From positions 1 to 51,834 of the IMG/VR virus record IMGVR_UViG_3300028581_000002: DNA of 51,834 nucleotides. One strand, given 5' to 3'. Positions 1 to 51,834 of this stretch are shown piece after piece (within the stretch, counting starts at the first letter, position 1; the number at the start of each line of letters is the position of its first letter). Below the pieces are notes generated by a model that saw only the letters and a list, made by a program, of their open reading frames with translations, was not told where the DNA came from and did not search any database. Origin of the DNA: a virus (Duplodnaviria > Caudoviricetes). Position numbers and translations under genes: made by a program.

Positions 1-127
1 CCATCCAGATTGAAGTGCCTCTCTCAAAGTATCAAAGAGTTGGGTTAAAGTTTTGACTTTAGTGGCTGCATCGTTTGCCATCTGACCAAGCTTAATTATC
101 TCATCGATTTGTTTCTTTGTGTACCCC
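1..127. repeat. Terminal direct repeat copy 1 (assembly overlap indicating a circular contig)
   Basis: 1-127 is identical to 51708-51834; 127 is a common assembler k-mer; it lies inside a continuous ORF. Confidence 0.95.
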
Positions 128-987
128 ATAGATTTAAGTTGACTCTCGCTTAATTCGCCAGTGAATTTAGCCAATGTTTCTGTTAGAATGTTAGAAGTTA
201 ACCATCCAGATTCAAGTGTTAGCCTGAACGAACCTTGGTCTTTAATCATCTGATCAATATTAACTTTATGTTTGCGAGCTGTCTCTTTTAAGGAGTCTTG
301 GAATACTTGACCGCCCATTCCAGCATTAACGACAGAATTCCAATCCATAAGTTTAACCGTACCAGCAGATAATGCTTGTGAAAGTTGATACATCGCTGTA
401 CTCGCTTGCATTGCGTTTGAGCCCGACACCGCGGCTAAATTAGCTATACCTTTTATGGCTTGAGTTGATGTTTTTAAATCAACACCAGCAGCAGTAAAGG
501 TTCCTATGTTACGGGTCATTTCGGTAAAGTTATAAATGGTTTTGTCAGCATAGGTATTCAATTCGTCTAAGGCAGCGTTTACTTGAGTTAACGTCGTACC
601 CTTACTTGCGGTGTTCGCCAATATTGTTTGTACAGCATTTATTTGTGTTTCGTATTCTTCAAGTCCTTTTCTTAATGGGTCTACCGTAAGGGCCGCAAGC
701 ATGGTTTTTCCAGCGTTAACGGCGGTGTTGGTTATATTCTGAATTGTTGCAATTCCAACAATACCAAGAACATCAAATTTCCTTCTTATAGCGTCAACTC
801 CTGATGCTATTCCATCAAGAGAGAATGCCCTTCCAGCAGCATTAAGATTATTTAAACTTTTTGCCGATGCATCCAAATTAAGACCCTTCTTGAGATTGTC
901 AAGGGACTTTATGCTTGTTTGAACATTAGCCTCAAACTGTTTGTTGTTAAATTGCATATCGACAACGCGTTTATCAACACCACTCAT
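1..987 (-). CDS. Tape measure protein, N-terminal part (continues at 51707 down to 46959; 1911 aa in total)
   Basis: ATG at 987 overlaps the upstream stop (ATGA); reads MSGVDKRVVDMQFNN...; 329 codons end in SGW and join AQSW at 51707 in frame. Confidence 0.9.
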   Translation of the reverse strand, partial: MSGVDKRVVDMQFNNKQFEANVQTSIKSLDNLKKGLNLDASAKSLNNLNAAGRAFSLDGIASGVDAIRRKFDVLGIVGIATIQNITNTAVNAGKTMLAALTVDPLRKGLEEYETQINAVQTILANTASKGTTLTQVNAALDELNTYADKTIYNFTEMTRNIGTFTAAGVDLKTSTQAIKGIANLAAVSGSNAMQASTAMYQLSQALSAGTVKLMDWNSVVNAGMGGQVFQDSLKETARKHKVNIDQMIKDQGSFRLTLESGWLTSNILTETLAKFTGELSESQLKSMGYTKKQIDEIIKLGQMANDAATKVKTLTQLFDTLREALQSGW

Positions 988-1361
988 GCTCTAGTTACCT
1001 CCCTCCATGCCTCGTCAGCCATTTTATCGATTATGGGTTTCATCGTAGGGTTTATGTAATCACGTCCTTGGACATATCCACCATTTCTAGTACCGTGTCC
1101 ATATTGTAGAATGATTGCTATTGGCACCCCGTCCACAATGTGTGAATTAGTCCAATTAATCACAAATGAATTTCTAAAAGTCTTAATCTCATATCCCCAC
1201 GATGAGGAAGTTAATCCAGAATCCGACGGGGTAGCAGAGGCAAGGGCAGAAACACCTTGTTGACCATACATATTCAAAATTCGTAAGTAATCAACTTTAA
1301 CTGCTTGTTTAAGAAGTTTTTCAGTATTTTTAAAACTTCCTCTATGGCTGATAGCAATCAT
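984..1361 (-). CDS. Tail completion/neck protein, HK97 gp10-like
   Basis: TPxDSG...ILQYGHGTRNGGYVQGRDYINP motif; position before tape measure; AGGAGG RBS before ATG 1361. Confidence 0.7.
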   Translation of the reverse strand: MIAISHRGSFKNTEKLLKQAVKVDYLRILNMYGQQGVSALASATPSDSGLTSSSWGYEIKTFRNSFVINWTNSHIVDGVPIAIILQYGHGTRNGGYVQGRDYINPTMKPIIDKMADEAWREVTRA

Positions 1362-1380
1362 AATCAACCCTCCTATTCAA

Positions 1381-2070
1381 TTATTGTGGTGTTATTTCGG
1401 AGAGCGGCAATGGATCAAACTTCATGGTAGCGAATCCTCCACGAGGGTACCACATATCTAATAACCATTCGGTGACTATAGTTGTATTAACGGCGTTCGT
1501 AGGGACTAACCATGCTGATGATCGTGCATTAGTATTCAGTAGGTCGTACCAATTATCGCCAATTTTATAATATATCGTGTTGCCGCCTTGCTTTAATGAG
1601 TCTATTACATTATTCACTACATAATACGTGCTTTGCATTTGATATACGTCTATTCCTACTCTTACGCTATTGTTTTCTACCGAGCCTATATTAATGGGAA
1701 AATCTGGAATAACTAGCTGCTTTGATATGGTTGGTGCTTCTGTACTACCTATTTTAAACTCTAAGGTATGTCCTCTTTTTGCTACTGGAACGGTGAATCT
1801 AAATAAATATGTGCCATTTGTGGTGCTTGCCTGTTGATCTATATAAATAATATTTTCACCTGTGACGGGAAGTCCATCCTCTATAACCAGGAATGTTAAT
1901 TGTTTATCTGAGCCTGTAGAGATGACTCCATTTACGTCGATTCTACCACCCTCATACAAATTAACGTTCATGGTTAAGCTGCCAAGAGCGAAAGTATTTA
2001 TACATAGAAGTATGGCTAATAGATTGACAACAAGAATGGAACTTATATTCCTTTGAACTGTCTTATTCAT
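1381..2070 (-). CDS. Predicted secreted, cell-surface-like protein
   Basis: N-terminal basic plus hydrophobic signal ending TFA; beta-rich IIYIDQ...NGTYLFRF segment. Confidence 0.55.
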   Translation of the reverse strand: MNKTVQRNISSILVVNLLAILLCINTFALGSLTMNVNLYEGGRIDVNGVISTGSDKQLTFLVIEDGLPVTGENIIYIDQQASTTNGTYLFRFTVPVAKRGHTLEFKIGSTEAPTISKQLVIPDFPINIGSVENNSVRVGIDVYQMQSTYYVVNNVIDSLKQGGNTIYYKIGDNWYDLLNTNARSSAWLVPTNAVNTTIVTEWLLDMWYPRGGFATMKFDPLPLSEITPQ

Positions 2071-2719
2071 GCGTCACACCATCCTTAAGATAAATCGTTA
2101 ATGTGCCATTATCAAATCTGCCTATTCCTATAACCTGTTCTAACTTGATTATATGTACTTCTAACGCATCCATGTCAGTAAATATTAAAGGCGGACTTAT
2201 TATCTTACCAGACGGTAATAATTGTTTATCTATGTATTGTTGATTTAAGTAAAGTTCAAACATGTCAGCGCTTAATGCCTCAGGGACATCTATGCTAAAT
2301 TGAGATCTATAACCATCGATTTTCTTTATTTCGTACTTAGCTATTGATGTCTCTTTACCAGATATATCATATTGGACCAGTGTGTCCACTTTAGCGGGCG
2401 GGATCTCTACAACCTCAAGTACTTCAGGGGTTTGAACTTCTATAACCTCAATTGCCTTAGGTTGCTTTGTTGGTAAAGGGATCTTACTAGGAACGAAACT
2501 TGCTTTTGGAGATGGACTTGGTTTTACCACCGGGGTTGGTGTTGGTTTGGGGACCGATGTTTGTACAGTCTCTATTGGCGCTACAGGCCCTAACTCTAAT
2601 TTATCCTGTGGAACATCATTCAAGAACATTCCACCTATTCCGATTGATCCAGCTATAGCAATTGTACTTAGAGCTGCTATTACCCTTTTTCTATTTTTAC
2701 TTGTGTTTGCAGTAGACAT
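2063..2719 (-). CDS. Membrane-anchored protein with Pro-rich stalk and C-terminal beta domain
   Basis: KNRKR followed by a hydrophobic helix; PKPTPTP...KPSPSP linker. Confidence 0.65.
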   Translation of the reverse strand: MSTANTSKNRKRVIAALSTIAIAGSIGIGGMFLNDVPQDKLELGPVAPIETVQTSVPKPTPTPVVKPSPSPKASFVPSKIPLPTKQPKAIEVIEVQTPEVLEVVEIPPAKVDTLVQYDISGKETSIAKYEIKKIDGYRSQFSIDVPEALSADMFELYLNQQYIDKQLLPSGKIISPPLIFTDMDALEVHIIKLEQVIGIGRFDNGTLTIYLKDGVTHE

Positions 2720-2734
2720 AATATGCCTCCTTTA

Positions 2735-3697
2735 TTAATTTTGTATTTGTAATGTTCCTATGCTTCCAGTCTCAGTTAGAGCCCTAAATTTAAGTTTAGT
2801 CACAACTGTAGGAACGACTCCTTCATTTTCGTACGTACGTTCATCGTAAAACGCAATCGATAATCTATCAGACTCAAACGTTATAGGTAATGTCCTATAC
2901 TCTGTAGCTACTGGTAATTTACCCGTAAGATCTTCATTGTCTAATAGTATCGAATATCTTGATAAGGATATTAATGGTTGTAGTAGCTGTATTCTAAATT
3001 CACATGAAATGCCAACTATAAGATCTTCTATTGAATACGTAGCAACAAAAGACAGCATACTAGTAACTTCATTAGGGAGTGGTAATCTTGCTGGGGTTAC
3101 GTCTGTCCCATATAAAATATCCTCAAGATATGCTAATTTCACTGGATTTATTTTAGTAGAATCGATAGTTATAGACGCTGTAGGTTTGAACCCTGTGGCT
3201 AATACGGGAGTTGTTGATGCCTCCCAGGAATATGTTAATGCATCAGGCGAATCATTAACAGAACTATAACCTGTTTCTGATGGGGCAACTATTGCTCCGT
3301 AGATAAGATGCAACTTATACCCATGCTCTCCGCCATTAACATCATTGCCGATGGATGTTCTATAACACAGCCCGAATGGTTTTCTTTTCTGTTGTTTTAT
3401 TGTTACACCTGGGGTCATTAATCTTGTTCCATCGCAAACCCCAAATTCTTCTGGGTAGGAATATGCCTCAATCGTCAAACCAAGTTCCTCGACAGATAAT
3501 AAGTTTAGATATTTAATATCGTTTGCATACAAGGGACTTGCTTCTGCACCGGAAGGACTTTCGGTTATCGCTGTTAAACCATTCCACGCAACGCCTATAG
3601 GGTAATCGCCACTAATATCCTGAGGATATAGAACTCCCTGACGTATGCCGGTCTCATATAATTTCTTACCTGATTCTCCCCAAACAAGTTTTGGCAT
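2735..3697 (-). CDS. Second major tail (tube) protein paralog with about 100-aa C-terminal extension
   Basis: First ~215 aa are clearly homologous to 5533..6189 (MPKLxW.E.GK..YETG.RQGVLYPQD ... PARLPLP). Confidence 0.85.
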   Translation of the reverse strand: MPKLVWGESGKKLYETGIRQGVLYPQDISGDYPIGVAWNGLTAITESPSGAEASPLYANDIKYLNLLSVEELGLTIEAYSYPEEFGVCDGTRLMTPGVTIKQQKRKPFGLCYRTSIGNDVNGGEHGYKLHLIYGAIVAPSETGYSSVNDSPDALTYSWEASTTPVLATGFKPTASITIDSTKINPVKLAYLEDILYGTDVTPARLPLPNEVTSMLSFVATYSIEDLIVGISCEFRIQLLQPLISLSRYSILLDNEDLTGKLPVATEYRTLPITFESDRLSIAFYDERTYENEGVVPTVVTKLKFRALTETGSIGTLQIQN

Positions 3698-3727
3698 ATT
3701 ATTTCCTCCTTATCTCTCTATCTCTTA

Positions 3728-4477
3728 TCACCCAAGAAGTTTCAATCTGTTTAATATAACAGCAAGTTGCTCTCTTGTTAATAGACCCTTTGGGTCATCG
3801 ACAAGACCGTCCGTATTACCGTCAGAAAATATACCACTAGCAACACCTTTTTGACTAGATTCTAACGCAAAGTTCGACGTTGGTAAACTTGTTAAATACT
3901 CTGTTAATCTGTTGAAAATAGTTTCTCCATCCATATCTTCTTCCTCCTCTATTTTAGGTGCAAGATTAGCATTGACTCTGTTTGCTATGTCATAGTGAAG
4001 TCTATATAAATAGTCTCCAGGGCATTCTTTTTGCGCAAACCAACGATGAACTGTCATGTTCTGTTTACTAACTTGCCCAATTAGGCTTTTATTGCCTTTC
4101 CATAACAATTCTTTAATACCATTCCTTTGACAAATGTCGGTAAGAAGTGATATCAATGCTTCATATGCTTTTTTAGACACTGACCAATTTGGTCCGCCAC
4201 TATTATTCGCCACTTCGATTGTTACTGCACGATTATCGTTTGATGACGAAGATGTACACCACGAACGATCTCTCTCATCGACGTATAAAGCAATACGTCC
4301 ATCAGATCCTATTCCATAATTGCTACTAGCTTCGCTTGACTGGAATATTCTACCACAACTTTCAATAGAAACATTGCCTGCCATACAATGTATAGATATG
4401 GTATCGATTTTATGATTTCTTGGACTGCTCTTATGTGAGCTTATATGCTTATAACAAATTAAAGGACTGTTGCTCAT
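3728..4477 (-). CDS. Endolysin, N-acetylmuramoyl-L-alanine amidase (Amidase_2) with SLH-like C-terminus
   Basis: SIHC, SSNYGIG, TIEVAN and HRWFAQKECPG motifs; C-terminal PKGLLTREQLAVILNR. Confidence 0.85.
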   Translation of the reverse strand: MSNSPLICYKHISSHKSSPRNHKIDTISIHCMAGNVSIESCGRIFQSSEASSNYGIGSDGRIALYVDERDRSWCTSSSSNDNRAVTIEVANNSGGPNWSVSKKAYEALISLLTDICQRNGIKELLWKGNKSLIGQVSKQNMTVHRWFAQKECPGDYLYRLHYDIANRVNANLAPKIEEEEDMDGETIFNRLTEYLTSLPTSNFALESSQKGVASGIFSDGNTDGLVDDPKGLLTREQLAVILNRLKLLG

Positions 4478-4481
4478 TTTA

Positions 4482-5024
4482 TCACCCCTTAGTATTTAGT
4501 TTTGCTCTTCTAGCATCGTTTGTTGCTTTGTTACGAGCCAATAGTTCTTTCCTGCTCATCTTTTTCTTAGGCGCATTCTCTATATTACACACATCAATAA
4601 GTGTTAATAGTCGATTTAAATGCCATTTCTGACACTCGAATGGTATTGTGGCTGCTACCATCCAATAATAGATAATCTCAGCAGTTATTATTTTGCTGCT
4701 GAATGACTTCTTTTCGTTCTTAGAAATCACGGTCGCAGTCATTGGAGCATCTATGTAATCCCTTACCTGTTTTATTATTTCCGAATCAATAGCCGAGTAA
4801 CATTCGTCGCTAACATTTTGGGTTATGGTCATACAACGTATATAATCTATTGCCTCTTCGAATGACTTCTCGTCTTTCGATAAGAAAGGCTTTCCCCACT
4901 TCGACTCCCATTTTGAAAGGGAGACCAGCGAGTGCTCGATTTGCAATATTTGCTTATTAGAGGTTATAAACTTATTGTTTATATCGTCATATTGCTCGAT
5001 AGCAGGTATCGTGATCTTTAGCAT
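4482..5024 (-). CDS. Tail assembly chaperone-like protein
   Basis: EHSLVSLSKWESKW and WHLNRLLTLI motifs; position downstream of the tail tube gene. Confidence 0.6.
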   Translation of the reverse strand: MLKITIPAIEQYDDINNKFITSNKQILQIEHSLVSLSKWESKWGKPFLSKDEKSFEEAIDYIRCMTITQNVSDECYSAIDSEIIKQVRDYIDAPMTATVISKNEKKSFSSKIITAEIIYYWMVAATIPFECQKWHLNRLLTLIDVCNIENAPKKKMSRKELLARNKATNDARRAKLNTKG

Positions 5025-5039
5025 GTTGATCTCCTTTTC

Positions 5040-5068
5040 AAAAGGGAAGTCGTTTTGAATTCCCTTTT
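5040..5068 (-). terminator. Intergenic hairpin AAAAGGGAA-N11-TTCCCTTTT
   Basis: Perfect 9-bp inverted repeat between the two chaperone genes, adjacent to the next RBS. Confidence 0.5.
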
Positions 5069-5074
5069 ATTTTA

Positions 5075-5458
5075 TTATATATTATTTAGGTTCTTTTTTT
5101 CTATCTTTGGAGTGATACCATTTACAAAAGCTGCAGCAGCCTCTGCGTTTGTAGCCAACTCCATGAATAGTTCACTGTAAGCCTCTGTCTGGGCAAATGA
5201 ATTGCAAATCTCTTTATTCTTAACAAACTCTCTACCATCTGGTGATTTCTCGCCATATGATTTAAGTATTAAGTCTTTAAAGATATCGACAATGCGCTTG
5301 CTATCTTGAGACTCTACAATTTTACCGATCATTTTAACAAGACCGCCATTAACTGATAGTTCCATCTCTGTAATCTCGGCTTTGCTAAGATTGAAATAGA
5401 AATCCTCCGTTCGTGCGTTCCCATCATAGTCGGTATATGTAATCGTCTTTTTTAGCAT
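5075..5458 (-). CDS. Tail assembly chaperone
   Basis: MLKKTITYTDYDG...EDFYFNL; directly after the tail tube gene; RBS TTGAAAGGAG before ATG 5458. Confidence 0.65.
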   Translation of the reverse strand: MLKKTITYTDYDGNARTEDFYFNLSKAEITEMELSVNGGLVKMIGKIVESQDSKRIVDIFKDLILKSYGEKSPDGREFVKNKEICNSFAQTEAYSELFMELATNAEAAAAFVNGITPKIEKKNLNNI

Positions 5459-5487
5459 AGTGTTTTCTCCTTTCAAGAGTATTTTTT

Positions 5488-5527
5488 AAAACATAGAGGA
5501 GCCCTCAGTTGAGAGCCCCAATGTTTT
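5488..5527 (-). terminator. Intrinsic terminator after the major tail gene
   Basis: GGGGCTCTC-AACT-GAGGGCTCC stem with flanking AAAACAT/ATGTTTT. Confidence 0.65.
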
Positions 5528-5532
5528 GTTTA

Positions 5533-6189
5533 TCAACCTTCAGCGAATAAGTCCGCAATTTCTGCAGGAAGAGGTAATCTTGCTGGCGCGGTTTCTGTAC
5601 CATAAAGAATACCTTCAAGATCTGCAAGTTTAACTGCATCAACTTTTGTCGAGTCGATTGTTAGAGAAGCAGTTGGTTTGAAGCCTGGAACTGATACTGG
5701 AGTTGTTGTGATTTCCCAGCTAAATGTAATAGCGTCTGGGCTATCGTTAATCGAACTATAACCTTTCTCAGATGGAGCAGCCATCGCGCCATAGATAAGG
5801 TGTAGTTTATAACCATAATCACCTTCCTCAAGGTCGTTACCAAGAACAGTTCTGTAGCATAAGCCAAAGGCGTGTCTCTTTTGTTGACCAATAACAACAC
5901 CTGTAGCAAGTTCAGCAGAACCATCACACACCGCAAATTCGTCAGGGTATGTGTAAGCGTCAAGTGTTGCTCCTAATTCCTCAATAGAAACTAGGTTAAG
6001 ATACTTGATGTCATCGGCATAAATTGGGTTAGCTTCTGCACCAGAAGGACTCTCTGTTACTGCTTGCAAACCGTTCCATGCAACACCAAGAGGATAAGCA
6101 CCATTGGCGTCCTGAGGATACAGAACACCTTGACGTGTGCCAGTTTCATAAAATCTTTTTCCTGTTTCATCCCAAATAAGTTTAGGCAT
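5533..6189 (-). CDS. Major tail (tube) protein
   Basis: 218 aa, strong RBS, YADDIKY and HLIYGA motifs, position, followed by a terminator. Confidence 0.85.
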   Translation of the reverse strand: MPKLIWDETGKRFYETGTRQGVLYPQDANGAYPLGVAWNGLQAVTESPSGAEANPIYADDIKYLNLVSIEELGATLDAYTYPDEFAVCDGSAELATGVVIGQQKRHAFGLCYRTVLGNDLEEGDYGYKLHLIYGAMAAPSEKGYSSINDSPDAITFSWEITTTPVSVPGFKPTASLTIDSTKVDAVKLADLEGILYGTETAPARLPLPAEIADLFAEG

Positions 6190-6204
6190 ATTTATTTCCT
6201 CCTT

Positions 6205-6525
6205 TTAATAATAAAGCATATATACATCATGATTAAGATTATCCTTTGTAAAATGAGTACTAAACTTACATAAAGGAAAATTCTCAATCTTATCCGGTAT
6301 AACACTATCCGGATCAGCATCAATAACTGTTACTTGATACTGTTTCATGCGATGATATTTAATATCATTAGCATATTTTGTATCTCCCGAACTACGTCCA
6401 TATACAATACATGGATAGTTCATCATTAACGATGCAGGAGGTTGAAAGTACACACGACTTACCTCTTCATTCCTTGTACCGAGTATGTCGATAAACAGAT
6501 CATGAAGTTCAAGTCTACTGCGCAT
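6205..6525 (-). CDS. Tail terminator/completion protein
   Basis: VYFQPP...YPCIVY...DNLNHDV; position. Confidence 0.65.
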   Translation of the reverse strand: MRSRLELHDLFIDILGTRNEEVSRVYFQPPASLMMNYPCIVYGRSSGDTKYANDIKYHRMKQYQVTVIDADPDSVIPDKIENFPLCKFSTHFTKDNLNHDVYMLYY

Positions 6526-6832
6526 TGTATACACCTCCTAATGTTAAGATGAGGCGGGGCCTCTGGACGTCGATGTTAATAACCTTCCATGAAGCCCCCA
6601 TCCATTTAACATACCTAATAGTATGAAAGTTTTGATACGCAAACGGATCAGCAATAATGCTAATTGAATTATTTATCGTTATATTACTATTGAGATTCTC
6701 TCCTGGCTCTAAACGTCTATTGTTCTTTATAACGTCTCCAGAATAATTATGTTCAGTGGCAACTTCTTTATGTACCCCAGGAGTAGTCTCAACTGTTTCG
6801 ACATAACCAATTAATCCAAAAAACTTTGCCAT
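6515..6832 (-). CDS. Head-tail adaptor/head closure protein
   Basis: ISIIADPFA...RPRLIL; directly after the capsid gene. Confidence 0.65.
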   Translation of the reverse strand: MAKFFGLIGYVETVETTPGVHKEVATEHNYSGDVIKNNRRLEPGENLNSNITINNSISIIADPFAYQNFHTIRYVKWMGASWKVINIDVQRPRLILTLGGVYNAQ

Positions 6833-6864
6833 TTCGTTACCTCACTTCCATTTTGAAGATCCGT

Positions 6865-8709
6865 TTAACCTACTGGAACAACCGCTGGAAGTCTTTCAAT
6901 GATAAGTGCAGATTTTGGTTTGGTCAAAGCACCAGAAACACGAGTTTCAATTAAGTACTTGTATTGATTGTAATCAATGTCGAAATCATCGAACATTGCA
7001 ACTTGACCACCTTTATCGGCACCAACTGTGTAATCCTTAAGATTAACAACGATACCAAGTATTGTGTGCTCATCATCGCCAACCATACGAATTGCTTCGT
7101 TCATAGCCTCAACTTCAACAATCTTACTAACGCGTAATACAGAAGCAAGCTCTGAAACATTACTGTAGATTCTGCGTTTCATGCCATCCTTGATAAGAAG
7201 CATTTCTGTAAGAAGATCTGTTGATGTATACAAAGTAGGAACGCCAGAACCCTTGTAGTGTTTCCTTTGACGGATGAATTCGTCGATGATCTCGTCAACT
7301 GGTAAATCAGCAGCAACAGTTGAGCGATGAACAAATACAGCATCATTGTCCATAGCGATAGGACGAATATTTTGCTCGTTTATTTTGTCAGGAGACGAGA
7401 TGTCGCGACCATCGCCGATAAGAATAGCACGAGCAAGTTCCTCATTAAGAAGACCTCTCATGTTACCCTTTAACCAGATAACAACATCAAAGTCTGTAAT
7501 ATCAACCATGTCGTCACGGTCAAGCTTTTCTTTCTTGTAAACCGTTGTTGGTGTAGTAGTACGTTTCATAAGAGGAATAACTTCTTCCTTCTTAAGTGCG
7601 CCTGTTACATAACCTTTGGCCCTAGCTTCCTCAACTGTCATATCTGCAACATTTGTGCGAATTCTAGCAAATGGAGTATGAGTTGTTTCGGCAAGAACGC
7701 CGTCAACCCAAGTAACGTCACGTTGAATAAGCTGTGGTCCACCTGGTTGAACGTTTTTTGCATCTGGGAATAAGATATCGATTGGATCGAAACCGTAATC
7801 TGTAGCATGAGCGATGAAACTGTCTCTAAGAGAACCATATTTTTTAGCATCGCCAATGATTTCTGCCATTTGATCATGCGATAAAGTGTTCTCCGAAGCT
7901 GTGTTTGTTGCGCCATCAAAAAGATTTTTTTTCATAGTTGTATCTCCTTCGTCATTTAGATTTGATTGTTGCATAGATCCTGATCCAGCTTCTTCCAAAG
8001 CTGCGCCTATCATGTAATACACTACCTTTTTCTGATCTTCTGTAAAGGTATCAAAGATATCTTTTACAGTTAAATCTTCATCATTACCGCCATCCCCGTG
8101 TTCTAATCCTTCATCGTCACCACCAGCAGCATGAGCTATCATGGCATAGACAACGGATTTTTGATCGTCAGTTAAAGTATTGAATATGTCGGCAACTGTT
8201 GCATCGTCGCCATGTTCTAACCCTTCATCAGAATCATCACCATGTGAGAACTCAAGGCCCGTGAAGATCATAGCTTCATCATCGCTGTCTACCCATTCTC
8301 CAGCGCTATGAGAGAAACTACAATTTTCAATTAGGGCGCCAGGATTGGCCCCAGAAAGAACTAAGCTTACCTCACGGATTGCTCCGTGTATAACCTGTTT
8401 CGCTCTTTCCTTCAATTGATTGGCAAATATAGACAACGCATTTATGTCGCCGGCATCTACAAGTTTCTTAGCATTTTGGCCTGAGTCTGTATCATTAAAC
8501 TTACCATAACAATACACACCATCCTTACGATTTTCTAAGTAAGCGTGGCCTAGAACATTTGATGGTTCATTATGTTGATGTGCCCATACCAATGGTACAG
8601 TCTGTCCATCTTGATGCTTAAATGCATCTTGTATAATGGTTCGCCCATCAGTGCATTTGAGACCGTTTTTAGTGGCATATCCACTAAAGTCATATTTGGT
8701 TTTATCCAT
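6865..8709 (-). CDS. Prohead protease-scaffold-major capsid fusion (HK97 fold)
   Basis: N-terminal FSGYAT...PLVWAH...LSIFA...EVSLV protease motifs; acidic repeated linker; capsid part with ELARAILIGDG and YLIETR. Confidence 0.9.
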   Translation of the reverse strand: MDKTKYDFSGYATKNGLKCTDGRTIIQDAFKHQDGQTVPLVWAHQHNEPSNVLGHAYLENRKDGVYCYGKFNDTDSGQNAKKLVDAGDINALSIFANQLKERAKQVIHGAIREVSLVLSGANPGALIENCSFSHSAGEWVDSDDEAMIFTGLEFSHGDDSDEGLEHGDDATVADIFNTLTDDQKSVVYAMIAHAAGGDDEGLEHGDGGNDEDLTVKDIFDTFTEDQKKVVYYMIGAALEEAGSGSMQQSNLNDEGDTTMKKNLFDGATNTASENTLSHDQMAEIIGDAKKYGSLRDSFIAHATDYGFDPIDILFPDAKNVQPGGPQLIQRDVTWVDGVLAETTHTPFARIRTNVADMTVEEARAKGYVTGALKKEEVIPLMKRTTTPTTVYKKEKLDRDDMVDITDFDVVIWLKGNMRGLLNEELARAILIGDGRDISSPDKINEQNIRPIAMDNDAVFVHRSTVAADLPVDEIIDEFIRQRKHYKGSGVPTLYTSTDLLTEMLLIKDGMKRRIYSNVSELASVLRVSKIVEVEAMNEAIRMVGDDEHTILGIVVNLKDYTVGADKGGQVAMFDDFDIDYNQYKYLIETRVSGALTKPKSALIIERLPAVVPVG

Positions 8710-8711
8710 GT

Positions 8712-9935
8712 TTATTGCACTCCTTCCGAATTTGGTGCATCTTTTGATGCATTTAGATTTTTGTTGCGTAACTCGTCTGCTTTTGGATCGGCAGATGGTT
8801 TGTAGCCAATCATGGCTCGTACTTCGTTAGATGACAATACCTCATTCCTAGTAAACTTATCTGCAATTTCAGCTAAGTCTTTCGTAGGTACAAGACTAAA
8901 TACATCTTTGAAATACGTGATTGACTCATTTTCTGCTCTTGCTGCTCTGCTCAGGAATTTGCGTTTAAACTCGTCAATGATGGCCATTATGATTGGAACT
9001 ATCGTCCTGTTATAATAGTTCAACATAGTTGCCTCATCTGCTGTGCCATTGAACACCGCTTCAGTTAGACCTAACTGGCTATAAAGCATACTCGTTAGAT
9101 ACTGAATCTGTGACATAAGGTTATTTTCAGCTGGACGATTTAATTGAGTAACACGTTCTGTTCCGTCTGTATACGCAATGCCGTATTTGGATCCAGAAAG
9201 TTGTACCTCGATGTCTTTGCGACGTTGGTCTGCTTGGGCTCTTCTTGCTTCCGATTTAATAATATACGGAAGTTGAATTATCAAGTCCAGTTTTCCAGAT
9301 CCACTCTGTTCATCGATGGCGTCTAAAATTGACAACTTCTTAAGTAAACGTTTCAAGGTACTATTAGGTTCATTCATAACAGCGTATAATGGGTTCTCAA
9401 TAATAGCAATGGCACTCTTTAAAACTGTCATCTCCTCCTGCGTACCTGTTACATCGTTGTATATGCGAATACGAACATGGCGAGGATACCACTGAATTAT
9501 CTTTGCTGTTCGCATGGTTTCAATGTCAAAAATTGATGAATGTGTAGGGTCTTCATCTATGTCTACTGGAACAACTGCGACGGCCCCCTCATCGAACATT
9601 GACATAACAATATCTTGTATGAACGCACGAGATGTTTGATCGATATTGGCTTCAAGAGTTAGTATACTGTTTAAACCAGATTTTATGACCTCATTGAATC
9701 TTCCATTTTGATCAAGACTGACATGTTGAATGTTTACGGCAGACACATCAAGGGCAACCCTATTATATACCGAGATAATGATGGACCGCTCACTTGTTAC
9801 ATGCATTCTAGTCCTATCTTGTCGATAATAAGATCCGTATCCTAGGTCTCGGTAGCCATTGGATGCTTCTGTTGGGGCTCGATTCCGGAACGCATTCCAG
9901 GCATGTTTAAGTTTCGTGCTTAATGACTCTGGCAA
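8712..9935 (-). CDS. Portal protein
   Basis: 407 aa before the protease; VYNRVALDV and NEVRAMIG motifs. Confidence 0.9.
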   Translation of the reverse strand: MPESLSTKLKHAWNAFRNRAPTEASNGYRDLGYGSYYRQDRTRMHVTSERSIIISVYNRVALDVSAVNIQHVSLDQNGRFNEVIKSGLNSILTLEANIDQTSRAFIQDIVMSMFDEGAVAVVPVDIDEDPTHSSIFDIETMRTAKIIQWYPRHVRIRIYNDVTGTQEEMTVLKSAIAIIENPLYAVMNEPNSTLKRLLKKLSILDAIDEQSGSGKLDLIIQLPYIIKSEARRAQADQRRKDIEVQLSGSKYGIAYTDGTERVTQLNRPAENNLMSQIQYLTSMLYSQLGLTEAVFNGTADEATMLNYYNRTIVPIIMAIIDEFKRKFLSRAARAENESITYFKDVFSLVPTKDLAEIADKFTRNEVLSSNEVRAMIGYKPSADPKADELRNKNLNASKDAPNSEGVQ

Positions 9936-9954
9936 TGGATTTCCTCCTTATACT

Positions 9955-10464
9955 TTATTTCTTCTTATCGGCAATCATTTTGTTAACGCGAGAATTAATA
10001 TCTTTAAGGTCTTTGGTATTTTGATATACCAGTGTTCTTCTTACGTTATCTTTAAAACTACCAGCTTTTTTCGATTCTCTATCCGCTTTGTCTGTTAGAA
10101 TTGGATGAACTAAGTTATTCATAGTTACTTTTCCAGCTTCTTTTAACCAAGAAGATCCTTTGTTGATCGACTTCTGATTAACATCTTTCATTTTCTTTTT
10201 ATCAGCGAGTATTTTGTCAACACGAGAATTAATATCCTTAAGATCTTTGGTGCTTTGATACGCCAGCGTTCTTCTAACATTGTCTTTAAAACTGCCGGCT
10301 TTTTTTGATTCTCTATCGGCTTTGTCTGTTATGATTGGGTGGAGTAGATTATTTTTGGTTACTTTTCCAGCTTCTTTTAACCAAGAAGATTTACCTTTTC
10401 TTTTTCCCCATTTCATTCCAAGAACTCCAACATGGGCTAGTTCATTTTCACTAATCATTTTCAC
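9955..10464 (-). CDS. Basic HxGxxGMKWG-motif protein with a 66-aa internal duplication
   Basis: ELAHVGVLGMKWG; residues 26-91 repeated as 104-169. Confidence 0.75.
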   Translation of the reverse strand: MKMISENELAHVGVLGMKWGKRKGKSSWLKEAGKVTKNNLLHPIITDKADRESKKAGSFKDNVRRTLAYQSTKDLKDINSRVDKILADKKKMKDVNQKSINKGSSWLKEAGKVTMNNLVHPILTDKADRESKKAGSFKDNVRRTLVYQNTKDLKDINSRVNKMIADKKK

Positions 10465-10465
10465 G

Positions 10466-11116
10466 TCAAATGCCCCTCCTTTGCTTTTTGTACCCGTCTA
10501 TTATCCCCATTTTATGATCATCAGAATTCCAAATAACATTATTGACTTTTTCAGGCAGAATATTCCCTCCCCAACTTTTAAAACGTTCCTCATTTTGCTT
10601 ATGTTTTTTGGAAATCTGTGACATTTTCATCTTACCAAGTCTAGCGGCTATTGGAGCAACTATCATCGCTGTTTTTATACCGCCCTCGATCAAATCTTCT
10701 TTTGTGATTACACCGGAAGGACGGAGTTTTTTACCATTATCATCATATCGTTTAGACGCCGATTTAGCCAAGGCATCTTGTACCGCCATATTGGCCGCCA
10801 CTCTAACTGCCACATCAGTTGCCATTTTAGCAATATACTTTGGATCCTTTATCAGATATTTACCGCCTCTGCCTAAAAGAACATCCGTTATTACCTTTTG
10901 TGCAATTATACCCGATGCCATTTTGGTTGCCCTCACTGCAGCGCTGTGATTTCTATCTTTAAATCTCTTCGCATCCGATATATTTAAATTTTTATTCTTT
11001 TGAATATTGGAAAGTTTTTGACGATACGAGGCTTCTTTTTGTTTATGTTGCCCCCATTTCATTCCAAGAACTCCAACATGCATTAGCGATTCAAGAGATG
11101 GTTTATCTCCCTCCAT
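10466..11116 (-). CDS. Basic HxGxxGMKWG-motif protein
   Basis: SLMHVGVLGMKWG at the N-terminus; strong RBS. Confidence 0.75.
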   Translation of the reverse strand: MEGDKPSLESLMHVGVLGMKWGQHKQKEASYRQKLSNIQKNKNLNISDAKRFKDRNHSAAVRATKMASGIIAQKVITDVLLGRGGKYLIKDPKYIAKMATDVAVRVAANMAVQDALAKSASKRYDDNGKKLRPSGVITKEDLIEGGIKTAMIVAPIAARLGKMKMSQISKKHKQNEERFKSWGGNILPEKVNNVIWNSDDHKMGIIDGYKKQRRGI

Positions 11117-11155
11117 GGTAATCCCTCCTTTTATTCTATTTGTTAATTATGAACA

Positions 11156-12151
11156 CTAAAAGGAGTCGCCCAGAGCGATGCGGCGCCAATTCATACCTGT
11201 TATCGGATTAGCGATCGGACAGGTATATAGATAATCGTCATCGACCATAATTGCTATGCCGTCAGTTACTGTAGCATCTACACCGCCACTTAGAGTGCTT
11301 ACCTCTGGAGGCATTGAACCATTTGCCATATTTATATCTATTATGATATCATTACCAGCAGCACCAGCACCAGCAACATCAGCCCCTAGTATTATTGTTC
11401 CTGCCTCGCCAGGTGCGCCTGTAACTCCCTGAGCATCATTGACTAAAATAGCAGCAACAAGTTTAATTATAGCGTCTGCAGCCGAACAATCAGCACCTAA
11501 TAATAAGGTGACATCAGCAAATACATTAGTTGCTGCTGTAAAAGTCTCTGTCGTCGCAACAAGATTGCCTGCTGCACCGCCTACCAAAGCAGAAATTCTA
11601 GTTGCATTTGCTGCGAAAGCAGCAGCGCTTACTAATGGATTAGGATCGTTAAAAGCATCCGTACCGTTTATAGCAGCAATAATAGCCGCCTGAGCTCCTG
11701 CTAAGTCTACGCCTATTGATATTTCACCGTCAGCGGTGTCTGTCCCCACTGGTACAAAGGTGTATACCTTTTCGCCAATTGTCATTGTGTCTCCACTAGT
11801 TGGCTGGGTATCGATAGTTAAAACACAAGATGCTGCTGTAGCATCTTCAGAAATATTAACTGCAATATTTGTAGGATTTGTCTTTGTTTGCGCAACATCG
11901 GCCAAGAATTCATAAATATCGGGTTCACTATTTACTGGATTAAAGATTATAACTGTTTCTCCATCAATAACTACCCCAGTAATAGAAAGTGTTTCTTTAG
12001 CCGAAACAGCATTTTTAGGTGTGCCAACTGAAGATATAGCGGATATAGCACCAATAATTTCCTGAATTCTATTTCCTAGACTTACCCCTTGATCAAGAAC
12101 TTCGGATAAATTGTTTAAAACTTTCTTTTCTTTGACTGTTAAACCATTCAT
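11156..12151 (-). CDS. Putative virion decoration/fibre-like protein
   Basis: Ala/Gly/Thr-rich; in the head module; C-terminal DDDYLYTC...WRRIAL. Confidence 0.5.
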   Translation of the reverse strand: MNGLTVKEKKVLNNLSEVLDQGVSLGNRIQEIIGAISAISSVGTPKNAVSAKETLSITGVVIDGETVIIFNPVNSEPDIYEFLADVAQTKTNPTNIAVNISEDATAASCVLTIDTQPTSGDTMTIGEKVYTFVPVGTDTADGEISIGVDLAGAQAAIIAAINGTDAFNDPNPLVSAAAFAANATRISALVGGAAGNLVATTETFTAATNVFADVTLLLGADCSAADAIIKLVAAILVNDAQGVTGAPGEAGTIILGADVAGAGAAGNDIIIDINMANGSMPPEVSTLSGGVDATVTDGIAIMVDDDYLYTCPIANPITGMNWRRIALGDSF

Positions 12152-12166
12152 TTTATTATCCTCCTT

Positions 12167-13912
12167 TTATTCAAACGCATCTTTATTTAGTTTATATAGC
12201 ACCCAAGCATCCATTAATGCTGAGACACTATCTATTTTTAAATCGTGTCTTTTCTTAAGAAGTTTGCGATTACCATTTGTATCTTCTAGAGTAATTGCAT
12301 TTCCCATAGCAAATTCCATAAGTTCTTGATCAAATATCAACATTCTTTCTTCAGAGAGAGTCTTCAATTCGCCAAGAGGAACTGACTCTGTTTTTACACC
12401 CTGAATAACCTTATCCACGCCATAATCTCCGTTTTCTTGCTTCCAACGGGTTACAAATTCTTTAGCATTATAAGGATCAAAGCCGAAGCAACGCACATCA
12501 AACTGAGAATCTTCTATGTACTTGTCCAGATCGTCATAAACATCCATCATATCCAAAACAGCACAATCAAGTACCATTAAGGAACCTTCTTCTATGAATT
12601 TATCATACTTAAATCTCATAGCACCTGGTAGTTTCATTAGTGTTAATGATGAAATATAGCAACGGGTTTTAATTCCAAATGTACCATCGGACAATGGAAA
12701 TAGAAAAGTAAAAGCACAGAAATCATCGCCTTGAGAAAGATCTCCGCCCAATGCACATGGCAATGACCAGAATTCTCTCCTCCTATGTGGTAAGGTTTCC
12801 TCATAAGTGAAGAAATATGTATAACCTTCCATTGGAATGCCGAATCTTTTGGCTAATATATCATTCCTTGTAGCCGGAGCATTCTCAGCACGCTCTACAT
12901 CCAATTGATAAGTTTCATAACTAACGGTTTTACCAATATTAGGATTGGCTTTAACCCACATTGATGGGTCATTGACTTCTGTTACATCGTCAAGTCGATA
13001 ATACCAAATAGAAACGTGAGGGTTTATATAGTCTCCTCTAAGGATATTCATTAGCTCCATTTTAATTGTATCACCAGAACTATTACGAACTGTTCCTTCA
13101 GAACTCATTGCTATTATTAAATAATCATCTAACTTGGAGGCTCCTTGTTCTATTGCTCCTACAACATCTTCTCTAATATCACCGGATAACCATTCATCTA
13201 CGGTCGATACCTTAGGTCTAAGTCCTTGAAGTTTATCAATACTCATTGGCCGAATCTCAAGAATAGAACCAGTCAAGAAATTTTCGATACCTTTCTTTGT
13301 AGATGCTAGCTTCAATCTTTTAGCTTTAGACCCAGTAGTATTTTGCATTGATCCCTCTGTTAAGAATTGAAACAAGGGTCCACGAGAACGTGTAATGGCG
13401 GTTCGAACTGGCGACATAACCTCATCCGCCTGTTTCATTGTTGGGGCAGTAGTTATTTGATGATTTGTGGACGTATCTACATTTAGAAAATAGTTCTGAA
13501 CACATGAACCATAAATCGATTTAGCTCCACCACGGGCAACAATTAAATATTGTTTACGAATTAGTCTAGTTTTAATACTTTTACGAACATATTTACCACC
13601 GTGGCCGTCTTCACCAGGATCATATACGCTTCTTTCGATATAGTAATACCATCCAAAAATTTGTTCGGCCCAAAGTTTAAAACTATCTAATAGTACCAAA
13701 TCAGCCCCATCAGTAAGAGTAAGCTCGCATTCACAATATTCAATAAACCCCTCAACAGCATCCTCGTCGTAATATATTCCTTTGTTTGCTATGAGATCAT
13801 CTATACGATTCATTTCCATCGAGATTTCTTTACATACCGGAATATTGCCCAGCATTACGTCTTCTCTAAATTGAGCATAATACTTAGGCGTTGCTGTGTT
13901 CGACAGTCCCAT
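12167..13912 (-). CDS. terL: Terminase large subunit
   Basis: Walker A VARGGAKS, Walker B VDE, nuclease GGDLSQGDD, FDPYN and KIDSVSA motifs. Confidence 0.95.
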   Translation of the reverse strand: MGLSNTATPKYYAQFREDVMLGNIPVCKEISMEMNRIDDLIANKGIYYDEDAVEGFIEYCECELTLTDGADLVLLDSFKLWAEQIFGWYYYIERSVYDPGEDGHGGKYVRKSIKTRLIRKQYLIVARGGAKSIYGSCVQNYFLNVDTSTNHQITTAPTMKQADEVMSPVRTAITRSRGPLFQFLTEGSMQNTTGSKAKRLKLASTKKGIENFLTGSILEIRPMSIDKLQGLRPKVSTVDEWLSGDIREDVVGAIEQGASKLDDYLIIAMSSEGTVRNSSGDTIKMELMNILRGDYINPHVSIWYYRLDDVTEVNDPSMWVKANPNIGKTVSYETYQLDVERAENAPATRNDILAKRFGIPMEGYTYFFTYEETLPHRRREFWSLPCALGGDLSQGDDFCAFTFLFPLSDGTFGIKTRCYISSLTLMKLPGAMRFKYDKFIEEGSLMVLDCAVLDMMDVYDDLDKYIEDSQFDVRCFGFDPYNAKEFVTRWKQENGDYGVDKVIQGVKTESVPLGELKTLSEERMLIFDQELMEFAMGNAITLEDTNGNRKLLKKRHDLKIDSVSALMDAWVLYKLNKDAFE

Positions 13913-13915
13913 ACA

Positions 13916-14494
13916 TTATACCTTTTGTGTTACAGCGCCCGTTACTGCTTTCTTGACAGCTTGTCCAAATGGAGTACTACCAAGAGCATAAAGCGCGGCA
14001 AGTGTTGTTCCTGCTGCAGTAACAGCCTTAACAGCATCTAAGCCTTTTGAATAATCACTAACTTTTAGTTCTCTCAGCGATTTTTCTAGTTGTAACCTAG
14101 TATTAAGGGATTTGAGTTCTTGATTGGTCAGATGTTTATATCCTTTTGCTTTTGCTTCCCTAGCAGCAGTATAATCATCTGCTATAGGTAGTTTCTTCTT
14201 TTTCTTACCAGGTTTATTACCACCAGAACTCCTTTTACCCCATTTCATTCCTGGGATTCCGAAGTGCGATAATACTTTATCGGCTCCGTCATGATAAAGA
14301 TTTTCAATTGCTTCTTCGGTGCTAACTTCTGGACGATCATAAGAAACAGAATTACCAAAAGAATTTATTGGCATGCTCTTACGTTTAAGACTGCCAATTA
14401 AATCTTGGGCTTCACTTTCTCTACGCAGTCTGATGATTAAATCGTCAAGCTCTTTATCCGTCGCATTTTTAATTGATTTTGATTTATCGGCCAT
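13916..14494 (-). CDS. HxGxxGMKWG-motif protein
   Basis: Internal LSHFGIPGMKWG; LTNQEL...RLQLEK. Confidence 0.7.
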   Translation of the reverse strand: MADKSKSIKNATDKELDDLIIRLRRESEAQDLIGSLKRKSMPINSFGNSVSYDRPEVSTEEAIENLYHDGADKVLSHFGIPGMKWGKRSSGGNKPGKKKKKLPIADDYTAAREAKAKGYKHLTNQELKSLNTRLQLEKSLRELKVSDYSKGLDAVKAVTAAGTTLAALYALGSTPFGQAVKKAVTGAVTQKV

Positions 14495-14516
14495 GCATGT
14501 TACCTCCTTCTTTCTA

Positions 14517-14855
14517 TTAACTTTGAGTTTCTGCTTGGGAATTAATACACCATTCTAATTCTGCAATTTGAGATTTTATTGCATCAACTAGGAAACCGGT
14601 CTGTGGAGGGTCAAATATAAGACGAGTTTTTAGATATATGTAATCTTTCACCCACTCCATGTCAATCGCATCTCCTATATAATTCGCCCATTCTGTTGCA
14701 TTGTCGATTCTGAAACCTTCTGTGGGTCCAACGCCAAGTTGGGTCAACCTTCTTAGAGCCGAATTTATATGAATTGTTACATCCATATCAAAGTGCGTAT
14801 ATTCTGGTTCAATACCAAGAAGTTTCTTAATGCTATTTAGTATTGTAAGTTCCAT
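14517..14855 (-). CDS. Head-tail connector (gp6-like)
   Basis: ILNSIKKLLG...FDPP...ELEW, 112 aa. Confidence 0.65.
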   Translation of the reverse strand: MELTILNSIKKLLGIEPEYTHFDMDVTIHINSALRRLTQLGVGPTEGFRIDNATEWANYIGDAIDMEWVKDYIYLKTRLIFDPPQTGFLVDAIKSQIAELEWCINSQAETQS

Positions 14856-15262
14856 AAATTAGTATCCCCCTTCCGACGTTCTTTTGGTAGTTGTGTTAAT
14901 AACGAAGAATCTCCAAAGTGAATTGCGTTATGTGTGTTATGGGTAGAACATATAAGATTGTCCAGATCAAAAACACAATCTGCTCCATACTCAATATCGT
15001 CAATAGTTATTGGATTTATATGATGTACTATTATTCTATCATAAATTTCTCTATCCTCGATCCCAAGGTCGCATCCCTCATCACGAACTATTACATCACG
15101 ACGAACGAATTTCCATTCCCGTGAATTATATAATACTTGATTGAGATATCTATCGGCGCCAAAAGTTGATCGCCCAATAGTTCCACCTATTTTTAGATAG
15201 TTGAATCGTTCTTCGAATGTGTAAAGACGACGTAGGTCTCTATAAGATTTAATCATCGTCAT
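14837..15262 (-). CDS. HNH endonuclease (terminase-associated)
   Basis: VIVRD..C...VHHINP...NLIC...THNAIH. Confidence 0.85.
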   Translation of the reverse strand: MTMIKSYRDLRRLYTFEERFNYLKIGGTIGRSTFGADRYLNQVLYNSREWKFVRRDVIVRDEGCDLGIEDREIYDRIIVHHINPITIDDIEYGADCVFDLDNLICSTHNTHNAIHFGDSSLLTQLPKERRKGDTNLWNLQY

Positions 15263-15590
15263 CGCCTCTTCTATTTCCAGAATAGGTTTTCATAGCGTTC
15301 AACGCATTAGTGTAGAGTTCTTCGACTCTCTTGCCGGACTGAATTGATTCTGTCTTTGCTTTTATGAGTTCCTTTTGTAGAACAAGAATTTCTTTCTCTT
15401 CTCGTTCTTTAGTGGAACCTAATTTTAAAAAGTGTGATATTACCTGAGAGCTTGCCGTTCCTTCTCGCATCTGCTTCTCTGCAACTTGAATTGCTAGTGA
15501 TATCATCCGATTCTCTATTGCCTCTGGAGTGGTTCCAGGAGGTCTTCTTTTTTGTGTCTTTGGCGTATGGTCATATGTATTTCCCAACAC
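15249..15590 (-). CDS. Probable terminase small subunit
   Basis: Small helical protein upstream of HNH and TerL; GTG start with strong RBS; call is positional. Confidence 0.5.
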   Translation of the reverse strand: MLGNTYDHTPKTQKRRPPGTTPEAIENRMISLAIQVAEKQMREGTASSQVISHFLKLGSTKEREEKEILVLQKELIKAKTESIQSGKRVEELYTNALNAMKTYSGNRRGDDDD

Positions 15591-15621
15591 TAAAGACCTC
15601 CTTTCAAAACTAGTTTATGAT

Positions 15622-15730
15622 ATTTTAGAGAGACTTATGTAAGGATTAAAAGTCCTTGAAAGGAGCCCCGACTCACCACTTCGGAGAAATTAATACTGAC
15701 CTTTAATCCTTATATAAGTCTCTCTAAAAT
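15622..15730 (-). ncRNA. Long intergenic hairpin with anti-RBS loop (candidate regulatory RNA)
   Basis: 33-bp arms at 15622-15654 and 15698-15730 (31/33 complementary); loop contains CUCCUUUCAAG on the minus strand. Confidence 0.55.
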
Positions 15731-15744
15731 TTATGTAAGAATTT

Positions 15745-16257
15745 TTAAACCTCTTCGATGAACTCCATCATGATATATCCAACAATATCCGTTGTGGTAT
15801 AGATTAGGCCCCATTGACCGTCATCGGTTATGGACCTTATCTTTAACTCGAATCCTTTAGAAAGAACATCTAATATAGAGTAATCTTTATTAGGACCTTT
15901 GCGAACATTAACCTTGTTAGATGTAACCACATACACAGTAGTAGGTTCTCCACCAAGCTCGTCATCCGAGTCGTTATCCGTTTTGTCTTCTGTATCCTCT
16001 GGTATTGGTGGATTAGATGCTGATCCCTTTTCGCCATCCTCATTTGTTGGTGTTTCAGGATTTGTTGGTGTTTCAGGATTTGTTGGTGTTTCAGGATTTG
16101 TTGGTGTTTCAGGATTTGTTGGTGTTTCAGGATTCTCTAAACCCTTTTGATCTTCTGCACCCTCTGGGTTAGTTGGCAGTTGAGCGTCATCTAACTTGAT
16201 GTTAGCCTTCTCATCCACTGGATTGTTTGAATTTCTGTGCCCTCTGTTGTTTGACAT
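15745..16257 (-). CDS. Acidic low-complexity protein with C-terminal SH3b domain
   Basis: VNVRKGP...W..I...GYIMMEFI; AAGGAGG RBS before ATG 16257. Confidence 0.75.
   Translation of the reverse strand: MSNNRGHRNSNNPVDEKANIKLDDAQLPTNPEGAEDQKGLENPETPTNPETPTNPETPTNPETPTNPETPTNEDGEKGSASNPPIPEDTEDKTDNDSDDELGGEPTTVYVVTSNKVNVRKGPNKDYSILDVLSKGFELKIRSITDDGQWGLIYTTTDIVGYIMMEFIEEV
16043..16132. repeat. Tandem repeat, 5 x 18 bp, encoding NPETPT
   Basis: tttgttggtgtttcagga repeated five times exactly. Confidence 0.95.
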
Positions 16258-16329
16258 TGTAAATTCCTCCTTGTAATTGTGTTTGGTTGGTCCCTTCACG
16301 GCCCATAGAACCGGAAACATTCCCAAAAA

Positions 16330-16402
16330 TGCTCCCGCGGGGAAAAATAAAAGAGTCAGGCGATATGGGCGGGGGGTATGTGGTGCGAGACCTCCCCCCT
16401 AG
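16330..16402. other. Candidate cos/packaging site
   Basis: GC-rich island with G6 and C6 runs at the early/late boundary, upstream of HNH and terminase; inference. Confidence 0.4.
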
Positions 16403-16424
16403 TGTTAAATAATTTATTTTTTAT

Positions 16425-16667
16425 TTATTCAGAAGACATTGTAACTTTTTTATAGATTCCTAAAATATTTAAGTTAACAATTTCATCAATAGCTTGTTCG
16501 ATAGCCAAGTCTTCATCGGCTTCTGATAACTCATCACTTGTTTTAACTATTCTTGCCAAGTATGCACATGAATAATATCCATTGATCTCATCAAACTTTT
16601 TCCAATCATCAAACTGATCGAAAGGAGAAAACGGATTATCAATAGTTGTTAACATTACAGATCTCAT
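16425..16667 (-). CDS. Hypothetical acidic phage protein
   Basis: MLTTIDNPFSPF; RBS present. Confidence 0.7.
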   Translation of the reverse strand: MRSVMLTTIDNPFSPFDQFDDWKKFDEINGYYSCAYLARIVKTSDELSEADEDLAIEQAIDEIVNLNILGIYKKVTMSSE

Positions 16668-16685
16668 TAGTTTTTCTCCTTTCGA

Positions 16686-19370
16686 CTAAGTTAATGCTTT
16701 TGATAATCCAGCGGTTGAGATGCCTAAAGCTTCTGCGACTTCTGCTTGTGTGTAGCCTAAGTCAAGCATGGATCGTGCACGAGTGACACGAGCTTTAGCA
16801 ATAGATGTTGTAGTTCTAGGTGTAGCCAACTCTTTAACTCTATCAAGATTAGTGTTCTGTAGAATCTGAGTTAATCTTGATGGACTAACAGCACCTGCTT
16901 GAATAGCGGCCCATTCTTTATCTGAGATCTCAACTTGATTCTTATGCGCTCCTGTGCGTGTTCTTGCTTCTGCTAATGCTTGGTTACGTACCTTCTTAAG
17001 ATCATCGGCATCCATGTTAGGATTGGCTTGAAGCTTCCTATTAACAACAGATGTAGCAAGAATCTGTGCTTGTCTCTCAATTGGTTTGTTCATAAGCGCA
17101 ATGTTTAAGTGAGCTGTTAGAGTGGCAACTTCTGTCTCATAAGCCTTCTTTGCGGATGGGCTATATGGGGTTGGTATTGTGGATAATGCATTAGCTCTTG
17201 ATTTATTACCAAGACCCTTTAAATTATTAGCATAAGCGGCATATACCTCTTCTATGGGGCGGCCTGATGATAGTTCAAAGGCGTCAGATACTTCTGCCAT
17301 CTTTGTAGATTTATTCTTCTTCTCTATCAATGTGCCTTTTTTATTTACATACGACACCCCGGTAGGAGTATAAACTTTCTCACCAGTAATGCGGTCTATT
17401 GGTCCACCATCTTTAGCGCTTCTTGGTTTTCTGTCTAAGACTCTCTTCTCAGAAGATGCTTTAGATACTAGAGTAGATGCGCCACCACGTTTACCATTTT
17501 GATATCTTTCACTTAGAGCAGCTATCCCATGATCAATATATGATCGCCTATAATCAAGGTTATGCTTCTCTGAGTCTATTACAACCATTGAATGCCTAAC
17601 AGCCCTAGCGAGCTCGTCAATAGTGGCACCTTTAATGGTCATATCTGTAATTAGATTAGAGGCTTCTCCCATTTTGGTTTGCTTAGTTTTTGGTTTGATA
17701 GGTGGTATATTGGAACCTTCTGGAATACGGTATAATTCAATAGGATCAAAGTTTTCAAGACCTTTAAGTGATGCAGAAGTCTTTATATATCCTCTATTGT
17801 TTGGTATAACTATGACGGCATCTCCATCGAAGTCTGCTCCAGACATTTTTTGAGCAACCTTTGGATGAATACCAATGGCATCCGGAGCATTACCCATAAC
17901 ATCTTTTGCCGATTTGTTCTTATTGTTTACTATTAATTGGGGTATTTCAAAAGTTCCTCCATGAGGATGACGAATAAGAACTACGGCTTCTCCATCTTTA
18001 TATGTCGGTGCATAAACCTCATTCATTTTAAGCCCTGGAATAGGAAGAAGAACTTTAGATGCTTGTCTCGGTAAGGCTGCGGCTTTAAGATGAACTGCAG
18101 ATGAATCGCAATCATCAGAAAATGCAAGAAGAAGTTGTTTTTTAACAACAGGATTTGTGAGTGCCATGATTTCATCATATTCTTCTTGTTTGTGTTTCAA
18201 AGCCAAATCGAGTTGAGTTTTTGCTAATGGCACTGTTTGTTTTGAAAGTATTTGAGACGAGATCGTTTTAGACCAATGCTCCCAATCACCCTCTTCATTA
18301 ACAATATTAATAGAGCCTCTCTGTCCTCCTGGTTTTATAGTTGCGCCAAAAGGATTATCCGGATCAATTATTTTTTTACCAGTATCATCAGGAACTTCTT
18401 TCATTTTTTTCATAGCATCAAGCTTGTTACCCGTATCCGATTTATTAGTGTTAAATATAACATCAACACCTTTTGGCATGTTATCACTATAAATAGCCAT
18501 TCCTTTTAGGAAATGAGTACCATCAACACCAATACGAACTTGAGCATATTTAGCTCCACCAAGATCTAGATCTTCGACGCCTTTGCGAAGCTCCATAACC
18601 CCATCTTTATCGCTACCACCATCTTTGGCATAGCGAACCATGATTCTTTTTGAATCAACGCTCTGTATTGGTTTTAAACCTAAATCTGAATGATAAGATC
18701 TACCAAAGTCATCAGAAGAAGCAGTAATGCTCTTTATTTTATCAAAATCTCCAGGTTTAACTATATCTTTCCACTCTGTATCTGGTGTACCTAAAACTTT
18801 AACTATCGTAAACTGCCCAGGTATACCTATTTGCGGAACGTTTACCTTATGCACCTTATATCCTTGCTCTTGTAATTCGGCAACAGCAGTGTTTAACTTA
18901 GTAGGACTTACTCCAAGGTGATTGGCAACGCCAGCACCAATATCTATAAATCTTTTTTCATCAACACTTTCTTTCAGCATACTAGCTGTGGCTTTTGTAA
19001 TTGCCGCTCTCTCAGCAAGGATTGGGTCTATGAGACTTCTTACAGAGGATTCATTCCATGTTTTATTTGGAGAGCTCATGCGACGAGCAATTTCCATATT
19101 AGAATATCCCTTATCTTTATATCTCATAGCCACTGTTCTATTTTCTGCTCTACCATCATCTTTAGTTATAGAGTTTCTTGCTCTCAGTTGACTTGTCTTT
19201 ATTCCTTCAAATTTAGCAATTTCTGTAGCGCTTAATCCTTGATCACGGAGTGCTTGAATATGACCACGCCAACCTACAGCTCTTTGATATGGTTCCCCGC
19301 CACTTCCCCAAGGGTAACGCCCAGAACGGCGAGCCATTCCATAATGTTTTAATTCATCGCTCATGAACAT
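16686..19370 (-). CDS. Putative single-chain two-barrel RNA polymerase (YonO/RdRP-like) with HTH domains
   Basis: KDG, YAQVRI...LKG, IRHP, SGADFDGD, MGEASN and HSMVVIDSEKH motifs in the order of the RdRP/YonO family; HTH-like segments at both ends. Confidence 0.75.
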   Translation of the reverse strand: MFMSDELKHYGMARRSGRYPWGSGGEPYQRAVGWRGHIQALRDQGLSATEIAKFEGIKTSQLRARNSITKDDGRAENRTVAMRYKDKGYSNMEIARRMSSPNKTWNESSVRSLIDPILAERAAITKATASMLKESVDEKRFIDIGAGVANHLGVSPTKLNTAVAELQEQGYKVHKVNVPQIGIPGQFTIVKVLGTPDTEWKDIVKPGDFDKIKSITASSDDFGRSYHSDLGLKPIQSVDSKRIMVRYAKDGGSDKDGVMELRKGVEDLDLGGAKYAQVRIGVDGTHFLKGMAIYSDNMPKGVDVIFNTNKSDTGNKLDAMKKMKEVPDDTGKKIIDPDNPFGATIKPGGQRGSINIVNEEGDWEHWSKTISSQILSKQTVPLAKTQLDLALKHKQEEYDEIMALTNPVVKKQLLLAFSDDCDSSAVHLKAAALPRQASKVLLPIPGLKMNEVYAPTYKDGEAVVLIRHPHGGTFEIPQLIVNNKNKSAKDVMGNAPDAIGIHPKVAQKMSGADFDGDAVIVIPNNRGYIKTSASLKGLENFDPIELYRIPEGSNIPPIKPKTKQTKMGEASNLITDMTIKGATIDELARAVRHSMVVIDSEKHNLDYRRSYIDHGIAALSERYQNGKRGGASTLVSKASSEKRVLDRKPRSAKDGGPIDRITGEKVYTPTGVSYVNKKGTLIEKKNKSTKMAEVSDAFELSSGRPIEEVYAAYANNLKGLGNKSRANALSTIPTPYSPSAKKAYETEVATLTAHLNIALMNKPIERQAQILATSVVNRKLQANPNMDADDLKKVRNQALAEARTRTGAHKNQVEISDKEWAAIQAGAVSPSRLTQILQNTNLDRVKELATPRTTTSIAKARVTRARSMLDLGYTQAEVAEALGISTAGLSKALT

Positions 19371-19925
19371 TTACCCCCTTGTTTTTAATTGTTCAATCTT
19401 CTTATCAAAATCAATTATAGTATCCATAATGTTAAATATTTCTTCTGGTTCAGGAATATAAATAAAAGCCTCATCATACTGATATATACGAAGTTCTATA
19501 TCAATGTCAATAGGTTTAATTTTATACTCTAAACAGAATATAGCGGTATAAACTAAGAGTTGTTTGATGGACGCCTGGGTATCTCCATTTTTTAAATCAT
19601 GAATTCGAAGAATATTTTTTCTAAAAGATATGGCATCTGCTGTTCCAAAACAGTTATCCGAATAATATAAAATTTGCTCACATTTCATCTTATAACCTAT
19701 AGCATCATTTACATATAGGTTTAGAGTTTTATTTGTTTTTGGCAGTTTAACGCCAAGATTTATAAGTCTACAAGCAAGGTCATGGAGATCTGTGCCTCTT
19801 TGAATTGCTCTAAATTTGGAATAAGTTGAAAATAATTTTTCTTCATCATAATTAATCCAATGGTATTTGCTAGCGCTCAGAAAAGCATGATGCCCTTCTA
19901 GGCCTAAATGTGTGTTGAAGTTCAT
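19371..19925 (-). CDS. PD-(D/E)XK exonuclease
   Basis: RGTDLH, EQ.L, FGTADAI, IHDLK.G and QL..Y motifs. Confidence 0.75.
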   Translation of the reverse strand: MNFNTHLGLEGHHAFLSASKYHWINYDEEKLFSTYSKFRAIQRGTDLHDLACRLINLGVKLPKTNKTLNLYVNDAIGYKMKCEQILYYSDNCFGTADAISFRKNILRIHDLKNGDTQASIKQLLVYTAIFCLEYKIKPIDIDIELRIYQYDEAFIYIPEPEEIFNIMDTIIDFDKKIEQLKTRG

Positions 19926-20187
19926 ATAACACCGCCTCTTTATTTTCGGGACAAATCATAGAACTGAAAGACATATCATCAAGTTTTTCAATATAATATT
20001 CTTGATTTGGTCTATATGGCTCACGAAGACTTTTTTTACATTCTAAGACCGCCCACATATTTTTGTACAGTATTGTTAAATCAGGAAATCCCTGAATATA
20101 GTTTGCATCATTCTTAATAACATAACATCCAGGAAATATTTGTTTTAATTCTTGTATTAATTCCGACTGAAATGCGCTTTCTAACAT
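19870..20187 (-). CDS. VRR-NUC nuclease (resolvase-like)
   Basis: E..FQ, GFPDL, LECK and PNQ motifs; RBS before ATG 20187. Confidence 0.8.
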   Translation of the reverse strand: MLESAFQSELIQELKQIFPGCYVIKNDANYIQGFPDLTILYKNMWAVLECKKSLREPYRPNQEYYIEKLDDMSFSSMICPENKEAVLYELQHTFRPRRASCFSER

Positions 20188-20239
20188 GTGACGGCCTCCT
20201 TTTTCAAAAAATAGAAAAGGCATTTTCTACTCCTCTTCT

Positions 20240-20264
20240 ATTAGAGGCTATGTTTTTGACGCGA
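20240..20264 (-). promoter_or_regulatory. Phage promoter motif copy
   Basis: TCGC GTCAAAA ACA TAGCC TCTAAT, followed at once by the hairpin at 20210-20242. Confidence 0.7.
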
Positions 20265-20270
20265 GGCCGG

Positions 20271-21494
20271 TTAGGCAGCCATAAAACGATACTCATTAAA
20301 ATCTTTTTTATTATTAAACGCTTTCTGTATCGCCAAGTCGATGTATGATGTTGATCTAAGATAATAATAAAACAAATCAACAAACGGGGTATTTAATCTA
20401 TCAATACGACCAGCGGCTTGGGTTGTGGATTTATATGAGTAATTTTGAGAGAAGAATATTATAGCATTAGTTTCTATGCAGTTCCATCCCTCTGCTCCTG
20501 CGGTATACTGGACAATATATATCCATTGATCTGTGTCCGGTATAGGTTCATGTCTATGACCGTTCCATTGTTTTGTTGTGATTCCTAAATCTTCACCCAA
20601 CTTTAATAATAAATCCCTTTCATAATTAAAATTATAGAATATGATAACCTTTGGGTGTTTACTAACAAGTTCTGTTATTGCTTTGAGTCTGCTTGGATCA
20701 CTATTAACTACTTTTCTCATTGTGTAGCAAAGTTCACCAACATCTTTAATGGGCCTCTCTTCATAGATGTGCCATCTTTTGATTAGCACTTTCTCAAACA
20801 GTTCTCTATCAAATTCTACAGGAACATTCTTATCATGAGCAATGGTTCTTTTCTTATAACTCATATTAACAATAACTGCTTCTCGAAGTTTAATAAGTCT
20901 GCCCACATCCACATAATGATCGATCTTAGGATATTTAGAGAAGTTGTTATATACAACGTGGCGTCTAATAAATTCAGTTCTATTTTTATACCAGCCATTA
21001 GCTATGAATACAGGAATATAATCCATCCATGTGTCTCCTGGAGTGGCACTTAACAAAATCCATTCGTTGTTCTGTGTAGCTTTTATAAATGATTTAACCC
21101 ATGTTCCATTACCTACTACACGCTGCTCATCAAAAATAAAGAACGCATTTTTAACATTAGCATATTTACTTATGTTATTCCATGAATCAACAAAGACGCC
21201 AACGCCGCCAATACTAAGTTCCCTTTTTGTTGATAAAAGAAAGGGTATACATTCTTTCTCCCAATCTAAGGTGTCACGTTTTCTAGCTGTGGTTATGATA
21301 TATAAATCCTTCGGTCTTTTCATAGGCGAATATCCACCTACTTCATTGGTTTTTATTTTCCCTTCACAGACTTTGGTAAAATAGTAGGCGAGAGCAGTTC
21401 GAGATTTTCCAGAGCCGACTCCGCCTACTAGTATATTTCCATTATCTATTTTTTCAACAGCATCTCGCTGATGTTCATATAAATCGATTGCCAT
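20271..21494 (-). CDS. Superfamily 2 DNA helicase
   Basis: GVGSGKS, FDEQ, SATP and QAAGRIDR motifs. Confidence 0.9.
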   Translation of the reverse strand: MAIDLYEHQRDAVEKIDNGNILVGGVGSGKSRTALAYYFTKVCEGKIKTNEVGGYSPMKRPKDLYIITTARKRDTLDWEKECIPFLLSTKRELSIGGVGVFVDSWNNISKYANVKNAFFIFDEQRVVGNGTWVKSFIKATQNNEWILLSATPGDTWMDYIPVFIANGWYKNRTEFIRRHVVYNNFSKYPKIDHYVDVGRLIKLREAVIVNMSYKKRTIAHDKNVPVEFDRELFEKVLIKRWHIYEERPIKDVGELCYTMRKVVNSDPSRLKAITELVSKHPKVIIFYNFNYERDLLLKLGEDLGITTKQWNGHRHEPIPDTDQWIYIVQYTAGAEGWNCIETNAIIFFSQNYSYKSTTQAAGRIDRLNTPFVDLFYYYLRSTSYIDLAIQKAFNNKKDFNEYRFMAA

Positions 21495-21554
21495 GTATTT
21501 GAGTCACCTCCTTTAAAGAATGCCCGTTAGGTCGATAGCACATCCGCCATGAAA

Positions 21555-22082
21555 TTATTCGTCGTGTGACTTACAACTACCATCGCAAGCATCGCAGTTC
21601 AGACAACCGCCTATGGTCTCTACTGCACTATCTGGAATATCTCTATATTTGCGCTCAAACTCATCCTCTGCAATGACAACATACATTGACTTCACATAGG
21701 CCTTTACTCCGCTCTTTCCACTAACTTCCCAATTATACGGACGAAGTATAAGATCAACCTCTTCTATTTCAGCCCAATCCAAAAGGGATACAGACTCATC
21801 ATCAAGAATTGATTTGCCTCTGCTTGTCATGATTATTATTTTTGGAGGTACATTTTCAAAACTAACAGATACTTGCATATATGCTTGTGGATCATCTTGA
21901 TCGTCTTTTGGCTCTAACCATCTAACGTTCCATCCATCGTTTATCAGTTGTTCTGCTAACTCGCCTTCTAAGAACACGCAGAAATTACGTCTTCCTGCAG
22001 GGTTAAACTTACCCTCTTTTCCACTAAAATTACGAAACGCTATATGCGCATTTTCAATTGATATATTACTTTTTACTATCAT
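21555..22082 (-). CDS. Single-stranded DNA-binding protein
   Basis: FRNFSG...RNFCV...GVKAY; between polymerase and helicase; Cys-rich acidic tail. Confidence 0.6.
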   Translation of the reverse strand: MIVKSNISIENAHIAFRNFSGKEGKFNPAGRRNFCVFLEGELAEQLINDGWNVRWLEPKDDQDDPQAYMQVSVSFENVPPKIIIMTSRGKSILDDESVSLLDWAEIEEVDLILRPYNWEVSGKSGVKAYVKSMYVVIAEDEFERKYRDIPDSAVETIGGCLNCDACDGSCKSHDE

Positions 22083-22103
22083 TTGTATTTCTCCTCTCAA
22101 TTT

Positions 22104-25100
22104 TTAAAATGGTAGTGCATCATATCCAGCTTTACATTCCATTCCAGTCTCTGCGCTAATACTCCAATCGGGACACCCAAGACAATCGTTTCTTCCACAA
22201 GCCATCACCCATGGGGGAGTGTCATTAAATCCAATTGGTTCATCTTTTGAGTCATTCTTTATAGTATCCGATATAAACCACTCGAAGTCTCCATATTTAG
22301 AAATGTCTTCAACCGCGGCATCAACCATGTTATTATAATAGTCTAAATCTAATTCCTCTTTTTTCTCAAGTTCAATTATCATCTCTGCTTCCAACCATCT
22401 ATATCCTTTGCTACCCGTTGCTGCGTAGTACTTACCCTCTTTTTCTCTCATAAGAAGTCCGCCACCACAACCAGGTCTAACTGGACAGAATGCTCCAACC
22501 CTACCAATGAAATGATAGTCATGATTTTCCGAGGTTTCATTCATGTCAAGATATAAAGCTGAAGTTACCGATTTTACTTCTAACATATCCTCAAATTCAA
22601 TTGGTTCATGAGAGAATAGTGTTTTGAATACGTATGGTTGCGCGAACTGCGCCCCTGTAGCTGTCCATTCTCCAATATGTTTTCCATCTGGGGTCCATCC
22701 AACTTTTGCAATGTATACCGCATCGTTAACTAGACAGAATCGGCTATATGTCTCTTCATGTTCGAAATCATAACCATATTCCTTTCCAAAGTTCATGACA
22801 AATTGTATTATTTCAGGGGTTGCATCTGGAATTTTGATAGAGTCGGTCTTAATGTGAACAACATCAAACCCTTGGTTATTTACCGCCTCTTTCAAGTCGA
22901 CCATAAACAAAGCACCACGTTTAGCAACAACATTGTCTATATTTCTAGGATCCTTAAACGGATTTTCGAAACTAGCCGATGTTAATCCATATGCAGAGTT
23001 AAGCGCAGTCTTCAATCCATTAGATACATCTTTCAATGTAAATCTCGGATTATCACTAAGAGCATTTTCTATAAAAGGTATTAGACGTCCATTTAATAAA
23101 GTTTTCAATGTATCAAAGTCTTTACGTTTGATCGCTAGGCGACCAGCCTTTAGATCGCTGTAGTTCTTAGTATAGCGGCCAAACATTTGTTCTGCTTCAA
23201 TGGTTGTTGGATGCATAGACGCGACGTCAAGCACGGCAACATTAGAATACATACCGGGTTTGGCAAATACATATCCACCCTCGCCAGTCTTTACTCCACG
23301 ATATGTACTAACCCCATTTTCAAATTTATAACCAATAAATCGTTTACTTAAGTCTGGATAATTGAAACTAGATTGGGGCTTCTTATCATTACCAAACACT
23401 ATCTTGATAGAATGTTGATTGGTTGTATCATTTACGGATAGTCCACTCAACTCTGCTAAGATTTGTCTTGCGGCCCAGTCGCCTGCTAAATGATCAAATG
23501 TGGCTTCTGTCGCGTCAACATCGTTTCCGCAATAATCTGCAACTGTACCCCATAACGCTTCGGGTACATCTTCGTCCCATGGAAGACCTAATTCTTGATG
23601 ATGAATTCCAAGTTTTATCTCCCATTTTTTTAGGCCCATTTTATTTTGCACACAAGCAAAGTCGTATACGTCGGTGTAAGAAATATTGTATGCTTCACCA
23701 AACATACAGTTACGACTTCCTTTTATTATCTTTTGACTAAGCTCATATAACTGTTTGTTATCGTACCCTATATATCGGGCATACAGTATATGATTATCAT
23801 ACCTACGACAATTGAAACCTATTAACTTTAATTTAAAAAGCTCCTCAATCTCACTTGCCGATGGATTAATCATCTTAACTTTATTACCGCCTTTTTTTTT
23901 CCATACAACAACAAACAAATTTGGGAAAACCTCAACATCATAGAATATAAGGTCTTCATTTTTAACATCATCAACAGATGCACTGCTCTCGTCAGATGTA
24001 AATTGCATTTTACTTACCAACTTAATACAGTAATCTGCTTGATGAGAGGAATTGTTTGCGAATGCTAATACTCTAGGACGCATATCTTTAACATCATATG
24101 GCATCCCTGATATATAAGCTTCATCTAGTATTTTATAAATGAAGTCTATACTTGGTTTGGTGCCTGGGTGAATTTCTTTTCTAAGATTTCGAGAAATAAT
24201 ATCTCTTAATCCCTTCTCACTTTTAACAGCTTCGAAGTTGATCACGCTCTTATCTCCTTTCAAAGGCAAGCCACTACTTATTGTGGCTATTGGTGAATTG
24301 TTGCATTTGGATAGTCTCCTCCTCAAAGATGCTTGCCCAACAAATACTTTAATTTCAATACCTTCTGAATATACTCTACTAAGTTTGCGAGCATCGCCGT
24401 CATAATTATAATGAAGATGAATCCCCGCTCCACTTTTACTAAACTCGGCATATGTAGTTGGCCATTTACTTGCGGCTTCAAGATTTAACTGCATGGACTT
24501 TTCACCACTAATATCTTTTAAATCAAAATCAATGACTATATGATTTAATGGCGGTTTAACATAATGAGTTTCCCTAGTGTTGATATCGGACAGAGTTGTA
24601 GTAGTCTCATCCCATTTACCCTTAGGCGTTTCTTTTGCCGTAGCATACTGCGCAGGGCAATCGGTTAACTCCTCGTCAAGTATCGAATTTGGATCGTCAA
24701 GCACTAGTGAATATGGCGTTTCCTCTTTTGGTGTTTCTGATATAGCAAACTTCTCAGAAAGGAAACCCATATAATAACTACGGATCTGCTTACCATCGAC
24801 TCTTGTCATGTCAAGAAACTTCTCAAAATATGACTTAAGTTCTTCCCTAAATTTATGGCGAGGCATTTTAAACTCAATAAGAGCTTCGTCGCAATAAGCT
24901 TTATATATTTCATATGCTTGGGCTAGACTTACTCCATCTTGTTCTTTGAATATATGATAGTTTGCCTCAACAAAGTTAAAGAATACATCTGTTTGAAATA
25001 TCATCTCTAATGGGCGATAACCGGCATAATAATTTTTACCTTTTTCTTGATATACTTGAAGACAGTGCCAAGCAATAGAGCCCAATTCAAAATCTATCTG

Positions 25101-26036
25101 ACTAATTAAAGTGTGATATCTCTTTGTTGGTATCTTATTATTGCTTGGTCTGACATCTATAAGTCTTCTTATAATTCCGGATTTAGCATCAGTTATCTTA
25201 ACTGGTTTGTTTGTACCCATAAATAGAAACGCATTTGATCGTGCCATATATGCTGGTTTAAATTTTTCATGCATTGTCATTTCTTCATGAGATATTATTG
25301 AGTTTAGTTTTGTATTATCCTCTATTCTTGAAAGGTCTCCATCATGTTGAATTGCAACTAATGGGTTGCCTCTAAAAACTTCTGTGGAAAATACATTACT
25401 GGCGCTTGTTAAAGCCTTTGCCTCGAACGTTGTATAGTATCCTTGAAAGAGACTTTGGATAATGTTAAGAATGGTAGATTTGCCTGTACCAGCTTCTCCG
25501 TACAAGACAATAAATTTTTGAATGTTCTTTGCGTCTCCTGAGATGATAGCTCCGATAGCCCATTCGAGTTTTGTCCTTTCTTCTGGTTCATACAAGGTTC
25601 CGATGAGTTCGTCATACGCATCTATTTTTCCTTCCTTCAAAGAATATGGTAATCTGTGACTAACATAATCGCTTTTTTTTACTTCAGTATTTGCAAATGC
25701 AATATGATCGTCCAATTGATGTGAATTATCAGACATCTCTCTAATAAAAGCTCTATAGTTCTTCCACATATTTGAAGACATACTTATCATTCGTTTTATT
25801 TCTATAGGGCCTGAGAAAGCTTTCTGCCTTTCACTTTTGTATTCATTTAGTTCTTCATCAACTAATCGCTGAACATCATACTCGTCGGTTGACCACATTT
25901 GTTTGTTGTTATCCCATATCGCATAAAATGATCTCCCGCGAATCATCAAATCTTTAGATCGACAAGCTTTGAAGTCGGGATATATTTGAAGAGTTCCTTT
26001 TTTGCTCGTTTCTTCTGTGATGTGATAGAAATCCAC
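22104..26036 (-). CDS. Fused D5-like helicase, prim-pol and family B DNA polymerase
   Basis: GEAGTGKS; IDFD...SKSGAGIHLHY; exonuclease YDVE, GFN...YD, YCGND; polymerase DVASMHP, KTALNSAYG, KTDS. Confidence 0.9.
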   Translation of the reverse strand: MDFYHITEETSKKGTLQIYPDFKACRSKDLMIRGRSFYAIWDNNKQMWSTDEYDVQRLVDEELNEYKSERQKAFSGPIEIKRMISMSSNMWKNYRAFIREMSDNSHQLDDHIAFANTEVKKSDYVSHRLPYSLKEGKIDAYDELIGTLYEPEERTKLEWAIGAIISGDAKNIQKFIVLYGEAGTGKSTILNIIQSLFQGYYTTFEAKALTSASNVFSTEVFRGNPLVAIQHDGDLSRIEDNTKLNSIISHEEMTMHEKFKPAYMARSNAFLFMGTNKPVKITDAKSGIIRRLIDVRPSNNKIPTKRYHTLISQIDFELGSIAWHCLQVYQEKGKNYYAGYRPLEMIFQTDVFFNFVEANYHIFKEQDGVSLAQAYEIYKAYCDEALIEFKMPRHKFREELKSYFEKFLDMTRVDGKQIRSYYMGFLSEKFAISETPKEETPYSLVLDDPNSILDEELTDCPAQYATAKETPKGKWDETTTTLSDINTRETHYVKPPLNHIVIDFDLKDISGEKSMQLNLEAASKWPTTYAEFSKSGAGIHLHYNYDGDARKLSRVYSEGIEIKVFVGQASLRRRLSKCNNSPIATISSGLPLKGDKSVINFEAVKSEKGLRDIISRNLRKEIHPGTKPSIDFIYKILDEAYISGMPYDVKDMRPRVLAFANNSSHQADYCIKLVSKMQFTSDESSASVDDVKNEDLIFYDVEVFPNLFVVVWKKKGGNKVKMINPSASEIEELFKLKLIGFNCRRYDNHILYARYIGYDNKQLYELSQKIIKGSRNCMFGEAYNISYTDVYDFACVQNKMGLKKWEIKLGIHHQELGLPWDEDVPEALWGTVADYCGNDVDATEATFDHLAGDWAARQILAELSGLSVNDTTNQHSIKIVFGNDKKPQSSFNYPDLSKRFIGYKFENGVSTYRGVKTGEGGYVFAKPGMYSNVAVLDVASMHPTTIEAEQMFGRYTKNYSDLKAGRLAIKRKDFDTLKTLLNGRLIPFIENALSDNPRFTLKDVSNGLKTALNSAYGLTSASFENPFKDPRNIDNVVAKRGALFMVDLKEAVNNQGFDVVHIKTDSIKIPDATPEIIQFVMNFGKEYGYDFEHEETYSRFCLVNDAVYIAKVGWTPDGKHIGEWTATGAQFAQPYVFKTLFSHEPIEFEDMLEVKSVTSALYLDMNETSENHDYHFIGRVGAFCPVRPGCGGGLLMREKEGKYYAATGSKGYRWLEAEMIIELEKKEELDLDYYNNMVDAAVEDISKYGDFEWFISDTIKNDSKDEPIGFNDTPPWVMACGRNDCLGCPDWSISAETGMECKAGYDALPF

Positions 26037-26064
26037 GGGCGTCCTCCTTTCACGTACTTTTTGT

Positions 26065-26275
26065 CGGTTTGTTACATGTTACACTTTTTTTTACAGTAGA
26101 GCTCTATATATACTCTTTTTTCTCATACTAATATAAGAGAATAAATGTAACAATGTAACAAAATAGTCAAAATGGCCCAAAACACCCGTTTTTTTAGCGT
26201 TTTTTGGCATTTTTCTGTTACGTTTCCGTATTTAAAAGTGTAACAATGTTACGAAAAAGTGTAACAATGGGCCTT
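26065..26275. other. Probable replication origin with TGTAAC/GTTACA iterons
   Basis: AT-rich intergenic region with about eight TGTAAC units in both orientations, upstream of the helicase-primase-polymerase gene. Confidence 0.65.
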
Positions 26276-26293
26276 TTTTGATATAAATTCTGT

Positions 26294-26815
26294 CTAAATT
26301 GGGTAGTTTTCGAGCATATATTCACTCATTTGATACCACACTTCAACGCGTCTTTGGTCTTTTTTTGTTTTTTTTAGGGGAAATAATCCACCATTTCCGT
26401 CACTTTCGTACGTCCTTTCGAGCATTTGTGACACTTTTTCATCGATTTGTGACACTTCTGTCATATCTAGAAACTCATTATTGTCACACCAAGTGAGTTC
26501 CAAATTATCAATTAATATCCAAAACCACTCGCTAGGAGTCTTTTCCCAACGACTTTGTGCGGTCTCGAACTCGAGCCTAAACGATAAACCAATAAGCATT
26601 TCGAGAACAGTGCAGGGTCCATCTTCGCATGGAGAAAGGGCTTGTGGCCCCATCTCAGAAATGAAAGTTTCACGTAATTGCTGTCCATCAGCACCTCTAT
26701 TATCATCATTGGGTATTAGAGAATAAAACTCTATCCGATGTAATTTACCAAGCAACATATCGTACTTGTTTGTCTTCCCCGTAATATCACATAAGAAATC
26801 AAAATATTTACTCAT
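26294..26815 (-). CDS. Hypothetical phage protein
   Basis: DDNRGADG, VLEMLI and GGLFPL motifs; overlaps the upstream stop. Confidence 0.75.
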   Translation of the reverse strand: MSKYFDFLCDITGKTNKYDMLLGKLHRIEFYSLIPNDDNRGADGQQLRETFISEMGPQALSPCEDGPCTVLEMLIGLSFRLEFETAQSRWEKTPSEWFWILIDNLELTWCDNNEFLDMTEVSQIDEKVSQMLERTYESDGNGGLFPLKKTKKDQRRVEVWYQMSEYMLENYPI

Positions 26816-27497
26816 CTAAATTTTCCTTCCCTTTACCCTTTTTCATATATCTTTCACGTGGACTTAGATTGTCTTCCATATCTATTCCATGCACAGTTTC
26901 TTGATATGATTTGTTTAAGGCCATAATCTCATAATCAATATCTAACCTTTCATTACGTACCCATACGGTCGGCTCAATATCAAGTTCTTTGATAGCCTCG
27001 AAACCAACGACGTTCTCACGGTCCATTAAGACCTCTTCATTTTCTTCTGTTAGAACATCGTCTATCCTGTAATAATACAAGCAGACTTTCTCGTGGTTGT
27101 CAAAAGTATCAGCAAATTCCTCGCTATCAATCAAATATGGTTGTGTTTTATCCGTGTTAGGTGGGTTCATTTCTTCCTCATCTACAGGATGCAAGCTCAT
27201 TGAATTATAGTTTTTTTTTGCTTTTTTATAATCGTTTTCATCTGCAGAAGACCTAGTAAGAGGATTTGTTACGTTCCTCTTCTTTTTTCTATCTATTGTA
27301 TCTGGATCTTCTTTCATCTTTTTGGATTCAGCGCAAGCAGTAGAGTCTTTAGGTTCAAACCTTTTATTCTTACCATAGTGCTCTTTAACACTCTCAATTT
27401 CGTCCTCGGCAAGATCTTTGTAATATTTCTTAACTGCTAATACACCAACTCCAACTCCAATGGCAAATATAGCAATTTTGGTGATTACTGATTTCAT
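26808..27497 (-). CDS. Hypothetical protein with N-terminal membrane anchor
   Basis: IAIFAIGVGVGVLAV; VWVRNERLDIDYEI. Confidence 0.75.
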   Translation of the reverse strand: MKSVITKIAIFAIGVGVGVLAVKKYYKDLAEDEIESVKEHYGKNKRFEPKDSTACAESKKMKEDPDTIDRKKKRNVTNPLTRSSADENDYKKAKKNYNSMSLHPVDEEEMNPPNTDKTQPYLIDSEEFADTFDNHEKVCLYYYRIDDVLTEENEEVLMDRENVVGFEAIKELDIEPTVWVRNERLDIDYEIMALNKSYQETVHGIDMEDNLSPRERYMKKGKGKENLDE

Positions 27498-27522
27498 ATT
27501 CATTCTCCTTTCAAGAGATTAT

Positions 27523-27763
27523 TTATTTTTCATCGCCTATATCATTCATGAATACATGAATTTTCTTTATACTATAATCTTCAGGAAAACTACAAAACGA
27601 AAATTGATTTGGGTCCATATCAGATATAAGTTTCTTCTCTTCGGAATCAAAAATTATTCTGATCGCCCATGTTAGTAATAAATCCTCTTTCTTTTTCATC
27701 AAGAATTAGCATAATAGGCTGATCTTCACTATTAAATATAACATCTCCAATTTTTACTTTCAT
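27523..27763 (-). pseudogene. Small gene split by a frameshift at an internal duplication
   Basis: MKVKIGD... stops at 27647; the +1 frame continues IFDSEEKKLISDMD...GDEK to the stop at 27523. Confidence 0.5.
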
Positions 27764-27776
27764 ATACATTCTCCTT

Positions 27777-28028
27777 TCAAGAGAGTTTTTTACTTTCATA
27801 ATAATACAAAATATCTTTCATGTCATCATCAGTGACGAACTCACATAATATGCCCTTAGTCTCCCGGTGTGGAAACAAGCAATACCCATGATCCTTTTTA
27901 AATAACAAAAGATCATTAGGAGTTACCATTTCAAAAATATTAATAACAAGTTGACCACATTCGTCATAAAACATGTTATTTTCTTCGTCCCACCAGAAGT
28001 ATAAAATCATTTGATTCTTCTGTAGCAT
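27777..28028 (-). CDS. Hypothetical protein, paralog of 32021..32272
   Basis: Shared N.F..E.G..V.NI...VTP....LFK. Confidence 0.7.
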   Translation of the reverse strand: MLQKNQMILYFWWDEENNMFYDECGQLVINIFEMVTPNDLLLFKKDHGYCLFPHRETKGILCEFVTDDDMKDILYYYESKKLS

Positions 28029-28052
28029 GGCCCCTCCTAATATCTCTTTATG

Positions 28053-28994
28053 TTAGATGAGATCGTTAATAACACCATCAACATTGAAGTCAAGTAATAT
28101 ATTGCGTTCGTTGCCGTTGACAAATGCTCTAGCGCGTTCTCTATCTCCGTCAAATATACCGAAATCTATGAAACTATCACCCTCGCCAAACACCCAACCA
28201 ACAACCGACCCTGGTTTAGTTCTTGGAATACCAAGTGCATCATATACCTCGTTTAGGAACACGTGCCCACGAACCTTAAGCATCTCATTATGGTAACTTT
28301 GTTGACTTCTTAGGAACATTAGATTATATTCCGCGTTCTTAGACCATTGAGTACATGACTCATCATAAAATCTAGCATACAAACTTGGTACGCCTGGATC
28401 TTTAATCATGTTTGTTTTCTTAACTTTACGTACTTTCCCGTCTTCATCAACTTCATTTTCTGTAACAACTTCGCTTCGTAGACCGTTTTTATACATGTAG
28501 TCTGCTTGCTCGCCATGTTCCTCTACAACACGTTTACGATATGCATTAAAACTTTCTTCAACAGCCTTATAAGCAGCCATAAGTGCAACGTTACGTGTTT
28601 TCATGATACCGTGTGCGCCAATAATACAAGCAATAGACGCTATACCAAGCGTAATGGCTGGACCGTAAAGCTTAACAAATTCAACACTTGTCTGTACATA
28701 TGTTACTGTTAAATCTTTTCTATGATCATTTTCGGAATATTCGTCAAGAGAAATATCTCCCTCTTTAACCTTTTCCCAACAATCGTTAATTTTTTCAGCT
28801 TTCGCTTTGTGGTTGTCAAGAACCTCTTCAACTTTAAGAGTTGCACGACAAGCCAATACAGCGGATACAACTGTCCCAGCTACACCAACCACTAATAAGA
28901 TTTCAGGACTGTTTTTTTGCATTACTAGACCGGTACGGCCAGTAATTTTAGAAAGATCTTTCGTTACATTACTCAATACATTTGCTATTTTCAT
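28053..28994 (-). CDS. Phage protein (DUF6353-like), paralog of 37860..38663
   Basis: NSPEIL, RNVAL.AAY and FLNEVYDALG motifs. Confidence 0.7.
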   Translation of the reverse strand: MKIANVLSNVTKDLSKITGRTGLVMQKNSPEILLVVGVAGTVVSAVLACRATLKVEEVLDNHKAKAEKINDCWEKVKEGDISLDEYSENDHRKDLTVTYVQTSVEFVKLYGPAITLGIASIACIIGAHGIMKTRNVALMAAYKAVEESFNAYRKRVVEEHGEQADYMYKNGLRSEVVTENEVDEDGKVRKVKKTNMIKDPGVPSLYARFYDESCTQWSKNAEYNLMFLRSQQSYHNEMLKVRGHVFLNEVYDALGIPRTKPGSVVGWVFGEGDSFIDFGIFDGDRERARAFVNGNERNILLDFNVDGVINDLI

Positions 28995-29019
28995 AACCCT
29001 TGTCCCCTTTTTATTTTAA

Positions 29020-29169
29020 TTATTTTTCGAAACGTGTTTTCAATACTACAAATGTTGCCTTATTACAAATTTTTATAAGCTCATCATTACGACCTTTATT
29101 GTAAAACCAGATTATTACAAGTAGTGCTCCTCCGACGTACAATAACTTCTTCTTTTGGTTTTCATCCAT
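29020..29169 (-). CDS. Small membrane protein, 49 aa (not in ORF track)
   Basis: RBS CTTGAAAGGAG; MDENQKKKLLYVGGALLVIIWFY... Confidence 0.6.
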   Translation of the reverse strand: MDENQKKKLLYVGGALLVIIWFYNKGRNDELIKICNKATFVVLKTRFEK

Positions 29170-29199
29170 TAGTTTATCTCCTTTCAAGAAATAAAAAAT

Positions 29200-29278
29200 A
29201 TGAGAAGACGATACTTTGTTTCCGCTACTGTCACCCTATACTGGTGTATTCACGCAACAAAACTAATCGTCTCCTCAT
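29200..29278 (-). ncRNA. Promoter-driven hairpin RNA
   Basis: 13-bp terminal stem with a G-U pair on the minus strand, inner stems, U-rich tail, no ORF. Confidence 0.55.
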
Positions 29279-29301
29279 TATAGACTCTGTATTTACCGCG
29301 A
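29277..29301 (-). promoter_or_regulatory. Phage promoter motif copy
   Basis: TCGC GGTAAAT ACA GAGTC TATAAT. Confidence 0.8.
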
Positions 29302-29305
29302 ATTG

Positions 29306-29509
29306 CTATTCGTCACATGCTTTTGTAACTTCCCAGTTCCCAATGGGCGATGAATAGTATATCTTTTCCTCTGTAAGGCGAATATCTAGAACTATATTAC
29401 CATTCGAAAGCGGGTATTTAGCAATCACAATACCTGTTTTATCCGAATTCTTACTTTTGTGCTTTACTTCATCTTGCATTTCTGGTTCTCTATCCTTTAA
29501 ATCGCTCAT
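29306..29509 (-). CDS. Small protein, paralog of 30672..30878
   Basis: PE.QD.V.HK...G.VIAKY...LD...P..NWEV. Confidence 0.7.
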   Translation of the reverse strand: MSDLKDREPEMQDEVKHKSKNSDKTGIVIAKYPLSNGNIVLDIRLTEEKIYYSSPIGNWEVTKACDE

Positions 29510-29979
29510 ATTATTATCACCTCGTCAAAGCCCTCTTCTTTTGTTGGCTTCTCAAATTGGTCGTTCATTCTATCTATGATAGGCGTTAAATATTCTTTTC
29601 CTTCCGCTATAGCCCTCTCCTTACATTTATAGGATGCAGAACTATTGATGAACACGCATATTATTTGATAACCATATTTCTGAGCCATTTTTATAATAGG
29701 TCTTCTTCTCTCTTTCATAGTGTTTGTTTCATCGACTATAATATTCGCTCCTTGCTGCATTAACATTCGTAAAAGTATTTCCCTAATACTCCACATTAAT
29801 GGCTCGCCTTCACTCCAATATTCCTTATTATAAACCAATAATCGCATATCATCAGCAGACACAATGATGTCGTTAGTCTTATGTTGACATACCCAGGTAC
29901 TCTTTCCACTTCTAGGTAGACCACACATTATTGTTATTGTTTTAGGTGTTATTGCATATTTTACATTATTTGGATCCAT
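29506..29979 (-). CDS. P-loop kinase (polynucleotide kinase/AAA_33-like)
   Basis: GLPRSGKST, VSADDMR, IVDETN and EEGFD motifs. Confidence 0.8.
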   Translation of the reverse strand: MDPNNVKYAITPKTITIMCGLPRSGKSTWVCQHKTNDIIVSADDMRLLVYNKEYWSEGEPLMWSIREILLRMLMQQGANIIVDETNTMKERRRPIIKMAQKYGYQIICVFINSSASYKCKERAIAEGKEYLTPIIDRMNDQFEKPTKEEGFDEVIII

Positions 29980-30382
29980 TTTTATACTCCCTTTTATCCC
30001 AGCTAAAAAGATATGGTTCATATCCATCATAATCAAGTTCGGCTGTGAACTCGTCAACATTTTTACTATTTGGTAATCCGTAAACAGAATTTATAGCGAC
30101 TAATACAGAGCGTCTCATATCTTCTGTCATAGACGATCTAGGCGCAATCCACATATGATTCATATCATAATCCTTATTACCACAAGCGCATATAGTCATT
30201 GGGTCATTGTTATTTCCACATACAGGACATACCCAAAAGAACAACTTATTACCAATTTTCTGACCATCCTCTATTTTTAAAAGTTCTTCGCATACAGGTA
30301 TGTTGTTATCACGGAGGGAGTCTATATATTGTTTAATGTTGGATATACCGCTACCAACAGCAATTATATTAATATTATTCAT
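29966..30382 (-). CDS. Hypothetical protein with Zn ribbon
   Basis: WVCPVCG...ICACG. Confidence 0.65.
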   Translation of the reverse strand: MNNINIIAVGSGISNIKQYIDSLRDNNIPVCEELLKIEDGQKIGNKLFFWVCPVCGNNNDPMTICACGNKDYDMNHMWIAPRSSMTEDMRRSVLVAINSVYGLPNSKNVDEFTAELDYDGYEPYLFSWDKREYKNGSK

Positions 30383-30682
30383 TGTTATCCTCCTTTTCTA
30401 GTGTACCAATACTCCTTGCATAATCCATAAATTTGTTAACTTTATACTTCTTATGAGGGATGCACGATCTTCTTGTATCGACATTTGAAAATACTCCTTC
30501 ATTTCGAAGCATTTCAAATACCGAAATCATATCGGAGAACTCATTAAATATCTTTTCCGCTGGTGTCGGATTCCCTTCCCATGAGTTATTAAGTCCAAAT
30601 CTAAGACCTTTTGCTATTTCCTTTGAACCTCTGATGCTTCTTCCGATAGACAAACCAATAAATGTTCTACTTTATTTAACAT
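30375..30682 (-). pseudogene. MazG-like all-alpha NTP pyrophosphatase with a 1-nt frameshift
   Basis: RBS plus MLNKVEHLLVCLSEEASEVQ in one frame; KEIAKGLRFG...EFSD in the -1 frame. Confidence 0.6.
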
Positions 30683-30878
30683 CTGGTTCCTCCTTTATAA
30701 CTTCCCAATTGTAAGCCGGAATTCCATAATGTACCTTGTCTTCCGTATCTAGCACATCAAGTATAGGTAAGATCTTACTAAATCCACCATTATATTTCGC
30801 TATCACAGTTCCTGATATATTAGCTTCCTTATGTCTTACCCTATCTTGTAATTCTGGCTTTTTGTTTATTGCACTCAT
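30672..30878 (-). CDS. Small protein, paralog of 29306..29509
   Basis: Visible sequence similarity to 29306..29509. Confidence 0.7.
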   Translation of the reverse strand: MSAINKKPELQDRVRHKEANISGTVIAKYNGGFSKILPILDVLDTEDKVHYGIPAYNWEVIKEEPDVK

Positions 30879-31173
30879 CGTTTTTCCTCGCTTCCTCGAA
30901 CACAAGCATAGCTTTATCGAAAGTTTCCATACTTGCTACTATCGCTGGAAGAGACCGGTCAAAGGCTATCTTCATATTTTCAACAGCGACCATAAGAGAC
31001 CGGAAAGCTATTTCCTTTTCATTTTCTTCTTTGTTTCCGATGTCAAAATTTGAACTACCTACCTCTGGACTTAGATCTACACCTATTATAGGCGCCGCAT
31101 CTCCACAATCACAGTTCTCGCCATAATCAAAATTACCTTTACATATAGGACAATGCCAATATGATTTACTCAT
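30841..31173 (-). CDS. Hypothetical protein with N-terminal Zn finger
   Basis: CPICKGNFDYGENCDC. Confidence 0.65.
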   Translation of the reverse strand: MSKSYWHCPICKGNFDYGENCDCGDAAPIIGVDLSPEVGSSNFDIGNKEENEKEIAFRSLMVAVENMKIAFDRSLPAIVASMETFDKAMLVFEEARKNDECNKQKARITR

Positions 31174-31823
31174 TTGACTGCCTCCTTATACGGTGTGTAT
31201 ATTCGGATATCGTCAAATATTACAGGAATAATACCTTGTAATTCCCTAAGTAATGGTATTGTTACTTCACGCATTTGAGGGTGAGCAGCAATAGGTGTTC
31301 TTAATTTAAAGAAATGACGCCACTCACGCAAATTAGCAGTCATAATAACTTCAGTTTTCAAACTATTAGGTAAGACTGAACGTGCTTCCTGTGCTGTACT
31401 ACCATTATTGATTAGCCCTAGATATGAAACTTCCGAATACTTACAGCTAGATAACCATGTATCATATTGCTCGGTATTCTTTTTTCTGATCTCTTCCCAG
31501 AACATTGGCTTTATAAACGTAACCTCATTTTCATGACCGTAATTGCAATACCTTGTTGACTCCTGTGAGAATGAAGCAATACGATGACGTACTAATTCAT
31601 GAGACACTCCTCTATCCACAATAAATCTGATGGTGAAGCTTACATGCTCCAATACAGACTCGTGACCTCTTTTGATTATATCCTCAACGAACTTCTTACT
31701 CGACTCGTCATCTATTTTTTCTTCCGACTTATAACAAACTCTGCCACATAATTCAATCTTCTTTAAGATGGCATCTCCATCCAATACATCTATAATCTCA
31801 TAACCCGCTTTAATAATTTTCAT
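31170..31823 (-). CDS. thyX: Flavin-dependent thymidylate synthase
   Basis: GHESVLEH, RHRIASFSQESTRY, ARSVLP and HPQMR motifs. Confidence 0.95.
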   Translation of the reverse strand: MKIIKAGYEIIDVLDGDAILKKIELCGRVCYKSEEKIDDESSKKFVEDIIKRGHESVLEHVSFTIRFIVDRGVSHELVRHRIASFSQESTRYCNYGHENEVTFIKPMFWEEIRKKNTEQYDTWLSSCKYSEVSYLGLINNGSTAQEARSVLPNSLKTEVIMTANLREWRHFFKLRTPIAAHPQMREVTIPLLRELQGIIPVIFDDIRIYTPYKEAVK

Positions 31824-31835
31824 TTGTACACTCCT

Positions 31836-32021
31836 TTAAAATAGATATTTACTTGTTGTGAAATGAGGACATTTCTTACATATAGGATTCTCTTCCTCAT
31901 CTGCTATACCTGAGCCATTACACTCTCCATATGCCGCCTGGCCGTTGAAATCTCTTACAAAATAACATTTCTCAACACTTATTATTGTGAATATCACACG
32001 TAGCCACTTAATAATCTTCAT
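31836..32021 (-). CDS. Small Cys-rich protein
   Basis: ORF in operon with RBS; CKKCPH. Confidence 0.55.
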   Translation of the reverse strand: MKIIKWLRVIFTIISVEKCYFVRDFNGQAAYGECNGSGIADEEENPICKKCPHFTTSKYLF

Positions 32022-32272
32022 TATATGTCCTCCCTATTCTCATATGGGTCAGGATAAATCAACTCAATGATATATGAATGTGTGCTAGCGTCTATAAAAG
32101 CCATACATTCTTTTTTACTTTTGAATAACATTATCTGAGATGGAGTAACATATTTGTGTATATTGTCCACTATCTCCCCCATCTCACCAACAAACCGATT
32201 AATGCCCTCCACATAATACAAGCACATATTATGTGGGTTTTCTCCAAACGGACCAGTTCTTCCTTCGCACAT
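32021..32272 (-). CDS. Hypothetical protein, paralog of 27777..28028
   Basis: Visible similarity; translational coupling. Confidence 0.65.
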   Translation of the reverse strand: MCEGRTGPFGENPHNMCLYYVEGINRFVGEMGEIVDNIHKYVTPSQIMLFKSKKECMAFIDASTHSYIIELIYPDPYENREDI

Positions 32273-32502
32273 TATAAATAGTCCTTTAATAACTTAAGAG
32301 CAGTATTTGTTGTTCCCTCAATAACTCCCTTGTTAACCATTGAATCAGCATCAAAGAATAATGTTATATTCTGCTCTTTCGGATTAACATTTAAGAACAC
32401 ATTTGAATGAACATAGTCAATCTCACCAACCAAAGAACTATGAATCTGGTCAGCAATTACGGACACATCAACCTCTTGTTTGGTCCTTATGATAATATCC
32501 AT
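32272..32502 (-). CDS. Hypothetical protein
   Basis: ORF in operon with RBS. Confidence 0.6.
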   Translation of the reverse strand: MDIIIRTKQEVDVSVIADQIHSSLVGEIDYVHSNVFLNVNPKEQNITLFFDADSMVNKGVIEGTTNTALKLLKDYL

Positions 32503-32526
32503 ATCTATTCCTCTTTTCCTAATTTT

Positions 32527-32961
32527 TTAATAAATGCCTTGCAATATTAAGCCACTAGACCAGGTGCTACCATTGCTAGTGTCGACTTTAATCACTGAAT
32601 TTACATCATTATATTTAACAGTTCCATCTGGATAAACATCCTTGAATAGGGAACTCATTCGCTTACACTGATAATTTGTAACTCCGTTTTTATCGCATGA
32701 TACATCATTCCAAATATCATCAGTATCCTCGATTGGTGTTAAAGGCTTACCGTCAATCAAAGCCATAAGGATATTCTTTGTAAACCCAATACTATAGCCA
32801 CTATGACCGTCTTTCATAAGGGAATTGAATGCTTTCATTGCACTCCTATAACAAGCAACCCCATATCCAGCGTCCTCTGGATGACCATCAACCTTAGCTG
32901 CTTTTACCTCTCTTGCACATGCTATTTTTACTTCACTCTTTGCCCATTCTTTCATACTCAT
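32527..32961 (-). CDS. Hypothetical phage protein
   Basis: DGHSGYS, KPLTPI and YQCKRMSSLFK motifs; RBS. Confidence 0.7.
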   Translation of the reverse strand: MSMKEWAKSEVKIACAREVKAAKVDGHPEDAGYGVACYRSAMKAFNSLMKDGHSGYSIGFTKNILMALIDGKPLTPIEDTDDIWNDVSCDKNGVTNYQCKRMSSLFKDVYPDGTVKYNDVNSVIKVDTSNGSTWSSGLILQGIY

Positions 32962-32994
32962 TAGTATATTCTCCTTTCAAGAGATTAATATTTT

Positions 32995-33306
32995 TTATTT
33001 ACCTGTTCGGTTGTAGTACTCATATCTTGCCTGAACTGTTGGGTGTGTATATGCCTCTGCTATGCTTATACCGTGGTTCTTAGCGAAGTCCGCTGCATAT
33101 TGACCGTAAGGGTTTAGCAGTGATTCCCTAGGTTCAAAATATGTATGCTCGCCATCTTTTTGCTCCATATAGCGCTCTACCGCTTTTGTAAGACCTTCGC
33201 GTATGCGCTCATTATCAAGATCTTCTATACTATCAATAACATAAGCGAATGTCTGAGCATCAACTCTAGGCCCAGATGTGTCAATTACAATTCTTAATAT
33301 ACCCAT
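32995..33306 (-). CDS. Hypothetical protein
   Basis: RBS GAAAGGAGA before ATG 33306. Confidence 0.6.
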   Translation of the reverse strand: MGILRIVIDTSGPRVDAQTFAYVIDSIEDLDNERIREGLTKAVERYMEQKDGEHTYFEPRESLLNPYGQYAADFAKNHGISIAEAYTHPTVQARYEYYNRTGK

Positions 33307-33515
33307 TATCTTTCTCCTTTCAGCACATAACATTCAAACTTGAAATCGTAGGAATGATATATTAACCAATCACCTTTGCGACTAACAATTGGCTTTAAAC
33401 GTAATTTATCATGTATAGGATCGAATTCCTCATATGGATCAATATTCTTAACGATAAAGAAGATTGGGTCGATAGACATTCCAACCGCCTTCTCATAAGC
33501 CTCTTTATTTGTCAT
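33306..33515 (-). CDS. Hypothetical protein
   Basis: Coupled ORF with RBS. Confidence 0.6.
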   Translation of the reverse strand: MTNKEAYEKAVGMSIDPIFFIVKNIDPYEEFDPIHDKLRLKPIVSRKGDWLIYHSYDFKFECYVLKGER

Positions 33516-33706
33516 TAGTTCCTCCCTCTAAGTATACGTCTATTAGTATATCCTTTCAGAATTCTGTCTTGGATAATATTATATAGTTCCTCTTGTGCTA
33601 ATAAGTCCTTTTGCTTCTGACTCATCTCCGGAATTTTAGGAGGGAGCTTACCCTCCTTAGCAAGTGCAACATTTGGATTGTGTTTATGTTGTCCCATTTT
33701 CTTCAC
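33515..33706 (-). CDS. Hypothetical protein
   Basis: MGQHKHNP...GKLPPK; start may be 33697. Confidence 0.6.
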   Translation of the reverse strand: MKKMGQHKHNPNVALAKEGKLPPKIPEMSQKQKDLLAQEELYNIIQDRILKGYTNRRILRGRN

Positions 33707-33887
33707 CCTTTAGAATCTCATAGAGATCCCTTGCTTTTGTGCCCGTTATTTTATTAACAAATACAACCGCACGACCAACTTTCTTACATACTACTGTAAG
33801 CTCTGCGTTCTCCATTTCCATGATCAACTCTAATATGTGGTTCTTCGTGACCATTGGGCTATAGCCAACAACACCAATCCTAAGCAT
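33684..33887 (-). CDS. Hypothetical protein
   Basis: RBS AGGAGGG before ATG 33887. Confidence 0.55.
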   Translation of the reverse strand: MLRIGVVGYSPMVTKNHILELIMEMENAELTVVCKKVGRAVVFVNKITGTKARDLYEILKGEENGTT

Positions 33888-34014
33888 CAGTATCCCTCCT
33901 TGCAATATGAATCATTATGCTTTCCGGAACATTAAACAACTCTAGTAAACACCAAGGAGCACATAATACAATAATAAAGAATATATCTTCAAATATATAT
34001 CTACACTTTTTCAT
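33880..34014 (-). CDS. Small hydrophobic protein, 44 aa (not in ORF track)
   Basis: RBS AAGGAG; MKKCRYIFEDIFFIIVLCAPW... Confidence 0.45.
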   Translation of the reverse strand: MKKCRYIFEDIFFIIVLCAPWCLLELFNVPESIMIHIARRDTDA

Positions 34015-34303
34015 TGCTATGCTCCTTGTTTTCTACCATCTTCTCAAACGCTAATTCTTCAGCAGCAATAATACTATTCAACGATGCCTGTCTTCCATGA
34101 TTCTTAGGCATAGTTATGATTATCGGCGAATTATCCCAACATTTCTTACACTTCCATTTATCTTGACGATAATAGAGGTTTGCTAATGTCTTACCACATT
34201 CTGGACAAGTCTCTTGATGTATTACGCCCTTTTGTTTCCCTTGATATTTCTTAAAGAAAAGTGGGAATATGTCATCCATATACCCACCGTACGGTCCAAA
34301 CAT
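34001..34303 (-). CDS. Zn-finger protein
   Basis: CPECG...WKCKKC. Confidence 0.65.
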   Translation of the reverse strand: MFGPYGGYMDDIFPLFFKKYQGKQKGVIHQETCPECGKTLANLYYRQDKWKCKKCWDNSPIIITMPKNHGRQASLNSIIAAEELAFEKMVENKEHSNEKV

Positions 34304-34313
34304 AACTAGCCTC

Positions 34314-35018
34314 CTAATCTAATGGTTGCGTCCGTGGAAGGTTTATCAAATATCCACCACGTACTCGGCTAACACTAGCACTGCGCAACTCATACCAACC
34401 ATATTTGTCATCTGCAAAGTTACTATCAATACCAACCAATCCATACAAATCCGCAACACTTGCCATTTGATAATCAATAGTTAGATCAACTAATTGAGAT
34501 AACACTTCCTCGGCCTCGCCACGTGTTTCTAATATAATTTCATCAAAATCATGTCTAGCTCGACCTTGCTTGGATATATCCCTCGATCCTCTAGAATCAC
34601 GGTCCCTATCTCTACCAGAATCTCTCGATCCTCTAGAATCCCTATCAGAGTCACGGTAATATGAACCATAACTGGTGTACGAGCGGTTACCATCTCTTCT
34701 AGTGTTACGTCCACGACGCTCACCAAAGAGCAACATCTCAATACCGCCACCAACCATATCACTTATCATGGCTTTAGCCGCAGGTATTAACACATCATGA
34801 AATATATAACCTCCAACACTTTTAGTGTCATCTTCGAGAAAGGTCTCCGCAAGTTTCTTAGAGAACGATCGTTTCTGTTTTTTAACTAATCCGGTGACAA
34901 CTTTCTCAACTTTCTTGTCTTCGATTCTTTCTTTTTTTATTGGCTCTTTACGAGTCAATTTCGAGTTCGATGGAAAATTGTCTTTCAATAATTCTTTTCC
35001 TGAATCGTCATTCTTCAT
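34314..35018 (-). CDS. Phage protein, C-terminus paralogous to 35485..35991
   Basis: EAEEVLSQL...YGW.EL..A.V.RV..GY. Confidence 0.75.
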   Translation of the reverse strand: MKNDDSGKELLKDNFPSNSKLTRKEPIKKERIEDKKVEKVVTGLVKKQKRSFSKKLAETFLEDDTKSVGGYIFHDVLIPAAKAMISDMVGGGIEMLLFGERRGRNTRRDGNRSYTSYGSYYRDSDRDSRGSRDSGRDRDRDSRGSRDISKQGRARHDFDEIILETRGEAEEVLSQLVDLTIDYQMASVADLYGLVGIDSNFADDKYGWYELRSASVSRVRGGYLINLPRTQPLD

Positions 35019-35040
35019 TGTATAACCTCCTCTCTCTATT

Positions 35041-35148
35041 TTAGTGTCTGCGCATTTCTCTTATGAATATCCAAATAAGCCAAAGTCCACTTGTAATAAC
35101 AAACATAAATACATCAAACAAGAATGCTAATATACCATATTTTCTCAT
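35041..35148 (-). CDS. Small membrane protein, 35 aa (not in ORF track)
   Basis: MRKYGILAFLFDVFMFVITSGLWLIWIFIREMRRH; RBS GAAAGGAG. Confidence 0.65.
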   Translation of the reverse strand: MRKYGILAFLFDVFMFVITSGLWLIWIFIREMRRH

Positions 35149-35483
35149 AATGAGTCTCCTTTCGATGCAATAGTAATAGCAAATTCTGTGCCATCAGGCA
35201 TAGTAAGAAAGAACCCCTCTGTCGTACCAAGAACATGACCACAGTCAAAGTTAACTGGTTCTAAATCTGTATTTTTTTCAATTATATCCATTAAACAAAC
35301 CGTGACTTTCTTTGGGGTCATTTTAATTAATTCTTGATATTCATTATTATGAAATTCAAAAATACCTACTGGCTGACGATCTTTATCCCAAGGTTCTCCA
35401 TCGTTATAGACATAATTATCATATTCTGTTATGAGATCAAAAAGATCTTCTTTTTTAATTTTGGTGATATCAAAGGTGGCCAT
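35145..35483 (-). CDS. Hypothetical protein
   Basis: RBS TTGAAAGGAG. Confidence 0.65.
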   Translation of the reverse strand: MATFDITKIKKEDLFDLITEYDNYVYNDGEPWDKDRQPVGIFEFHNNEYQELIKMTPKKVTVCLMDIIEKNTDLEPVNFDCGHVLGTTEGFFLTMPDGTEFAITIASKGDSL

Positions 35484-35484
35484 G

Positions 35485-35991
35485 TTATTCTCCTTTCAAC
35501 TTCATAGGGGTAGGAAATTCTATTGTATATCCGTCTTTGACTCTCTTAACCATAGCCCTACTTAAATCTTTCCACCCATATCTACTACTTGTGAATCTGG
35601 GGCTATAGCATATATGTCCAACTTCATCATACATATCTTTTATAGAACACTCTCCATAATCAACGATATTATCTATAAGATTTGATAGTACTTGATCGGC
35701 TTCGCTTCTCTTATTAAATAACACTTCGGTTGAGGGGAAGTGCTCCGCTACTTTTACAAGATCAGACTTCGCCTTTGCCCATGGTTCAATATAAGCCTCT
35801 CCAGGTGTCTCTGGTCTTTTATAATCTAGTTGATAATCTCTATCTACCTCACCAAGAACATCGATCTTCAATTTATCAAAAGCCTTTTTAGCTTCTTTTA
35901 CATCTTTTTTCTGTTGAAAATATGAACCAATCCATATTCCTATAATACATGCACCGGTAACAATAGCAGCTTCTTTTATGTTATTTTTCAT
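35485..35991 (-). CDS. Membrane-anchored paralog of 34314..35018
   Basis: N-terminal hydrophobic helix; shared C-terminal domain. Confidence 0.7.
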   Translation of the reverse strand: MKNNIKEAAIVTGACIIGIWIGSYFQQKKDVKEAKKAFDKLKIDVLGEVDRDYQLDYKRPETPGEAYIEPWAKAKSDLVKVAEHFPSTEVLFNKRSEADQVLSNLIDNIVDYGECSIKDMYDEVGHICYSPRFTSSRYGWKDLSRAMVKRVKDGYTIEFPTPMKLKGE

Positions 35992-36157
35992 GATTGACTC
36001 CTTCTTTAATTAATTTGTTAAACAGATCCCATGCTTCTTTGCCCTGGAAGGCATTTATTACATCTACTTTTCCATTTTTCTGCTCGCCGACAACTAATAC
36101 GCCAGTGCCATCGTCATCTAAAGCTACGCTTACAATAAAGGCCTTATTTGTTTTCAT
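35981..36157 (-). CDS. Hypothetical protein
   Basis: VLVVG...VINAFQGKEA; RBS AAGGAGG. Confidence 0.65.
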   Translation of the reverse strand: MKTNKAFIVSVALDDDGTGVLVVGEQKNGKVDVINAFQGKEAWDLFNKLIKEGVNHEK

Positions 36158-36395
36158 ATTTTTCAGCCTCCTTATACTTTTGTTCATCGTACTCAAACCT
36201 ATTACTCTTTGAGATAGGCGTTTGATATTTGATTCCTTCTATTTCTTTTTTGCATTGTGGACATACTCTAGGATCACAACAAACATTTTTACAAGGCATC
36301 CTTGAATTGATATAAAACTCCTCTATACTGTATCCTATATCAATATGATCAAATACAAATCCACAATCACAAACTGGTTTCATTTTTACCCACAT
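36144..36395 (-). CDS. Zn-ribbon protein
   Basis: CDCG...CPQC. Confidence 0.6.
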   Translation of the reverse strand: MWVKMKPVCDCGFVFDHIDIGYSIEEFYINSRMPCKNVCCDPRVCPQCKKEIEGIKYQTPISKSNRFEYDEQKYKEAEKYENK

Positions 36396-36418
36396 ATTAT
36401 TTACCCAAAATAAAGAAA

Positions 36419-36432
36419 GAAGCCTAAGCTTC
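36419..36432 (-). terminator. Repeated GAAGC-TTAG-GCTTC hairpin, copy 1
   Basis: Stop codon lies in the loop; U-rich tail. Confidence 0.7.
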
Positions 36433-36702
36433 CTTCCCTAATCCTTCATTTTTCTTTTCATTATCTGCTGTCCACACACTTACGGTCTTAACAACTCGGT
36501 CAATCGTATTCTCAAATTTAGTACTTGCTGCTGATGCTGCCATCCCCGCTATAAAGAAACTTCCCACCGCAATACAAACTTTTCCTATTCTTTTTGTACT
36601 GTCAGGGGTTGTTACCTTAATAAGGTTGCCTACAACCGCGCCTACTCCTATTGAGATAACTATTGCTCCTGTTATCTTTACCACATTTAGTGCTTTATTC
36701 AT
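36424..36702 (-). CDS. Cassette gene, two-helix membrane protein
   Basis: Own promoter and RBS; ends ...KEA-stop. Confidence 0.7.
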   Translation of the reverse strand: MNKALNVVKITGAIVISIGVGAVVGNLIKVTTPDSTKRIGKVCIAVGSFFIAGMAASAASTKFENTIDRVVKTVSVWTADNEKKNEGLGKEA

Positions 36703-36730
36703 AATAATTCTCCTCTCAAATTTAGATTCT

Positions 36731-36755
36731 ATTATAGAGTGTGTTTTACCCGCGA
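36731..36755 (-). promoter_or_regulatory. Phage promoter motif copy
   Basis: TCGC GGGTAAA ACA CACTC TATAAT. Confidence 0.8.
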
Positions 36756-36757
36756 AA

Positions 36758-37351
36758 TCAGGACCTTGTGGTGTTTGTTTTACCATTACCATTGAAATAT
36801 ATATGATTTGTTGGTATTGACTGAATACCCGGGGCATAATGATCATATGCTCCACACCATTCTCTAACAACTTTTAAGGCTTTTTCTGATGGTGTTTTTT
36901 TAAGATTCTTAGGCATTACGCTAAATTGATTATCGCTAAGCACAACTTCTTTAACTGTGTCTGGAAATTTGTTAGAATTAACACGATTCATTGTAACGCA
37001 AAGTACTTTCCCAACCTCAGCATAATCAATTTCTTCCATAAAATCAAAATCATATTCTCCATCACCAGATACATCTTTACTACCGCATAATAACTGAGCA
37101 AGTAAATATATTTCTTTTTCTGTGAATCCATATTGCAGTTTGACATGTTCTTCGTAACGTACGTCCGTAACAGGCGCCACTGCTTCTATGTATTTTGCCT
37201 CAACTGGTATTGCGTTTGTAACAATCTCAACATCCGTATGTAAGGCACATCTTGCCATTGTCGCTATCACGAGAATAAATAATAGAAACATTAACAATCT
37301 GTTTAGAATGCTCCTTCTCTGTCTTTCCTCTTTGCTTTTGTATTTTATCAT
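36758..37351 (-). CDS. Membrane-anchored SleB/Hydrolase_2-like cell wall hydrolase
   Basis: EIYLLAQL...MNRVNSNKFPDTVKEVV...NQFS...IYF; N-terminal TM helix. Confidence 0.75.
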   Translation of the reverse strand: MIKYKSKEERQRRSILNRLLMFLLFILVIATMARCALHTDVEIVTNAIPVEAKYIEAVAPVTDVRYEEHVKLQYGFTEKEIYLLAQLLCGSKDVSGDGEYDFDFMEEIDYAEVGKVLCVTMNRVNSNKFPDTVKEVVLSDNQFSVMPKNLKKTPSEKALKVVREWCGAYDHYAPGIQSIPTNHIYFNGNGKTNTTRS

Positions 37352-37365
37352 GCTTTGTCTCCTTC

Positions 37366-37485
37366 TTATTTCGTATGTGACATCATAAATAATCCTATTA
37401 TGAGTATTATAAATAATATTATATCTAACGCTATAAAACATCCAAGTATAATTTCGTAAACTTGATAATAACAGGTTCTTTTCAT
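37366..37485 (-). CDS. Small membrane protein, 39 aa (not in ORF track)
   Basis: RBS AGGAG; long hydrophobic run. Confidence 0.5.
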   Translation of the reverse strand: MKRTCYYQVYEIILGCFIALDIILFIILIIGLFMMSHTK

Positions 37486-37511
37486 ACACTCACTCCTAGA
37501 CAAAAATAAGA

Positions 37512-37539
37512 AGAGACACTTAATTTCTTAAATGCCTCT
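37512..37539 (-). terminator. Intrinsic terminator
   Basis: AGAGGCATTTAA-GAAA-TTAAGTGTCTCT followed by a U-rich tail. Confidence 0.7.
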
Positions 37540-37547
37540 GCTTTATT

Positions 37548-37775
37548 CTATTGTACTACGTTCTCAGCGACTTCGCCAAGGTTTCCAAATCCGTCCATGA
37601 TTGCCCCATCTGGTGACAAAGTGTCCATCGCATCCAGTAGTTCATCGCCTCCGCTAGATAGCTTTCTGATTATTACAATCCCCGCTACCACGCCTACAAC
37701 AATTAATGCTCCTTTAATGATTTTACCTTTGTTTCCTTTGATGAATTCAACCAAGGTACTTTTCTTTTCGTCCAT
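37548..37775 (-). CDS. Cassette gene, single-pass membrane protein
   Basis: Own promoter, RBS and terminator. Confidence 0.7.
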   Translation of the reverse strand: MDEKKSTLVEFIKGNKGKIIKGALIVVGVVAGIVIIRKLSSGGDELLDAMDTLSPDGAIMDGFGNLGEVAENVVQ

Positions 37776-37812
37776 GATGATTTCTCCTTTTCAATATAGT
37801 ATTTTTATTTCT

Positions 37813-37837
37813 ATTATAGCCTATGTAATTCTTGCGA
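37813..37837 (-). promoter_or_regulatory. Phage promoter motif copy
   Basis: TCGC AAGAATT ACA TAGGC TATAAT. Confidence 0.8.
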
Positions 37838-37859
37838 GCTAAATTAGTCGCAAGTATAG

Positions 37860-38663
37860 CTATTTCATAAATTTTGGCACGACCTCATAATTCAGAACTA
37901 TGCAAGGTTCGCCCTCTTCTGTAAGTTGAGTGCTAAAAGATATTTCAACTAATCCTTTGTCAAGATCCCAGCCCATTTGATCACCAAGTTTATTTCCTGC
38001 CAATCCAAGCCCATAATATAACTCATTCACAGTCATGAATCCGTCTGTCATTAATGAATGATTAAGATCATTTACAACACGTCTTATTTGCTCAATATCA
38101 TTCTTGAAATATCGTCCGGATAAGCTATCATAACATGTCACACTGCCCTTGCCTGTGAATATAATCTCGTTCTTACTAGCTGGATCCCTTTTTACACGAT
38201 CAGCAGAAATATCATCCCTGACCTTTAATTCTTTATTCTTACCAATAGTCTCGACTACCTTATGCTTGTATTCTTTGAATGCCGCTTCTGTTATACCATA
38301 TAAGCTAGCTAAGGCAGCGTTACGTCGTAATGATATTTGATTAGCACTAATGATACATGCTATGGTTACTGCTCCCATCGTCACTGTAGGAATATAACAC
38401 TTCCAGGTCAACTTCACAATTTCCATCTTCGTCAAATCAGGCAATATCATATCTGGTAGACTATCGTTGTAATATCCTCGATCATCTAACTCCTGGTCCA
38501 TAATTGATAAAGCCCTCGGCGTTGCCTTAACTGCAAATATAACCGTCCCTAAAAGTCCAGCAACAGCAATCCCGGTGAGAATTGTCGGACTATTTTGGGA
38601 AATTACACCCCCGAGGTTTTTTGCCGCTTGAGTTAATCCATTTCCTTCACTAAAACTCTTCAT
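37860..38663 (-). CDS. Phage protein (DUF6353-like), paralog of 28053..28994
   Basis: NSPTIL, RNAALASLY and SGRYF motifs. Confidence 0.7.
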   Translation of the reverse strand: MKSFSEGNGLTQAAKNLGGVISQNSPTILTGIAVAGLLGTVIFAVKATPRALSIMDQELDDRGYYNDSLPDMILPDLTKMEIVKLTWKCYIPTVTMGAVTIACIISANQISLRRNAALASLYGITEAAFKEYKHKVVETIGKNKELKVRDDISADRVKRDPASKNEIIFTGKGSVTCYDSLSGRYFKNDIEQIRRVVNDLNHSLMTDGFMTVNELYYGLGLAGNKLGDQMGWDLDKGLVEISFSTQLTEEGEPCIVLNYEVVPKFMK

Positions 38664-38758
38664 TTGTGACTCCCTTCAAGATTTAATCTTCTGTGGTTTG
38701 CATGTCATACTAGCACATTATAAACATGATATTTCTCCTTTCAAGAAAAATATAAAAA

Positions 38759-38843
38759 GAAATGTACAGGATTCGAACCTGCGACATCTAGTGCTTCCAT
38801 ATAATTTCCGCATCTATCGCTCTACCAACTGAGCTAACATCTC
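38759..38843 (-). tRNA. tRNA-like RNA with aberrant, enlarged anticodon arm
   Basis: 7-bp acceptor stem, D arm TAGCTCAGTTGGTAGAGC, T arm GCAGG-TTCGAAT-CCTGT; about 30-nt anticodon region; no CCA. Confidence 0.75.
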
Positions 38844-38847
38844 TTTC

Positions 38848-38872
38848 ATTATAACCTGTGTAATTTTCGCGA
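38848..38872 (-). promoter_or_regulatory. Phage promoter motif copy
   Basis: TCGC GAAAATT ACA CAGGT TATAAT. Confidence 0.8.
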
Positions 38873-38878
38873 ATTTAA

Positions 38879-39010
38879 CTAATCCTTTGCAATCAACCGT
38901 AGGATAAATGCTCCTGTTACTAACACGGTTCCAACGAGTAATTCCTCCAATATCTCCTTCTTCCTATTTTTTCTGTACTCTTTCACAACTACAAAATTCT
39001 GTTTTGACAT
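38879..39010 (-). CDS. Small membrane protein
   Basis: RBS GAAAGGTGG before ATG 39010; C-terminal hydrophobic helix. Confidence 0.55.
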   Translation of the reverse strand: MSKQNFVVVKEYRKNRKKEILEELLVGTVLVTGAFILRLIAKD

Positions 39011-39034
39011 GGCATTCCCACCTTTCAAATAAAA

Positions 39035-39120
39035 ATAATGAAGGGTAATCTTTCTCCAATCCACGGGTATGTGGTTCACGAATCGAACGTGACTTCCTAA
39101 TAAATTTTACTCTTCATTAT
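39035..39120 (-). ncRNA. Promoter-driven RNA with a canonical T arm
   Basis: TCACG-TTCGATT-CGTGA and CCAC-N6-GTGG hairpins closed by a 14-bp terminal inverted repeat. Confidence 0.6.
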
Positions 39121-39140
39121 AACATGTGTAATTTTCGCGA
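39116..39140 (-). promoter_or_regulatory. Phage promoter motif copy
   Basis: TCGC GAAAATT ACA CATGT TATAAT. Confidence 0.8.
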
Positions 39141-39141
39141 C

Positions 39142-40389
39142 CTATCTGCCAGCACAATTGTAGCAATACAACTTCCTTGTTTTCTCGTTTTCCACGACTG
39201 TGGTTTCTTCACCACAAAATGGACATTTACGTGGATACTGTTCTGTGTTAGATCTTGTTAGATTCTCTTTAACTTCTGGAACTATTTTGTTCGCTTTGAA
39301 TACATCTAACTTATCACCAACTCCAACCATCAGGTCCTCAAATATCTTTAATGAGTGTAAATTTGCTTGTTTGACAATAGTTCCCTCAAGTGCTAACGGT
39401 TCAAACAATACTACAGGTGTAATCAATCCTGTTGCGCTTACACTCCATTTCATGCCGGTTACAGTGGTTAATGCTGATATATCCGGCCATTTAAACGCCA
39501 TACTATGCTTGGGGAACTTAGCCGTAGTACCTAATGAGTTGCCATATTCTATATCATTAAGAGATAACACAAGACCATCCACAGGGAACTCGAAATTCTC
39601 AACCCCGTCCGTATAATGCTGTATTTGGTGTTTTAATTCAAAATTCAACACTTTAGAATATGGTACAACATTGAATCCAAAATCCCTTAAATGCTCTAGT
39701 TCTTCACTTCTCTGTGTAGTATGCCAAGGTAATCCTTGGAGTAATACAACAGAATGAGCAACAAAAGATATATGTCTTAATAAGATAGACGTCGTTTTAC
39801 TAGCGTTTATAAGTCCTGCTACCATGTTACGAGGATTACTGAATCTTTCACCTTCTTGAGTCTTCTTAATTTGAGCAAACTCACTGATCGATAGACAACC
39901 TTCCCCACGGACAATTACTTCGCCCTTCATAGACTTCATATTTATGGTTTTTGGTACATTACGCATGAGTATAACATTCTTAGTAATGTCCTTACCATAA
40001 TGACCATCTCCGCGACTTACAGCTCTTTGTAATATACCGTCTAAGTAATATAATACAATGGACATACCATCGAGCTTCCATGATAATATACCTTCTCGTT
40101 CGCCTAGGAAATATAGCAAATCATCTATATTTTTGGTATCCTTTAGCGAAAGAATAGACATATAATGCCTTATCTTACCATCTTGAAGCTCTTCAAATCC
40201 AACTTTTGTTGTCGGCGACTCATATAGGGTTACGCCCGTATCTTCTTCCAGGCTTGATAGTTCAGATAAGAACCTATCGTATTGTCTATCAGTAATAGGC
40301 GATTCGTCTTCACCGGAATAATACTTACTCCTAGCATCGTATAGAATATCAATTAAATCCGCCATACGCGCTTCCTTATTAAGATCCAT
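39142..40389 (-). CDS. ligA: NAD-dependent DNA ligase, minimal form lacking HhH and BRCT
   Basis: YY...D..YD, KLDG, SRGDG..G, VRGE, NPRN, DGLV and AFK motifs, OB fold, terminal CPFC...CYNC. Confidence 0.9.
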   Translation of the reverse strand: MDLNKEARMADLIDILYDARSKYYSGEDESPITDRQYDRFLSELSSLEEDTGVTLYESPTTKVGFEELQDGKIRHYMSILSLKDTKNIDDLLYFLGEREGILSWKLDGMSIVLYYLDGILQRAVSRGDGHYGKDITKNVILMRNVPKTINMKSMKGEVIVRGEGCLSISEFAQIKKTQEGERFSNPRNMVAGLINASKTTSILLRHISFVAHSVVLLQGLPWHTTQRSEELEHLRDFGFNVVPYSKVLNFELKHQIQHYTDGVENFEFPVDGLVLSLNDIEYGNSLGTTAKFPKHSMAFKWPDISALTTVTGMKWSVSATGLITPVVLFEPLALEGTIVKQANLHSLKIFEDLMVGVGDKLDVFKANKIVPEVKENLTRSNTEQYPRKCPFCGEETTVVENEKTRKLYCYNCAGR

Positions 40390-40431
40390 GATAATTTCTC
40401 CTTTCAAGAAAAATATAAAACTGCTTTGTAA

Positions 40432-40599
40432 TCACAGCGAAAAGAAGAAGCCTAAGCTTCCATCTTTTTGTTTCTTCAAATATTGACGTTCCTTTATTAC
40501 TCTTACTAATGCCATCATACCAGTATCAATAATCTTAACTGTGCTATATACGCCCAATACCATTATTACTACTGTTATTACTTTACTAGTTTTATCCAT
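40432..40599 (-). CDS. Cassette gene, 55-aa membrane protein (not in ORF track)
   Basis: Promoter 40629-40653, RBS AGGAGG, MDKTSKVITVVIMVLGVY... Confidence 0.65.
   Translation of the reverse strand: MDKTSKVITVVIMVLGVYSTVKIIDTGMMALVRVIKERQYLKKQKDGSLGFFFSL
40447..40460 (-). terminator. Repeated GAAGC-TTAG-GCTTC hairpin, copy 2
   Basis: Sequence identity with the other copies. Confidence 0.65.
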
Positions 40600-40628
40600 T
40601 ATAAATTCCTCCTAATATTTTATCTTTC

Positions 40629-40653
40629 ATTATATGCTAAGTAATACTCGCGA
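40629..40653 (-). promoter_or_regulatory. Phage promoter motif copy
   Basis: TCGC GAGTATT ACT TAGCA TATAAT. Confidence 0.8.
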
Positions 40654-40660
40654 GGCAAAT

Positions 40661-40802
40661 AAAAAGAATCCGTCGTCGCGTCGAACTGACTATCGCGGCC
40701 CCAATTACTTTATACTTCCTAAGACCGTCCGTTTTCGAGTTGCCACTCTTTCAGGCTTTATTGTTGTAGACAGTTACCTCTACAATCAAACTCTATTCTT
40801 TT
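40661..40802 (-). ncRNA. Promoter-driven structured RNA of about 140 nt
   Basis: No RBS or ORF between two promoters; AAAAGAAT/ATTCTTTT closing stem; TTGTAGA/TCTACAA and GAGT/ACTC hairpins; U tail. Confidence 0.6.
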
Positions 40803-40803
40803 C

Positions 40804-40828
40804 ATTATACGCTAAGTAATTGCTGCGA
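40804..40828 (-). promoter_or_regulatory. Phage promoter motif copy
   Basis: TCGC AGCAATT ACT TAGCG TATAAT. Confidence 0.8.
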
Positions 40829-40837
40829 GCAAAGAAG

Positions 40838-40851
40838 AAAGCCTAAGCTTC
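40838..40851 (-). terminator. Repeated hairpin, copy 3 (GAAGC-TTAG-GCTTT)
   Basis: Just after the stop of 40857..41057. Confidence 0.65.
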
Positions 40852-40856
40852 TCCTT

Positions 40857-41057
40857 TCAACTAATTTCAAATCGTTCCAATTTCATAATTTCGATTAATA
40901 TCTTTTTGTATGATGCGTCATCTATTTCTCCAATACTATGAAGTTCCTTGTAACATGCAATTGCGTTAGCACGTCTTAAAGAATCTCCTATAGTGTTTAA
41001 TGAGGGTATAGCTTGTAATGCATTTCCTAACCATTTACTATGTTCTCCATTAGTCAT
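40857..41057 (-). CDS. Cassette gene, hypothetical 66 aa
   Basis: Own promoter, AGGAGG RBS and terminator. Confidence 0.7.
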   Translation of the reverse strand: MTNGEHSKWLGNALQAIPSLNTIGDSLRRANAIACYKELHSIGEIDDASYKKILIEIMKLERFEIS

Positions 41058-41083
41058 TTTAGTTCCTCCTATAATTTAGTTTC

Positions 41084-41108
41084 ATTATAACCTATGTAAT
41101 CCCCGCGA
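41084..41108 (-). promoter_or_regulatory. Phage promoter motif copy
   Basis: TCGC GGGGATT ACA TAGGT TATAAT. Confidence 0.8.
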
Positions 41109-41121
41109 GGAAGAAAAGAAG

Positions 41122-41135
41122 AAAGCCTAAGCTTC
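41122..41135 (-). terminator. Repeated hairpin, copy 4
   Basis: Stop codon lies in the loop. Confidence 0.7.
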
Positions 41136-41390
41136 TTCGTTTTTCCTTATTCCCATGATACGTTCTACCTCTGAGAATAACTCTTCACGTCCTTGATTAG
41201 TCAATCCTTCTTTTTTCTTTTTACTATTAAGTACCATTTGCATTCCTTCCAAAACTGGTTTCAATTCATTATACTTACTGATACGTCCATCGTAATATCT
41301 CATTTGACCATAACCTTTTACAAGTATTGCCAAACTACTTATTACTCCTAAACCTATAGTAATCAATAATGCTTTTTCACTTTTGTTCAT
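41127..41390 (-). CDS. Cassette gene, membrane-anchored 87 aa
   Basis: Own promoter and RBS; ends ...EEA-stop. Confidence 0.7.
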   Translation of the reverse strand: MNKSEKALLITIGLGVISSLAILVKGYGQMRYYDGRISKYNELKPVLEGMQMVLNSKKKKEGLTNQGREELFSEVERIMGIRKNEEA

Positions 41391-41419
41391 AATATAATCC
41401 TCCTAATAATTTTTATTCT

Positions 41420-41444
41420 ATTATAGGACATGAATATTATGCGA
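41420..41444 (-). promoter_or_regulatory. Phage promoter motif copy
   Basis: TCGC ATAATAT TCA TGTCC TATAAT. Confidence 0.75.
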
Positions 41445-41446
41445 GA

Positions 41447-41815
41447 CTATTTTGTTAGTTCTTTCATGTAGTCTCTTTTTTCTTCACCGACTCCGGAACA
41501 ACATTTCATTTTTGTTAGATCCTCGTCCACAACCGCACGTAAAAGTAATAGATAGTTGATATGGTCTGTAATTTTCTCATTCCACATCTCAACCGAATAG
41601 TCCTTGTTACTTGCACACATATCATAGACCGATACTGTATGCTTAGCCATCATACCAGCAAGTGCAAAACGTGTGCTACAACCTTGTAATTCAGCAGCCA
41701 CCTTAAAGTTATGTAATCTATCGTCTGTTGCATATTCTACAGCCTTCTGTACTAATACATCCGTAGAACGTTTAATCTGTTCATCTAGTACCTTGTTAAA
41801 ATCTTCTGTTTTCAT
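41447..41815 (-). CDS. All-alpha nucleotide-modification-associated (DUF1599-like) protein
   Basis: K..EYA...DRLHNFK...EKITDHINYLLLL. Confidence 0.55.
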   Translation of the reverse strand: MKTEDFNKVLDEQIKRSTDVLVQKAVEYATDDRLHNFKVAAELQGCSTRFALAGMMAKHTVSVYDMCASNKDYSVEMWNEKITDHINYLLLLRAVVDEDLTKMKCCSGVGEEKRDYMKELTK

Positions 41816-41834
41816 TTGTAATTCCTCCATATTT

Positions 41835-41954
41835 TTATTTTTTGTTAGATTTTAGTTCTTCTAATTCTTTCTTTTGCTCATTGTACATACAAATTAATCC
41901 TACGAGTAATATTGTCTCTATGCCAATTATTGCTCCGAATATGAAATTCACCAT
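41835..41954 (-). CDS. Small membrane protein, 39 aa (not in ORF track)
   Basis: RBS GAGGAGG; MVNFIFGAIIGIETILLVGLIC. Confidence 0.55.
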   Translation of the reverse strand: MVNFIFGAIIGIETILLVGLICMYNEQKKELEELKSNKK

Positions 41955-41987
41955 TGATTAACCTCCTCTCCAATATGTAAAAAGAAA

Positions 41988-42001
41988 GAAGCCTAAGCTT
42001 C
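41988..42001 (-). terminator. Repeated hairpin, copy 5
   Basis: Stop codon lies in the loop. Confidence 0.7.
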
Positions 42002-42121
42002 CTCTTGTACTTCTACATCTTCTGTTCTGTTGATCCATAAAACGCCTTCGATAATTACGGGTATCAATAATAGCAATCCAATATACATTGCTTCTCTTGT
42101 TTCCATAAATTTCATAAACAT
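41993..42121 (-). CDS. Cassette gene, 42-aa membrane peptide
   Basis: Own promoter, AGAAAGGAG RBS; ends ...EEA-stop. Confidence 0.65.
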   Translation of the reverse strand: MFMKFMETREAMYIGLLLLIPVIIEGVLWINRTEDVEVQEEA

Positions 42122-42152
42122 TTTTATAATCTCCTTTCTATAATATAGTTCT

Positions 42153-42177
42153 ATTATAGGCAATGTTTTGAATGCGA
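42153..42177 (-). promoter_or_regulatory. Phage promoter motif copy
   Basis: TCGC ATTCAAA ACA TTGCC TATAAT. Confidence 0.8.
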
Positions 42178-42228
42178 GGGAAAATATAAGACCATCTGTA
42201 AACAAAACGAAAAGGGGAAGGCGTGTTG

Positions 42229-42513
42229 TTACACACGCCCTTTTAAGACAAACCCCATTGCTTTACTTGTTATCACATTAACATCTTCATATGCAACAAT
42301 TATTATTATACCTAACAAACTACCTGTTACGGTGGCTATTGTATCCCAGCTAATCTTTCGATCTTTTACTTTACTTTGCGCATCGTAAAGTGTAGCTAGG
42401 TTCTTCGCCATCGCAGTGTATTCCTCTGTGTTCGGTTCTAATTGTTTCATCTTTGTCAATATTGATTCCATTTCTTTCGTCAAACTGTCTGTCTTTTTTT
42501 GCTTAAATATCAT
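42229..42513 (-). CDS. First early-region gene, membrane-associated protein
   Basis: ISWDT...VITSKAMGFVLKGRV; its stop lies in the loop of a GGCGTGT/ACACGCC hairpin. Confidence 0.7.
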   Translation of the reverse strand: MIFKQKKTDSLTKEMESILTKMKQLEPNTEEYTAMAKNLATLYDAQSKVKDRKISWDTIATVTGSLLGIIIIVAYEDVNVITSKAMGFVLKGRV

Positions 42514-42540
42514 TTCGCCTTCTCCTCTCAATTTTCTTTC

Positions 42541-42565
42541 ATTATAGCGCGTGTTTTAATTGCGA
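42541..42565 (-). promoter_or_regulatory. Phage promoter motif copy (start of the early region)
   Basis: TCGC AATTAAA ACA CGCGC TATAAT. Confidence 0.8.
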
Positions 42566-42569
42566 GGGA

Positions 42570-42908
42570 TTAGGCTTTGTCTGATATTTGGTCAACCGTA
42601 AATGTAACAGTCTTCTTTTTAGCAAGGTTCTCAAGCTCATCGTTGAACTCAAATTTGTAAACATCCTTCTCAGGATTGCTTGGATCCACTTTCAATACTC
42701 CGTCCGTAACAGTCTCTGGCAGCCCTGTAACTATACTGGTAAGCATGGAATATGCGCCAGCAACTAGACAGATGGATACTGTACGACCCCAATTAGTATC
42801 GTTCATAGCACTACCAACGGTAATCAAACCTAGGGCTGTTTGGGCCATAGTCTTAATTGCACGTATTAATGCTGCCTGAAACCAAGCTATTGTCATCTTA
42901 TTTGGCAT
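42570..42908 (-). CDS. Holin (r1t-like) with C-terminal extension
   Basis: AALIRAIKTMAQT...W.......AG..S.LTS..GLPE. Confidence 0.8.
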   Translation of the reverse strand: MPNKMTIAWFQAALIRAIKTMAQTALGLITVGSAMNDTNWGRTVSICLVAGAYSMLTSIVTGLPETVTDGVLKVDPSNPEKDVYKFEFNDELENLAKKKTVTFTVDQISDKA

Positions 42909-42909
42909 A

Positions 42910-43209
42910 TTAATTCACTCCTTTCTCTATTTTTTCCATATTATCATCAATATGTTTTCGTGCACGAGCAAAGCGCCCGTTTAATTCTATGTCATGCCTT
43001 ACTGCGTCTCTTTGTATGTAGTCAAGAACAGCATCTAAAGCAAAGTTTTGAGTTATTGTTTGTTCCTTGTGCCAAGCACAATCCTTTTTACTGTCTGAGT
43101 AAGCCTTACTTATTCTTCTTGCCGCGTAAATAATCGCAGCAGATAATAGAGGAGAACTTGACCCTTTCATTATGTCTTGTACTGTTGATATTATTGGTGC
43201 CATATCCAT
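42910..43209 (-). CDS. Holin-associated small protein
   Basis: One hydrophobic segment; next to the holin. Confidence 0.45.
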   Translation of the reverse strand: MDMAPIISTVQDIMKGSSSPLLSAAIIYAARRISKAYSDSKKDCAWHKEQTITQNFALDAVLDYIQRDAVRHDIELNGRFARARKHIDDNMEKIEKGVN

Positions 43210-43230
43210 TATGTCAACCTTCTCTCTATT

Positions 43231-43401
43231 TTAGTTGGTTGGCTCATCTAACGGAGCCTCTACTACAACTACTTCCGGTACTACTGTTATTTCAGCGAAC
43301 TGCTCAGGGGTAATCACCTGTAGGTCAACATATTTTTGCAACTGTTCAGGAGTTATGAAGCCCTTCTCGTAGCGATCCTTTATTTTTTCAAGCTTGCTCA
43401 T
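43231..43401 (-). CDS. XkdX-like protein (not in ORF track)
   Basis: EKIKDRYEKGFITPEQLQKYV...ITPEQFAEIT. Confidence 0.75.
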   Translation of the reverse strand: MSKLEKIKDRYEKGFITPEQLQKYVDLQVITPEQFAEITVVPEVVVVEAPLDEPTN

Positions 43402-43562
43402 ACGGCACCTCCTAACTCAATGATTTGTAATTCCAAGTCAGTCTGCATTTGACCTTGTTCGATTAGAGTCAGTTCTTGATCCGTTTGATTCTGTCCCTGC
43501 TCTATCAAAACAAGTTCTTGTGCGGTTAACTGCTGTTCAAGTCTTTGTTCCATTGTTAACAT
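43398..43562 (-). CDS. Small coiled-coil tail fibre chaperone-like protein
   Basis: QEL.LIEQGQ.QTD repeat; precedes XkdX. Confidence 0.55.
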   Translation of the reverse strand: MLTMEQRLEQQLTAQELVLIEQGQNQTDQELTLIEQGQMQTDLELQIIELGGAV

Positions 43563-43573
43563 ATTTTGGCCTC

Positions 43574-44971
43574 CTAAGCACAATATAGAGAAATCTTATC
43601 GACAGCTAAGGTTTGATATGTGGTCATGTTTGTAAACCATATATCTGTCGCTAACGTTGAGTCATCGATCGTAATAGGACCAAGCGTTGACGGTGTGCTG
43701 TTTATTATATTCTCAACTACATTGTACACCTTCTTATTAAACCCGGTTAGCGCAAATTTTGGAGTTGTACGTACTGATACACCACCACCGTTGCTGCCAC
43801 TACCCCAGATGACTTTAAATCTATCAGCCAGGATCTGAGTTGTACCGTAAACCTGATATGCAGTATACCCATTTGTTAATGTTAATTTCTGATCGCCCTT
43901 ATCATATACAACGACTGGTCTATTAGCGTTAAATACAACGGTTCTAGCGGCATAATTAGCCAATAGCATAGGTCTTAACGTCGCACTAAATAAGATAGTA
44001 TTCCATGCAGCATCACTTATAGGTCTTGTTAAATTGAATACGACTGAGGTCGCATATGGACTAGCCAGAATCAAAGCTAAGAATGTCGAATCCGTAGCCA
44101 TCAGATCTCTAAGTGTTATATCGTTGCATATATCCAATAACGTGTTCTTAGTTAACAACGTTGTATACGGATTAGCCATTTTATCTTTACCTTTAAACCA
44201 TGCGTACATAGCTAACTGTTTACCTATATTTACAACTTCAGTTTCATTTAATTTTCCAAATGCAGCATCCAAATTTGTCGAATTCACATTTGCACAAAAA
44301 GATAAATATGAATCGGTTCTAGTATTAGATATTATACCTGGAAGATCGTTATTAATATCATTTATCTGATTTTGAAGATTACCAGCTACATCCCCTGCAA
44401 GTTGGGCTTGAATATCCTCAAACCAAGCATTAAACTCGGCTTCCAATAAACTGGTTACTCCCTCGATGGTCATAGTTTCTAGAATCCCAGTAATAAATGG
44501 ACAGGTTGCCGTCCCTACAAGGTTTGTGATATTTGCCTGGATAATATTTGTTACACTAGCGCCAACCGCAATATAGCATAAAGGGTGTTGATGTACGGTA
44601 GCAGTTTCTACCATAACCGGATTAACTGGCACTGATGCCGGTATACCTTTAACAACTTTAATTGTGTTCAAACGTACTGCGTCTGTAGTATTAACCTCCA
44701 CTACTACAGCGTCAATTCTATTTAACACCATCTCTGACGCTGGTACCACTAGAGGTAATATCGAATCGTTGTCTGTCCATGTGAGGTTAAACCATGCTCT
44801 ACCCACTCCGACATTAACGTTCATTCCGGCATTAGCAGTAACCACAAGCGAAGTACCAATAGAGGCAAACACGCCATCGTTAATGATACCCTCAAATAAT
44901 GTAGAGAACTGGTCAGCATTATATTTTCTATCACCATTTACTGAATTATAAAATCCAGATGTTACAGCCAT
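43574..44971 (-). CDS. Upper baseplate/receptor-binding protein
   Basis: MAVTSGFYNS..GDRKY, NRIDAVV, coiled coil, divergent C-terminus. Confidence 0.7.
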   Translation of the reverse strand: MAVTSGFYNSVNGDRKYNADQFSTLFEGIINDGVFASIGTSLVVTANAGMNVNVGVGRAWFNLTWTDNDSILPLVVPASEMVLNRIDAVVVEVNTTDAVRLNTIKVVKGIPASVPVNPVMVETATVHQHPLCYIAVGASVTNIIQANITNLVGTATCPFITGILETMTIEGVTSLLEAEFNAWFEDIQAQLAGDVAGNLQNQINDINNDLPGIISNTRTDSYLSFCANVNSTNLDAAFGKLNETEVVNIGKQLAMYAWFKGKDKMANPYTTLLTKNTLLDICNDITLRDLMATDSTFLALILASPYATSVVFNLTRPISDAAWNTILFSATLRPMLLANYAARTVVFNANRPVVVYDKGDQKLTLTNGYTAYQVYGTTQILADRFKVIWGSGSNGGGVSVRTTPKFALTGFNKKVYNVVENIINSTPSTLGPITIDDSTLATDIWFTNMTTYQTLAVDKISLYCA

Positions 44972-44984
44972 ATAAAGGCCTCCT

Positions 44985-46052
44985 TTAAACTTTTATAAAT
45001 GTCGGATATACATCTATACCTGACAAACTTTGAGAATGAATCAGCTCAACTACTCTTGCTTTTGCCTCATGACCGTACTCATTAGCTATTTGAATAATAT
45101 CACCCATGAAGAAGTCCTCACCGTACGTATACATACTAGTGGTCTCTACCTGTCCATCAAAGGACTTGGTGGCCATGCTCTCAGCAAGTGACTCATATCC
45201 TTTTTGAACGAGTTGTGTCGTATATACTGGTAGAGTAAGGGTTGCCCCGTCTACAGACGAAGAAACATCCTTGGCATCCGTAAACTTTTCCCTCCTGGAT
45301 AATCCAGATCCTCCACCAGATGGTATCTCGGCTATGGCAGTTTTACGAGCTGATCCTTCACCTTCTCCTCCAATAAGCGTAATGGTTTTAAGTGCTTTTT
45401 TTGACTCCGTATAATTGCTATTGATAAGATTGCCAAATTTTGGAGAGAACACGGTGTATGGATTTGCTATTTGATCGTACGATCTATCGGCGCCCGCATA
45501 TAGTTTGAATTTGAGCTTATTATCAGCCGTAAGTATTATCTTGAAGCCAATATTATTAGTCTCGCATAGTTTCTGAATAGCCTCATATAAATCCTCTCCA
45601 CTATATTGAGCGTCTATAGTTAACGAAGTGATTAATGGGTCAGTAGAAGCCTCAAATATGAAGTTATCTATAGTCCTATCAACTATTGTAGGTGCAATGA
45701 TGTTCTCATTTAACAACTTTTGTATCCCATTTTGAAGACTTCCTGTAAGGGTTGTTTGCCCCCAGATAATCCTACGATCAAGAATAGATTCCATAGATCT
45801 ACCAGTAACAGTTAGGTAATTACCATTCTCAGCGTCTGTGTTTATCTTCAGCTCCTCAACAATCATAACATGCTCGGACCCTCTCAAATAAAGGAAGTAG
45901 TCCTCAGTTAATGCTACTAAAGCCTCTGGATTAACTTGTGTATAGATCTCAAAATCTCCATATTTAGAGTATCGATCAGTCCATATGAGGGACTCAAAAG
46001 TATCCAATACACCAATAGCTTTTAAGTTAGTATCTAATACTAATAAGTCCAT
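44985..46052 (-). CDS. Tail tip protein (ReqiPepy6 gp37-like)
   Basis: SLIWTDRY..GDFEI, GEGEG..R and YGEDFFMGDI motifs. Confidence 0.8.
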   Translation of the reverse strand: MDLLVLDTNLKAIGVLDTFESLIWTDRYSKYGDFEIYTQVNPEALVALTEDYFLYLRGSEHVMIVEELKINTDAENGNYLTVTGRSMESILDRRIIWGQTTLTGSLQNGIQKLLNENIIAPTIVDRTIDNFIFEASTDPLITSLTIDAQYSGEDLYEAIQKLCETNNIGFKIILTADNKLKFKLYAGADRSYDQIANPYTVFSPKFGNLINSNYTESKKALKTITLIGGEGEGSARKTAIAEIPSGGGSGLSRREKFTDAKDVSSSVDGATLTLPVYTTQLVQKGYESLAESMATKSFDGQVETTSMYTYGEDFFMGDIIQIANEYGHEAKARVVELIHSQSLSGIDVYPTFIKV

Positions 46053-46053
46053 A

Positions 46054-46959
46054 TTAAACCCCCTCATATATTGTTTGATTTTCAATCATAAAATGCAGAT
46101 TATTTACCCCAGTCTCAGCCGTATAAGTAAATACATTATCGCCTTTAACAAGATGAAACCAATCGACATTCTTATCGAGACAATTAAGAATATTAGTGTA
46201 GACGCCATGCCTAAGAAGCTTGATGTACTTGTCTCCTTGTACTGTTGAGATAATTATATCGTCGCCTGCAATAACGCCTGATCCGGTTAAAGTTAATAGT
46301 TTTGCTGTGTCTATCTTCATTAACTCGTACGTATCAGTGTTGTATATTGTGATGTTCGTTGCGTCGCCGAATGCATGCATAGTGATTACTACACCGATTT
46401 CGGAATCTCCAGAATAGTATATGTTCTGCATCGTAAGGTTAAGTATGTTACCGAATTCAAGAGTCTTATCGACTAAAGAATCATTTTCAAACTCAAACTC
46501 AAACGACGATTCAACTCCAGAGAATATGGTGGTTGTCTTACCAACCGAATAGAAATATGGATCTGGACATACGATTGAGATTTGTGTCGTTTGGAAGCTA
46601 CTGAATATATCTGGTTCGTTTGCCTCCACGTATCCATAAATCTCGCACGAACGCGTGTCCGTCTCGAATAATAATTTTATTTGCTTCTTAACAGGGAAGT
46701 ACTTGTATGATTGCTGACGTACTTCTTCTATTGTTGGCTTGAACAAGAATTTCAAAGACATCACAATGTTACGTGAGTTAGTCCTTGCCGAGTTATACGA
46801 TGCTCCGTCCGTAGTTGCCGAAGACGTTGTGTTGATGTTCGCTTTAACAGGACCGATACCGTCTATTTTTTGAACAGCAAACCCAGATTCCTCCGGGTTG
46901 GCCAATTCAAGGGTGATGGACTCACCTAAGTAATTTGTAACTGTTACGGATTTGATCAT
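46054..46959 (-). CDS. Distal tail protein (Dit)
   Basis: Follows tape measure; RNIV, CPDPYFY, L.KGDN and YEGV motifs. Confidence 0.8.
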   Translation of the reverse strand: MIKSVTVTNYLGESITLELANPEESGFAVQKIDGIGPVKANINTTSSATTDGASYNSARTNSRNIVMSLKFLFKPTIEEVRQQSYKYFPVKKQIKLLFETDTRSCEIYGYVEANEPDIFSSFQTTQISIVCPDPYFYSVGKTTTIFSGVESSFEFEFENDSLVDKTLEFGNILNLTMQNIYYSGDSEIGVVITMHAFGDATNITIYNTDTYELMKIDTAKLLTLTGSGVIAGDDIIISTVQGDKYIKLLRHGVYTNILNCLDKNVDWFHLVKGDNVFTYTAETGVNNLHFMIENQTIYEGV

Positions 46960-49900
46960 TAGGTTGTCCTCCCCGCTAATAGTCTTTGTGTTTGCCTATA
47001 AATATCTATCCGGTCTAAAGCCTTAGGAGAATTATTGTATTGTTGAAACACAATAGATTTTTCCGCAGCAGTAGAAGTACTTCCATTTTGACTTGTTTTG
47101 TCAGTGGTCGATTTTGTCTTGGCAATCGACTGTGCCTTATTGGTAGAGGTGGAAGCACTAATGGTTTTCGCCCTAGCAGACGCACTTGTTAGGTCGATAA
47201 TCGGACTAATGTTTGACCCTCCATTTGCAACTGATACTCTATTCATCTCCGAACTTAGATTGTTTAAACGATTCTGCAGTTCAGATTCTAAAGAGTCAAG
47301 AGCTGTTTTAATACTGTCCATAACTACGTCAAACGCATTTAAGAAGCCAGTCCCAAGTGACTCAGCATAGGATTTGCCATACTCGCCAAACGAACTAACA
47401 AGTCCAACAAATGTTTGATCTGCTTTCTGCTCATAGACGGTTGTGACCGTAGTCATTGCGTCCGTAACAGCGCCTTCCACATTTGTCTTCATGGTTTGTG
47501 CAATCGTAGAGTCTGGATTATAACCTGAATCTTTTCTTGCCGCTTCATCAATTTCCGCCTGACTAATGCCCATATCAAGTAACATTTTGTTGTTCTTAGT
47601 CAAATAATTGTAGTAATTAATCCTTGCGGTATTGAGTTTATCGGCATTTGCCTTATTTGCCTCCTGGTATTGACCAAGTAAAGCGCTCGTAGCCACTTGT
47701 TCTTGTAAGAATGTCTTATAAGCGTTAGTAACCTCGCTATTACATTTACCAAGAGTGTTTAATTTTGTATTATAATCATTAGCTGCAATGTTTTGCTTCT
47801 CTTGCTGAGCATTTAACTTCTTAGTAAGAAGAGCTAATTCTCTACTAGATTTCTCCAAATCAGAAGCAGTGCTTCCATTTTGAGCATTCCATAATTGATA
47901 CTCTAAATCGCTTGTTTCTTCCATATTCCTAATGAAATCCTCTTTTACTTTAGCAATTCTTTCTGATTCTTCCTTACGGGTATCGGTAAGTTTATTAGAC
48001 AATTGAGCCAATGCAGATTGCTCCGACACAAAATCTTTATATGCTTGTTTGGTATCATTATTGTCGCCACCAAATTTAGTACGCATTGTATTATACTTTG
48101 CGTCCGCAATTTCTACCTTCTTCTTTTGGCCTTCTATGTCCTTTGAGATCTTAGAAATGTTCTTATCGAACTTCTCAGATTCGGAAGCAGTATCTCTGTT
48201 CTGAGCATTCCATAGCTCATTCTCTACCGCAGTTGTGCTAGATGATAGGTCAATCTTATCCAGTGCGTCCTTAAAAGCACTCATAATGTTCTGGGCTTTC
48301 TTAGTAGCTGCCTCTTCGGCACTCATATCTTTCGTTATGCCTTCGGCTATACCCTGGACTATGTAATTACCTACTTCATCCCTCATTAAACGCGATGGAG
48401 ATTTGATCCTGAAGAAGCTTTTAATAGCGTTCAAGATGTTAGAGCCAACGTCCTGTGCAGACTTTGTTACATCGGCAACATTCATACCAAGGCCTTGTAT
48501 TAGACCAGTAATAATCTGTTTACCAATGGATAGGATGCCAGTAATTGGATTTGTTAATACGCTAACCGCTGCGTCAAGTAATGCACCTATAAGATTGTTC
48601 ATGGAAGTTATAGCTCGGTCCTTGTTATTTGTAACTGCCGCAGCCAAACCATCAATGAAACTAATAATTAGATCAACGCCCGCTTGAATGACATCTGGTA
48701 ATTTATTAGCAATACCTTTGAGTATATTAACAACTATTGATATAGCGGTCTCAACTACCTGTTGGATATTGTCAGAAATACCTTTAAGAAACCCTATAAG
48801 TATTTTCATACCAGCATCAACTAACTTAGGCACAAATTTTACTATGGCGTCTAATAGGGCGCCTAGTAATACCAATATTGTATTTACAATTGCTGGAATA
48901 GACGTTACTATTACCTGCATAAAAGCTAGTAGAACTGCTCCGATAGCATTAGCAATAGCAGGTGCTCCGTCCGTAATAACTTTAGCAAACGCAACTATAC
49001 CTTCCCCAATTTTTGCAAGTAGTACAGGAATAAGGTCAAGTAGTGCTTTAACTATAGCTATGATAGCTGCTCCACCAGCGACTCCTGATACTGCTATGGC
49101 CGCCAATCCAGCAGAAAGAGCTAATAAACCTGCTCCAGCGGCTAGACAACCTACGCCTATTATGGCTATAGCTGCAGCCAATGCTAGGATTACTGGTGTT
49201 AGTGGAGCTAATATCAATGCAGACACTCCGATAACCGCAAATGCCCCGGCTAACGCTAAGAGGCCTGTACCTATAGATGTTAATGACATTGCTCCTAACG
49301 CTATTAACACGGGCGTTAGCAACATTAATGCGGCAGAGACAATCAATAAAGCTGCTGCTCCAGGGAGAGCAGTTGTCATGAAAGCCATGGCTACAGCAAT
49401 GATGGTTAGAGAACCAGCTAGACCAATTAAACCTAACTTCATTTGCTCCCAATCCATGCCTCCAAGATTTTGCATTGCATTTGACAAAACAACAAGAGCT
49501 GTTGACACTATTAGTAAAGCCGCAGCAGAACCTATCATATTTGGTGGTAAGGCCCACATAGCTGCTACAATAATGAGTAACGCTCCACCCATTCCCTTTA
49601 ATCCTAATTTAAGTTTCTCCCAGTCCATATCCCCAAACGCACTTACAGCTTTCGCTAATATGATCATTGCGGAACTGAGTATGGTCATGCCTATTGCTGT
49701 GGATATAACATTTGCTGGGTTGCCTGTGAGTTGTATAAATAATACAAGTTCTGCTAGGACCATTCCTATAGCAAGAAGTCCTTGTTTTAGTTTCTCGGTA
49801 TCCATATTACCAAGGGTGCTTACAGCGATAGCCATTATATTTATAGCTGCCGCTAAGGCTATTATACCAAGACCCTTAGTGACTCCCATTTTGTCGGTAT

Positions 49901-51834
49901 TTGTAAGTTTCATGAACAAGACCAATTCTGCTAAAACAACACCTACCCCAATTAAACCCTTTTTAAGAACTTCGAAATCCAGTTTGCCTAATTCCTTAAC
50001 TGCGTTCGTAAGAATCACTATTGATGTGGCAAAGAGAATCAAGCCTACAGATCCTTTTACCATCTTAGCCGAGTTCTTTTCAAGTACCATCGATACCGCA
50101 ACTAATTCGGCCATTAATATGCCGATAGCTGTGAGTCCCTTGGCTATTTGATTCCAATCGAGCTCAGAAAGGTTTTTCATAGCGAACGAAAGGAGAAGTA
50201 CGGCCGTAGATAGACCTATCATTGCAAGTGATACTCTACCCATTGATTTGAATCCCTTATCGCCGGCAATCTTTTCAAATATGGCCATCGAACCAAATAG
50301 TTCAACGAACATTATAGTTATCGCAGCAAGAGATGAAGTCAATTTTACAGGATCTATGGTTGACAGTACAAGTAGGCTAAGTGCCAATATGCCAATAGCC
50401 CCGGCAATCTTTAGCAAGGTATTTGCTTTGAGATCGTTCTGAAATGCTGTAAGGCTACCCTTAACCCCATCTAAGAGAGCCCTTATCCCGCCAATCCAAC
50501 CTGGTCCATTTTTAGCTAGATTACTAAATGTAACCATCAACTTTTTAAGACCTAAAAGGAGAGCCGCAATTAATCCACCGTTAAGAACATCAAGCATAGA
50601 ATCAAATCCAAGATCATCTAAGGATTTACCTATGGCATTCTTTAATGAAGTGAAAGCTTTTCCTATCATTCCTGCAACGAACACCAACCCATCAAATAAA
50701 TGTAGGTCAACATTGCCAAGTCCGGAAAATGCTTGTCCTATGGCTGTTGCTGAATTTCTAACAACATCGGCAACAAATTTCATTGCGTTTGCTACCCCAT
50801 TAAATGCTAATCCAAAGAAATTAGTTTTCTTTACAACATCATCTAAATATGTAAGAAAGTTACCAATAGAAGACGTCACATCAAGAAGACCAGTGCCAAG
50901 AGGACTGAAATATGAGATAAGATTAATCACGCCAGAGACAAATCCTTTGATGACTTGTATCCCTATATCGACAACAGCAAAAACGCCCTTGAATGTGGAT
51001 TTTAGTTTAGCCGCTGTTTCGTCTCCTATTTTGAAGTTAGCGGTGAACTCTTTGATTCTCTCTGTTAGAGCGTATAATTGTTCACCAGTTGCAGGAGGGA
51101 AGATCTCAGAAAATGCTTCTTTTACTGGTTTAACAACGCTCATAAGACCTTCGAACGCATTCCTAAGAGCTTGTATTATATTTTCACGACCAGAACTAAT
51201 CAGCATCTTGTCCCTAAACTCGCTAAGAGATATTGTGCCTTCTTTAACACCCTTATCAAGCGCTTCCAATGCCGCAATCTGATCCTTAGTGTATCCAAGA
51301 TCTTTTAATTTATCGGCAGAGAGACCTCTTGTCTTACCAGCAAGGTCACTTAATGCTTTACCTAGATCATCCGAAGTAATTACACCACTTTTTAACACGT
51401 TCGTAAAAGCTTGTCTATCGTCTATCGTCTTTCCATCAGCTATAGCAAGGAGTTTCTGAGCCTCTATCATTTGATCTAGACTCTTACCATGTGCTTTAGT
51501 GATTTTATTGATAGATTCTTTATAGCCTTCCTCGTCGGGAATACCCTGGTTTAGAAGTTGATTCCATCCACTGGATAATCCAGACGATAGGACTGCATTA
51601 CGAGCCTTGGAAGATTGATTGATCATTCCACCAAAGATATCACTTATTTCTGTGAATAGTTCTTTTGCTTCGCCAAAGTCGCCAACTATAATTCTCCAAC
51701 TTTGAGCCCATCCAGATTGAAGTGCCTCTCTCAAAGTATCAAAGAGTTGGGTTAAAGTTTTGACTTTAGTGGCTGCATCGTTTGCCATCTGACCAAGCTT
51801 AATTATCTCATCGATTTGTTTCTTTGTGTACCCC
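46959..51834 (-). CDS. Tape measure protein, central and C-terminal part
   Basis: Long Ala/Leu/Gly-rich helical repeats; IKSPSRLM; NNSPKAL; continuous with 1..987. Confidence 0.92.
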   Translation of the reverse strand, partial: GYTKKQIDEIIKLGQMANDAATKVKTLTQLFDTLREALQSGWAQSWRIIVGDFGEAKELFTEISDIFGGMINQSSKARNAVLSSGLSSGWNQLLNQGIPDEEGYKESINKITKAHGKSLDQMIEAQKLLAIADGKTIDDRQAFTNVLKSGVITSDDLGKALSDLAGKTRGLSADKLKDLGYTKDQIAALEALDKGVKEGTISLSEFRDKMLISSGRENIIQALRNAFEGLMSVVKPVKEAFSEIFPPATGEQLYALTERIKEFTANFKIGDETAAKLKSTFKGVFAVVDIGIQVIKGFVSGVINLISYFSPLGTGLLDVTSSIGNFLTYLDDVVKKTNFFGLAFNGVANAMKFVADVVRNSATAIGQAFSGLGNVDLHLFDGLVFVAGMIGKAFTSLKNAIGKSLDDLGFDSMLDVLNGGLIAALLLGLKKLMVTFSNLAKNGPGWIGGIRALLDGVKGSLTAFQNDLKANTLLKIAGAIGILALSLLVLSTIDPVKLTSSLAAITIMFVELFGSMAIFEKIAGDKGFKSMGRVSLAMIGLSTAVLLLSFAMKNLSELDWNQIAKGLTAIGILMAELVAVSMVLEKNSAKMVKGSVGLILFATSIVILTNAVKELGKLDFEVLKKGLIGVGVVLAELVLFMKLTNTDKMGVTKGLGIIALAAAINIMAIAVSTLGNMDTEKLKQGLLAIGMVLAELVLFIQLTGNPANVISTAIGMTILSSAMIILAKAVSAFGDMDWEKLKLGLKGMGGALLIIVAAMWALPPNMIGSAAALLIVSTALVVLSNAMQNLGGMDWEQMKLGLIGLAGSLTIIAVAMAFMTTALPGAAALLIVSAALMLLTPVLIALGAMSLTSIGTGLLALAGAFAVIGVSALILAPLTPVILALAAAIAIIGVGCLAAGAGLLALSAGLAAIAVSGVAGGAAIIAIVKALLDLIPVLLAKIGEGIVAFAKVITDGAPAIANAIGAVLLAFMQVIVTSIPAIVNTILVLLGALLDAIVKFVPKLVDAGMKILIGFLKGISDNIQQVVETAISIVVNILKGIANKLPDVIQAGVDLIISFIDGLAAAVTNNKDRAITSMNNLIGALLDAAVSVLTNPITGILSIGKQIITGLIQGLGMNVADVTKSAQDVGSNILNAIKSFFRIKSPSRLMRDEVGNYIVQGIAEGITKDMSAEEAATKKAQNIMSAFKDALDKIDLSSSTTAVENELWNAQNRDTASESEKFDKNISKISKDIEGQKKKVEIADAKYNTMRTKFGGDNNDTKQAYKDFVSEQSALAQLSNKLTDTRKEESERIAKVKEDFIRNMEETSDLEYQLWNAQNGSTASDLEKSSRELALLTKKLNAQQEKQNIAANDYNTKLNTLGKCNSEVTNAYKTFLQEQVATSALLGQYQEANKANADKLNTARINYYNYLTKNNKMLLDMGISQAEIDEAARKDSGYNPDSTIAQTMKTNVEGAVTDAMTTVTTVYEQKADQTFVGLVSSFGEYGKSYAESLGTGFLNAFDVVMDSIKTALDSLESELQNRLNNLSSEMNRVSVANGGSNISPIIDLTSASARAKTISASTSTNKAQSIAKTKSTTDKTSQNGSTSTAAEKSIVFQQYNNSPKALDRIDIYRQTQRLLAGRTT
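51708..51834. repeat. Terminal direct repeat copy 2
   Basis: Identical to 1-127. Confidence 0.95.

Follow-up and report, generated by a model that had tools for sequence, protein, structure and literature searches.

Introduction

Gram-positive small RNAs such as RNAIII and RsaE/RoxS carry C-rich loops that cover Shine-Dalgarno (SD) sequences, and the leaders of phages T7 and lambda contain hairpins that are processed by RNase III. In phage T4 the RegB endoribonuclease inactivates many early mRNAs through a Shine-Dalgarno signal, GGAG followed by an A-rich flank (passages of PMC3014915). Non-coding RNAs have also been placed at the head of late operons. StxS derives from the late promoter leader of Shiga-toxin phages (abstract of PMC7547250), and the late operon that YonO transcribes in SPbeta has an unannotated non-coding RNA at its start (passages of PMC5467207).

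Cluster K mycobacteriophages carry SAS, asymmetric motifs of ~13 nt with an SD core that are found a few nucleotides before the starts of mostly non-structural genes (Pope et al. 2011, passages of PMC3203893). These motifs occur in one orientation with a single reverse copy, and their role was left open as 'either RNA or protein' (passages of PMC3203893). In phage Adephagia the region between genes 92 and 93 is one of apparent late transcription initiation (passages of PMC11373665).

Here, we describe a long RNA hairpin in a phage genome, the complete 51,834-bp virus record that we refer to as the window, in which every gene is on the minus strand. We present evidence that the hairpin is conserved among relatives of this phage and that its loop is complementary to an extended ribosome-binding site (RBS) shared by a subset of mostly non-structural genes. 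We propose that the loop may act on these genes in trans.

Results

A stable hairpin lies upstream of gp1

The hairpin occupies positions 15622..15730 of the minus strand and, as gene-strand RNA, consists of a 33-position stem and a 43-nt loop. Its 5' arm (15698..15730, minus strand) and 3' arm (15622..15654, minus strand) were assigned from the fold and from arm complementarity; the arms are 33 nt each and 94% complementary, and the minus-strand RNA forms 31 Watson-Crick pairs, one G-U pair and one 1x1 mismatch. A 156-nt minus-strand segment containing the hairpin folds stably, with an MFE of -50.5 kcal/mol (z = -6.07; 0 of 200 shuffles as stable), in agreement with the 33-bp stem proposed in a preceding sequence-only reading of this DNA. 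The plus strand folds similarly well (z = -6.9). Within the loop, an apical mini-hairpin (15666..15686, minus strand) has a CUCCGA / UCGGGG stem, which covaries in relatives, and the loop AGUGGUGAG. The final 11 loop bases before the 3' arm on the gene strand, CUCCUUUCAAG (15655..15665, minus strand), adjoin that arm and are predicted to be unpaired with a probability of 0.99. We refer to this sequence as the anti-tag.

A scan beside the hairpin revealed no sigma-70-like promoter and no terminator. We rejected the hairpin itself as an intrinsic terminator, since the scan reported none and the 3' arm is followed by AUAUCAUAAAC, not by a U run. The RBS-like sequence that the loop presents on the plus strand has no start codon downstream, and so does not belong to a plus-strand ORF. 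In an Rfam 15 covariance-model search the window yielded only a tRNA and 19 related loci yielded 0 matches at the gathering threshold; at E up to 10 there were only chance matches to plant or animal miRNA or snoRNA precursors, far under threshold.

The order of features leading into the hairpin on the gene strand begins with the last large gene of the right end, which encodes an 894-aa protein (16686-19370, minus strand). It is followed by an 80-aa gene, by a G6...C6 hairpin together with a cos-like sequence (~16330-16400), and by a 170-aa ORF (15745..16257, minus strand), with PETPTN repeats and a C-terminal SH3-like domain, that lies between cos and the hairpin. The hairpin then precedes gp1 (15249..15590, minus strand; 113 aa, phrog_4259, GTG start), and downstream of gp1 are genes for an HNH endonuclease, a connector protein, a DUF7211 protein and the large terminase. 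The phage also encodes a YonO-like polymerase. We do not retain the earlier 'terminase-small-like' label for gp1, a two-helix protein without a Pfam, PDB sequence or fold match.

Many metagenomic relatives have contigs that begin at a single conserved sequence, C(C)TYAAAAA..CCGGGGG.., and the homologue of this sequence in the window runs from 16353 downward, after CGCCTGACT. From this homology to the contig starts of relatives, we predict a 9-nt 3' cos overhang, CGCCTGACT on the gene strand, at 16354..16362 (minus strand), and a left genome end that starts at 16353 and runs toward lower coordinates. Overhangs of 9 bases at the 3' end are documented in related Arthrobacter phages of Cluster AU (passages of PMC5513430 and 10.1101/2020.01.10.891226). 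Two short contigs (runs X2 and X4) end at 16353 and one (X2) starts at 16363, so that the 9 bases of the predicted overhang are not covered by them; a longer X1 contig spans the site, and we treat these ends as a weak hint that carries no evidential weight. The sequencing runs listed for the phage were of DNA from lakes and freshwater, with no RNA run among them. The hairpin was considered and rejected as a cos or cosB site: the conserved left-end sequence of relatives lies upstream of it, and the cos homologue (16330-16400) is ~620 nt upstream with an ORF between, a distance of ~2 kb in Yotsuba and Camille.

The arrangement cos, hairpin, gp1 is found in the majority of relatives. In the window, L004, Yotsuba and Camille, cos is followed by one or more lysis-type genes before the hairpin is reached. 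Phage 1706, L034 and L015 have further genes downstream of the hairpin, ahead of gp1, and a small ORF occupies this place in L009, L011 and L033. In most of the cultured relatives listed gp1 is gene 1 or 2, ~1 kb or less from the left end, and in several Streptomyces phages this distance is <200 nt; phages of Gordonia, Rhodococcus, Curtobacterium and Microbacterium have other genes ahead of it. The stem of several relatives begins ~22 nt from the physical DNA end, which leaves no space for a promoter of its own, so that it can be transcribed only across the joined cos.

The hairpin is conserved and structured as gene-strand RNA

The sequence CTCCTTT was found within a long hairpin upstream of gp1 in 38 of 57 loci from IMG/VR relatives; many of these 38 are near-identical, and they represent ~27 distinct hairpins with the motif. 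The remaining 19 loci comprise 8 with <200 nt upstream, 3 that have a hairpin without the motif, and others that have no hairpin. In L008 and L012 the hairpin is kept and the motif is missing. Three of the 8 loci with short upstream sequence, L039, L041 and L042, begin at a cos-like left end, indicating that their leaders are complete and do not contain the hairpin. Among cultured phages, the hairpin and motif are present in Arthrobacter phage Shepard, Curtobacterium phage Yotsuba and Microbacterium phage Camille, and a degraded motif is present in Lactococcus phage 1706 and Faecalibacterium phage FP_oengus. The hairpin was not found in the parts examined of Streptomyces phage Popy, Gordonia phage Kerry and Rhodococcus phage ReqiPoco6.

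Stem length is maintained at 23-43 pairs across relatives although the stem sequence varies freely, and stems of this size are long enough for RNase III, whose substrates are duplexes of at least about two helical turns. Summed over 31 distinct hairpins, the sense fold has 120 G-U pairs and 15 A-C mismatches, as compared with 35 and 51 for the antisense fold. Double changes that preserve pairing affect 22 of the 35 stem pairs in one subgroup and 19 of 28 in a second. In the apical mini-hairpin all six pairs are doubly changed (6/6) and 96.3% of cells are paired, with 0 of 500 shuffles as good. Thus, by G-U asymmetry and covariation, the hairpin is a structured RNA on the sense (gene) strand. 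Regardless of its function, it constitutes a well-supported new structured-RNA motif and a landmark for the left end of these genomes.

The motif is always on the 3' side of the loop, with the copy nearest the 3' arm 0-25 nt from that arm, and some relatives have two or three copies within the loop. In the subgroup that includes the window, it comes after a mini-hairpin with the loop GUGGUGAG. The predicted unpaired probability of the anti-tag ranges from 0.35 to 0.99 across relatives, consistent with an accessible motif on a stable hairpin. One 14-nt stretch of the loop is shared without change by low-GC and GC-rich phages. A covariance model of the apical part gave one strong match per genome, its weak matches being the reverse strands of tagged RBSs.

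The loop is complementary to ribosome-binding sites in the window

The 11-nt sequence CTTGAAAGGAG occurs eight times in the window, once on the plus strand within the loop (15655-15665) and seven times on the minus strand; none is expected by chance (0 in 100 shuffles). The seven minus-strand copies are those that had been listed as RBSs exactly complementary to the loop, and the 11-nt match falls at called starts six times. Four of the copies have the form CTCTTGAAAGGAG(A) and three the form TTCTTGAAAGGAG.

The tag at 40398..40408 (minus strand, as are all tags below) reads CTTGAAAGGAG and precedes an NAD-dependent DNA ligase-like gene (39142-40389), and that at 29178..29188 precedes a 49-codon ORF (29020-29169). 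Copies of CTCTTGAAAGGAG are found at 32971..32981 before gene 32527-32961 (phrog_24386), at 27771..27781 before a 38-codon ORF starting at 27763, at 27505..27515 before gene 26808-27497 (phrog_4695), and at 5467..5477 before gene 5075-5458 (phrog_4282), which is in the structural block. The remaining copy, at 38735..38745, had been counted as an RBS; it lies directly after a tRNA gene and precedes only a 5-codon ORF, and the next gene (37860-38663, phrog_2152) carries the one-mismatch form CTTGAAGGGAG. All four of the 10-nt matches claimed previously were also present. One is the RBS of gp1, TTGAAAGGAG(G) (15598..15607, minus strand), 20 nt past the stem, and the others are at 24254, 35490 and 40851; the match at 24254 is within the polymerase gene, ahead of an in-frame GTG, and the match at 40851 is not followed by a start codon, so that these two do not fit the original description as well.

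The tagged genes of the window, small ORFs among them, lie in the non-structural region apart from phrog_4282. Orthologues of phrog_4282 are tagged in G001, G003 and G005, making it the sole conserved exception to the non-structural location, and orthologues of three window tagged genes are also tagged in distant genomes. Duplexes between the loop and the tags are predicted at -18 to -19 kcal/mol, versus -12.7 kcal/mol for a textbook 16S tail. The earlier claim that the CTT extension exceeds what 16S pairing needs rests likewise on the textbook 16S 3' tail. In Camille, Yotsuba and the window, -10-like hexamers, judged by eye, lie closely upstream of several tags, suggesting that the tag may be nearly the entire 5' leader.

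The tag recurs in genomes that carry the hairpin

The tag CTCTTGAAAGGAG(A) is located 5-9 nt ahead of ATG or GTG starts in the window, G006, Shepard, Yotsuba and Camille; beyond the window there are 3 copies in G006, 2 in Shepard, 3 in Yotsuba (plus 1 variant) and 4 in Camille (plus 4 variants). The loop of GC-rich relatives (CUCCUUUCAAGAGG) is a perfect 12-15-nt complement of CTCTTGAAAGGAG, which in these genomes precedes the starts of non-structural genes by 5-8 nt. In G006, Yotsuba, Camille and the L009 group the loop sequence is (U)CUCCUUUCAAGAG(G), exactly complementary to the tag. When the loop of each genome is compared with the RBSs of that genome, the longest perfect matches measure 15, 15 and 14 nt in G006; 15 nt, 13 nt (four times), 12 nt (twice) and 10 nt in Camille; 13, 13, 13 and 12 nt in Yotsuba; 12 and 12 nt in Shepard; and up to 14 nt in G003 to G005. 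The tags cluster in the right-hand, non-structural half of the genome in G001, G004, G010, G011, Shepard, Yotsuba and Camille.

In hairpin-bearing genomes, exact CTTGAAAGGAG occurs in the forward orientation 3 times in G006, 2 in Shepard, 3 in Yotsuba and 4 in Camille. The exact reverse sequence occurs once each in Yotsuba and Camille, in the loop, and the 10-nt TTGAAAGGAG has a single reverse copy in each of Shepard and G006, in both cases in the loop. The exact tag count is 0 in the four hairpin-less genomes tested (Popy, Kerry, ReqiPoco6 and G008); a partial exception is G007, which is without the hairpin yet has a CTTGAAAGGAGG RBS at gp1. This co-occurrence of tag and hairpin is confounded by GC content and shared ancestry, as is the finding that CTTG tags are present only where the loop has CAAG (13 of 30 TGAAAGGAG RBSs, versus 0 of 23 where the loop has CAAA).

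As a control for the anti-SD content of the loop, its 8-nt anti-SD core was kept, the flanks were shuffled 500 times, and the summed match to the genome's own RBSs was compared. Shuffled loops reached the observed sum in 0 of 500 cases in G006 and in 38 of 500 in the window, so that the match beyond the anti-SD core is only marginally significant in the window alone. In the low-GC genomes the match beyond the core is likewise marginal to weak, the corresponding numbers (of 500) being 31 for G001, 97 for G003, 218 for G002, 114 for FP_oengus, 33 for G004 and 16 for G005.

The sequence-only reading had looked to covariation of loop and tag among relatives. Both elements are conserved, and one position (C/G versus T/A) tracks between them; strict genome-by-genome covariation of the loop 3' extension with the RBSs was not found. 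The RBSs of one genome match foreign loops about as well as their own loop. A T before GAAAGGAG is the commonest RBS form in 5 of the 6 genomes first compared, G003 included. The G003 loop reads CUCCUUUCGG, but T precedes GAAAGGAG in 14 TGAAAGGAG starts of that genome; 0 of its genes match at least 6 nt of its own loop 3' extension, and it matches only via the A-rich 3' flank. In G002 the hairpin is present and no RBS match exceeds 10 nt. The core of the loop is a plain anti-SD sequence, and the RNA would therefore also suit any strong SD, including those of late genes and host genes.

A comparable arrangement in Cluster K1 mycobacteriophages

In all four Cluster K1 mycobacteriophages checked, the gene-strand sequence of the single reverse-oriented SAS is GGCCUCCUAUCCC. 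RNAfold predicts a ~19-bp hairpin whose 10-nt apical loop contains CCUCCUAUCC, with compensatory differences between phages. The K1 hairpin lies upstream of the last genes before cos, an HNH gene among them, and in Adephagia the site falls between genes 92 and 93, the region of apparent late transcription initiation. No such anti-SAS turned up when 3-4 kb at the right ends of ZoeJ, TM4 and Pixie (Clusters K2 and K3) were examined. A link between the reverse SAS and a hairpin loop was not found stated in the passages seen of PMC3203893, PMC12699233 and PMC11373665; the SAS tables of PMC3203893 and PMC12699233 may list reverse sites. A literature search found no paper linking SAS with a small RNA.

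The tag described here and SAS are alike in being start-proximal, asymmetric sequences of ~13 nt with an SD core, in preceding mostly non-structural genes, and in having a single reverse copy. They differ in sequence (the SAS consensus is GGGATAGGAGCCC, versus CTCTTGAAAGGAG here) and in phage family and hosts. Since the tag sequence is unlike GGGATAGGAGCCC, we regard it as an analogue of the Cluster K SAS and not as a member.

Discussion

We interpret the hairpin as a putative trans-acting RNA, encoded at the head of the packaging operon, that would repress the tagged, mostly early genes; we hold this to be the likeliest reading, with a probability of roughly one half. Transcribed from the gene strand, the RNA would belong to the leader of the packaging and structural genes, which are presumably late, a short way inside the left cos end. 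Its ~32-bp stem would hold out the loop, on whose 3' side the unpaired anti-tag (CUCCUUUCAAG here, CUCCUUUCAAGAGG in many relatives) would be presented to the complementary extended RBS tag, (CTC)TTGAAAGGAG(A), 5-9 nt before the starts of a mostly non-structural gene subset. As the RNA accumulated, it would pair in trans with the tags, either while still part of the long transcript or once released from it, perhaps by RNase III, whose processing of the hairpin is plausible. Pairing would mask the Shine-Dalgarno sequence, stop initiation and perhaps trigger cleavage, and the tagged genes would be shut off as the packaging genes come on.

The trans-acting reading had been offered from the window alone as one of two alternatives. 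It gains from the conserved complementarity of loop and tag (12-15 nt in GC-rich genomes), from the co-occurrence of tag and hairpin, from the mostly non-structural location of the tags, and from the K1 parallel; the strict covariation that it might have brought with it was not found. The hairpin would represent a widely distributed element of the class of anti-SD base-pairing RNAs. It resembles RNAIII and RsaE/RoxS in having an unpaired, pyrimidine-rich anti-SD sequence on a stable hairpin and predicted pairing with the RBSs of several mRNAs. Unlike these RNAs, the phage hairpin is in an operon leader beside which no promoter or terminator was found, has a much longer stem, and is complementary to a dedicated tag beyond the SD itself. 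The proposed mechanism shares with T4 RegB the logic of shutting off early mRNAs at the SD; RegB is an S1-aided protein nuclease, whereas the agent proposed here is an antisense RNA. StxS and the SPbeta RNA are likewise non-coding RNAs at the start of a late operon, and the window phage has a YonO-like polymerase, but the likeness drawn here is one of position, their targets and mechanisms being different or undescribed. If correct, the proposal would describe a widespread, previously undescribed RNA-based switch from early to late expression in phages of Actinobacteria and in low-GC, Firmicutes-type phages, with an antisense RNA doing what the RegB nuclease does in T4.

The long stem could itself be the functional element. 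As a processing or stability element, the duplex would serve as an RNase III site or as a barrier to 5' or 3' exonucleases, which would part the packaging genes from RNA polymerase and the other right-end genes in a cos-crossing transcript, and the pyrimidine-rich loop would be secondary. The constancy of stem length while the sequence drifts, the position of the hairpin ~22 nt from the DNA end in several relatives, where it is reached only across the joined cos, and the lack of a sigma-70-like promoter or terminator beside it are all consistent with such a role, and the RNase III hairpins of T7 and lambda are similarly long intercistronic duplexes in polycistronic phage transcripts. Those hairpins are not known to carry a conserved anti-SD loop matching a gene tag, and processing leaves unexplained both the 14-nt loop identity between low-GC and GC-rich phages and the exact complementarity of the loop to a conserved RBS tag. 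We therefore consider processing an unlikely account in its own right, and note that it and an anti-tag role are not mutually exclusive.

Oriented sequence tags can also be protein-binding sites, as are the stoperators of Cluster A mycobacteriophages. By analogy, the tag could be the oriented binding site of a phage protein and its reverse copy a regulatory or packaging site, or the hairpin could form in single-stranded DNA as a priming or packaging signal. The proximity of the hairpin to cos in most relatives, the large conserved HTH-bearing protein encoded beside cos, and the similar folding of both strands in the window taken alone would fit a DNA-level element. The G-U asymmetry, however, favours one strand, and 0.6-2 kb separate the hairpin from the genome end in the window, Yotsuba and Camille; in addition, the tags retain an SD core 5-9 nt from start codons, and relatives that have no tag still encode the large protein. 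Taken together, we judge both forms of this explanation to be quite improbable.

The other alternative put forward at the outset was a cis regulator, in which a pseudoknot between the anti-SD loop and the RBS that follows, that of gp1 in the window, throttles translation of the gene concerned. The gp1 RBS of the window (UUGAAAGGAGG) does match the loop over 10 nt, and its position 20 nt past the stem is sufficient to reach back. This geometry is not general: in L016, L059, L049, L054, L009 and L014 the SD is 3-12 nt from the base of a stem of at least 31 pairs. The downstream gene varies, other genes intervening between the hairpin and gp1 in 1706, L034 and L015, and the gp1 RBS is not a tag in Shepard, G003-G006, Yotsuba and Camille and is an ordinary GGAGG in most relatives. 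An SD too close to the stem base, a variable downstream gene and an untagged gp1 RBS thus argue against a cis pseudoknot as the conserved mechanism, and we give it little credence. Sequestration of the SD by sequence flanking the stem was rejected as inconsistent among relatives. Finally, we think it very unlikely that the hairpin imitates the 3' end of 16S rRNA, with its long stem in the place of a processing stem and an anti-SD tail beside the 3' arm, and so acts as decoy for a 16S-tail factor or nuclease: the motif is indeed always on the loop 3' side, 0-25 nt from the 3' arm for the copy nearest to it, and is repeated in sponge-like fashion in some loops, but the likeness to rRNA is a putative one and the conserved AAGAGG extension matches the phage tag.

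Returning to repression in trans by the anti-tag, the K1 arrangement raises the tentative possibility that SAS are address labels for an RNA timer. Unrelated siphophages would tag their early genes, with CTCTTGAAAGGAG here and GGGATAGGAGCCC in K1, and carry one antisense copy in a hairpin loop where the late packaging operon begins, so that late transcription might switch the tagged genes off by RNA-RNA pairing. Such a timer, if it exists, would account for the SAS motifs and so answer a question that dates from 2011. Pairing of an anti-tag RNA with SAS offers a testable answer to their function in Cluster K mycobacteriophages, some of which have been engineered for therapy, and harmless, culturable test systems exist in Arthrobacter, Microbacterium, Lactococcus and M. 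smegmatis phages.

Two further features concern the apical part of the hairpin. A 3-bp helix closing the CUUUCAA loop is compatible with the alignment (92.6% of cells paired), but double changes are absent. The GUGGUGAG mini-loop finds a 6-mer complement within 80 nt at 4 of the 11 window tags, as compared with ~0.8 expected; one of these four sites is the site internal to the polymerase gene, and the same -33 offset is seen in G001 and G002.

Tag-like sites in the polymerase and tRNA regions

The tag, an extended ribosome-binding sequence before start codons that is complementary to the hairpin loop, occurs in exact or similar form in two settings. Inside the gene for a 1310-aa primase-polymerase (22104-26036), a tag-like ribosome-binding sequence, TTTGAAAGGAG, is followed by an in-frame GTG (24245-24263, minus strand). 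This site may serve as an internal start of the gene, and initiation at the GTG would yield a 713-aa C-terminal product. Two related phage genomes, G001 and G002, contain TTGAAAGGAG sites in which the 6-mer at -33 is identical to that of the site in the window's polymerase gene, and these may be its counterpart. Within the stretch 38640-38860, a tRNA gene (38758-38843, minus strand) is directly followed by a perfect tag, a 5-codon ORF and then the phrog_2152 gene, which carries a one-mismatch tag, CTTGAAGGGAG. A promoter-like sequence, TATAATGAAAG, is repeated on the minus strand at about 42560, 40800 and 38850; the copies precede early-region genes and the tRNA gene.

Reverse SAS hairpins and conservation of gp1

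In the Cluster K1 mycobacteriophages Anaya (L099) and Adephagia (L100) and the loci L119 and L120, a conserved hairpin carries the single reverse-oriented start-associated sequence (SAS) in its apical loop; it is located at 39830-39920 of L099 (Anaya 59.83-59.92 kb) and at 58.64-58.73 kb of Adephagia. According to the published account of Adephagia (PMC11373665), late transcription appears to begin in the interval holding this hairpin.

The product of gp1, the gene downstream of the window's hairpin (15249-15590, minus strand), shares 49-89% identity with the window protein in 23 of 24 relatives, a set that takes in both low-GC and GC-rich phages; in the most distant relative (L059) the figure is 40%. 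Such conservation of gp1 is unusually high. Its predicted structure consists of two long helices and an acidic tail, and comparison with known folds and families produced no match. In Yotsuba (L105, about 2010-2090), a sequence that includes a tRNA-like T-arm, GGTTCGAATC, is situated after the hairpin and before the gp1 homologue.

The cos region and its flanking genes

The cos region (16330-16400, minus strand) comprises, in this order, a G6...C6 hairpin, a predicted 9-nt overhang, CGCCTGACT (16362-16354), and the left end, CTTTTATTTTTCCCCGCGGG. Conservation of this region extends across phyla; the left-end pattern also begins the contigs of many relatives, as well as the records for Shepard, Popy, 1706, Yotsuba, Camille and ReqiPoco6. 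In two other runs, short contigs stop at 16353 or begin at 16363, which gives no more than a weak hint.

At the right end, a gene on the minus strand (16686-19370) encodes an 894-aa protein with 52-54% identity to proteins from Streptomyces, Arthrobacter and Curtobacterium phages. Sequence searches returned no matches in PDB and, in Pfam, weak HTH matches alone. Residues 508-515, SGADFDGD, are invariant in all six orthologues. Because two-barrel RNA polymerases bind metal through this motif, the 894-aa protein is probably a phage RNA polymerase of the YonO type. Between cos and the hairpin lies a 170-aa SH3-like ORF containing a tandem 18-nt repeat (16040-16160, minus strand), each unit of which encodes PETPTN; the repeat disturbed contig assembly at that place.
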